64,000 bases of DNA, from the NCBI RefSeq assembly GCF_006345805.1, contig NC_043001.1, forward strand, positions 93,496,001-93,560,000. The letters are read 5' to 3'. Numbering within the stretch: the stretch's first letter is position 1; each line of letters begins with the position of its first letter. This document shows positions 1 to 64,000 of this stretch, piece after piece. The notes under the pieces were generated by a model that worked only from the letters and a program-made list of their open reading frames with translations, searched no databases and was not told the origin of the DNA. The DNA is from Octopus sinensis (lineage: Eukaryota). Position numbers and translations under genes: made by a program.

Positions 1-487
1 TAGCGGAATACGTTGCGTGTAGCGAAAGGTTTCTGACTAAAATATATAAAATTACGATATCAATGTCTCCAGTTAAATTGACTTTAGTAGTCAAGAAATA
101 TTCTGAATGGATTCAATGAGAAAAGATCGCTTGCACAGCCAAATATATTTCCTTGAACTACCTGACTTCTATTTAAACATCATTGTTGGTTTTTCCATTT
201 CTGAGCAAACAGTCGTCTGGTAAAGTTAAATAAAGGACCCCCTCCACCAAATAGTGTTGGAGTTTTGCTCTCTGGTCTTACTAAAAATCAATATGGTTAG
301 AGTCCTCTCTAATCTCTCGCCAGATATTAAACCTGTAATTACGAAAATGTTATTCAGGAAGGAAAATAAGAAAAGATGACTAGATTTGTGTTCTTAGACA
401 ATTGTCGAGCAGCATTACTCTATTTCCTCCTACGTCCTCTCGTGCTCTATCAACCTCATTTCTCCCTCACAATACATTCCTGCTTGA

Positions 488-1075
488 AGGTGGTGAAATG
501 CCTCGCGGTATTTCGTCTGCCGTTACGTTCTGAGTTCAAATTCTACCGTGTTTGACTTTGCCTTCTTTCATCCTTTCGGAGTCGATAAATTAAGTACCAA
601 TTACGCACTGGGGTCGATGTAATCGACTTAATCTCTTTGTCTGTCCTTGCTTGTTCTCTCTGTGTTTAGCTCCTTGTGGGTAGTAAAGAAATAGGTATTT
701 CGTCTGCCGTTACGTTCTGAGTTCAAATTCCACCGTGGTCGACTTTGCCTTCGGGGTCGATAAATTAAGTGTCAGTTACGCACTGGGGTCGATGTAATCG
801 ACTTAATCCGTTGGTCTGCCCTTGTTTGTCCCCTCTATGTTTAGCCCCTTGTGGACAATAAAAAAATAAGAAACGTTAGCACACCGGGCCAAATGCTTAG
901 CGGTATTTCACCTGTCTTTATGTTCCGAGTTCGAATTTCACCGAGTTCGACTTTGCCTTTCATCCTTTTGGAGTCGATAAATTAGGTACCAGTTGCGTAC
1001 TTGGGGCGATCAATTCGACTGGCTCCCCCCAAAATTTCGAGCCTTGTGCCTAGAGTAGAAAAGAACATATTCCTG
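488..1075 (+). mobile_element. SINE family A, three tandem units (about 488-693, 694-869, 870-1075)
   Basis: Each unit has a B-box-like GAGTTC(A/G)AATT and the core GACTTTGCCTT...GTCGATAAATTA. The same sequence recurs at 28480, 35059 and 39475. Confidence 0.85.
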
Positions 1076-1311
1076 CTTCATAAAATGTATCTTAGAATTC
1101 TGCAATTAAACGACTCAAAGTAACTGAATGTTGGCTTTAGGAACTCTGTCAACTATTTGGTCACTATATTTCTCCAACTCACTACTCTAAAGCAGATATG
1201 GTACTTACGATATCTTGGAGCTTGATGAAGCAAACCAGCGGGAAAAAATAAGCATTATACTCTACATATACGTACTGAATAGCTTTTCAGTAAAAGTTTT
1301 ACTCTATTATA

Positions 1312-1388
<77 letters not shown>

Positions 1389-1906
1389 ATCACGTGACCG
1401 AAGAAGAATACTCTGTTGTTGATGTTGAAATTCCAATAAAGGAAACTTGGATCTAGGTTAGAAACCTGTTCTTTCTCTGCTGGCAAGAAATCGTGAAATA
1501 AACTGAATGATCACAAACATACATCCCTACGTACATACATGCTTTAGTACGTACGTTCGTGTGTGTGTATGTGTTTCTGTGTGCGTGTATATATTAACAA
1601 CCAACAGCGTATTCTTCCCTCAAAGAAAACAACAACCACAAAAAAAGAGTATCTACGGAGAAATATATCTAACGAACAGAAAACAAACGCTCATCACCTT
1701 AGAATATGCCCGCGTTGTCGTTGTTACTTACTCTTCATGGAGTAGTTCTATCATTAAAAGGAATCTCAATAACACCAATTTTTCAGATATATACTTGGTC
1801 TACATGAGATTTTATGTATGCATTACTTCTACTACTAATAGTTAAAGTTATCGCGTACGTGTCTCACACTACACTGTTATCATTTCTGTAAATATTAATG
1901 CCTACT

Positions 1907-1912
1907 TTTATT
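1907..1912 (-). promoter_or_regulatory. Candidate polyadenylation signal AATAAA
   Basis: tttatt on the + strand, about 270 nt downstream of the minus-strand stop at 2183. The hexamer is common in AT-rich DNA. Confidence 0.25.
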
Positions 1913-2182
1913 TTATGAGGCATCTCATACGTCATCCACGAAGTCTGGTCAGTTATTTCCTGAGCCAAGACATATTGGTTCCTATTTGTTGCAAGCATTA
2001 ATACAATTGTCGTTAATAAAATATTTGTCTTTGTTCTAAAAATTGTTATAATTATTCATGTGAATATTTAGTTTTCTCTTGCATTTACTGTTAGAATTAT
2101 TGCCATAATCGAATGCATCTATACAAACATTCTCAACACAAGCTATCCAACCATCTTACATTCTAGCATAGTCTATCTAAAA

Positions 2183-2560
2183 TTACACTGGTCTTTGTAT
2201 CATCTCCTTAATTTTTGAACACAATTGAGAGTGATTTGAAGAATTCTTATCTATAATTTCTAGCAGGCACACACATTGGCTCCTGCTTGTTGATGGCATA
2301 AATACAGGTGTCTCTAATAATATTTCACTCTTTGTTCTTAAGGGTTTCAACATTGTTCGTGTTAGTGTTGTATTTTGTGATACATTGAAATTATTGCTGT
2401 TATTCGGGCAATTGTCTTCTATGCACAAAAGATTTACAATATCCTTTTCTCTAGTCAGAAGAAAGAAATTAGCTACCATTGTTAGGGATTCATAACCTAC
2501 CGTCAGCACTTTAACCATGTTGAATTCAATATTAGCCGCGAGTTCACAGAACAAAGTACA
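2183..2560 (-). CDS. Candidate terminal coding exon of an unidentified gene (125 aa, CTLFCELAANIEF...KEMIQRPV*)
   Basis: Longest non-repetitive open frame in the window. It begins exactly at an acceptor (aatttttag|TGT) whose TAG is the upstream in-frame stop, and its phase matches the donor at 2917. No family recognised. Confidence 0.5.
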   Translation of the reverse strand, partial: CTLFCELAANIEFNMVKVLTVGYESLTMVANFFLLTREKDIVNLLCIEDNCPNNSNNFNVSQNTTLTRTMLKPLRTKSEILLETPVFMPSTSRSQCVCLLEIIDKNSSNHSQLCSKIKEMIQRPV

Positions 2561-2917
2561 CTAAAAATTGACATCATTTTTTCCACCTAAATTTAGAAAT
2601 ATAGAACAATTAATGTTGCCTCCTCTTCCTTGATACACAGTATGATACAATCAATACAGCAAACACTAAATTAGAAAGAACAAATATCGCAAATCAAAAT
2701 GTAGGTGTACAACTAATATTTTCATTATAAAAAAAATCAATCCACCCCCACAAGAATCTGCTAAATTATTGATTATTGGCAAAAAGTCAGATATTTTCTG
2801 GAGAAATTAATTTCGATTACCCCAACCTTCGAATATTACAGCTATTTAATATACCAATAAAAATATACGAGCCACAGAAGGAGGCCTTTACGTAATGGCG
2901 TAACCTACTACACTTAC

Positions 2918-2970
2918 CAGCCAAATCTCCGTCAAATCGGACTCTGCATTTCTACAGAGAATCGTACTGT
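2918..2970 (-). CDS. Candidate internal exon (STILCRNAESDLTEIWL)
   Basis: Consensus donor CTG|gtaagt and acceptor tttttgtgtgccctag|AC. It ends in phase 0, joining 2560 in frame. Confidence 0.4.
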
Positions 2971-3020
2971 CTAGGGCACACAAAAAGTATTTTTCAACTG
3001 AGATTGTGAAATTTTCTTAC

Positions 3021-3064
3021 AGAGCAATGCCAATCCTATCTTGCTCTTATTGAAGAACTTCATC
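3021..3064 (-). CDS. Candidate small exon (MKFFNKSKIGLALL)
   Basis: Acceptor ttagttctttttgtag|G and donor CT|gtaaga. It needs an unusually short 50-nt intron (2971-3020) to join the next exon in frame. Confidence 0.25.
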
Positions 3065-3499
3065 CTACAAAAAGAACTAACAAACCAACTGAGAGACATT
3101 ATTTCTGATTCAATTATGTTAATTTATATAAAATAAAGTTGTAATTTCCGACAGATATTATGTTAGTGTCATTGCATTTCTTAGGATAATTAGCTGGTTT
3201 TATTTGCTTTTACAACAGAGTATATGATCAACGATTTCACTCCCTTATTTACACCGGCTGTTGATTCGTAACATAACTCAGTAAATTTAGTCAGGGTATA
3301 TGAATCTTTAATCTTTACATTTTGTGACATCACAATTATTATCAGGTTTATGTGTTAATTAGATTGACTATTTCTAATATATTTGCGACAACTGTTTACA
3401 GGACAGCACTTAAATGGATTGAGAAAATAACCTACGTTGTTCAAAAATATATACAAAATAATAATCCTAGAGACAAAATGAGATTTAGCATTTAAAGGA

Positions 3500-3599
3500 C
3501 ATTCCAATGTTTAATACACACATACACCCCACTCCCTGAACACAGACATATATGGTGCGTGTGTCCATACATATATATGCATATATATGTATACACGCA

Positions 3600-3653
<54 letters not shown>

Positions 3654-3717
3654 CATATATATTATATATATATATATATTATATATATATATATTATATG
3701 TATATATATGTATATTA

Positions 3718-3756
<39 letters not shown>

Positions 3757-3900
3757 GTATATATATGTATTATATATACGTATAATATATGCATATATAT
3801 ACGTATATATATATGTATGTATATATATATATGTGTATATATGCATATATATACATACATACAAACATACATACTTACATACATACATACATACATAAAT
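3500..3900. repeat. Compound (TA)n/(CATA)n microsatellite
   Basis: Directly visible. It explains the overlapping YIYI ORFs. Confidence 0.95.
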
Positions 3901-4222
3901 GAGTGTGTATTAGCTTAGCCACATGAATGAACTTTGCTCGAGGAAAACATTATGATGTATTGAAAAGTAAGATATTCAGAGAATCCAACAATTTGCGCCT
4001 ATGCTTAGCAGATGTCGTAAGTAGCATATGTCTGTAACAGATTGCTTTCAAATTGGTGTTTAATTTAGTGGTACATTGGAAACATTGTGCCCCAGAAATT
4101 AATTACAATGAATATATTAGAGAACGCTTGTATGTATGTATTTGTGTTCGTGTCGTGTGTGTATGATCACCGATATACCGGGAATATTAATGCAAGTGAT
4201 ATTAGTATTATCATAATGTAAA

Positions 4223-4269
<47 letters not shown>

Positions 4270-4282
4270 TAATAATAATAAC

Positions 4283-4338
<56 letters not shown>

Positions 4339-4397
4339 TAATAATAATAACAACAATAATAATAACAATAATAATAATAATAATAATAATAGTAAAA

Positions 4398-4941
4398 TAT
4401 GCCCTGATGCAGTACCAGGCAGTGGCTCTCGTGGCTTCTGATCTTAACTGATTGGAAGTGTTATCATGCACATTGTTTTGTCTTGGTATAAAAGATGGGC
4501 TACAGCAAATATTTTGTTCAATACCACAGATTTTCCTGTCAGTTGTTTGACCTTAACTAGTTGAGCATTCTCTTAGTTGCTGACGATATGTGCATCTCTA
4601 ATCGCGAGCAGAAGTATCTGAAGGCATCATATCCATGTGTTGAGAGGAAGTCTTTGGATTTTAGATAATTCACCTCTGGAAACATTGGAGGTTCGTTCAA
4701 CATCCTTAAACAATCCTTATTCAGGGACCTTTTGAGCGCGATGGGTTACTCGACCAGAAGAAAATTCTAACTGGGCCCAAGCTGCAAGGTCATGTTCTGT
4801 TTATCTTGATATGAGATCACCATGTCGCGCACATATGTTGTGATGCATGTACACTTATCACACGAGTAGTCGTGATGGGTATACTGGGCTTCGTATATTT
4901 TACCCCAGTGTCACTTTGATGGCATGCACTGCTCTCTCACC
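4398..4941 (+). mobile_element. ~540-bp non-coding interspersed element (family D) inserted in an (AAT)n array
   Basis: A reverse-complement copy lies at 51183-51685. Both sides are flanked by (AAT)n (4221-4391, 4943-5001). Strand is assigned only by analogy with the LINE flanks. Confidence 0.8.
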
Positions 4942-4942
4942 C

Positions 4943-4979
<37 letters not shown>

Positions 4980-5835
4980 TAATAATAATAATAATAATAA
5001 TAACAACAACCTTTTGTTGTCATTGTTTAACACTCAAGTCCTCCGTGACTGAGCATATCTATGATCAAAAATGCTGTAAGCACAATAACGCCCTTATTCT
5101 TTTAGAAAGTGTGTGTATTGGGAAACCTTATCAAATCTATCCCGCCAATTTCTATTGTTTGTGTGTAATTTGAGGAAATGCGTTTGCTATTTCAGATAAG
5201 CCGTGTGATCACGTAGAAACCCCGCTGTTAATTGTAGTATCGGGGTCGTTGTTGTAAAGAGAATATGAAAGTATTGTGGCTATCAAATATGTTATTTCTT
5301 TTAACATTTTAGAATTACTTTCAAGTAAAAAGATCAAGAAATATTATAATAAATATTTCTTTTATGTTCTGCAAAGAGATATAACACCAAACACAGAATG
5401 AAGTTAATGCTACTAATGTCATTTATGCTATTAATGTTATTGAATTTGGTAAACCTCACAAATTAACGTTAATTGAAGACTACCAAATAAAATGGTAAAA
5501 ATGTAGCTTAAATATAAAACAAATCAAGAAGCAAAAGATGAATTAATTGGAAAGTTCCAAAGATGTGTGTATAGAGAAATTAAATTATTTCTTCTTTAAA
5601 ATATTTGATTAACGACATAAGTAAACAACTATATGTATTTTACTGTCATTTATTTGATAATATTCAGTCTGAGATCGTTGTGAACTATATGGCTCAATAA
5701 ATAATACACTCACGTATTTTCGCACATTTTACATACATTAGCTATGTGTGTTGTATGCACTTATATAATATTCTGTTTCAATGGTATATAATGGACAAAG
5801 TGGTATGTTTTAGTTATATCAATATGATTTCATCA

Positions 5836-5991
5836 GGCGTGGCCGTGTGGTAAGAAATTTGCTTCCCAACCACATGGTTTCGGGTTCACACCTACTCCGT
5901 AGCACCTTGGGCAAGTGTCTTCTAATATAGCCTCAAGCCGACCAAAGCCTTGTGAGTGGCTTTCGTAGACAGAAACTGAAAGAAGACCCTC

Positions 5992-6068
<77 letters not shown>

Positions 6069-6274
6069 TGTGTATTTGGGTGTCTGTGTTTGTCTACCCA
6101 CCATTGTTTGACAACCGATGTTGGTGTTTTTATGTCCTCGTAAGTTAGCCGTTCGGCAAAAGAAACCAATGGAATAAGTACTAGGCTTACAAAGAATAAG
6201 TCTTGGGGCCGATTTCTTCTACTGAAAGGCGGTGCTCCAGCATGACCGCAGTCAAATGACTGAAACAAGTAAAA
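5836..6274 (+). mobile_element. SINE family B with internal (TA)n(TG)n array
   Basis: tRNA-like head, CORE-like motif ACCTTGGGCAAGTGTCTT and tail CAAATGACTGAAACAAGTAAAA. Multi-copy in the window. Confidence 0.85.
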
Positions 6275-6775
6275 TTATATCGAATAATATATATACTTTA
6301 AGATTCATCTTTTACGAATCTAGAACCTTCAAAACAACCCCACCCCAAAAAAGCCCCAAAATATACGATATATCCACACAGAAGAGTAATTTGAAACGTT
6401 TCATCGCATGAACACATTGTACAATGACGTCAGTATACACCCTCACACTCAGTCAGTAGCGGGCGCACGAACACCCCCCCCCACACACACACATTCACAC
6501 ACACATACACGCACACACACACACACACACCACACACACACACACCACACACACACACACACAAGAGTGTGTAAATATGTCTTCATTAACGATGTGTCTT
6601 GAGGTGGATTCTATAAGCAAGTACCGTCTGCCAATTTTCGATCTCATTGTTTTTTAACCCAAATTGCTGTAAGCTAGTATTTAATAGTTGCAGATATTTC
6701 AAGACTCATTGTGGATAAAAAAAAACAACTTATTTCTCGAGGATTCTGCGTTTGTGCTGTGCGCATGTTTATATA

Positions 6776-7174
6776 TAATAGTGGTTTTATCTCTAATTTA
6801 ATATTATATTTATACTATAAAATTAGATTTAATCCTAAATCTAATTTTTCCCTGTAGGTTTGGATTTATTCCCTAATATTATTATTATTATTAATTAATA
6901 TATCGATAAATTACGTATATTGAGTGTAATATCTCAATTTCGTAAATTATGGAATTTACAGGTAAAATAGAACCGCTATTTTGGAATTCATCTTTGAAGG
7001 ATATTCCAATAATTTCTAATGTATTGGCTTATGATTTTCACTGTTTGATTTGCCTAATAGTGGTTTTATCTCTAATTTAACATAATATATATTTATACTA
7101 TAAAATTAGATTTAATCCTAAATCTAATTTTTCCCTGTAAGTTTGGATTTACTCCCTAATATTATATATATATA

Positions 7175-7218
<44 letters not shown>

Positions 7219-7300
7219 TAGAAAAAACCCACCTTTTATCTATTCAAAATGAACAGTTAAATTTTCCCTGTAAGTTAGGAATAATATTCCCTCAAATATA
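6776..7300. mobile_element. AT-rich interspersed repeat with partial tandem duplication (Penelope-like architecture)
   Basis: Direct repeats at about 6776-6883 and 7055-7164. A related inverted copy lies at 49215-49444. The class assignment is inference from architecture only. Confidence 0.4.
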
Positions 7301-7595
7301 TATATATAGCTCCCAACACCATCAAACCACACCGCACATCACTACACCTTACACCACCATAAAACAACACATCACAACACACCACCACGTGCACATCAGC
7401 AGTGACCACTTCCCAGACCGATATTTTCACACCTACACATATACGCATGAACACGTCAAGATCACCTGCCTTCTTCTACACGCACATACTAACTCTCTTA
7501 TACACACGCACGCGCACCTTCGTTTTGGGATCACCACTACTCTATTACATTACTTTATCATCTCCCTTTCTCCCTAGCTCTCCTGTGTGACACTT

Positions 7596-7775
7596 CGGTC
7601 TGGCCTTCGCCATCATAGATCACTAGCCACTACACATTATTTTAACTCCTTGTTTCTTTCTGTTTTCCTTTCTGTGGAAGAGCGTAGGCTCGAAACGTTA
7701 AAGATTTTTTCACTTCCCAAGCGTTATACTAATACATCTGTTTGTTGTTTACACCACCTACCTTTGTCTTTTGCA
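7596..7775 (+). mobile_element. Penelope-like short repeat carrying a hammerhead motif (copy 1)
   Basis: Homologous to 16117-16300 (-) and 36060-36255 (+). Confidence 0.6.
7668..7703 (+). ncRNA. Minimal type I hammerhead ribozyme motif, A6U core variant
   Basis: CTTT-CTGTGGA-A-GAG-cgtagg-CTC-GAAA-CG-TT-AAAG. Stem I is CTTT/AAAG, stem II is GAG/CTC, stem III is the ACGT palindrome, and the cleavage triplet is GUU. Confidence 0.55.
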
Positions 7776-7985
7776 TATTTGCATGTTTGGATGTATGTAT
7801 GTATGTATGTGTATATATATATATATTATATATATATATATATCCAAAATAAACAACAAGAATGACTCCGGTAATTTGTTGCTTATTTTGATGATAATCA
7901 CCCAACGTATTTATATGGATAACTCCATACAGAATTCTGGTGCATCTAAATTAATTACCATATTCATTTGAATCTAAATTTGTAT

Positions 7986-8125
7986 ACTTAGCGGTTCGGC
8001 AAAAGAAACCGATAGAATAAGTACTGGGCTTACAAAGAATAAGTCCCGGGGTCGATTTGCTCGACTAAAGGCAGTGCTCCAGCATGGCCGCAGTCAAATG
8101 ACTGAAACAAGTAAAAGAGTAAAAG
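7986..8125 (+). mobile_element. SINE family B, 3' fragment
   Basis: Matches 6130-6274. Confidence 0.85.
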
Positions 8126-8193
8126 TGTATATTTATATATGCGCATAAATATGTGTGTATGTATGTATGTACGTACGCATATCCGCATGTATG

Positions 8194-8240
<47 letters not shown>

Positions 8241-8375
8241 ATGTGTGTGTGTGTGTGTAAATCCAGAGAGACAACAAACAATTAATTTGAAAGAAACTGA
8301 AGAAGATAGACAAATGATTGTCTTCTTTCGTTCCTTACGGAAAGCATTCAGATAAATAATCGTTCGTCTGCTTAC

Positions 8376-8520
8376 AGGCTGCAATCACTAATTGTTTCTT
8401 CGTTTCCATGGTCCCATAAAATTCCAATAAACAACCTTTTTGGCAACTTTCGAACACTCTGGCATATGAGCAAGGATTATTCTTTTTACTTTGTTTTTGA
8501 CATTTTGCAATGTTTGTTTT
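8376..8520 (-). CDS. Weak candidate internal exon (KTNIAKCQKQ...KKQLVIAA)
   Basis: Acceptor ttttcaacatatctctatcag|AA, donor CT|gtaagc, 145 nt open from phase 0 to phase 1. Could be chance. Confidence 0.2.
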
Positions 8521-11500
8521 CTGATAGAGATATGTTGAAAATAGATTACAGAACCGCTTGGATGAATTCAGTTAGCAATAAGCTTTCTGACTTCAGATTT
8601 AAAATTGGGGTTAAGGTTTTTTACTATAGATTAACGTTATATTTTAAGGCCATTTTAATATGGTTTAAGATGTGGTCGATTATGGCTGATTACAGTATTT
8701 TGTTAAAAGTATAATTTAATGTTATCGTTAAATACTGAATGTCAGCTACTGAAATTTACATGAGTAGTCAGCCATGAAGAACAAATGAGCAGTCAGCTGG
8801 TACCATAATAGCCATCCACTACCATTCATAACAGTCCGTCAATCACACTCTGGCAGCACACAACATGAGTCTATCACCTACTACTAAATTCAAATCAAGA
8901 CGAACAGTGGGGATGGCCTTGAAGTCGATGATTTTAAACTAACGTGGACAACACTATAACACTAGAATACCGCCTGAGGAAACACGATCAGATATCATTA
9001 TGCAAACACGCAGTTGCATAATCATATACTTGTATTTTTGCAGAATTACGTTGCGTGGAAACAACTGTAGTGATTAAAAACTAATTGTCCAACCGTACTC
9101 CTTCTCGCTGACACCGATTTCTTCAATTATGTATATGTATACACATACCTATAGACATGTACATATATATATATACATATATAATGTATTTATATTGTGT
9201 ATATATAATTTATTATATAATTTATATTTAGTAAATATGTATTATGTACGTAGTATATACACAAATATGTATAAATGGATGTTTATACATTATATAAACG
9301 TATATACAATCTACGAATATACACATAAGATGCATTATACTCGTGTGTGTGTATTCACAATCTATCTATCTATCTATATATCGATCTATATATCTATCGA
9401 TCTATCTATTTATACATTTGCCTATGTAATATTTTAATTTTATTTTCATACCGACTGTTTTCTTAGTTTGAAATCTATCAGAATAGAGATTTCGCTTTCA
9501 TCCTTGCGAAGGCAGAATAAATAGGAACCAAGACGCCGTTGAATATATAGACCATACACTCTCTTTACGTTATATCACACTACGTCTATATTAACAGTTA
9601 TCATTTCTCAGTACTAAACCTGATTATTGTAGAATCCAAATAACATATAGACTGATAACAATATTTAGATCGAAGCTCCACGTTTGGAGTTAAAATTGAA
9701 TTGCATCTATACAGTATATACCTATATAATAAATATTATTCCGGCACACATAAATATCACATATAAAACATGAAATTATATTTTTACAACTATAATTTTG
9801 TTAGTTTTGTTTCTCATGTTCCGTTTCGTGGGACGATTACATTCAAATATATTTTCAATGACTTTCAATGACATTCATTTCAAGGTTGAATAGTATATGG
9901 ATATCTGAATTGAATATTTTCTATTATTTAAGTCATCGAGGATTTCTAAAAATATTCAAACGGATAAAATATTTCACATAAGCTTTGTTTCATTTAGAGA
10001 GAACTTTTTGACTAAAGTAGAATTTTGTGATATTTTACACAAGCCTAAAAAAACCTATATAAAAAAAACTATATAATAGACTTGTCTGTTTTGTTTTTCT
10101 TTCCAGAGGAAAAAAACCCTCATTTAAGTGGTGTATAACGTGACTTGGTTAAAATGACAACATGTTGTTTTTTTAATGTTGTAATTGTACTATTTAATTG
10201 TTATTTATTCTGTTTTAGCAATGACTATTTTACAGAGGTAAGGCCCCCACTCCAAAAAAAAAATAATAATAAATAAAAAAGATAGAATTCTTTCAGTACC
10301 AAAAAGACACTATTGATTTTCAACTTGAACAGAGTAAAATTTTATTCAAAAGTTTAATACTGTAGGCTATTCGTCTTGAAGATCTTGAAATACACTGATA
10401 ATTATAAATGAATTTAATGAATTTTTTGTTTATGTATGTGTGTATGCGTAAGCGGTTCTCACTAAATGATGAAAAAAATTATTGTATCTAATATTTCTTT
10501 TCAGTTTTAGGTAGTAGTGTTCTTGAGTACTTCATCTGGAAATAACGTTCTATTTTATTGTGTATTACAATGAATAGTAAATATTGATTTCTTTTGACTC
10601 GGCACAAGACCATTGTTTTACTGGTTGAAGATATAGGCGATTAAACCAGCAGCCATATATTAATAATACATGTTATATATAGCCTGTTGAGATGAAAGAC
10701 AAACTAGATTACTGCTCGCTTTAAATTCAGAAATTGAAAATACCAAATTAAATATTCCAAGTCAACCAGTCCGAAGCTTTTCTGCTTCTGCATGCTCGCC
10801 CTTCTCTATTAGATATTAATATTCATTTGGAAAAAAATTTCAACGCCTTGCGAAGATTACATTGTTAATTATTTCAGTATAGTTTAATAAAAAAAAATAT
10901 TATTTCAATACTAACCGTGAGTATAGTGATATGCATGCTACCATACTTGAAGTGGTGAGCGGAAAATAATTTTTAATTAATTGAAATTATAACCACAGTG
11001 GAACAAAATCATCTGCGTTATGGAAATTCATTCTCACAAGTGGTAAAGGAGATAACTCCAAAAATTTCAATCGAAGGGAAAAAATTAAATTCTTCAAGGG
11101 AGGAGATAACGAGACTGATCTTTCGTAACTATGGTGAAAACATCGGGCATTTTTCGTCATTATGGAACTCTTCAGCGAATCATAGCCAACATAACGCTAT
11201 CTGATCGTAGACTGATTCGAGAATTAATTACTTTTTTTTGTTCCGTGAAACAGCATAGTAGTAATCCATATCGCTATAGAGTAGTGTGGTAAATGGTTAT
11301 TTGAGTATCTGGCTCCCATATCGAGCAAACATATGAATAAAGTACTTATATTGTACCCAACCTTTAGTTTTAGAGCTATATCTATGTGTGTATTATGTAA
11401 CGTGTCTTTCCTGAATTTAAGGTGGTGATGTTCCATCTTAATAGAGATTTGTTTCATATTTCTGGCTGGTTGTGTTACCCAGTGACTACTCCTTCTTAGC

Positions 11501-12062
11501 TCGTTAACAATATGCATTCTTCATAAGTGACTATAATTTTATCTACACTGTGACATTTAATCAGGATTCAGATTCTGCCGAACTTATTCCTAAGATTGGT
11601 AAAATACATATGACAATCGTCAACAATCGTCAACTACAAATGATTGTTTATAACGTATATTTAAAATATATTTCCGCTAATTTTCTTTAAGTTTGATCCA
11701 TGATAACCATAATATGTCTTATTCTAGTCTGGGAATATAGAAACCTATATTTCTGAACGAGGGGTAACGAAAGGAGTTTGTATCCATCTGGTAATAGAAC
11801 AACTGATCGTTCTGAGTGATTAAATTAGTAAAAGCTCCGACTAATCGTTAATGTACGTATATATTATTTGACGATGACGATTAAGGACGAAAATTATAAT
11901 CGTATTAAAATCACATCAGATCGAAGCAAAAAAAACAAAAAAAAAGGCCCGGCCCACAAGTAAGTGTCATTGAAATTAATATTAGCAAATAACGCAGAGA
12001 GTTTGACACCTTTTATGATCGTATGAATTTGATAATGGTAAAAAAATTATATCGAAATCGAA

Positions 12063-12510
12063 AATTTTCGTCATGTAACTGTTCTCTTTAAAACCAACGT
12101 TCTGGAGTTTCTCAATAGACCGCTAATTTCAAAGATCGCTTAAAACGGGATTTCTTGGATTACTTTTATACAACAAAATATTGTCAAATATTTAATGCAG
12201 AGAACATTGAAATTCCAACTAGAACTGTTCTCTAGATATCAAAAATGCCTTGAATGCCATACGAATAACGTCATACTAACAATATCCAGCGGTACATATC
12301 TTATACAGAAAAATATTTTTGTGTGACGTATCAAGTAGGTTGGAACATAACTTAACTGGTGTCTGTTCACACGTATGGCATCTTTGAGTTATATATTCTT
12401 CAAATAAGTCTAAACCAAATAGAGCATATTATAAAATTCCTTAATCATTCATGCATCACTACTTCATCAAGGACGACGAAGTGTGTACTGCGATGCTGTA
12501 GTCTAATAAA
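12063..12510 (+). pseudogene. Heavily decayed non-LTR reverse transcriptase fragment
   Basis: Ordered remnants across frameshifts: NFRHVTV (about NFRPISL), SLDIKNALNAI (about LDIKNAFN), TGV, and YCDAVV (about YADD), at roughly RT-like spacing. Confidence 0.4.
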
Positions 12511-12771
12511 ACCAAAACGTTTACTTTGGACGCGCTGAAATAGTTCAAAATATATTAGACATACGCAACCATTGATTTTCAGCCTAGACCCTTTGCCCAG
12601 ATTCCCTTAAAAATAACATCAAATCAAAGGAAATGCAAACAAACAGTTATATGTAGGTAATCGAAGTGGAATTAAAGTTAAAAATATACAATATCTAACG
12701 CAAAAATGGGCAACAATTATTATATTCAATGTTGGAAGCATACTATCTGGCACGAATTTATTAGAATATAT

Positions 12772-12820
<49 letters not shown>

Positions 12821-12889
12821 CGCATTTGTCCGTTTCTATATGCCTATATATGTACGTTTCAGATTGTTCATGTATTTTATATATATATA

Positions 12890-12922
<33 letters not shown>

Positions 12923-14726
12923 CTCATATATATGTACGTATATGTGTTTGTGTGTCTGCGTTGTATCAGCTTGGCCAGACATAATAAATTAGTTTTGCCC
13001 CGTAACTTTACCAATAGTTGTCACGTATATAAAGCAATATTTTAGTCTTAAAACTTTGGTGTACTTGCAAATAATTCAAGTTTCTATCAACTTGCTGTTT
13101 GACGGATGAGAAAACTGAACTTTCACTTCAATTCTGGACAAATATTCATTCTTGTTGGGTTTGAAGTTACAATCAGTTGAATTGGAATCTAGGATGTTAC
13201 TGGTACTTGTTTTATACAGAGTAATGATCTCTGTCAGTCTGTTCTGACAATCTTGGAGCAAATAATTCAAAGGAGTATAGGATATGGGATAAACTTATAT
13301 TGAGCTAGCTACTACGGTTGATATAGACACATACAGACAAGCATACATGTACATGTATTTTGCACATACACACGCACACTCTCACACACACATACACACA
13401 CACAAACACACATACACATATTTCTTTTTATATATCCCTACATATACATGCATATGTATGTACATGCATGCATATAGATCTATGTATGTTTTGTATACAT
13501 TTATATATACGTATACAGAACACACAAGCTCATATATATTTCGCTATATATAATATATACACGTGTATGTGCGCATGTGTGTGCACTGACATCATCACCT
13601 TTCGTAGGTGGGTACTACATGAATAAACTATTAGAGAAACCTGATATACAACTTCACAAGGAGTCAATAATTCAAGACAGCATGAGGATATTCTATAGGG
13701 TAAATGACTTTGAGAAAACAAAGAATTATTGCAAAATCAATACACCGTTGATTTTCAGTGATTTCGCTTGATTTATGACCTTATAAAGACGTAGATTACT
13801 AAGCGAAATAGTTCAGGTGAGTATTAACAAGTTATATTAAATAAATAATTCAATCTTCTAAAGGACATTGGTACAATATGTTGAAAAAATTAATTTGGGT
13901 TAAAGGTCACATGTTCGCTAAGATATCTTTTACACAGCAGAAACTATTGGTTTCCAGTTTTAGTTTCGTACCATCTAAGAATCTACAAATATAGTTTTCA
14001 AATGCAAAAAATTATATAGGTTAGGAGGAATTCCTTGAATCATTCAGATTTCCAATGTGAAACTGAACTGTTTTTGGTTCCTTCACATGACATGTAGAAA
14101 CTAGCCAAAATGTAGAGATTTACTATTTAGTTCTCGTTTACGTTTGGTCATTTAATTGACCTAAATCTATCGGGTGGGAATAAATACAATTTCTTGAATC
14201 AATACTTCAGAATGTTTTGACTATGTTGTTAAATGCTGCCCTGAAATACGAAAATACTATTTAGGTTTCACCTTCACCGAACTTCTCTTTGGATAAGCGC
14301 AGAATTTCGAAGTTATGGTATGATACATATATTGTGATCATTGTGACTTTAACATCGTCTTTCGCCACACGCCTACGGTCAAAGGGATTACATCTCGGCC
14401 TGAGGTAGTCAGAGGTTTATATAATACAGCAGATATCTGATAGTATCTTTTTGACATGTTAATTTATTCTGTTTATTTCAACTGAACTAAAAGATAATAA
14501 AAATATATATGTAAATAAAATGCAGCTATTCTACTGGAAGGGTAAAATATGCGAATATGTCTCATTAACGTAACTCTATATAAACCGGAGATTAGAATTG
14601 TTTGCAAGAACCCAAAGGATTTGTCACATGAATGATGATTTGCAACAATTTTGTTGCTATACAGAACACTTTCATTAGATTCATCATCTCTGTATTTCAA
14701 CATGCACATAACCTGAGCATCTAGGC

Positions 14727-14802
14727 ATTATATATATATATATAGATATATGTATATGTATATATAGATATATGTATATGTATATATAGATATATGTTTA
14801 TG

Positions 14803-14834
<32 letters not shown>

Positions 14835-14839
14835 GTATA

Positions 14840-14924
<85 letters not shown>

Positions 14925-14926
14925 AT

Positions 14927-14972
<46 letters not shown>

Positions 14973-15003
14973 TATGAATATATATATATATATATGTATA
15001 TGA

Positions 15004-15040
<37 letters not shown>

Positions 15041-15060
15041 ATATGTGTGTGTGTGTGTTT
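14727..15060. repeat. Compound (TA)n microsatellite
   Basis: Directly visible. Confidence 0.95.
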
Positions 15061-16116
15061 GTGTGGAATACGGACATTTCAATGTCCGGAACGTGCGTTT
15101 CTCATATAGAAGTAACGTGAACTTCATGAATATTATTCTTTAAGGACTTTCAAAAAACTACTTTTTTTCTCTTTATTTTGCCGGCTGTTTTATACACGAA
15201 TCTTTTTCGAAAAATTACAGAAGAATATGTTTTCATTCACCCAATATCTTTCCGATATTCTCTATAGACGGATCTCCTCCCACCGTTCTCGAAAGAAAAA
15301 TATCCGATGCTTTGTGATCAACGAGACCTTCACGTCAAAAGTTTATTTTGTTAAAGTGAATTAAAACAACATCAGTTTTATCAATTTTTACATTTGTTGA
15401 TAATTATAAATGAGGATTGACCCAGACATTTAAAAAAAAAATTACAGCAGAACGAGCTGAAACGTTTTCAGCTTTTGTTTTTGTATATATTTTATCTTAC
15501 TTTATTGAACTGGAAATAATTAGACGCAATTTTGAATTATGTAGGATTTCAACATAGGTGAAATTAAGTGTTGCAAATCATTCGAAAAGGTATTATTCTG
15601 TCTTGCTCATCTTTACCGTCACGTAATTATTTATAATTATAAACAGTCTGAAGAAAAATTTACTGAAAGTTTAAAAAATAATTGAATTGATCTTTTGTTT
15701 AGTATTTCATGATTCTATTGTATTAATTACAATGACTTAAGCGAAGAATTGTTAAACTTACTGTTATATTTACAAAAGCCTTCTCTATGTCTGACGGTAA
15801 AAGTCAATATTGGCCGAATAATTCAAGAGCTGTTCTAGTGATCAGTCGCAGAGCTGATCTTCTGGCAATATTTTATTAACATTAACTATCAGTAAACACA
15901 TGACCGGTAAAAATAAGGGAAATTTTAATGTGAACACAAATCATATCTCTATTTTAAAACTAAGTAAAGTTCCTTTCTTTGCGGCGTATGGAGGGTCTGG
16001 GAAATATTGAAAATGCATTTTTTTGTTCTGATTATAGTGAATAAACGCATTACAATTAAGGGTACTAAAAGAATGAATCATACAAATTTCTGATTTAGAT
16101 ATACAGCTGCTATCAT

Positions 16117-16300
16117 AGGGAGAGTTTACGAAAAAAACAAAAGACGAAGACAGATGGTGTACAAAACAAACAGATGTATTAGTATAACGCTCAGGAATAG
16201 AAACAATATTATACGTTTCGAGCCTATGCTCTTCTACAGAAAGGGACACAGAAAAAACAAGGAGAGAAAAAAATGTGTAGTGGCTAACGATCTATCATGC
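16117..16300 (-). mobile_element. Penelope-like short repeat carrying a hammerhead motif (copy 2)
   Basis: Reverse complement of 36060-36255. Confidence 0.6.
16208..16243 (-). ncRNA. Minimal hammerhead motif, A6U variant, stem I degenerate
   Basis: Minus strand reads CTTT-CTGTAGA-A-GAG-catagg-CTC-GAAA-CG-TA-TAAT. Confidence 0.4.
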
Positions 16301-17260
16301 TATCATATGTTTGTGAATATATTAAACTTACTCCATCGATTCAGAAAGGTGTTTGGCAAATTTGTATTTCGCTCGATTTAAGCGTAAAGGGAGGTAATTC
16401 AAAAACCGCAAAGAATTTTATATAGAGCTCTAATGAATAAAATGACTGGGATGCGCAATGACCGAATGCACCTACGTTATCGTTTACTACGAAACAAAAG
16501 GTAGAGAAAACCACAATAGGGTTTGAAGAGAGTAACTAATGGTGTAGAAATAGTTTTTCAATGAAATCAATTGAAAGCAGCATTCCACACTCACTGAAGC
16601 TGTCCGCTTCAAAACTCCTCAGTTTTTACTGTTTTACCCTTTGTATATTGATAATTCCTTTTATGCAGGTATGCTATGTATTACTACGCCAAATTGTGAG
16701 TAAACAAGAAAAATCGAATAAAAACCAATTAAATACTTGGACTGCATGTATTACACCAAAAGCGATAAACATAAGCATAGAGTAAATATATAAACAGAGA
16801 ACACAAATATCGCATATACACACACAGGCAAATGGTGAACAAGTGTGGAGAATTTCGGACTATTTTGAAAAGCGACGTGCTAAATAATTTAAATAGTGCA
16901 TTGTTCAGTGTATACTCAAGAGTAATAAAAGAACATTGGCTACGGCCAGTATATTTTTAAAAACATTCTCGATGAATTCGGTCGATATATTTCAGGAATT
17001 TTCGATTATTCTTGATTTCCTTCATTATTTGAATTATTTACATTTTCTCACCTTCTACCTCTTTCGACCTTCCTCTCTCTTTCCTAGTGTCTGTGTGTGT
17101 ATATATGTGGGCGTTTAAAAATAATATTTGGGATGGCTGCACCTTTTATTGTCAGCTCTTTTCGATTATTGTTAATATATAATTCATGAATTGAATAAAT
17201 TCCATTATCTCACCCCTTTATGCCTACATACATACCTACACACACATACGTATATCTATA

Positions 17261-17319
<59 letters not shown>

Positions 17320-18308
17320 CACGCGGAGACAGATACACATACACATATACAGTTGATAAGTGAGAGTTGAATATACATAGCATAGAAAACACGGTAGTGC
17401 TCAAAAGGGTTTAAACTTAAACTCTGAATTCATCGTCCGGGGCAAGGCGCGTGCCGTGAAGAGAAATTCAAATCGAGTTGTTTTGGAGGTAGTATTATAA
17501 ATAATCACAACTGAGCTTCATATAAGTATGTTTACATAAAACACAGAACTATAGATTAAAAGTAGAAAAAAAGAAGATATATAAGTTTATTACTCAGTAG
17601 GTTTTCTTGACATAGTCTTTTCATGTAAACGTAAGTTTTATTCCGCATTTGGTCATTGAGCGATGTTGTTATAATTTCTCCTAATTATGGGGTTATTCTC
17701 TTTAGTTTTCTTCCCGTATGTTAAGTAATAATCTTCTCCCTCCTTGTTGCGTATTCTTTTTCTCTCAAGATGATTTCCTCCTTCACTACTTCACGCCTAC
17801 TCCTTTTCCTCAGGGTTTATCCAAACCCTTCCTGTTGTCTGTCAGTTGAATTCCTATCTGATTTATGGTCAATTTAACATTATCTCTACAACCCACGTTG
17901 CTTCCCTTCGCTAGGCTGATATTAACTTTATCATTTCTTTCTTGTGTTCAAGAAGTTGTCCTTCCTCCACTTCTCTTTCCCCATTATCTCAATTGTTTAA
18001 TCACTCCTTCTAACCGTTTTTGTTTGCTAGCACTGCTATATAAACCGCATTCACCAATCTTTTCTTGCTGAGTAAAGCCGAACTTATTGTAATATTTCCG
18101 TGGGTCTGTTTACTGGTTACATACTCATGACGTTTTGTAATTTATGATTATTACATAACTCTGGGTTTCATGAAACAGCTGGGAATCTATGAATTTACGT
18201 ACTCATACTTTCTTATTTTATTCTATACTTTAATTCCGCATTCTAATTTTTGGTTCATGTAAATATATTTCTGTCAAGCCTAAGTTTTTCTGTCTCCATA
18301 ACTCTCTC

Positions 18309-18360
<52 letters not shown>

Positions 18361-20529
18361 GCACACACAGACACACACAATAATGTAACGTCGTTTAATT
18401 TGTAAGTACATTTTCAAAAATAACATCCAACATAATAGAAATCGAGCATTAAGAGCGGGTCACCTAAAAAAAATTATTACAGAAACCATACTTTCCAGTG
18501 TATGTATTCATCAAGCAACTACCGTGTTCTCTCAAATTTTCTATAATTCGTTTGCTTTAATATATTCTTTGGCATCTTATTTCCATTAGACATTACTGCA
18601 ACTCGCCAATATAAATCCTTCAATAACGTATCAATTTACAATCAATTTGAGGTTCTGTTGCAGAATAATTATCTCCTATTTCCTTTGCTTAAGGTAGATG
18701 AGAATAACATCTGTACGTAACGAAGATTACTGAATAACAATTACCTTGGGTTCGATAGTTCTGATTTGAAGTGAGTGAATGGGTAAGGTAGCGATATTGA
18801 GGAAATGAAAGTATACAGTGATTTAGGTGAATAGACTTTTAAAATACTATGCACTCCTGTTCCATTGTACTATTAATTTTTGGAATAAAAAGAACAGAGT
18901 TTGTTATTGTAACACCGATGAGAGAGATAGGGAGTGTGATTTGTTTAAGTAAACCATACATTGTCAATTACGTGATCAGGCATCCATGCAGCTTAGAGAA
19001 AATGATTATCGCTAGTATATGTAAAAGAACTGTTCAGTGTTTTGTCCACAGTGTATCAGCATATAATAAGCAGTCATATACTCAAATATAGTGCAAGTTA
19101 CTGCATTCAAACGGACGACATTTCATCTGCTGAACAGATGTGTTATCCATTTCGGAAATGCAACTACACACAAACTACATTATACTTTCGATCTGCAAGC
19201 AAGGCAGAAATATAGACTAAAGAGGTAATGAGGTAAAACTTATCCAATTCTGTATCAATTAGCTGGTATTTGCTTCGGAATGAAGAGAAATCAATAATTA
19301 GATTCTGTCGAATAAGTGACTTTTAAATGAAAGCAAAATAGCTCCATTGATTTTATATATTATTCTAGTTCACTACGATAATTATTTTTCTCAGTTATTG
19401 TTATTGTTGTTGGAGTTAACACCGAAAGCCAACCAAGACAGAGGAAATGTATGCTAAACGGTATTTCAGAACAGACGAAGCAGCCATCTTTTAAGAAGGT
19501 TGGGATTCAAATGAGGAGATTCCTTGATATTTCTAGAATGTCTAATGAGCGCCAATAGACCCCCTCACAGGCTGGTTGCCACTGCGGCTTTCTGAATATT
19601 ATTATGGAAAAGTGTTTGCTGAGATATCAAGAATTCTTCAGCATATATTTGCATTAATCTTGTATGAATGTCAGTGAAATATAAAATTTGGTATTAATGT
19701 TGTAAGCGACTAATAAGAAGATTTGTTAGAGCATCGGACAGAGTGACTTGTAGTATTTGTTCCAAATCTTTTTGCACTGATTTCAAATCCGGCTGAGGTC
19801 AACGTTTCCTTTGGTCGTGTTAAGGTTGATAAATTACCAGATAGAATGATTGCCTGGCGGATTTGCTAAGGTATATAACGTATATCCTTGCTCTCTGTAT
19901 ACCACCACTCTTGTATAGAGTTCATGCAATAAAGATTCAAATACATCTTATCAATGGTTAGATCTAATTACCAAACACAAGACTACAGTTCATTATGAAA
20001 GACGGGGAATTGTAGCTATGTGAAATACTAGTTTAATCTACCCTGAATAACCAAATCTATTGTTAATGTAATTTCAGCAGCGAACATTCAGGAACTTCCA
20101 CTGTATAATGTATGATTTGTGGGTGTTTTATGAGACTTCACAATTATATGTAGAAAGTCGAGCAACCACATAGCATAAGGTATGGAACAGTGTCATATAT
20201 GCTTACATTTGAAACGAGTTAATAGCATAATCGAAAACGACTCCCATATACAATGGTTTGCAAATGGTAGATGCGCAGATTAATATCATGAGTTCAGTTG
20301 GCAGTTAATTTTACATCAGTTGGTTACTTGCTAAATAAGGAAGAATAATATTGTTGTTTGCTTATTTTCTGGGGAGGGGGAAGGGGTTAATACTAAACGC
20401 CAAAGGTGGTTCAAAATTTACAAATATATGTGTATAACCGTGTGTCGGTATGCACCACGCATACAACCAATTACGCAGATCTCATATAGATATGAAAATA
20501 TAGGCATACGATATAACGATATTGAAGTG

Positions 20530-20537
20530 TGTATATA

Positions 20538-20579
<42 letters not shown>

Positions 20580-20655
20580 CACACACATATATATATGCAT
20601 ATAAAAACACATATGTAGATGCGTGTATGTGTATTCCCATGTATATACATATATA

Positions 20656-20699
<44 letters not shown>

Positions 20700-21281
20700 T
20701 ATATGTCTGTGTGTGTGTGTGTGTATACAGGCATACATATATTATGTACATTTATGAATCTGCGTGTGACAAGTATTGTGCACGCGTTTGAAAAAGTGTT
20801 TATATATGTAACAACATATAAATACATACACATTCATAGAAACCATATTAAAATTCGTATGTATGGAAGAGCGCTTGTGATAAATTCACTGCAAGAGCAC
20901 CGGAACAGTTCCAGCGAGGAGCGATATTCCATATGGAATGCAAATTAATCTCCCACGCCTACCGACACACGCCGCAAATTTTCTGGAATTTCAGTATTAA
21001 ACTTCAGTTGGGACCAAAACCACAGCGGAAACGTTTCTATTCATGCTACTCTTATTTATTGAAATTTTTGTATGTGATGAAGCATACTTGGACTACACAC
21101 ACATACATGCACATATATGCACGCACGCCCGCAGAGGCACATACAGGCAATAACTCATAAGCATTAAACCATATAAATATATACGCAAATGCAATATGAA
21201 TATTTTATATATATATATATGCATGTATATGTATATGTATAGATATGTATATATATATATATGTATATATATATATGTATG

Positions 21282-21315
<34 letters not shown>

Positions 21316-21381
21316 GTAGATATATATGTATATATATATGTATGTATATATATGTATAATATATATATATGCATGTATATA

Positions 21382-21420
<39 letters not shown>

Positions 21421-21630
21421 AATGTGTGTGTATAGCTCAATTTACACTCAGGTAAACCAACGTCAGAGATGCACATATACGTACTGTCACATATACGTAC
21501 GAACTCGTATAAACACATATATACATATATGATCATAATATACACATCATATACATAAATTTAAGTATATACGTAACTGTTTGTACATGTGTACACTCAG
21601 ACATAGACACTCACACAACACACACACACA

Positions 21631-21678
<48 letters not shown>

Positions 21679-21703
21679 CATACATATACATATATATGCA
21701 TAA

Positions 21704-21744
<41 letters not shown>

Positions 21745-21756
21745 CACATACATATA

Positions 21757-21815
<59 letters not shown>

Positions 21816-21830
21816 GCACATATACTTATA
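20530..21830. repeat. Cluster of compound (TA)n/(TG)n/(CA)n microsatellites
   Basis: Arrays at about 20530-20730, 21190-21430 and 21530-21830. Confidence 0.9.
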
Positions 21831-22489
21831 TATGTTTAAATACGTAGATAGAGAGAGTGAGAGGGAGAAAGAAAAAGACAGATCTATCTGTGACTAAATA
21901 TATGAGCTTGTTACGAAACTTTGTCTCTATCAGTCTAGGCAGCTTAAACAAAGGTCATGCTGTATTCACCAGACTGTAACGATAAGTATAATAGGATTTG
22001 GGTAAAGAGTTAACGATAATGCAGTTTGTTTTCGCGACGGTTGAACTCAGGTTACTTATCAGGGCAGAACGCTACTTTGGAAATCTTGCTGGAGAAACCT
22101 TTGGCAAGAAACGATTATATTTATTCATATGATGCTAGGCCGATTTAGTCAGTCTGGCGGTGACGGTAAGATCATTTGTATTGCTTCAAATGTGAATGAT
22201 AGGAAAACGCACACATACAAATAAACACTAGCTAGAATATAAACGAAATAAACTAAAGAGAATTTGCTTTCATCCGTTTGTTCAGCCATTCCTCCTTCAC
22301 TCTTCTGTGTACACACATACGGACGCGGACACACACACATTCACACACACCAAAACTACTTATAGTAATTTAGTTGTAGCTACATTTTCTTTACTTAAAG
22401 AAGTTAAAACTTCTCGCTGTGTTTACAATCATCGGGTGGTATGTCAACGAAGTCATATCTTCGTTGGTAACAGACTATGCATATACATA

Positions 22490-22682
22490 GGCATAAGATT
22501 GGCTGTGTGGTAAGTAGCTTGCTTACGAGCCACATGGTTCCGGGTTCAGTCCCACTGCGTGGCACCTTGGGAAGGTGTCTTCTTATTCAGCCTCGGGCCG
22601 ACCAAAGCATTGTGAGTGGATTTGGTAGACGGAAGCTGAAAGAAGCCCGTCGTATATATGTATATGTATCTCTCTCTCCCCC

Positions 22683-22721
<39 letters not shown>

Positions 22722-23047
22722 CTAGCAGTATCGCCCGGCGTTGCTCGGGTTTGTAAGGGAAATAATTATATAAGCATTTTTAGAGAGTTACTTCCCTTAT
22801 ATAATAACAAAAAATGCATTAAAAATGGAAAAAAAATGATGGTAATTTTTTTTTAATCGTAGACTCATCGTAGACGCGCGCTAATACCCAGAAGGGCTCG
22901 ATATGAATCACGACTATAAGATACCCGCTTTTGGTTAAACTGCACCGCAAAATGTGGGAGTAGTTAGGAATCTAAATCGCAGGAGGCAGACACCACACAA
23001 CTTCAGTTTTATATATATATATGGATATATATTTGTAGATATATATC

Positions 23048-23080
<33 letters not shown>

Positions 23081-23135
23081 ATGCTTGGGTGTCTGTGTTT
23101 GGGTGTCTGTGTTGAAACAACTAAAAGAGTAAAGA
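22490..23135 (+). mobile_element. SINE family B, interrupted by a Helitron in its internal microsatellite
   Basis: 5' half at 22490-22655; internally deleted 3' remnant (gtgtctgtgtt...gaaacaactaaaagagtaaag) at about 23085-23135. Confidence 0.7.
22722..23025 (-). mobile_element. Non-autonomous Helitron, copy 1 (304 bp)
   Basis: On the minus strand it reads A|TC ... CCCGAGCAACGCCGGG hairpin, 8 nt, CTAG|T, which are the canonical Helitron termini and A-T target. Confidence 0.8.
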
Positions 23136-23160
23136 GCATATATACATGTATATATGTATA

Positions 23161-23555
23161 TCTTTATATATAAAAGTGAAGTTGTGTGTCTGTCTCCTAC
23201 GATTTAGATTCCTAACTACTCCAACATTTTGCGGTGCAGTGTAACCAAAAGCGGGTATCTTATAGTCGTGATTCATATCGAGCCCTTCTGGGTATTAGCG
23301 CGCGTCTATGATGAGTCTACGATTTAAAAAAAAATTAGCATAATTTTTTTCCCATTTCTAATGCATTTTTCTTGCTATTATATAAGGGAAGTAACTCTCT
23401 AAAAATGTATTATTAAATCTCAGAACGTAAAAAGCTACAGTAACACCTCCCTTTGTGGTTAGCCATATTGAGATGGCTATTATACTTACATCTCTAAAAA
23501 TGCTCATATAGTTATTTCCCTTACAAACCCGAGCAACGCCGGGCGATACTGCTAG
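23161..23555 (+). mobile_element. Non-autonomous Helitron, copy 2 (395 bp)
   Basis: A|TC at 23161, hairpin at 23528-23543, CTAG at 23552-23555 followed by T. Homologous to copy 1 plus a 95-bp segment. Confidence 0.85.
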
Positions 23556-23573
23556 TATATATATATATATATA

Positions 23574-23620
<47 letters not shown>

Positions 23621-23734
23621 CGATACAGAGAGAAAGAAAGAGAGAAACAGAGAGAGAGAGAGAGAGAGAGAAGCTCAAAAACATATACAAGCACACATTC
23701 ATCTATATATTTATTCTTATGTGAATGTCGTGTC

Positions 23735-23895
23735 ACACCGTCGGTTACGACGACGCGGGTTCCGGTTGATCCGATCAGCGGAACAGCCTGCTCGTCAAAT
23801 TAGCGTGTATGTGACCGAGCACTCAACAGACATGTGCACCCATAACGTAGTTCTTGGGGAGATTCAGCGTGACACAGTTTCTGTAGTAACTTTGA
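23735..23895 (-). mobile_element. 3' fragment of the SINE C variant seen at 32251-32569
   Basis: Shares ccgtcggttacgacgacg...gattcagcgtgacacag with 32260-32392. Confidence 0.7.
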
Positions 23896-24139
23896 AATAC
23901 AGGTAGAACAGAAATTTGCGGTGAAAGAGTACAGCAGGATTCGCCACCCCACCTTTAGGTGTTTTCGCTTAATAAACACTCACCGTGATCCCACGACCGC
24001 GAGTCCGCTGCCCAAACCACTAGACCTCTTCGCCGCCACTATGTGGAATGTATTTATATGATGAACCGACATTAGTGAAATCTGTTGTGGGTGAATAATT
24101 AATTTTTTTTCTGTAAACGTCTTCGTGCTGATACTCTCA

Positions 24140-24300
<161 letters not shown>

Positions 24301-25301
24301 ATAAAAATGCACATATATACCTATTTGTGTGCTCATGTGTCTGTTTATTTATATGTTTGTATTAATGTCCGGAAGGACCATGTATGATACGAATGTTAAT
24401 ATTTGGAAGATAACAGGGAGAAAATTTGTTATTGAATCACAAAGCATGGTAAATTAAATCAAACTAATTCGCCATAATCAAGTGTCAAACATTTGTCTTT
24501 AATTTTACAAATCTCGAAATAAATAAGTGACGTTATTGTAATTATGTTCTAATATAATAATTGTCCCTATAAATATGTGTAATGTATTTTATATCATAAG
24601 AATTAATTTTAGACGTACTAATATATATTTTGGCATGTACGTGATTTGTTTTGGAGATATTTAGTGAAATATTCAGGCAAATATATAGAAGAGAATCCAG
24701 CTGGCTCATCGCTTTATGATTGCTTAAGATATCTGTCTATAGGAAAACACATATTATTCAATGGAAGGACAGGAATTGCATCAAGAAAAGAAGCCAAGGT
24801 TCTGTGGAAATAATCAGAGAAAGCGAGCCGCAAAGAAACCTTCTTGGAGGTTAACTGGAAATAAATTACGATTTCGGATAAATTTTCGCAAGAATAATAC
24901 GAGTGATTGTACTTAACACTGAAGGCTTCTACGAAGTTCAAAATTGCAGTGAAATTGGGAAATAGAAGCCAGAAGGAGAATGAGAAATACGCAAGTAACT
25001 AGAAGTTAGTGATAGAAAAAGTGCAAATACAGATAGCGAAAATGAGAGTAAAAAGAAGGAAAAAGAGGAAAGAATGAGAGAACTATATTAAGAGAATGCA
25101 ACATAATAAATGGATTGATACCCACCCACACACATTAATATATATTTATATACATATGTACAGTATATATAAATACTTACACACACACACATATATATAT
25201 ACATACATATATATAAATATATATATATATGCATACGTACATATATATATGTGTGTGTGTGTTTGTATTTGTGTTTGTGTATGTACACACAGACATATAT
25301 A

Positions 25302-25345
<44 letters not shown>

Positions 25346-25505
25346 TCATAAGGTATTGGAATGTTACATATATACCATTCTGCCTAAAAAATGGATCTAC
25401 AAATTCAATATCCCTACATATCTCACAACTATTTTCTTTCCTCCACCTCACTCTCTATTTTGTGTCCTGTCTAAATTAATTATTACTTAACCATCCTCTC
25501 ACACC

Positions 25506-25557
25506 GTATCTGATGAAGGGATATAATAAATAAATATCCTGGAAACAGCTGTAAGAC
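25506..25557 (+). ncRNA. Minimal type I hammerhead ribozyme motif (CUGAUGA core)
   Basis: GTAT-CTGATGA-A-GGGATAT-loop9-ATATCCT-G-GAAA-CAGCTG-TA-AGAC. Stem II is 7 bp, stem III is the palindrome ACAGCTGT, the cleavage triplet is GUA, and stem I has 3 of 4 pairs. Confidence 0.55.
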
Positions 25558-25656
25558 CTTATCTTTAAATGTTCTAATATCTACACAACCTTGGTGTTTT
25601 ATTTCATTACGCAAAACATTCTGGTATATCACACACACACACACACACACACACCA

Positions 25657-25714
<58 letters not shown>

Positions 25715-26299
25715 GCACCTATATGTTTTATCTATTATCTATATATACTCGTTAGTGTCGAATAAAGGGGATCAGTGCTCAACACCGCATTGATAGATAG
25801 AGATTATTTATTTGTAGACTATGCACATACATATATACATACAGAAATACATGCATACGTACGTGTGACATACATGCATACATGCATATATATATATATA
25901 TATTTATATCTATATGTGTCTCCATACAAAATATGCGCTACACATACACTCACACGCACACATACGCACACGTACGCACACACACGCATATCTTACAATG
26001 TACACAGTAATAAAAGAAGAGCTACTGACAGTTTCTTATAATGCACACCTGGAGACACGGTAATCTGACAGATAATATAATGTCCCTTCTATCTTCAAGC
26101 TATCATTGAAGCTCAGTGGACCTGGTTAGGCCTAATTTAAAACCAGGGCGCTGATGTACGAGAAAGTATGGCATGAAACTATTAGTAAATCTTACTTTGA
26201 TATTGCGGACATTAAATGCATTAAGTGATATTTATTCCTCACTAGATTGAGTTCTTCTCTGTTGTTGCCCACATATAATGAACATTAAGCTATATGTGT

Positions 26300-26363
<64 letters not shown>

Positions 26364-26719
26364 CATACATATATGCCGTGGTTATTATAATTCAAAAGAA
26401 AATAAGAAAATGGAGATGTAGCATTTAATAGAAATTTATTATCTGCAAAAATCAAACATAGTCCCTTCCAGCTGTTTCAATTAAGTCGAAGAAGATTAAA
26501 TAGCAATTATGACAATCATTAGTTATAAAAGCTCAAGAAGAGATAGAGTAGTAACGCATACTAAACAGCAAATTGAGTAGCCATATCAATGTGCCAGTTG
26601 AACGTTACTAATAGTTTAACCTCAGGAAGATCACCGCCAGCTGGCTTTGAAGTTAATTTAAGCTAATGAATGTATATAATTGAATATAGATATATACATA
26701 TATATATAAAATAATACAT

Positions 26720-26967
26720 AAATGCGCCCTTTTAAAGCCTAGCCAGGGTCATGGGCCCGGTTTCCCGGTTTCAATAGCGTATGTGTTCCCCAGCTGGATG
26801 GGAAGCCAGTCCATCGCAGCGTTACTCCATTTTGCCAGCTAAGTGGACTATAGCAACGTGAAATGAAGTGTTTTGCTCAAGAACACAACGCATCACCCGG
26901 TCCAGGAATCGAAACTACAATCTTACGATCATGATGCTGACACCCTAACCACTAAGCCAGGCGCCTC

Positions 26968-26968
<1 letters not shown>
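26720..26968 (-). mobile_element. SINE family C
   Basis: tRNA-like head GGAGGCGCCTGGCTTAGTGGTTAGGG...TTCGATTCC. Homologous to 38472-38719 and 55547-55796. Confidence 0.85.
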
Positions 26969-27002
<34 letters not shown>

Positions 27003-27389
27003 TATTATATATATGTGTGTGTGGTGTGTGCATATATGTATGTGTGTGTGTCTGTGGTAGTCTTACTTTTACGGATTTCAGTTATTGGACGAACTCCTTC
27101 AGCTTGAAGGAGTTCGTCAAACAAAATGCTAATCTCGATAAAGAGCCTGATAACAATTCTATCGGGATCGGAAACGACTTGCCGAACTAGTATGTAACAG
27201 GAATAGCTTCATATGGATAAGAGATTATGTGTTTTTATGTCATGCTTACACTCAGGTGAAACTACATTGGTCTGAAACGAATTCTAGCAATAATTCAAAA
27301 CACATAGCCCACGATTGAGCAGTTGTGGAAAACCGCACAAAATTCATTCGGAGTGTGTGAATACAAAACTCTCATAAGCTGCTATGTAT

Positions 27390-27533
27390 TTTCTCTTACT
27401 TGCTTCATTCATTTGACTGTGGCCATGCTGGAGTACCGCCTTTAGTCGAGCAAATCGACCCCAGGGCATATTCTTTGTAAGCCTAGTACTTATTCTATCG
27501 GTCTCTTTAACTGAACCGCTATGTTTCGGGGAT
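27390..27533 (-). mobile_element. SINE family B, 3' fragment
   Basis: Reverse complement of the family B tail. Confidence 0.8.
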
Positions 27534-28483
27534 GTGGTGTAGCGGGTTGTACTAGCGCTCTGGATTTAGCTGCGACTCAATTTCACGAGAGAAAACGGAA
27601 GCAAAATGCGATGAATGTTTTTTGCTCATGAACAGGAATTGAACCCAAGACTTTATGAATGTGAAGCGGATACGATAAATTCTAGACAACACGAAAAATA
27701 AAACATGTATGTATGTGTAGATATACGAACAAATTATCCATGTGCTATTTATTTTGATCCATACATTATTCATTAGGGACTGACCTACATTTCAAATATA
27801 TTAAAAATGCTTTTCGGAAACACTTGGCCACAGTTGTATAAATCAAAATAACTTGCAAAATTATAATTTGTATTTCTTGAAAATAATTAATACATTTCGG
27901 TTCGTAGGAAAAAGAAACATCTAACCTTGCTGTCAGATAATCATTAAAAACGATATTTTATAAAGTTTTAGAAGGGAAAACAAACAAATATGAATTCCAT
28001 TTAATTATTTCCACTTTTTTTTTCTATCCTTTCTTTCACTCAAATTACACACTCATATCATGTGCCTTAACGAAATTTTACGAATCACACGATCAAAAAT
28101 AGACACTTTCTACACAATAAAAACGCATCCATCCATCCATGCATCCCTCTCTCCTTCCCTCTCGCGTTCCATAACAGATGTATTTACACACACACATACA
28201 AGCACACACACTTATACATAATTAAATACATATTGGCTTACAGAAGTCTTTGCTAACCAAGTCGCTAGTATACGTACATAAATACTTGTATATTCCATTG
28301 CTATATGGCATTTAATTTATCCACTCTTGCTCTGTGTAACTATTTCTACGAGTATCACCATGCAAAGAATTCCCAATATCGAAGTTAATTATCAAAAATT
28401 ACCTATGTTCCACAGGTACTGATAATATCCTCCCAGGAACCTTGGATAAAGTTAAGATATACAACCATAAACTGTCAATACCT

Positions 28484-28974
28484 ATTTCGTTACTACCCAG
28501 AAGGGGCTAAACACAGAGAGGACAAACAAGTACAGACAAACGGATTAAGTTGATTACATCGACTCCAGTGCGTCGACTCCAGTGCGTAACTGGTATTTAA
28601 TTTATCGACCCCGAAAGGATGAAAGGCAAAGTCGACCTCGGCGGAATTTGAACTCAAAATGCAGCGGCGGATGAAACACCACAAAGCATTTCGCCCGGCG
28701 TGCTAACGTTTCTGCCAGCTCGCCGCCTGTAAACTGACAATACCTATTTCTTTACTACCCACAAGGGGCTACACACAGAGGGGACAAACAAGAACATACA
28801 AATGGATTAAGTCGATTATATCGACCCCAGTGCGTAACTGGTACTTAATTTATCGACCACGAAAAGATGAAAGGTAAAGTCGACCTCGGCGGAATTTGAA
28901 CTCAGAATGTAGCGGCGGACGAACTACCACAAAGCATTACGCTCGGCGTAACGTTTCTGCCAGCTCGCCGCCTG
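28484..28974 (-). mobile_element. SINE family A dimer delimited by three copies of a 16-bp flank
   Basis: TAAACTG(T/A)CAATACCT at 28468-28483, 28730-28745 and 28975-28990. Confidence 0.85.
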
Positions 28975-29146
28975 TAAACTGTCAATACCTTTGATAAAAG
29001 CAGCAATATAAGATAAATTCATTTCTATGTCTTTTATAAATGCGCAATCTAAAGATAATTTTATTAATACAGCAAACATTATAGGTTATGAGAAAGCTGA
29101 AACAGTGAAGCGGTTTCGATTCTCTGTAGGAATCCGATATACTCAC

Positions 29147-29337
29147 TTGCAAAGAAATGAGCCTCTACTTATACTTTTCCCTTTTTTCATGAATTCTACA
29201 ACTTGAGTGCCTAATAGAAATAATCTATTATTGTCATATAATGGCGAAATAATAGGCAGAGTAGGATAAGATGAACGAGGAACGGGAAATAATCCTGATT
29301 CCATTTCAATTTGTATGCATTCGGTATTTTTCATCGA
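29147..29337 (-). CDS. Candidate internal exon (SMKNTECIQIEMESG...SRGSFLC)
   Basis: Donor CAA|gtgagt and an open frame. The acceptor at 29338 is weak; a stronger alternative acceptor at 29211 gives a 64-nt exon. Confidence 0.3.
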
Positions 29338-30002
29338 CTATATCAACATCATCCTAATGAACTTGTTACACATCATTATAGATTGAAAAATGCTAGACTA
29401 GCAAGAATGGCTTTAGAACCTTTCAGAATTTCGTCACATTCACTTAAGTTCTGATTTACAAATCCTTTTGCGGTCGATAAAATTGATAAAATAAAATATC
29501 TGTCAATTTACTGGATCAATATAATCGACCCTTTCCTGCATAAGAAAAAAAAAGAGAGAATCGGTGAGTTTAAACCTGTGTTAAAAGTATTCATTACTAC
29601 CATCAGCAAGAAGTGAAAATCTGACACACCACGTTTATGTCATGGCTTCCTTCACTAGGAAACATCATTCATCTAAATTCGATAATACTTTGCAGCACAT
29701 TTTTCTAATTTTGCTTCCATAAAATGCGTCATCATTCCTAAACATGTAAGAAATATCAATCCATTATGAAAGCGAAACAGCTATTGAGCTATATAAACAT
29801 GCACTCCTATAAATTACCACATCCGACACTAAACTGTAAATCCTAATTTTCTTATATTTGAAAAAGCAAGCCCTTCATAAAATTTTCAATAGACCTATCA
29901 CACTGAGTTGAAATCTTGGAATGCAGTAATGCCAAATTGGCAACTGACTATAGCTGGCAACGATTCTTGTTGCTCACCTATCTTTTGCCTCCGGACACTT
30001 AC

Positions 30003-30185
30003 CATCTTTCTCTCAATTCGTAATATGTTGGCGCATCTTATTAGTTCCAATTTTCCACTTTCAAAAGACAGTTGTGAATGAAAAAGAATTAGCTTGTTAA
30101 CAACGTCTGCTAAAGAATCTTTGCGTAGACCCCCCAGGGCAATTCCAATTCCCCACCACATCTTATTCTCTAATCTCTGTGAATT
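30003..30185 (-). CDS. Candidate symmetric phase-0 exon, 61 aa (NSQRLENKMWWGIG...ILRIERKM)
   Basis: Consensus donor ATG|gtaagt. The frame opens at the acceptor TAG, is 183 nt long and is non-repetitive. Confidence 0.4.
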
Positions 30186-30419
30186 CTACCTCAATGAACA
30201 AACAGTTAATTATGTATTTATAGGTGCACTTTCTTTATCTGAGCGACACATGTATCTGAGTACTTATACGTATTGATAATTAAATGTTAGGTTTATAAAT
30301 GGATGTATGGACGTGTGTTTTCTTGCCCAAATAGGAACGTGAATGCGTTTCTGGATATATTTATAATCTTGCACAAATCAATACTGTAGCATATTTCAGA
30401 ATACTGCTTATACACAAAG

Positions 30420-30519
30420 ATGTCTATCTATCTGTCTGTCTGTCTCTCTGTATGTCTGTGTGTCTGTCTGTCTATCTATCTATATATCTATCTATCTGCC
30501 TGCCTGCCTACATACCTAC

Positions 30520-30554
<35 letters not shown>

Positions 30555-30556
30555 CA

Positions 30557-30619
<63 letters not shown>

Positions 30620-30670
30620 TTATATATATATAAATATATATAAATATATACATATATATACATTCATACA
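30420..30670. repeat. Compound (TCTG)n/(TATC)n/(TA)n microsatellite
   Basis: Directly visible. Confidence 0.95.
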
Positions 30671-31119
30671 TGCTTATTGCGATCAAAACAAATTAGAAAG
30701 TCGAGAATAATCAATACACAGATAATAAAGGTAAATTAAACAGCTACCATATTATAAATTATGTTCTCATCACTATAGCAAGTTTCTATCTTTAATTTCA
30801 GAGCTCCTCTCTGACATCATTATTACTTCGATTCTGAAGGTGAATCTCTTTCAGGCATACTCAGTTTACACAGAATGAAAACATTGAATTTTCTTGAAAT
30901 TCCTGCTGGTTTCGGAGGGTTCTGGTTTGAATAAAATGATGCAGAAATGGTAATACTATGTCATGTTTCACTTCAACATCTAAGAAATGCTTGGATGTGT
31001 AAATCTAATTTCATATATAACTTCCTCTGAAACCAGTATCCATGTGCTACAATAATGTGTGTATATGTGTATTAGAGAGAGAGTGTGTGTACATATATAC
31101 ATATATTTATACATACATA

Positions 31120-31201
<82 letters not shown>

Positions 31202-31269
31202 TTTTAATGTACGTAACTTTCATATAAATGTTATTTCGTTTATGCAAGAAACACACACATACATACACG

Positions 31270-31540
31270 CATATATTTTAATCTCCGAAAATTGCCGACT
31301 TCATTGGGTCCTTTTCACAAGGAAAAATTCTTGCTACAACTTTTGGCTAATGTCATCCGACAATAAATCAAAATTCCATAAATATTACCTGTAATTATGT
31401 ATTGACTCGAATGGGAAAATGTGTCGCCCAAGAAGGGCTTCAGTTTGAACAATTTTCCTGATGTTTCATATTTAGATGCTTTTATTATATTCATTCAGTT
31501 TTTAAACATAAATAAATCACGTGACTTTTGGCCAACCCTG
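31270..31540 (+). mobile_element. Tc1/mariner-type transposon 3' end (decayed)
   Basis: C-terminal remnant TRMGKCVAQEGLQFEQFS* followed by a TIR-like end gtgacttttggccaaccctg. No matching left end was seen. Confidence 0.6.
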
Positions 31541-31980
31541 CATATATATATACATATATATATATATACTTCTCAGAATACTAATTATTTCTAATTTAGG
31601 TAGAAGTCTAGGGATACTGATGGGAGGGATTAGTGGCAGTTAGTGTGTCCCGTACTTGAATGTTACTTTATTTTATCGATTCTGAGAGCATGAAAGGTAA
31701 GGTTGGCGTTGATGGAGTTTGAACTCAGAACGTAGAAGACCGGCATAAATTTTGCAAAGCATTTATTTGGATTGTGTAATTAATTTGTTAGCTCGCCGCC
31801 ATCATATTTGTATATTTATAATTAACAACAAGAACAATAATACGCACAGACACGCACGCACAAACTCGCATTCCTTTTGCATATAATTACATTGAAAAAC
31901 GTAGGCACAGGTAAGCAAAAATTATAAATAGGACGCGTGCGACATTTGGAGTCCTTGTTTGCCATTAAGATGTGACTTAC

Positions 31981-32117
31981 CTCCTAAAAGACAGTGTCAG
32001 CGGCGATGTATGTAAATATGAAGGGACTTTCGGTCACCTGTAGGCGTGTGCCATGCTCCAATGATGCATGTTAATTGTAGAGTTTGGCGCGGAAGTAGAC
32101 GCGGGAGAGCCACTTAC
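31981..32117 (-). other. 137-nt exon-like segment with stops in all frames, starting with a regenerated 5' splice site (candidate RS-exon, or a non-coding exon)
   Basis: (T)13-gtttgtag|GTAAGTG at 32138-32111 and downstream donor GAG|gtaagtc at 31981/31980. Confidence 0.4.
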
Positions 32118-32250
32118 CTACAAACAAAAAAAAAAAAACACTTTAAATTTTAAAATTTCATACTTTTCCGAAGAATAATGGTGATGTATATTTTAAATGA
32201 AAAAGATGAATTAAGTACGTAACACAGCGTGTACAATTGACAATATGTAT

Positions 32251-32569
32251 TAAAAGACTCCGCCGGTTACGACGACGAGGGTCCCAGTTGATACGATCAA
32301 CGGAACAGCTTGCTCGTGAAATTAACGTGCTGAGCATTCCACAGACACGTGTACCCTTAACGTAGTTCTCGGGGATAATCAGCGTGACACAGAGAGTGAC
32401 AAGGCTGACCCTTTCAAATACAAGTACAACTCATTTTTGCCAGCTGAGTGGACTGGAGCAACGTGAAATAAAGTGTCTTGCTCAAAGACACAACGCGTCG
32501 CCGGGAATCGAACTCACAACCTTACGATCATGAGCCGAATGCCCTAACCACTAAGCCACGCGCCCTCAC
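32251..32569 (-). mobile_element. SINE family C variant with 13-bp target-site duplication
   Basis: TGACAATATGTAT at 32238-32250 and 32570-32582. The family C head carries a different 3' half. Confidence 0.9.
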
Positions 32570-33501
32570 TGACAATATGTATAACATAACTGGGTTGTTT
32601 AGAAAAATAAATTTTGGTGGTGTTGGATATAAGACCTCTTTATAATTATGAATATTTAGTGATTGTTAGTTCAATAGTTCTATTTTTATAATTGGGGCCT
32701 TGCACTACCAGAAAAATAACAACAGCTCTATGAGACTGAATAACAACAGCTCTATGAGACTGAATTATGAGCTGTGTTTTGTTTCATGTTTGCATTTTTC
32801 TATTGTACAATACGTAACTGAGCTACAGCACTGCGAACTTCTGTAAACCGTAAAGCTTTCCTTTCATAGCTAGAGTACTGATGTGTCTTTATGTAATCCG
32901 TTACGACTCTGTAATCATTACGAAGACATGAAGAGTGGATACGGGTGGCACAGTGTTAAGATACGATACAAAAACGTAGAAAAAGAAATACAAGTAGAAT
33001 AATCTCCCGAAGAATTTAAGATTAGCACACCTTCCAGAGCCATGGAGGTCAGAATGTAAAAACTGTAACCATGACGTTATGAACTTTCTAAGCGAAGTCA
33101 GGAAAATGACAATGAGTCAGTGTTGCGTTGTTAAGAATTCAATGTAAAGTAGAGAACACTGAAAGGGTAAGACATCGGGTGCAAGCCATATCAACTCTCT
33201 ATTGACACTTGTTCTTGAGCTGTGAATAGATGACTTACAGACCCCTCAGGGATTTGGGTATTGAGAAGGACATTGAGCAGTTATGTGGGTTAACCCTAGC
33301 CTGGCATGCAAATAGCTCCTATCTAGTGTGTATATGGCTGAGTAGGGCAAAACTTTTCACATTTATATGCAATTTTTAGAACGGTGACTTACATCACCGT
33401 AACTTAGCGGTTCAGCAGAAATGGTGATAGAACAAGCAACAGGCTTTGAATAAATGTGTTTTGGTATCAACTCGATCGACTAAAATTTTCAAGGGCCCAA
33501 G

Positions 33502-33536
33502 AGAAACTTAAAGAAGCCCGTCGTATATACGTATAT

Positions 33537-33591
<55 letters not shown>

Positions 33592-33815
33592 GTGTGTGGT
33601 GTGTGTATGTTTCTTGTCTGTGTTTGTCCCCCAACATCGCTTGACAACCGATGCTGGTGTGTTTACCTCCCCGTAACTTAGCGGTTCGGCTCCGAGACCG
33701 TTAGAATAAGAACTAGGCTTACAAAGAATAAGTCATGGGGTCGATTTCTTCGACTAAAAGGCGGCGCTCCAGCATGGCCACAGTCAAATGACTGAAACAA
33801 GTAAAAGAGTAAAAA
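33502..33815 (+). mobile_element. SINE family B (5'-truncated)
   Basis: Matches 5970-6274. A further decayed piece lies at about 33392-33500. Confidence 0.85.
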
Positions 33816-33818
33816 GAG

Positions 33819-33870
<52 letters not shown>

Positions 33871-34139
33871 CATACATACACACATTTATGTATATACACA
33901 CGCACGCACAAATACACATGAATGTTGTATATTTCCATTATCCATGTACTACTTTAAGTTTAACTAATATACTAATTTTAACACCTCTTTTTTACGTTCC
34001 GTATAGATAATAAATAATAAACTCGATCTCGATGGAGCTAACTTTGCATTTCATCAATTGGGGAGCAATAAAATAAAATGCCAGCAGCATAATATTGACT
34101 AACCACATTTCCTCAAAATTACTGGCCGTCTGCCTAAAT

Positions 34140-34290
34140 CAGTGACTATTATTGTTATATGTTTGGATTATTATGTTTGGAGACCTCAAGAGACAAATTA
34201 GAAGTTCAAGTCGGTATGATGACTGGGGTGGTTGATAACTGCCATGTTTTGGGATTTGTGCAAAGTATGGTTCTAGAGATAATCTGCCAA
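34140..34290 (-). mobile_element. Decayed fragment resembling the RLE-LINE 3' UTR
   Basis: Its reverse complement is weakly similar to 37180-37250. Confidence 0.3.
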
Positions 34291-34322
34291 TCATCATCAT
34301 CATCATCAGTATTACTACCACG

Positions 34323-34385
<63 letters not shown>

Positions 34386-34477
34386 GCTACTGCTACTGCT
34401 GCTGCTGCTGCTGCTGGTACTATTGTTACTGTCGTTTGATAGGGTTTTAATGTATGTTTTTATAGAGTATTTTTTTT

Positions 34478-35040
<563 letters not shown>

Positions 35041-35058
35041 TATAATAACTCATTTTTA

Positions 35059-35290
35059 GGGCGGCGAACTGGCAGAAACGTTAGCACGCCGGCCGAAATG
35101 CGTAGCCGTATTTCGTCTGCCGTACGTTCTGAGTTCAAATTCCGCCGAGGTCGACTTTGCCTTTCATCCTTTCGGTGTCGATAAATTAAGTACCAGTTGC
35201 GCACTTGGTTCGATGTAATCGACTTAATCCGTTTGTCTGTCCTTGTTTGTCCCCTCTGTGTTTGGCCCCTTTGTGGGTAATAAAGAAACA
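35059..35290 (+). mobile_element. SINE family A, full length
   Basis: Head GGCGGCGAACTGGCAGAAACGTTAG, B-box GAGTTCAAATTCC, core and tail. Confidence 0.9.
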
Positions 35291-36059
35291 TAATAACACA
35301 TTTTACATAAGACGTGAACTCCTCGGTTTAATCATCACGTAACATATAAATGCTATCTAATTCGTGGTAAAATTAAAGGTCAGCTGAAATTTAGTAATAC
35401 TCGAACTGAAGTAAGTTGAAAACAGAAAAGTGATACTTTCCCTATCTCTTAATATTTCCCAGTGATACATTAAAACAGTTCATATAGTAATTAATAAGAA
35501 TCATATCTCCAATCGATTGTCCCTTGTAAAAAAAAGAAATTAAATGTCAGCAGAAACTGGTGCCGTACAGACAATGTGAAACAGTCATAAAATATGCAAA
35601 TATTGCAACATGTAAGAAATGTAAAACCTACAAAATCCTAATAAAAACAAGTCTCGCTTTTAATTCGTGGGGTGCTCCGTCACTCTCGACGATGTGCATT
35701 CATCTGTTTAATGTACTGATTTCCTCTTCATGAAATTATGTGGAAACATGAAACAAAGTAAGTGAGATGGAGCTTTGAATTGTGGAAATACAATTCAGTT
35801 ACAAAAGGGACAGTGAAAGAGGAAGAAATTGTCAGGGAGAGATAGAAAGAGAGGTTGGGAGGGGATGTTTGAGACAGAGAGGAAAGAAGAGAAAGGTCTT
35901 CAGTACAAAACTAGTATTTTATAAATCGACTTCGAAAAAATGAAACGGGAAATTGTTCCCCGTCAGATTTTGATCTCAGTCTGTCAAAACCCTAAACCAC
36001 AACAAGAACAACAACAACAAGAACAGCAACAATATATATATATATATATATAGATTAGA

Positions 36060-36251
36060 CTACGAGACGTATGATAGACCGTTAGCCACTACACGCATTT
36101 TTTCTCTCCTTGTTTTTTCTGTGTCCCTTTCTGTAGAAGAGCGTGGGCTCGAAACGTAAAATACTTTTTCTATTCCTGAGCGTTATACTAATACCTCTGT
36201 TTGTTTTGTACACCACCTGTCTTCGTCTTTTGTTTTTTCGTAAACTCACCC

Positions 36252-36255
<4 letters not shown>
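36060..36255 (+). mobile_element. Penelope-like short repeat carrying a hammerhead motif (copy 3)
   Basis: Homologous to copies 1 and 2. Confidence 0.6.
36127..36162 (+). ncRNA. Minimal hammerhead motif, A6U variant
   Basis: CTTT-CTGTAGA-A-GAG-cgtggg-CTC-GAAA-CG-TA-AAAT. Stem I has 3 bp and the cleavage triplet is GUA. Confidence 0.5.
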
Positions 36256-36287
<32 letters not shown>

Positions 36288-36495
36288 AACATACACACAA
36301 ATGCACACGCACACACACATATACATAGTGGCATTTCATCAATCTACACCTTCCGTTTCCAAGTCCCACCAAAGTCGTCTTTCCCGTTCATCCTTTTGAG
36401 GGCGATCAAATAAGTAGTAGTTGAGAACTGAGGTCTTTTTAATCGACCTACCTCTCTCCTGAAATCGTTGGCTTTGTGCCAAAATTTGAAACTGC

Positions 36496-37290
<795 letters not shown>

Positions 37291-37299
37291 TCAAACATA

Positions 37300-37374
<75 letters not shown>

Positions 37375-37376
<2 letters not shown>

Positions 37377-37725
37377 GAGTAATAGAAGATAGAAAGTCTG
37401 ATTTGGTAGTAGATAGAGTAGTGAAAGCCAGATAATTGACTTCACGGTCCCAAACAATGAAACAATTAATTTGAGAAGTTGAGTAAAAATAGCAACGTAC
37501 CAAGATCTGCTATTGAATTAGAGAGACTATGAAACGTACGGGTAAAATGTATCCCAGTAGTTACAGGTGTATTGGAAACTATCCTTAAAAATCTGAAATG
37601 ATGGATAGAGGAAATACGCATCAAACCCAGTTTAATACAGCTGCAGAAAAAAAACAATATTATTTGGGACTGCTAGGATACTTAGGAGGGTTCTTGGCAT
37701 CTAGGGTTACTTGCTGTAACCAAAT
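37375..37725 (+). mobile_element. Second, more decayed RLE-LINE C-terminal fragment (different subfamily)
   Basis: Remnants KSDLVV..IIDFTVP..YQDL..IPVVTG..QLQK..GTARILRRVLGI*. Flanked by (TAA)n. Confidence 0.8.
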
Positions 37726-37812
37726 AGGAGGGTTCTTTGGATCCGAGTCTACTTTTTGTAGCCTGAAGTTAGGATTCTTTTTTTTCCAGTATTCTAATCT
37801 TTTAAGTGTATA

Positions 37813-37882
<70 letters not shown>

Positions 37883-38301
37883 TAATAATAATAATAATAT
37901 TACTAAAATCTACAACAATATCATACTTATGAGTAATATTTCCTTAAATCTATTGATCTGTTACATAATATAACTGCAGCAGTCTATACTAAAAACAGTC
38001 AGTGAAACTTCAAAAAGGAATTTCTGTAAACCGAAAGAAAATACAAGCTCATAAACATGTCGGAATTGAATTATTGGTATATTATTGCTGTCATCACACA
38101 GCTCCGCAAATAGAAGTCAAGATGGTGGCCAAAATAAATTATAAGTAACGATGCGTATGTGGAAGGTAATATATAAGATCATAGTTAAAATTTTGTTGTT
38201 ATTCAGACACTTTGTCATTAGTCTAAAAACAAAAAAGTAATGAATATATATGTGTGTGCATGGACGTGAGTACATGCCTATATACTTATATACACACAGG
38301 C

Positions 38302-38382
<81 letters not shown>

Positions 38383-38471
38383 CATTTCTAACCTTTAGTA
38401 CATATGTACTTAATATACATTCTCACCCAAACCCCACCACATATATTAGTATACATATATTGTATTTATGT

Positions 38472-38719
38472 GGAGGCGCGTGGCTTAGTGGTTAGGGTGT
38501 CAGCACCTTGATGGTAAGATTGTGGTTTCGATTCCTGGACCGGGCGACGCGTTGTGTACTTGAGCAAAACACTTAATTTCACGTTGCTCTAGTCCACTCA
38601 GCTGGCAAAATGAGCAACGTTGCGATGGAGTAGCGTCCCGTCCAGCTGGGGAACACATACGCCATAGAAACCGAGAAACCGGGTCCATGAGTGTGGCTAG
38701 GCTTTAAAAGGGCCCATTT
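38472..38719 (+). mobile_element. SINE family C, full length
   Basis: Reverse complement of 26720-26968. Confidence 0.9.
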
Positions 38720-39474
38720 CTTCTTCTTTCTATATGTATTTATACATTTCTTTCTGTCTATATGCGTGTGCAAATGATTTGCAGTGTCTTCGTTCGAAGT
38801 CTTTCTTGTGCCTATATTTTCGATGAGTAGATGTATATTTAGTGCTGCGAAATATTTTCAATTTATCAAATTCGAACGAAGGATTTTCAATACTTTTGGC
38901 TTACGTGGAAATCAAGGAATATTTAAAGCTAAGGATCTTTGCATACTGAAGTAATCCGCTTAAGACCATTTTGTTTGAATCGTTGCACTTTTCTTTTCGG
39001 ATATAAGTAAAATTTTGCCCTTACACAGCTTGCAAAACGAAAAAATGGCATAAAGATGTTTCACCAGACGAATGTTTTTGACAAAGAAAATTGAAAAACA
39101 AAAACTAATTTGCTGATATACAAGAAAGAGAAAAAAATTGACAAAGAGTCAAAAATCCACAATATTTGTAAAATCATGAACACAAACGATTTACCGAGAC
39201 AAAAACACTAACACTTCATCTGTTAACGGTGGGAGAGGAATGAAAAAATTAAGCATAATTTACCTATCAGCTAGAAGGGTAGGTGCCACAGGAGTCTGGT
39301 GTAGTGAACAAAGGTGTTATGCTCACGGAAACCGAGAGTCAGGACGGGAACATAAAGTCTTATACACAATAAACACAAATATATAAATCTATCATGAAAG
39401 AGAGTGGTATATATGGGTATTGTACCAAAAATTACAGCGCATTATTTAAAGTGACAAGGGTCAAGGTGAAAATA

Positions 39475-39853
39475 TTCTTTTCTACTCTAGGCACAAGGCC
39501 AGAAATTTTTGAAGAGGGTAGAAGTCGATTAGATCGACCCCAGTTCGCAACTGGTGCTTAATAATTTATCGACACCAAAAGGATGAAAGGAAAAGTCCAC
39601 CTAGGCGGAATTTGAACTTAGGACGTAAAGACAGACAAAATACCTATCTCTTTATTACCCACAAGGGGTTAAACATAGAAGGGACAAACAAGGACAGACA
39701 AAGGTATTAAGTCGATTATATCGACCCCAGTGCGGAACTGGTACTTAATTTATCGACCCCGAAAGGATGAAAGGCAAAGTCGACCTCGGCGGATTTTGAA
39801 CTCAGAACGTTCAGCTAAGCATTTCGCCCGGCGTGCTAACGTTTCTACCAACC
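39475..39853 (-). mobile_element. SINE family A, two tandem units
   Basis: Reverse-complement match to units 2-3 of 488-1075. Confidence 0.85.
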
Positions 39854-40159
39854 TAAAACCACAAACCGTTGGAAGATGTTTGATGCAGAAGAGAAAACCA
39901 TGTGGTTGGGAGACCTTTTGCTAAACACGTGGCAGAATAGACCTCTTGAGTCTTGTCTTCCCACTGCCGCAGGAGAAACAGCACGAAAGAAAACAGTATA
40001 AAGATTTCGAATTGCGCGATCAAAAACAGGGTATACAACATTTAGTTAGTACATTATCGTTTCCTTATATTTGATAATCACTTCTTCTTCTTCATCTTCT
40101 TCTTCTTCTTCTTCTTCTTCTTCTTCTTCTTCTTCTTCTTCTTCTTCTTCTTCTTCTTC

Positions 40160-40410
40160 TTCTATCGGTCTCCAATTCTATCGGTCTCTTTTGTCGAACC
40201 GTAAAATTACGGGGACATAAACACACCAGCATCGGTTGTCAAGCGATGCTGCGACGATAAATATAGATACGCAAACATACATACACACACACACACACAC
40301 ATACACACACACATACACACACACATATATATATATATACATATATACGGCGGGCTTCTTTCAGTTTCCGTCTACCAAATCCCCTCACAAGGATTTGGTC
40401 GGCCCTTTAA
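40160..40410 (-). mobile_element. SINE family B, partial, next to a (CTT)n array (40080-40160)
   Basis: Matches 34580-34930. Confidence 0.8.
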
Positions 40411-41289
40411 CTGTTTCTTAAAGACAATTTCAAAAGCGAAGATAGCAATAATAGCCACTTGAAATCGGCCTCTACATTTAAATTTCATCTACAAGCTAAT
40501 GGGGAAATATGGGCATGGCCATTGTGGAGAATCATTGCATGAAATCAATAGTATCCTTTTTAATCTTCAAATAAATTTTATACATACATGTATGTATGTA
40601 TGTATGTATGTATGTATGTATGTATGGTTGCATCTATGTATGGACGGATGGACATGCGTATGTGTAGGTGAGTGTGCATGTGTGTGTATGCATGGATTAC
40701 TACGAATAGCTGCATGAGGTTGTTTGAAGTCGCATGCAAAAGGTTAGATCAGTAAATAGGTTCAATGGCGGTCAACTCAAATATTCGCTTATAGTAGGAG
40801 GGAGGGCAATGGTAAGAAATCGCCGGCATCAAACTAATACATTGATATTAAGTATGTGCATTAAAATGTCGTGGTCGTGGGAGGAATTTAATAATAGCAC
40901 GGGAACAGTGATAGAAAAAAGTGTTAATATAAGACAAGGAGGAAGTAGTTGAAAAAGTTTGAGAAAAACTGGTCTAATTGAATCAGAATTGATATGAGGC
41001 AGCATCATCATGATCAGGATCATCATCATCATCGCTACCAACAAGAGCAACAAAATTAGCATCAGAGAAAGGAATAACAGTGGAATGGAGCATAGCACTC
41101 ATTTCAATTGTTGCGATTGATGTAAAATCAAATTAGGTAATATATAATGTATTATATTAGAATAATAGGCAATGTATGAAGGTGTAAGCCTCACGTAAGG
41201 AAAGTGGAGTGAAAAAGTCAAGTTAAAGACGTGGTGTTAGAATAGAGCACGTTAGAAAAATTAACTGTGACATGTATGGAATATGATTA

Positions 41290-42605
41290 AAAGGAAAAAT
41301 GACGTGGATGTTGAGAATGACGGAATAACCTGCCATCCTTCAGATAAGCACGATAATGAACATAGTGGTTATGTTTTTTTTTATAGATTTTAATGGTGAA
41401 TATAACGCTGAGTAAGAATGAAAAAGAGTGGGAGAAAGTAAAAGAATTATAGATGGATAAAGAAAGGGAGAGGTGGGAAGAGAGGGTGAGAGAGACAGAG
41501 AGATAGGCAAATAATGGTAGATAGAATATAGGGGAGATAGAAGAGAATGGGAGAAAAGCATATGGGGAGAACGGGAGAGGAATAGGGCTTCGGAATTCAG
41601 GGAAAGATGTTGAAGCTTTGTAAAGAAAGTAGAAGTGAATGTTTTGAAGAGATGATAAACCATAAAGAGAAATAGAACAAAAGGGAGAATAAGAAAGATA
41701 AATAGAGAGATGAATGGGAGAAGAGAGAAAGAAAGATAACGTAAGAATAAGAGCGAGCGAGAGACAGAGAGAGAGAAAGAGAGAGGAAAGAAGAGAAAGA
41801 AGCTGAAGAGAGAAAGGGATTACGAGATATAAAGTCAAAGATGAAGTAAGGTTCTTGAGCGAAATATTCAAGAATGCATTTCCCATAAGAGGGCACATTT
41901 CTCGCTCTATTCAAAAAGTAATTAACGAATCAATTAAATCAAACGCCTGCGCTCTCTTTCATTCTAATCCTTTCATTCATTCATTCATTCATTCATTCAT
42001 TTCATTTTGTCTTTAATGCATTCTATATTTCTCTTTCTCTATTCCTATCTTCACTTCATTCCTATATTCTCTGACCCTCTCACATCCTAATTCTGTCTCC
42101 ATTTCTTTTATCTGCATGGATCTCTTTCTTCTATACACAGTTTCTCCCTCCACAGCATGCATTCACGCACATACACATAAACATACAGACACAGTGACAT
42201 AGAAGCATACACTCAACCGTACACAAACATCCAATTTTTCTCATACACGCTTGCTATAAAGCCTTTCACATTCTTCCCATACGCCACTTCACACAAACAA
42301 TCTCACCCTTTCTGAGTCCTTCAGCATTTCTCTTTTGTCTTGCCTTAAATTTGTTTTCACATTTCATAACATTTTAATGCCTTTACAGAGGTATTTCTCT
42401 ATCAGTCTCTGATACCCTCCATCTCTTTTCTCTCGTATCTTCCTTTCTTTGTCAGTCTCCCTTTCTCGCTGTGTATCAGTTTATTTCTCCATTGCACTTT
42501 TCACATCTCTCTCTCGCTCTCCCATCTTTCTTTCTTCCTTTCGTTCTTTCTTTCTTTCGTTCTTTCTTTCTTTCGTTCTTCCTTTCTTTCTTTCTTTCAT
42601 TGTAC

Positions 42606-42683
<78 letters not shown>

Positions 42684-42704
42684 GTATACCTATGTATGCA
42701 TAAG

Positions 42705-42755
<51 letters not shown>

Positions 42756-42905
42756 GTATATATATATATGTGTATATGTGTTTGTGTATGTTTATGTATA
42801 TCTATAGGTATATATATATATATATATATACATATATATATACCTATATATATACATACACATACACAAACACAAACACACACATATATATATATACCCA
42901 ATGCC

Positions 42906-42946
<41 letters not shown>

Positions 42947-43001
42947 CATTTTCTGTCTGTATCCCTCTCTGCCTGTCTCTCTGTCTGCCTCTTTCCCCCT
43001 A

Positions 43002-43040
<39 letters not shown>

Positions 43041-43609
43041 ACTCTCCAACTAGCCATATTCTGAAAGTATCACTTCAATTCTTATATTGATATATATTTC
43101 CAACACATAAATTTCACCTCACATATATTTTCATATTAACCACCACCAGTGCCGCCTCCTCCTCCACCACCACCACCACCACCACCACCACCACCACCAC
43201 CACCATCATCATCATCAACCACATGTTTTTCTCCTTTGCGCTTTTTCATTCCCTCCTTCTTATCGCTTTATCTCTCCGATTCTTATCTCACACGTTATTT
43301 TTCTCCCTTTGCTCTCTTTGTCCACAATGCTCCGCCACTCCGTGCCAGCCTACCCATGAAAATATCATTACAGAGTCTCTCTCCATACACAGCTTAAAAG
43401 GAATTGTAAAGGTTTATTGAATTTATCTCCATATTAAGTAACACAACAAAGCCAAAACAAAGTAATTTGTAAAGCATCTAAAGCCACTTCTGGCATGAAC
43501 AGCGACGGCGACGACTACGACGACGACGACGACAACGATAATAACGTTAATAACAACAGTAAGGAAAGCTGGAGAAACTAATAATAAAACTACTACTACT
43601 ACTACTACA

Positions 43610-43661
<52 letters not shown>

Positions 43662-43737
43662 TTACCACCTCCACCACCACCACCACCGTCGTCGCCAGAA
43701 CGACGACGACGACGACCTCCACCACCACCACCAACAT

Positions 43738-43775
<38 letters not shown>

Positions 43776-43894
43776 ATAATAATAATAATAATAATACTAG
43801 TGCTACTGCTGCTGCAACCGTCACCGTCAGAACGACGACGATGACGACAACGACGACGACTACCACCACCAACACCATCAAGAACAATACCACC

Positions 43895-43927
<33 letters not shown>

Positions 43928-44900
43928 GTTACTACTACTACTACTACTACTACCACCACTACCGCCACATTTGGAAATAATAACGTATAATAGTAATAAA
44001 ATGCAATAATGATAATGCTGATGGTGGTAGTGGTGGTGGTGGTGGTAGTAGTGGCAGTGGTGCTGCAGCTGATGATGATGATAACGGTGATGATGATAAG
44101 AGTAACAACAAAAGGAGAAATGAAAGTGAAAGACGAAGAAAAGGAAAAAGAAGAAAAGAAGTAGTGCAAAGCATTAATGACAGCAACTTAGAAGTTTGTA
44201 CATAGAAGTTTCTACATAATTTTTAGTCATATAAGCTCAACGTACACGAGGAGTAACTAAAAAAGAACATTATGAATAAGGATAAAGAATTATGACAAAA
44301 AATATCGATAAGAAGAATAACAATGAACAAATAAATAAATAAGAATATGATTATAATAATGAAAAATAACCATAGCTAAAAATATTAATAGTATAACATG
44401 TAAATATAAATGTAACGCTATAAATTGTTATGAAAAATGGAGTGAGGAGTTGGACGTCTGAAATATGAACATTCAATATAGCCTTTAGGGTAAACAGCAG
44501 CAACAGCTGCAGAAACAGCAGTAGAAACAACAAGTGCAGCAGCGGCAGCAGCAACGGCAGCGGCAACTAGAGCAGCAGCCACATGTGCAGTCGGAACAAT
44601 AATTGCATCAGCGCGGTATTGACATCAGTATGAACATGAGAACAGCGCAGTCAACAAATTTAAGTAACACAACACCATCAGAACAGTGAAAAAGAAAAAA
44701 ACAAAAACAAAAACAAAAACAGCAACAGTAAGATCAAGAACAACTATAACAACAACAACAACCACAACTACAACAATCACCACAAGCAAGCCGACAAGAA
44801 GAAACTGAATGAGCAATGAATGTAAACGATGGACAGAAACAATAACTGTGTGGAACAACAACAACAACAACAACGACAACAGCGTTTAAAATACGATAGG
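41290..44900. repeat. Extended low-complexity block: GA-rich, CT-rich, (TATC)n, (TA)n and trinucleotide mosaics (ACT/ACC/ACG/AAT/CAA/CAG)
   Basis: Directly visible. It is the source of the 203-, 197- and 248-aa homopolymeric ORFs. Confidence 0.9.
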
Positions 44901-46804
44901 TTTTCAGCAACCAGTAACAAAGCAAAAGAGGAACCGTTGCGGCAAGATTTCACATTTAAAATAAAAACAAAGATATATAAAAAAAAAAAATGGTGGGAAG
45001 TAGTGGAAGAAGGAAGAAGAAATCGATATTTATCAACCCATTTAATTCTTGTTTGCTTTGAACGCATGAAAAATAGTGTGGGGTAGTGAAGATTGAAGGG
45101 CAATTGTTTCTTAAATACTTCCAGGACACTTTGATACATTAAAGAGTTAGGTTTTTTTTTCAATAGAAAATCTTTAAACTACAGCAGTAAAATTTTCAAT
45201 TTTTTTCTCAACTCACACACCCTCTCGAAATATATGAAAAAGTAACAAAAACTAACAACTAAATTTACAAAACATTAGAAAGCAAAACATCAATAGCCTA
45301 CTTCTCAGTTCGTTATATTTAGAAACATGGAGGTACATTCGAATCTGTTTAAATATTCTGAGAGCTGCAAATGGCAAGGCTGATGGGTGTGGAATTGGCA
45401 AACCAAATGATTCATTCACAGTTTGTATTACGTCACCGTCATAATGAGGTATCCATGGTTACCAACTTCAAAGGGGCATGTTTTACTCGGTTGTAAATAG
45501 CTAACATGGTACGACTCCCTATTATAAACAGTCGGTTACTTGCAAATCTGACGGATATTACATTAGCTTGTTTTTATGTATTGAAGCGCTAACCCAACTG
45601 CTGATGGAAAGGATTGTAATCCCCGCCAAGTTGACTTCTCCTAGATACATTAGTCTTCGGTTGACTCCCTTTAGACCCAATGGTTTATGATACTCATTAT
45701 CTTTTCAATGAATTGTGTGTTGCTGGAAGGGAATTCAATTTTCTACAAATAACGCGCTGAAGTTACTCATACAATTTTACAGACTCTGATAATATAACGT
45801 CAAATGATTTTTTCTCTCTCATCTCTAATTCCATTCTCGTCTTTCTCTCCCTCTTTGGTTATTAAAGGCGCGCTGAATTTTTTGCAGGTAAATGGAGCGA
45901 TATGAAATTTTATGTGCGCTTTTGAAAGGAAATTAAAGCAACAGTGGTCTTGTGATATTTCTAGATCTATGCGAGGAAGGGATACTTCCAGTGGAAAATG
46001 CCTGACAGAGATTAAGGATGTGAATGCATTGGAATTGATTAAGAGACTCGTAAATTATTCTATTTGGTATGATCTATGACTATAAAAAGTCACAAAGCAA
46101 TATTTCAAGGTTGTCATACTTCAGTGTTTTAGCACTATTTCAACAGTAGAGCAGATTCAAAGAAATAACAGTACATTACAAAAGAGAAGCGAATTTAATT
46201 TCTAATCACTCTGGTAATAGTATATATATCCACAAAAATAAAGAATAATATTTTAGTTAAAGGCTCGCCACAGTTGCCATGGGATCGAACCCGCGCCCAT
46301 GTGATCGCCAAGCGAACTTCTTAACAACAGAACCTAGCCTGTATTCATAATTATGTCATTAATAAAACAATGTCGTGGGAAGTGCTGTAAGTTCCAGCAG
46401 TATCAAAATGCTATAAATGAGTAATTTAAGTATAATCATAAAAATCAATATGCAATTACTTAAGAGTAGAATTATTCTACGAGTATCATCCCTGTAGCTA
46501 CTCATTATTTGATTCAGTACTCTCGCCTCAGATTTGGTAACGTAATAGGTCTCTTGCTAATGTAGGGAGATAATACAAGGAAATTAGATTATGCGACTTC
46601 CGTGATTATTTTAAAGAAAACTAGCGATAAAATGAAGTTGAAGGAATAAAACTAGGCCTGGAAATTGGGTTTTGGAATTAGCTTCTAAGATAACTGTACT
46701 CTAAAGAGATTGCTTATCGATTACATTGCCAAGCTCAAAGCTAGAAATTTATAGGAATTTGATAATGTACGAATTATACTAAAGCTTCTCTTTTCTATGC
46801 ACAG

Positions 46805-46941
46805 CCTCCTCCATAATGGTAAAAACATGTGCACAAGCTCTAAGGAGACTCATTCGCAAACAAGAGTTTCCTAGCTCGATTCTATTGCACGGCAATTTTG
46901 GTCAGCTTCCTTCAAAAGAGCCTAAAATCAACTCAAATCTT
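46805..46941 (+). CDS. Weak candidate plus-strand exon (SSIMVKTCAQALRRLIRKQEFPSSILLHGNFGQLPSKEPKINSNL)
   Basis: Acceptor cttctcttttctatgcacag|CC, donor CTT|gtgagt, open frame of 45 codons. Confidence 0.25.
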
Positions 46942-48195
46942 GTGAGTTAAATTGAGTCTGTGAAAATTCCTAGGAATGAATGCTAAAATTGTTGGTTGGT
47001 TGACATTATGAATTGCCCGAGTTAACACGAACGAACCTTCGGTGATGCGATGATTTGAACAGAAGCCGTTCGTAGCAAACTTACAGAACTCATTTTCAAT
47101 TTCATAGCAATTCATGAATTGTTATTATCTCCTCTCTTTACTTTGGGATCTTTCGAAAAGTCCATGGGGCACTTTTCCAGTAGATGAATAACATCTTTAC
47201 AAAACATAATGAAGGGAAAATAAAATGCGTGGCTGCATACAAAAAAAAAGCTAAAATAAATTTGTCAACATGGTAGTAAGATATAAAATGTCTTCAAATT
47301 TGTTCTCCTTTCACACACTTTACATAATTTTTATAATCTACCACACTGTCAGTGCGTGTCGGTCAACTATAATCAATCTGTGGCAATAATTGTAAAGAGG
47401 GAAGTTTATATTTTCTAATACCACGACACGATGAAATGACATTTGCTGCTAAATTAACTGAGTTCCAAAGTGGTCAAGATTATTTCTCCTTAATCACGTT
47501 TTCATTCGTCAAATACGAGTAAGTGTCTATGAAAGAAGTTTTTGTAGCTGCTGTCGTTGTTATGGTTAAAGGTGTTTATGGTTATGTTTAGTGATGGTTC
47601 AAGTGAACGGTCGTCACTGTTTCCAAGTGACACAATTCGTGTTGTCGAGACTGAAGTTCTTGTTGCAGCTATTAAAAGCTGTAATAATGTTTATCGTTTT
47701 TATTAATATATTTCCCTTAGTAATGGCTGATTTTATTGCTTTTATTTTTGTCGCTTGTGGCATTACTAACAGTAGTAAGGACTCCGATATTAGATGTATG
47801 ATGAAAATTGTTATTTTTACGATGGCAATGAACAGGAGCGATTATACTTTTGTTATTAATAATGCTATTACTGTTTAGAAACCATTATTACATGTGCTAT
47901 TGTGTTGTAGTTAGAGCTAATGGCACTGGTGCCTAGTATCGTTATGATGTTGATATTTGGTGTTATTGGTGTTATTACTTTTTTACTATAAATAATAGCT
48001 GTCATGGTTGTGCTGTTGTTGTCGAGTTGATGAAAATGAAGATATTTGTGGCGGAGGATTACTGTAGTGGAGAGTAGTTGTGGAAAGTCAATCAATCTGA
48101 TATTTATCAAGACGCCATAATGTGAGTAGAAGAATGGAGAAAGATGGATTTGACATTGTGGAAGCAAAAGCTGGGACAGCACACACGCACACACA

Positions 48196-48269
<74 letters not shown>

Positions 48270-48399
48270 CAAACGCACACACACAAGACTCATTATCTCA
48301 CACAGGCACAAATCATGAATACACGCAGATACACACACGTGCATACGGACACACTATTCGTATAAGAATAAATATGGTTATACGAATATAGAAATATTA

Positions 48400-48444
<45 letters not shown>

Positions 48445-48450
48445 ATAGAC

Positions 48451-48484
<34 letters not shown>

Positions 48485-49059
48485 GTATATATATATTTAT
48501 GAATGTGTGCGTATATATATGCATATATATACACATCCCTATATACGTAATATATTTGAGTGTGTCTGTGTGTTTGGACATGTTTGGGCGTACAGATGCA
48601 GCTGTGTATGTATATGCCGTTGATATATGTATGTGTTTATGATGTGCCAGTTATTATTTCCAATCACAATGCCATATCCATCTTTTAGAATACTTCTATT
48701 GACATTATGACGTCTTGATAAATTTCAGATTGATCGTCTCTCCATAAATACATTCAAATTGAAAATCACTGCGCGATTCTTCGCCACAAACATCGTCACC
48801 GTCATCGCCACAGAAACAACACAGTCATAGCAAATACATATCGCAGTAACACAATAACATAAAAGGCACAAAGGATTTTCGGCTTCACAACTGTCATAAC
48901 TGTTCCAGCTAACACTAGCATTGACTATAACAACATCATTATGCTTCAGCTACAAACACAAAAACACTCACACACACACTCGAACATGCAAACACTCACA
49001 TACATACACGCGGACGCACAAATATGTAAATAAGTATGCCTATATGAACATTCTGTCTG

Positions 49060-49112
<53 letters not shown>

Positions 49113-49198
49113 ATATACTGATATACCCTGCTTACTCTTCTCTCCTCTGCGTCTGTCTTCCGTTTGTTATATAAGTTTTACCAGTATAAATAATTATA

Positions 49199-49214
<16 letters not shown>

Positions 49215-49230
<16 letters not shown>

Positions 49231-49444
49231 GTATAATAATAAATATTAGGGAATGAATCCAAAATTACAGGGAAAAATCAGATTTAGGGTTAAATCCAAT
49301 TTTATAGTAAAATATTATATAATATAATTCGAGACAAAACCACTATTTTAAAACCAAACAAGGAAAGACTTAATCAATACATAAAATTTTAATATAAATT
49401 GTTTGGTTTTAAAATAGTGGTTTTGTCTCGAATTATATTATATA
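49215..49444. mobile_element. Relative of the 6776-7300 repeat ending in a perfect 46-bp fold-back
   Basis: Arms at 49316-49361 and 49399-49444 with a 37-nt spacer. Confidence 0.6.
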
Positions 49445-49504
49445 TATATGTATATATATTTTATTATTATTATTATTACTATTATCATTATTATTATTAT
49501 TAAG

Positions 49505-49735
49505 ACGAGGAAAGAACTTGGAGAGTTGATCCTTCATCCAGGCTTCTTGCAACGCACTTAAAGCCGGGAATCTTTCAGTACACATATACGTCAGGTGTTC
49601 ATTGATTGCAGAGCAACACGCGATGAAGCATTTTCCCCAAGAGCACAATGCATCACAAAGTCCAGGGATCTAAATCATGAAATCACGATCTGGTGCTCCT
49701 GAGTGCATCACCATAAACTCCAGGTCACACACGTC
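49505..49735 (-). mobile_element. Diverged SINE related to family C
   Basis: Remnants of the ttcttg(a/g)g(c/g)aaa core and the tRNA-like head. Confidence 0.5.
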
Positions 49736-50161
49736 GCTTACACACACACACACACACGAATACACAAACATAATACATACACACATACATACATGCACAC
49801 ATACACAGATACTTGCATAAAACATGCATAAATACATACACACAAACATACATATATACATACACACAGAAAGAAATAAAAAAAGAGAGAAAGAAAGAAA
49901 GAAGTGTGATGGTAATGCTTTTTTCTTGAATTATTGAAAATCTGAATGAATATGAACTGTGAATGACGAAGCTAATGATGAGCCTATCGTAGACTAGACA
50001 TGCACTGGGTTTAGATTTTTCCAGAACAAAACATCAAACAATTGATTTGAATTATTTATTATACCAGTATTGTTTCAGTAACGGCGGGTGCTGCCGCTTC
50101 TACTACTACTACTACTATACTACTACTACTACTACTAACTACTACTACTACTACTACCACT

Positions 50162-50305
50162 AAGCGCAGGAGTTGCTGTGTGGTAAGTAGCTTGCTTACC
50201 AACCACATGTTTCCTGGTTCAGTAGAACTGTCTTCTACTATAGTCTCGGGTCGACCAAAGCCTTATGAGTGGATATGGCAGACAGAAATTGAAAGAAGAC
50301 TTTTG

Positions 50306-50356
<51 letters not shown>

Positions 50357-50550
50357 GTGAGTGTATATGTTTGTCCCCCAAATATCGCTTTACATATGAT
50401 GGTGGTGTGTTTACGCCCCCGTAAGTTAGCGGTTCGGCAAAAGGGACCGATAGAATAAGTTCTAGGCTTACAAAGAATAATGCTTGGGTCGATTTGCTCG
50501 ACTAAAGACGGTGCTCCACCATGGCTGCAGTCAAATGACTGAAACAAGAC
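50162..50550 (+). mobile_element. SINE family B with internal deletion in the head
   Basis: Matches 5836-6274. Confidence 0.85.
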
Positions 50551-51057
50551 TACTACTACTACTGCAATAATGGTTTCAGATTTTGGCACGAGTCCAACAC
50601 GTACGTAAGGAGGATTAAGTCCATTATTTAGACATCTGCGCTCGCTGAACAGGCCCTTAATATGATCGACACCGAAATTGTGAGAGGTAAAATCGACCTC
50701 AACGGAATTTGATCTCAGACCATGATGACGGACAGATTGCCGCTAATCATTTCTCTTGTGATCTAACGACTGTATCGGCTCTCTGCATCGACCCTCTCCC
50801 CCAGTACTCACATAGTAGTTATTATACCACCCCCCCACAAAGTAATGGTGTACTCATTGTAACGTGGTAAGACTAATACCAGGATGCCATTTTTTTTTTC
50901 GATGCGCTAAACGGTTCTGTCATGTTTTAGTTTTCACCATTTCTGTCTTCTATTTCAATCAACTGTGGAATCTATTCTATATTGTTGAGATGAGAAATTC
51001 CGTACATTATTTACATTATTTACATTAGACCGATATGTCCTCATCTTGTTTGCTGTT

Positions 51058-51100
51058 ATCACAACGTTTCGGCTGTTAACACAACGTTTCATCAGGTGTT
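51058..51100 (-). ncRNA. Rearranged hammerhead motif in a Penelope-like tail (51000-51160)
   Basis: Minus strand reads AACAC-CTGATGA-AACGTTGTGTTAACAGCC-GAAACGTT-GTGAT. Stem II has been replaced by a duplicated GAAACGTTGTG. Confidence 0.4.
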
Positions 51101-51182
51101 CTGTAAGAATTTTGAGCCCAACTCTTGGTTATCCTTCCTAAGGTATTTTCTTTACTGATGTTATTATTATTATTATTATTAT

Positions 51183-51807
<625 letters not shown>

Positions 51808-51880
51808 TAATAATAATAATAATAATAATAACATCAGCAAAAAGTAACTTAGGATTCAGAACTCAGGGTTGAATCAAATT

Positions 51881-51925
51881 CTTCCTGATGAAGGCTGGAG
51901 AGTAAATCAGGCGAAACGTTGTGGT
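51881..51925 (+). ncRNA. Degenerate minimal hammerhead motif in a Penelope-like tail (51843-51975)
   Basis: CTGATGA-A-GGCTG-loop10-CAGGC-GAAA-CG-TT-GTGGT. Stem II has 1 mismatch and the stem I 5' arm is lost. Confidence 0.4.
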
Positions 51926-53451
51926 AACAACAAACAGATGAGGACACATACCCGGCCAATGTAAATAATCCATGGAATCTGTAAGGATGTAATTATGTGT
52001 CTTTGAATGCCATCAATGTAACTAGAGAGGTTTAAAATGTATATTAATTCGTGGATAGTTGGAATTAAGGGACAGAATTTCCTGCCGAACGTTGCTGTAT
52101 CTATTTCTTCTATCACAATCATTTCGTAATTCTGTTCGTGGTGATCAACTTGATAGTCGTTAATATATTTGTCATTGATATGTTTGTCAATACGATGATG
52201 ATGATTATGATCGTGATGATTATTGTAGTGGAAATAATGATGCTGATAATTACGATGGAGATTATATTGTCAATGAAGTTTTTGATGTTGGTAATGATGA
52301 TTATCACCAGGACGACGGCCATCACCACCACCGACATTATCACCACCCTACTCCTTCTCCTTCCCTCTCCTCCTCCTTCTCATCATCATCACATCCTACT
52401 CCTTCTTATCTTTCTATTTCTCCTCCTCAGTATTATCGTCGTCTTTGCCGTTGTCATCATCATCCTTATCGACACGTTTGTCCTTGCTACCGTCCCCGTC
52501 GCCTTCCGCCGTCTGATCCTCCTTATTTTGGAGGTTCACCAGACAATATAACATCATGAAGTTATATGAATAATTTGCTAATTCTGTAAATATTATTTCT
52601 CAATATTCTGTGGTAAAATTCATGATGAAAGAAAAAAAAAACTAGTCCGATGATAAATAGAACTTCAATAAATACAAGAAACAATAAATACATCGGTTTT
52701 GGCATCATTAACAAATGCAACAAATAAAGGAAAATTAAAATAAAACCACATCTTGTAAACAAATCAACACATGTTTGATCTCCATAGAACAAATAGAAAA
52801 AATAAAAAGGCCTAAAGAAACCGAAAATAAACAATATAAACCTGAATGATGCGAGGAAAAAGAAAAGATAACAAACAGCAATAAGTAAAATTACAGCAAC
52901 AACAATGACAAAGACAGCCGTTTTGTTTTTCTAATTAACATGGCAATTGCTTTAATTTCCTAAACAAGAGAGAAAAAGAAATGGTTGAAGAAAGAGTTAA
53001 AAATAAATAAATAAATTCGTTTTTCAATTTATTGACAGATCAGCGTTTCAATTAAGACGTTCAGTTTCAAACTGTTGCGAGAGCAGTGAAGGAAATTGGA
53101 GGAAAATAAGGCGAAAAATAAGAAACGGAAGAACAAGAGAGAAATATCCAACTAATAAATGAAAGTAAAATGGAAGTATATGGGTTTAGTGGAAAAATTA
53201 ACGGCAAGAAAATGGAAGCCGTATTGTAAGACAAACAGGAAAGATTATGTGATGAAAATGAAAGTAAATATAGAAAGTAAAACTAGAAATTGGAGAAAAA
53301 CATTCAAGTAGAAAGAAAAGGTAAACATGTGACGACAATAGCAAAGAAGACAAAGAGGTTTCATTCTCTCATTATATTCAATAATCTTCCCTACCCCTTT
53401 GTGAAAATCTGGCATTAGAACTGCATATGGATTGTATCAGAGTCTCCATGA

Positions 53452-53535
<84 letters not shown>

Positions 53536-53626
53536 GTCTGTCTATCTACCTAACTAAGCACTCTCTTAATATAAATGTGTGTGTAAATACAAGCATACAT
53601 GCACATATATGCAGACACATATGTTT

Positions 53627-53724
<98 letters not shown>

Positions 53725-55020
53725 GGAGGATAGAGAGATACAATTAAATATACACATATATACACATACACTTTCAATGAAATTCAGTCCCACGGGGTCC
53801 TCGTCCTATAAGTTATACACCAATATAAACACATACAGGCATTTACATACACACATGAGCCCCACACACAGACACGCACGTACGCACACACACACACACG
53901 TCCACACACACGTATACATAGTCACGCGCACGCACATATACTCACGCTAGCGCGCGTTTGTGTGTATTAATCAACTTTAGTTGATTAATTAATTTAGTAA
54001 TTACTTTCTGTTGATTAAATAGACTAATAACCTTCCGCTAGTGTATTTGGCCTTGTGCCTAAAAAAAAAAACAAAAACAAAAAAGACAAAACAAGTCATG
54101 GTAGATTATAGTGAGAGCGCAATATCAAAAGTTCCATTTACAGTAAACTGCATCGAACATCTAATACGCAGTTAAAACAAATATAGGCTCAATTCCCGTA
54201 CACTTTAATTACTCCCCTAATGCAGTTAATACAGAGAAAAATTATGAACCTCTGTACTTCCTACTTTATACATCTAAGCAGAATGCATTTCTGATGAGAT
54301 AAATAAAGCAAAACTGAAGTAAAAAATATTGAAAAAATATACGCATTCAATGAATGAAAGTAAAGTAAGAATGGAGTCGAAAGGTCAAGAAGTTGAAATA
54401 ATGGAAAAAGGAATAATCCGGGGGAGAAATGAAAGAAAAAAATTTGGAAGAAGGCAATGTAAGTAAAGTATAATTCAGTGTAACACAATGCAGTAATGAA
54501 TTAGATAATGAGAACAATGGAGCAACGTTCAGAAATTAAATACAGCGACGAGGAAAGGGAAGACGACGTAAGGGTGACAGGATAATAATGATTATGAAGT
54601 GTCACTTTTTTTTAATGCTTATTGGTTGCTTTTGTGGTTGTTGTATCGCTGTATTGATTTTCGTACAATTATTGGCATATGTTGACGTTATAATTGAAGT
54701 TGGTTTACGTCTTCCTTATATTGTTTATTATAAATTTAGCTTTGTTATATATATTCATTGCGCATTAGCCGATTTTGTTGCCGGAAATATGTTGTTTGTG
54801 GTTTGCAATGTTCCCTGATTTGGCTGTTGGTTACGTTTTTTATAGGTTATGTTTCTTTTTTATACAATGAGTATTGTTAATGCCTTTTTTTGTAATATTC
54901 CATTGCTTGGCGAATGTATTGATTTTTCTCCGAACATTTTACCTATTTTCTTGTATCTTTCCCTTGTGGTTTAGTTGGGAAAATTTCATTATTTGAGTAT
55001 TTTGTAAATGCGTATCTGGA

Positions 55021-55053
<33 letters not shown>

Positions 55054-55546
55054 TGTATGTATGTATGTATGTATGTATGTATGTATGTATGTATGTATGC
55101 ATGTATGTATGCATGTATGTATGTATGTATGTATGTATGTGGTATATCGCAATACTACACAGTGGCTGTATGAGCCACGAAATCCTCGTCGCCACTGTTA
55201 TATCGCACGTTCGGATGCCTTCTACTCAACTCTCTCTCTTCTCTCTACCTGCTATTCAACTGTTCTCTACGACTTTTAGACTTCTCCTTCTATGTTTACG
55301 TATTGGGCTAGCCTACTTCATCGTCTGGGGGTGTCCACACAATAGTATTCAAGTATGTATGTATGCATGCATGTATATCTTATGCATATGTAAATGTAAA
55401 GATGTGTACGAATGGACTGATGTATAGGTGAATAAATAAATAAATGGATACAAGTATGTATAACTGTTCAAATTTAGAGAGCAGACCAACAATACTGAAG
55501 AGTGGTGCAAATGACCAGAATCCTCCACCCCGAATAAAAAATAAAT

Positions 55547-55796
55547 AAATGCGCCCTTTTAAAGCCTAACCAGGCTCATAGAGCTGGTTTCCCGATTTCG
55601 ATGGTGTATGTGTTCCCCGGCTGGACAGGGCGCCAGTCCATCGCAGCGTAAGCTCATTTTTGCTAGCTGAGTGGACTGGAGCAACGTGAAAGGACGTGTT
55701 TTGCTCAAGAACACAACTTGTCGCCCGGTCCAGGAATCGATACCACAGTCTTACGATCATGATGCTGACAACCTAACCACTAAGTCAAGTGCCTCC
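55547..55796 (-). mobile_element. SINE family C
   Basis: Homologous to 26720-26968. Confidence 0.85.
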
Positions 55797-56774
55797 ACCT
55801 CCAACCCCAATAATTATACTTTATTTTATCGACTCCGAATGTATGAACAGCAAATTTGTTTTAGGTCGGATTTGAACTTATAATTTATAGTATCGTTACT
55901 AACTGCCAACGCTTAATTAATTTTGTCAATTCGGCGGATTTTTGTGTGTATATCTAATGAAGAATGGACATAGAGTTATTATTAAATGTTTATTTACATA
56001 CTTATATGCATACAGAAATAGGGACATACATGCCTGCGTATATATATATATATGAGTGTGTGCATACGTATATGTAAAAATGTAAGTGTATGTAATCAGA
56101 TATATTTATATTAGCTATCAGGGAAGGGTGGGATATTTTTTCAAGTTAAATCAATCTCGCTCATCGTAACATCATTTACGAGAACATTGACAATATTTAA
56201 GCCGTTAGTTTGTTTCTGTTTATGTATACTTTCTTATAAGTATTTATGTATATGTACAAGTTTGTAAATGTGAGCATGTGTGCGTGAGTGTGTATGTATG
56301 TGTGTGCGTGCGCCCGTGCTCACATGTATGAATATGTTATATAACGAATATATGAGTTTGGGACTATTTTCATTCTTGTGAAATTTAACGTATTGCAACA
56401 ACGCCGTGAAAAAGCTACATTGATAGCCTGCAAGGTATTGCATAACTCGTATCTCCAATGCACTAATTAAATTCATCAAGTTAAAACAGCTTGCCATGTT
56501 TACTTAGAATTTATCATATTACATTAATCATTTTCAGTTTGTTCAGCGGCTTACAAGAAAGTCGTTTATTAATGAGAAGATTTCCAATTTGTTACCGTTG
56601 AGAAGATTTTTATTTGTTACCGATGAAGAGATTTTTAATTTATAGTTTGTTGTTAATGTTAGCTTTCGTCCGGATTAATGCATTTTCTCTTCTTCCTTAT
56701 ATGTTTTCAGAGATAAAATTTAACTATTAATAGATAGAATCCATTCTCGTCGTTTCGTACACGCTAGTGTGTAA

Positions 56775-56785
56775 TATATATAAAA

Positions 56786-56881
<96 letters not shown>

Positions 56882-57022
56882 CTTAATCCAAACATGAAAA
56901 CACAAAGAGAAAACACAACAACGCGAGCGAGGATGTGGAACAAGTATAGTGTTATTGGACGCTCAGGAAAGGAAAGAGAGAATATATACATATATATATA
57001 TATATATAATATTATATATATA

Positions 57023-57068
<46 letters not shown>

Positions 57069-57139
57069 ATATGTATATATATATGTATATATATATATAT
57101 TATATATATATATATAATATATATATATATGTATATATG

Positions 57140-57170
<31 letters not shown>

Positions 57171-57431
57171 ATATATATATAATATAATATATATATTATA
57201 TATATATGTATTATATATGTATATATATATATATATGTATTATATATGTATATATATATGTATATTATATGTATATATATATTATATATATATATATATA
57301 TTATATATATATATATATTATATATATATATATATATTATATATATATATGTTGTTTTATTGTCTGGTTTATTATTTTTAGATTCTTCTATATTAAAGCA
57401 TATTAAACAGGAAAGGAAAGAAATAATATAT

Positions 57432-57490
<59 letters not shown>
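56775..57490. repeat. Very long compound (TA)n array with embedded repeat fragments
   Basis: Directly visible. Embedded pieces lie at 56885-56985 and 57350-57425; the latter duplicates 57490-57550. Confidence 0.9.
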
Positions 57491-57491
<1 letters not shown>

Positions 57492-58306
57492 TGTTTTATT
57501 TTCTGGTTTATTATTATTTCTATATTCTTCTATATTAAAGCATATTAAACTTGTTTCAATAAAAACGATATTAACTCATGTTATTTTGATACAATTAAAA
57601 GGAAGTAGTTAGAAGAAAATATATAAAGGTGAATATAGGAAGCAAACATATAGCAGAGATTCGCAAATAATGCCTAATAATATTGTTTGTGGCTGAATAT
57701 ATTTAATAGCTTGTTTTGACATTCAAACATTTGCTGAAGTGAATTTATATAGAAATTACAAAAACATGTTGACATTCTCGGTGCATCAGGAAATTGGCAC
57801 TTCTTCGAAGTTGATTTCGACATCATACTCATAGTTATACTTCGTGTTCAGCTCTTCATGAGGACCATATGGTTTATTACGATATAGGCTTTTAAAACCG
57901 AGATTTAAATTCAGAGACAGTGTAAATTTAAATTGCCTTTCTCGTTTTATCAGCAAACATAGAGAACTCAATAGTTGTCCTATTATAAGTTAGAATATTG
58001 GAGGCAATGATCCCTTATATACTAACAGCTTACAGACTAGTAGATCTGGAAAAATATTTAATTAAATCTGTATGGACACTCTACTTCTAAGAGTACCTGA
58101 GTTGCATTGATTTGTGTGTGGCTTTTAAGACAATGCTTTAGCCATGCTACACAGATTAGTATTTCACGGACCTTAATGTAGTTATCATTGCAGAGCAAAG
58201 AGAAATATTAAGTACATCTTTACACTGTGTATAACAATTCATAGAAACATAACCTTCATAGTAAATGACGAAAGGATATGTCCTGATTCTCTTGACAAAT
58301 GAAACG

Positions 58307-58727
58307 GAATCTTTTCGGTTTGACCGGCAGTTTTTTCTAGTGGTGTCATATGAAATTGTCACCCATAATTATGACCCTAGTATCGATCTATTGCATTTCA
58401 ATCTATTTTAGAGTTAGGGTTAGGGGTGGGGGGAAGGGTAACTTTTTTTTTAATTCAGAAATGTAAATAAACCCAACCTGTTTCTTAAACGAGGGACATA
58501 TTCATACGGCACAGAATTTTTTGACTTGAATAGATGTCATTGATTGGTTGAAATTGCAGAAATTGAATAAAAAAAAACAACAAATATCTTACAAACTATA
58601 GAATTTTTTCAATAATGCCAAGAGAAAAAGATGTTCTATAAACACATTCTAACAGTATACAAAGTTTAAAAGTGTTTAGTTACGTGGAAATTATTTTAAA
58701 AAACTGCCGGTCAAACCGAAAAGATCC
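58307..58727. mobile_element. Complete MITE (421 bp), ~30-bp TIRs, 8-bp TSD
   Basis: TIRs G(A/G)ATCTTTTCGGTTTGACCGGCAGTTTTTT. TSD ATGAAACG at 58299-58306 and 58728-58735. Confidence 0.9.
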
Positions 58728-59159
58728 ATGAAACGAAATGGTTTGATAAAATAAATGTGTGCGTTGTACTTACGATTTAAGTAGCCTACTTGCTCGTTTC
58801 CTATATATAAACAGGATTGTATATAGAGTATTCAGAAGAAAACCTATAAGTGAGCTATTTAAATATGTGTTATTTATTCAAATATAGTGGCGACCAACAG
58901 AATTATATTTGTAATTATTAAAATATATATTCAATTAATATCTTATTAGTCTTTCCCCATCATTTGTATGTGTTTATGAATGCGCACGCATGTGTGCTTA
59001 TGCGTGAAATTATGTGTGTGTGTGTGATTGTATGCATAAATATATGAGTATGTTTGTGAATACACACATAAATACTATTGATAATCTGCAAGTTCTTGGG
59101 TGCTATGTTACCAGGTGGTTCTAGATTTAGAACCGGATACAGCCTCTACAGCTTTTAAA

Positions 59160-59237
<78 letters not shown>

Positions 59238-59338
59238 CCTATCTATCTATTTATCTATTTATCTACCTATCTATCTATTTATCTATTTATCTACCTATCT
59301 ATCTATTTATCTACCTATCTATCGATCTATTTATCTGC

Positions 59339-59409
<71 letters not shown>

Positions 59410-59422
59410 CCTATCTATCTGC

Positions 59423-59493
<71 letters not shown>

Positions 59494-60099
59494 TTATCGA
59501 TCTATCTATCTCATGTACGTACGTACACACATATAGATGTGTGTATTTTTATATTTATGTATGTTATTGTTAATAGAAATTATGCAAAACTTTCTTTCGC
59601 AAGCTGTTGTTTACCATATTAGTGTTCTGTGAATTATATTGAAACAGGTGCGAAAGATTAATTGTAATTCAATTTAGAAAAAATATTCATAAATAGGAAG
59701 GTCACATGTATTATATATAATTAAATATTGCATTATGAAAATTCCGCGTGTCGGAGCGTCCAATTAAAAATGCATATCGTTGATAAGTCATGAAAACATT
59801 AAAATAAAATTGACTCAGAATTTTTCAAATATAGTTACGCTAACTTGCTGTTAATCTCACACTTACTCTTTCTCTATCCCACACTCTCTCTTTTGCCTCT
59901 ATTATACATACATACATACATACATACATACAAAGATACATCCATCCATCCATCCATACATACATACATACATACATACATAAGTACATTTTTATGCCAT
60001 TCGTATGTTCTCTTCTCTTGTTGACTAGTAAATGTCAACGCAAGAAAACTTGTTTACATGATAATTACTAGCGTTTGTATTTTTTTAATTTTGGAATAT

Positions 60100-60460
60100 T
60101 CTGAGGCGGTGAAATCAGAGAAGCGTCGGCAAGCTGAGTAAAATGCTTAGAGAAACTTCACCTATCCTTAAGTTCTGAGTTCAAATTTCGTCGCCGTGTA
60201 CTTTGCTTTCTATTCTTTCGACGTCGATAAATTAAAGTACCAGTTTAACAATGTGGTTGATATATTCCAGTAATGATCTCTACCAAAATTGCTAACCTTG
60301 TGCTAAAATTTGAAACCAATTTTTTGAAATATTCTGTTGCAGTGGATTAGCAAAATCATGTGAGTGTCAAGCATAATATTTTACGGTATTTATTTCTAGT
60401 CTTAAGGTTCTGAGTTCAAATCACCCTGGGATCCACTATGTATTTCATCATTTTCGGACA
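60100..60460 (+). mobile_element. Two decayed SINE family A-related units
   Basis: gttctgagttcaaat and ctttcgacgtcgataaattaaagtaccagtt remnants. Similar decayed units lie at about 19720-19840, 31660-31800, 36350-36495, 50575-50770 and 63370-64000. Confidence 0.65.
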
Positions 60461-61371
60461 GATAAAACTGCGTATATATCTATATTTATCTACCTATATA
60501 ATCATTAAACTCCACTGCCTGTAAGTATTTAATAGCAGTCATGATATGGCACCATAATGAAGGATCTTATGAACTCCGATTTGTATAGTTTGGGCATTCA
60601 TTTTACAAATATTAATTCCAAGAACCACCACCACCAAACATAAAACATAAAAATCTTACACACAAACACATTCACTCACTTTCATATACACACATACACA
60701 CACACACATGTACACACACTCACGTAAATTTGGAAGAAATACCGCTAAGTATTATGTCTAGCGTGCTATTAATATTCAACTTCTGTCCACACTTGTTTCT
60801 TGTTTGTTCACAAGAGTCTGCATTTATGCTTGAAATCTCTGAAGACAAAAATTGTTTATGTATGTATATAGATAAGTAATCGATTGGAAGGTTGAAATAT
60901 TTTGGTTTTAACTATTCAAAGAGTTCTTTGTTTTTGCCATTTTGGGCATTCAAATTTCATGTTTATTTATAGTTGGTTTATTTATAATAATTGTCCGACA
61001 CGTGTTTCGATCGCATTCATTGCATATTGTTGCATATTTGTATGCAGCGATTTATGTATTATTAGTACGATCTCTGCAGGAAGTATAAATATGACATTGT
61101 GCGACGAAGAATTTTCCTATGTTATTAGTTTGAATTAGGCTTGGTTCGAGTAATAGTAAGCTATGACTTTCATCGATGAGCTGTTTTTCACAGCTCATCG
61201 ATGAAAGCACGATCCGTGTTTTCCAGAATGGAGGCGAACAACGTTCTCCGTGTGATCAGCATGAAAAATTGTTATGATACTAGGATATTTTCCTACTTCT
61301 CTTGACATGAAACCAATGATAGCTTTAACTCAGAAATATGTACACACACACAGACACACACACTCACACAG

Positions 61372-61402
<31 letters not shown>

Positions 61403-62139
61403 TATATATCTACCTATCTTGTGTGTGTGTGTATATGTTTGCGTGTGTGCATGCATGTATGTAAGTACGTGTAAATATACATGTGTGTGTATGTAAGTAA
61501 ATATAGATGCGTTCTTTGATATATATATTTGTGCATTACTGCTTTGTACGTGTGTGGAAGTCTGTTTATATGTACATCGCATCTAACTGTAGTATTGAAA
61601 TATACAATTGAAATGTATTATGCATTTATGCTAAATATACCCATATATATATATATATTATATATTTAATATACGTCGTAACACACACAGACATACATGC
61701 CAAATATATATTTATGTATTATAAAATTTCAATTATATATTTAATACACACTAGAATATCTTGCTTTTCTCACCAGTATATTTAAATCAATATCACTATA
61801 TATATATATATATTCGTAACCATGCATACATGTATGTAAACACAAACACACAAACATATACACACTCACACACACATGTATATATATGCACATATAAAAT
61901 CGATATTATTGATTATGTATATGCGTATACATTCTCTAGTTTGGTCCGTATGTGTATGTATTGATTTGTGAAAATAATGTAAATATCCTATTATATATGC
62001 ATAGAAATTCATCTTGTATCCGAAAATTATAAGCACGTGCTTCATATGCGTAATTTATGCAAATATAGCTTTTAAAGAATATTGAGTGACACGTGGCATA
62101 CACATCTCCCTGCTTCTCCACATATATATACGCGCGCAC

Positions 62140-62173
62140 AGAAACACGGCGCATATGTATGTATATATATGCG

Positions 62174-62207
<34 letters not shown>

Positions 62208-62352
62208 TATACATACATATATATATTATATACATACATATATATATATATATACATACATATATATATATACATACACATATATATACATACATATATA
62301 TATATACATACATATATATATATATATATAATATATATATATACATACATAT

Positions 62353-62384
<32 letters not shown>

Positions 62385-62415
62385 CATATACACACATATA
62401 TATATATATACATAC

Positions 62416-62446
<31 letters not shown>

Positions 62447-62530
62447 AATATATATGTCTGTGTGTGGGGTGTGGATGGAGAAACAGAGAAGGGAGAGAGA
62501 GAGAGAGAGAGAGCGATCGAGAGAGATGTA
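62140..62530. repeat. Compound (TA)n/(CATA)n/(GA)n microsatellite
   Basis: Directly visible. It is the source of the 204-, 186-, 163- and 148-aa ORFs. Confidence 0.95.
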
Positions 62531-64000
62531 TGCCAGTAGATGCACTGCAAAATAGATACTTATATGTGTGGTACGCATGTATATGCAAATATATATCCGT
62601 GTATAAGTCATGCAAATGGTTTGCATAGACAATGACTTCTATCATTGAAATAAATACACATTTTCCACTGGAACAAAGTTTTAAATGTAGAAGTGGAAAA
62701 CAACCAGTAATTCTGTTACATACATTATAATATTGATACTGTTTTGTTTCGAGAGAAAAAATAAGGTGTTGAAGGTGAAAGAGAGAAAAATAAAAAGTAA
62801 GAGAACGATAGAGACAAATGTATAGGTATGTAGATAAATACATATATCAATAGATATAGAGGTAGATAAATAGATACATAGATAAATGTAAAGATATATA
62901 GGTATAAAAAGAAAGGTGAAGAAAGTGAGAAAAATATTAACTTGTTATAAAATGAATGACAGTAGATAAAGTGTAAACTGTTGGGTCGTAGTATGTACTG
63001 AAATAGGTATGTTTAGAAATAAGCACGTGTAGACTAAACAATGAAGTTGCATTTATTAAGGCACTTTATTATTCTTCAGTTTTAAGCTGACACCTTTATA
63101 GAAGCGTTAGCGTTTCGGCCAAAAAGCTGAGCTGTATTTCTGTCGGCACTTTATGTTATTAGCAATTATTAGTAAATTCTCTCAAGATGACCTTTGTCTT
63201 TCAACATTTCATGGTCGATACACTAAGTATAAGTTAAGCCATGGGGTCGATGTTCTCGACTAACTTCATACCACTGAAAATTACGGGCCTTGATGTAATA
63301 ATTTTCTAATACCTTTATTATTTTTATCATTAAGGACGGTGAGATGATAGAAACTTTAGGGCGTTGATAGCAATAGTTGATAGCTTTATAGCAATAGTTT
63401 CGGCGCCTTACGGTCACGTTTCAAATCCGGTTGACATTAACGTTACAGAACATCTTTCATGGATAGACAATATAAAGTACCAAAGAATTACTGCTCGGTG
63501 GAATCGGCTACTCCTTTCCATCAAAATTTTAGTCGTATTCCAAGTATTATATTAGAGAAAAGTGTCAGTTACAATAATGGAAAACTTATTTTGTAATAAT
63601 TGTGCGACTGTTTTCTTTCTAGATTCCAAATCATGCCAATGTCAACAGTTGCTTTCATCATTTTGTAATTAAGTATTGCCGTTGAATAATCTCTCATCAA
63701 AATTGTTAACTTGTGTCTGAATTAAAGAAATTACTTATTGTTTAGGTTTTGTGAAATGATACAAAAATTGGATACTTATGAGAAATAAAATCTCAATGAT
63801 AAAATGGATATTGAAGACCGCATAAATTAGCAAATTTCTTTTGAGATTGGTTTAACAACACTGCTTGACCTAGGTTAAGAATTGCGTAGTCAGAGAATCG
63901 TAGGAAATATTTTGACGTATACATTCTTGCTCCTGGCGATCAGAATTCAAATCTTACTGAGGAAAATTTTGCATTATTCAGTGAAAGGTCGATAAATAAA

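What the first reader, a model, noticed from the sequence alone, without database searches (positions are those of the whole stretch)
31975..32140. Candidate recursive splice site with a stop-containing RS-exon (minus strand)
Seen: a 13-T polypyrimidine tract and TAG acceptor are followed immediately by a perfect donor consensus (ttttttttttttt gtttgtag|GTAAGT). A second perfect donor (GAG|gtaagt) lies 137 nt downstream. The segment between them is unique, more GC-rich than its flanks, and closed in all three frames. Established: this layout matches Drosophila ratchet points (AG|GT zero-length exons) and vertebrate RS-exons, where a regenerated 5' splice site competes with a downstream one and inclusion introduces premature stops. 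Inference: a long minus-strand intron here may be removed recursively. I am not aware of this being characterised in cephalopods, but could not search. Caveats: weaker AG|GT motifs also occur on the + strand (16667, 45886), and an extra AG lies just upstream of the T tract (32141).
Basis: partly seen in the sequence, partly recalled or inferred. Interest (0 to 1): 0.7.

Follow-up and report, generated by a model that had tools for sequence, protein, structure and literature searches.

The report
Candidate recursive splice site, function unproven
A textbook-looking "ratchet" splice signal sits on the minus strand: an intron-end signal fused to an intron-start signal, with a second intron-start 137 bases on. 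The tools found no evidence that it is transcribed, lies in an intron or is conserved, so it stays a plausible but untested candidate.

Summary
The motif is real and at the stated coordinates. On the minus strand, T13 (32138-32126) and gtttgTAG are followed directly by GTAAGT (32117-32112). A second GAG|GTAAGT lies at 31981|31980. The 137 nt between them have stops in all three frames.

- **Strength within the window:** the acceptor ranks 3rd of 3343 minus-strand AGs. The downstream donor is the best on that strand. The pair is the best exon-like unit on either strand.
- **Chance estimate:** an order-3 Markov null gives 0.018 such junctions per window, and none of 500 simulations had a second donor. 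Reversed-sequence controls come close for the junction alone. I put chance at about 10^-3 to 10^-2 per window, which means tens to hundreds of such sites genome-wide.
- **What could not be tested:** minus-strand transcription, a host intron, conservation, junction and lariat reads. No ORF in the window has a homologue, the proposed downstream exon at 30185 is unsupported, and strand-composition bias only weakly favours minus-strand transcription.
- **What was excluded:** a structured RNA and an in-window repeat.

My best reading is a splice-competent recursive-splicing exon unit (confidence 0.4). The rivals are a chance motif (0.33) and an ordinary non-coding exon (0.2). If real, it is a new member of a known kind.

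The parts
32141..32150 (-). Probable branch-point region aaatttAAAg. The adenosines at 32144-32142 lie 24-26 nt upstream of the 3' splice-site AG. It includes the extra AG (32142-32141), which is too close to the branch point to serve as an acceptor.
   Evidence: Read directly. There is no other A between here and the TAG. The assignment is an inference from the degenerate metazoan yUnAy rule (own knowledge).
32126..32138 (-). T13 polypyrimidine tract.
   Evidence: It is the only T-run of 13 or more on either strand.
32118..32125 (-). End of the 3' splice site: gtttgTAG, with the AG at 32119-32118.
   Evidence: Acceptor PWM score 13.6, rank 3/3343 on the minus strand.
32112..32117 (-). GTAAGT directly after the acceptor AG. 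This would be the regenerated (recursive) 5' splice site.
   Evidence: Donor score 10.2 in its genomic context, top 11 on the minus strand.
31981..32117 (-). 137-nt candidate RS-exon. GC 0.50, stops in all three frames, length 3n+2.
   Evidence: Best acceptor+donor pair in the window on either strand.
32032..32040 (-). Internal alternative donor CAG|GTGACC (G at 32037). It would give an 80-nt exon, 32117..32038, that is open in frame 0.
   Evidence: donor score 9.4; sequence.
31975..31983 (-). Downstream donor GAG|GTAAGT, which would define the 3' end of the RS-exon.
   Evidence: Donor score 11.8, the best donor on the minus strand.
32257..32564 (-). Flanking SINE-like repeat upstream on the minus strand, with a tRNA-like head at 32563-32494. 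It bounds the unique segment and is not part of the splice unit.
   Evidence: Copies at 23735-23877, 26824-26965, 38475-38614 and 55653-55784. Sub-threshold Rfam tRNA match, 25 bits.
31658..31734 (+). Flanking fragment of a second SINE-like repeat, downstream on the minus strand. It bounds the unique segment.
   Evidence: Copies at 35123-35192 and 39735-39810.

Best explanation
The site is a splice-competent recursive-splicing unit on the minus strand.

**Proposed mechanism, if a minus-strand pre-mRNA runs through here:**
1. The spliceosome defines the 137-nt segment as an exon, using the branch region near 32144, the T13 tract, the TAG acceptor and the downstream GAG|GTAAGT. The weaker CAG|GTGACC at 80 nt could serve instead.
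2. The segment is ligated to the upstream exon.
3. Ligation places GTAAGT directly after the upstream exon and so regenerates a consensus 5' splice site.
4. Two outcomes then compete. If the regenerated site is used, the 137 nt leave with the rest of the intron (a recursive step). If the downstream donor is used, a stop-containing, frame-shifting exon is included.

The two intronic hexamers are identical. The balance would therefore depend on the last three bases of the upstream exon and on trans-acting factors.

**Shown:** the motif, its strength and its rarity. **Inferred:** transcription, intron context and actual use.
For: - The motif is exactly as described.
- The acceptor ranks 3/3343 and the downstream donor is the best on the strand. 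The pair is the best exon-like unit of the whole window on both strands.
- This is the only T-run of 13 or more in the window.
- Two of the three AGGTAAGT octamers in 128 kb lie 137 nt apart.
- The order-3 Markov null gives 0.018 such junctions per 128 kb, and 0 of 500 simulations with a second donor.
- No reversed-sequence control junction has a downstream donor.
- The segment has stops in all frames and its length is 3n+2. [quoted passage not shown]
- Most fly recursive sites have a further 5' splice site a short distance downstream (PMC6224609).
- Branch-point and AG geometry is coherent.
- Composition is weakly consistent with minus-strand transcription: T>A on the minus strand over 16-56 kb; AATAAA 101 on plus against 59 on minus; T-runs of 6 or more, 40 on plus against 62 on minus.
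- It is not a structured RNA and not an in-window repeat.
Against: - There is no evidence of transcription and no flanking exon. None of the ORFs searched has a homologue, whether of 45 aa or more (25.5-38.4 kb) or 59 aa or more (rest of the window).
- Annotated octopus genes average about 24 kb with 5.4-kb introns, and coding sequence is about 1% of the genome (PMC6279123). By annotation, an exon-free 64-kb window is more likely intergenic than inside a single intron.
- Reversed-sequence controls produced AG|GT junctions of nearly equal summed score (21.8 and 23.5, against 23.8). The Markov null therefore understates chance. In a multi-gigabase genome, tens to hundreds of such composites are expected at random.
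- The strand asymmetry loses significance once simple repeats are masked and base composition is allowed for (p = 0.18-0.26).
- At 137 nt the exon is longer than the roughly 50 nt typical of fly cryptic RS-exons.
- Conservation is untested.
Confidence: 0.4

Rival explanations
1. It is a chance composite in DNA that is either not transcribed or transcribed only from the plus strand. A slippage-generated or retroposon-derived T/A run happens to lie next to AGGTAAGT, and a second AGGTAAGT happens to lie nearby. It has no function.
For: - Reversed-sequence controls, which have no biological meaning, yield junctions of similar summed score.
- My estimate of 10^-3 to 10^-2 per window implies tens to hundreds of such sites per genome.
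- There is no gene evidence in the window.
- Annotated genes cover only a minority of octopus genomes.
- The GC and CpG content of the segment is ordinary for this window.
- The pattern was defined after it was seen.
Against: - The full composite (rank-3 acceptor, a consensus donor fused to it, and the strand's best donor 137 nt on) was never reached in 500 Markov simulations or in 256 kb of reversed controls.
- All elements share one strand and sit in the correct order and spacing, including a usable branch region.
Confidence: 0.33
2. It is an ordinary expressed non-coding exon of an unannotated minus-strand transcript, either a 5' UTR exon or a lncRNA exon. It may have alternative donors at 32118, 32038 and 31981. 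The GTAAGT at its start would be incidental, or it would be the donor of a longer upstream exon, and the segment is normally included rather than removed recursively.
For: - The strong acceptor and strong donor make it the best exon-like pair in the window, with GC higher than the immediate flanks.
- The segment has no coding potential.
- Hundreds of annotated human exons also reconstitute a 5' splice site and are still mostly included (PMC6224609).
- A pair 32443..32118, which ends at the first GTAAGT, also passes loose thresholds.
Against: - For an arbitrary exon, starting with a perfect GTAAGT has a probability of about 10^-3.
- If spliced to an upstream exon, the regenerated consensus site would compete whatever its origin, so this rival differs from the main reading in outcome rather than in mechanism.
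- No partner exons were identified, and the 30185 candidate fails.
Confidence: 0.2
3. This is an explanation of origin rather than of function. The unit may be the antisense face of an old plus-strand retroposed sequence, with its A13 tail (32126-32138 on plus) supplying the pyrimidine tract. That is how antisense Alu tails create new exons in primates.
For: - On the plus strand the unique GC-rich block ends ...CCACTTACCTACAAAC-A13.
- SINE-type retroposons are frequent in the window.
Against: - No target-site duplication was found within 2 kb.
- There is no second copy in the window, no match to any Rfam family and no protein homology.
Confidence: 0.07

Closest known systems
Drosophila intronic ratchet points with cryptic RS-exons (Ubx, kuz, Bx; Duff 2015, Joseph 2018, Pai 2018, Joseph & Lai 2021)
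   Same: A long pyrimidine tract, AG|GTAAGT, a downstream 5' splice site that defines a short exon, and non-coding, out-of-frame exon content. Donor competition decides between skipping and inclusion (PMC8605326; PMC6110457; PMC6224609).
   Different: Fly cryptic RS-exons are about 50 nt, usually with the extra donor less than 100 nt downstream. Here the perfect donor is at 137 nt and only a weaker one at 80 nt. Fly sites are ultraconserved and lie in long introns of expressed genes with sawtooth and junction evidence. None of that is known for this site.
Vertebrate cryptic RS-exons in long neuronal genes (e.g. CADM2; Sibley 2015, as cited in PMC6224609)
   Same: An RS-exon is defined first, then a reconstituted 5' splice site competes with the exon's own donor. 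Inclusion gives a stop-containing isoform.
   Different: The vertebrate cases are few (about 10 efficient intronic sites) and lie in very long introns of known genes. Here the host gene, the intron length and the upstream exon sequence that completes the site are all unknown.
Annotated RS-exons repressed by the exon junction complex (Blazquez 2018, PMC6224609)
   Same: Any exon that starts with a 5'-splice-site-like sequence reconstitutes a donor after ligation.
   Different: Those exons are mostly constitutive coding exons. This segment has no open frame and no annotation.
Exonisation of antisense retroposons through their poly(A)-derived pyrimidine tract (Alu exons; own knowledge)
   Same: On the opposite strand, the T13 tract is an A13 run at the end of a GC-rich unique block.
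   Different: There is no target-site duplication, no repeat family and no identified source element.

Membership tests
Recursive splice site (ratchet point) with RS-exon | Juxtaposed strong 3' splice site (pyrimidine tract + YAG) and 5' splice site (GTRAGT) around AG|GT | tested here: met
   T13-gtttgTAG|GTAAGT. Acceptor rank 3/3343, donor in the top 11. Highest combined score of 279 AGGT sites: 23.8, against 17.8 for the next.
Recursive splice site (ratchet point) with RS-exon | A further 5' splice site a short distance downstream that defines the RS-exon | tested here: met
   CAG|GTGACC at 80 nt (score 9.4) and GAG|GTAAGT at 137 nt (score 11.8, best on the strand). The strong donor is further away than the under-100 nt usual in flies.
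Recursive splice site (ratchet point) with RS-exon | Exon content non-coding or out of frame, so that inclusion is disruptive | tested here: met
   Stops in all three frames; 137 = 3n+2.
Recursive splice site (ratchet point) with RS-exon | Regenerated donor at least as strong as the RS-exon's own donor (needed for efficient removal) | tested here: inconclusive
   Both intronic hexamers are GTAAGT. The exonic -3..-1 of the regenerated site come from an unknown upstream exon.
Recursive splice site (ratchet point) with RS-exon | Lies inside a long intron of a gene transcribed from the same strand | tested here: inconclusive
   No exon with a homologue anywhere in the 64 kb. Weak T>A, AATAAA and T-run asymmetry favours the minus strand as sense, but it is not significant after masking and composition correction.
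Recursive splice site (ratchet point) with RS-exon | Conservation of the acceptor|donor motif above flanking intron | not testable with these tools
   No eukaryotic genome collection is reachable. Exact-protein look-ups and a metagenome DNA scan found nothing.
Recursive splice site (ratchet point) with RS-exon | RNA evidence: sawtooth coverage, junction reads to the site, lariats from the regenerated donor | not testable with these tools
   No RNA-seq access.
Structured non-coding RNA gene (snRNA, snoRNA, miRNA, SL RNA) | Match to a covariance model, or a fold more stable than shuffles | tested here: not met
   No Rfam match at the site, even at E<=5. Fold z-scores +0.18 (minus strand) and +1.16 (plus strand).
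Retroposed element with poly(A) tail on the plus strand | Target-site duplication and/or further copies | tested here: not met
   No duplication of 9 nt or more within 2 kb. No other copy in the window. Genome-wide copy number is untestable.
Protein-coding exon | Open frame with homologues | tested here: not met
   No open frame. The neighbouring ORFs have no homologues.

The most novel reading that the evidence does not exclude
This is a working recursive splice site in a long intron of a cephalopod gene. It would be the first outside insects and vertebrates and the first in a lophotrochozoan. Its 137-nt poison RS-exon would be bounded at both ends by AG|GTAAGT, so inclusion or removal could be tuned purely by donor competition.
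Probability: 0.25. Interest if true: 0.55.

Novelty: new member of a known kind. Interest (0 to 1): 0.35.

Why it matters
Recursive splicing is documented in Drosophila (hundreds of intronic sites) and in vertebrates (a few cryptic sites plus many annotated RS-exons).

- **Literature gap:** in the library searched, only one paper mentions both recursive splicing and cephalopods, and only in passing. The cross-species comparison I read covered deuterostomes, fly and yeast.
- **If real:** coleoid genomes are large, repeat-rich and neurally complex. A verified site would show that the mechanism operates in a third bilaterian branch. It would also give a seed motif for a genome-wide census.
- **Limits:** specialists already regard the mechanism as unified across metazoans, so a single sequence-only candidate is a modest lead rather than a surprise.

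Tried and rejected
- **Downstream exon at 30185:** the ORF (MWWGIG...) has no homologue in the word-indexed 5.8-billion set or in the 1.84-billion representative scan. It has no Pfam hit and its acceptors are weak. I rejected it as a supported exon.
- **Gene context by homology:** I searched concatenated ORFs of 45 aa or more from 25.5-38.4 kb and of 59 aa or more from the rest of the window and found nothing. Exons lying in ORFs shorter than these cut-offs were not examined.
- **Other assemblies or transcripts:** exact look-ups of two ORFs overlapping the site and a 24-mer scan of metagenome contigs returned nothing.
- **Structured RNA:** Rfam at gathering threshold and at E<=5, folding of both strands and ARAGORN were all negative at the site.
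- **Repeat or retroposon origin:** self-BLAST at word sizes 9 and 7 and a target-site-duplication search were negative.
- **CpG-island or promoter reading:** CpG observed/expected is about 1.0, close to the window average of 0.89. The top CpG windows are SINEs. Not supported.
- **Third AGGTAAGT (24296) as a second ratchet point:** rejected. It abuts a (GATA)n array and its acceptor score is 2.0.
- **Organism check:** a literature search for SINE strings found nothing relevant. The cephalopod origin rests only on my recollection of octopus SINE sequence.

Full report
**What is there**

On the minus strand the sequence reads aaatttaaAG-tg-T13-gtttgTAG|GTAAGTggctc.... The acceptor AG is at 32119-32118 and the GTAAGT at 32117-32112. 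After 137 nt comes ...cttttagGAG|GTAAGTcac, with the second donor G at 31980. The 137 nt have stops in all three frames, and the length is 3n+2. GC is 0.50, against 0.23 immediately upstream and 0.41 downstream. An internal CAG|GTGACC at 32037 would give an 80-nt exon open in one frame.

**Is it more than chance?**

AGGTAAGT occurs three times on the minus strand and never on the plus strand, with about 1.1 expected per strand. The third copy (24296) abuts a 40-unit (GATA)n array and has no pyrimidine tract.

I scored all sites with simple metazoan splice-site weight matrices. The frequencies come from my own knowledge and are not cephalopod-specific.
- The acceptor ranks 3rd of 3343 minus-strand AGs and 6th of 6439 on both strands.
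- Donor 31980 is the best donor on the minus strand.
- Donor 32117 is in the top 11.
- The T13 is the only T-run of 13 or more in the window.
- The pair 32117..31981 is the best acceptor+donor pair on either strand.
- Among all 279 AGGT sites the combined score is 23.8, against 17.8 for the runner-up.

Five hundred order-3 Markov simulations gave 0.018 junctions of this quality per 128 kb, and none with a second strong donor within 30-300 nt.

A harsher control gave a different picture. The reversed, uncomplemented sequences keep homopolymers and local composition. They produced two junctions of similar summed score, 21.8 (acceptor 11.9, donor 9.9) and 23.5 (acceptor 16.1, but a weak donor of 7.4). 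Neither has a downstream donor.

I therefore put the chance of the full composite at roughly 10^-3 to 10^-2 per window. That is unusual for one window. It still implies tens to hundreds of random instances in a multi-gigabase genome, and the pattern was defined after it was seen.

**What it is not**

- No Rfam family matches at the site, even at E<=5. The only nearby matches are microsatellite-driven miRNA look-alikes at 31.05-31.2 kb and a sub-threshold tRNA-like SINE head at 32494-32563.
- Neither strand folds better than shuffles, with z-scores of +0.18 and +1.16.
- The block 31895-32260 has no other copy in the window. It is bounded by SINE-like repeats at 32257-32564 and 31658-31734.
- On the plus strand the T13 is an A13 that ends the GC-rich block. 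That could be an old retroposon tail, but no target-site duplication was found.
- GC and CpG content are ordinary. Fifty-six non-repeat segments are as GC-rich, and CpG observed/expected is about 1.0 against a window mean of 0.89.

**Anatomy in favour of a working 3' splice site**

Between the tttAAAg at 32147-32141 and the TAG there is no adenosine at all. The branch point would therefore be one of the A's at 32144-32142, 24-26 nt from the acceptor AG, which is a normal distance. The "extra" AG at 32142-32141 directly follows those A's. It is too close to a branch point to be used, so the first usable AG is the one fused to GTAAGT. This is inference from general splicing rules, not a test.

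**Gene context, the weak point**

I found no coding exon in the 64 kb.
- The ORF at 30185..30003, proposed as a downstream exon, has no homologue, no Pfam domain and weak acceptors (ranks of about 300-450 of 3343).
- Fifty-four ORFs of 45 aa or more between 25.5 and 38.4 kb, and 59 ORFs of 59 aa or more from the rest of the window, gave no hit in the 5.8-billion-protein set.
- Exact look-ups of ORFs overlapping the site and a metagenome DNA scan were empty.

The window is therefore either intergenic or lies wholly within one very long intron or non-coding transcript. Published octopus annotation gives mean genes of 23.6 kb, mean introns of 5.4 kb and about 1% coding sequence (PMC6279123). By annotation that makes the intergenic option the commoner one.

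Composition leans the other way, but weakly. On the plus strand A exceeds T across 16-56 kb. AATAAA is 101 on plus against 59 on minus. T-runs of 6 or more are 40 on plus against 62 on minus. This is the direction expected if the minus strand were the sense strand of a transcription unit. After masking repeats and allowing for base composition, the AATAAA excess is not significant (p = 0.18-0.26).

**Mechanism proposed**

If a minus-strand pre-mRNA crosses the site, the segment is recognised by exon definition and ligated to the upstream exon. GTAAGT then follows that exon and regenerates a consensus donor. Use of the regenerated donor removes the 137 nt with the downstream intron, which is the recursive step. 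Use of the donor at 31980 includes a stop-containing, frame-shifting exon.

This is the scheme established for fly ratchet points and vertebrate RS-exons (PMC8605326; PMC6224609; PMC6110457). In flies the stronger donor wins. Here the two intronic hexamers are identical, so I predict a mixed or regulated outcome that depends on the unknown upstream exon end.

**Comparison and membership**

The sequence-defined features of the family are met: the fused acceptor and donor, a downstream donor, and a non-coding, out-of-frame body. Relative donor strength and the host-intron criterion are inconclusive. Conservation and RNA evidence, which are what actually define accepted sites in the literature, cannot be tested here.

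The exon is longer than the roughly 50 nt typical of flies. The strong donor lies beyond the under-100 nt window seen for most fly sites, although a weaker donor lies at 80 nt.

**Verdict**

| Reading | Confidence |
|---|---|
| Genuine splice-competent RS-exon unit | 0.40 |
| Chance composite in untranscribed or antisense DNA | 0.33 |
| Ordinary expressed non-coding exon or alternative-donor exon | 0.20 |
| Antisense retroposon-tail origin (remaining share) | 0.07 |

If real, it is a new member of a known kind, in a lineage where I found no report of recursive splicing. Interest is moderate to low until RNA or comparative data are examined.

Noticed in passing
window 24140-24302: A (TATC/GATA)n microsatellite of about 41 units, 97% pure. 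The window's third AGGTAAGT (minus strand, 24296) is simply the junction of unique sequence with this array.
   Followed up: yes
window 32429-32564, 26824-26965, 38475-38614, 55653-55784; also 32257-32392 and 23735-23877: A tRNA-derived SINE-like family about 82-84% identical between copies. One head (32494-32563, minus strand) gives a sub-threshold Rfam tRNA match of 25 bits, and ARAGORN calls no tRNA. Four of the five head copies share one orientation.
   Followed up: partly
window 31658-31734, 35123-35192, 39735-39810, 28867-28912: A second SINE-like family containing ...GGAGTTTGAACTCAGAACGTAG.... Its translations (FHPFGVDKL, RNWYLIYRPRKDERQSRPRRNLNSE) recur among the window's ORFs. From memory it resembles an abundant octopus SINE. 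That is unverified.
   Followed up: partly
window 36724-36936 (+): A 71-aa ORF (…DANRPDIILKDFTQKTCLLIDMTIPIDINV…KYKDMGIEISKM). From memory it resembles a C-terminal segment common in invertebrate retroelement ORFs. It has no Pfam hit and no hit in the protein search. An exon-like pair (36978..36889, minus strand) lies antisense to it.
   Followed up: partly
window 10107-10237 (+): The second-best exon-like acceptor+donor pair in the window (scores 12.7 and 11.7, 131 nt, GC 0.27, no open frame). It shows that strong splice-like pairs also occur without the fused donor.
   Followed up: no
window 31697 and 31911 (+): Two of the five best plus-strand donor-like sites (AAG|GTAAGG, inside a SINE, and CAG|GTAAGC) lie within 300 nt of the candidate, so this 450-bp stretch is rich in U1-complementary motifs on both strands. 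No plus-strand acceptor scoring 8 or more pairs with them.
   Followed up: partly
window 42000-44200: An extended low-complexity block with GC skew of -0.56 over 42-44 kb, (TATC)n and (AT)n arrays and long homopolymer-codon ORFs. It produces the longest 'ORFs' of the window (up to 254 aa), all of them artefacts of simple sequence.
   Followed up: partly
window 31055-31215: Rfam mir-297, mir-466 and related matches (up to 52 bits, all far below their gathering scores) on both strands of a TA/TG-rich simple repeat. These are false positives of low-complexity sequence.
   Followed up: yes
whole window: Strand asymmetry: AATAAA is 101 on plus against 59 on minus (22 against 6 in 32-48 kb), poly-T runs are commoner on the minus strand, and A>T on the plus strand over 16-56 kb. 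This could mark a long minus-strand transcription unit, but it is not significant after masking and composition correction.
   Followed up: partly
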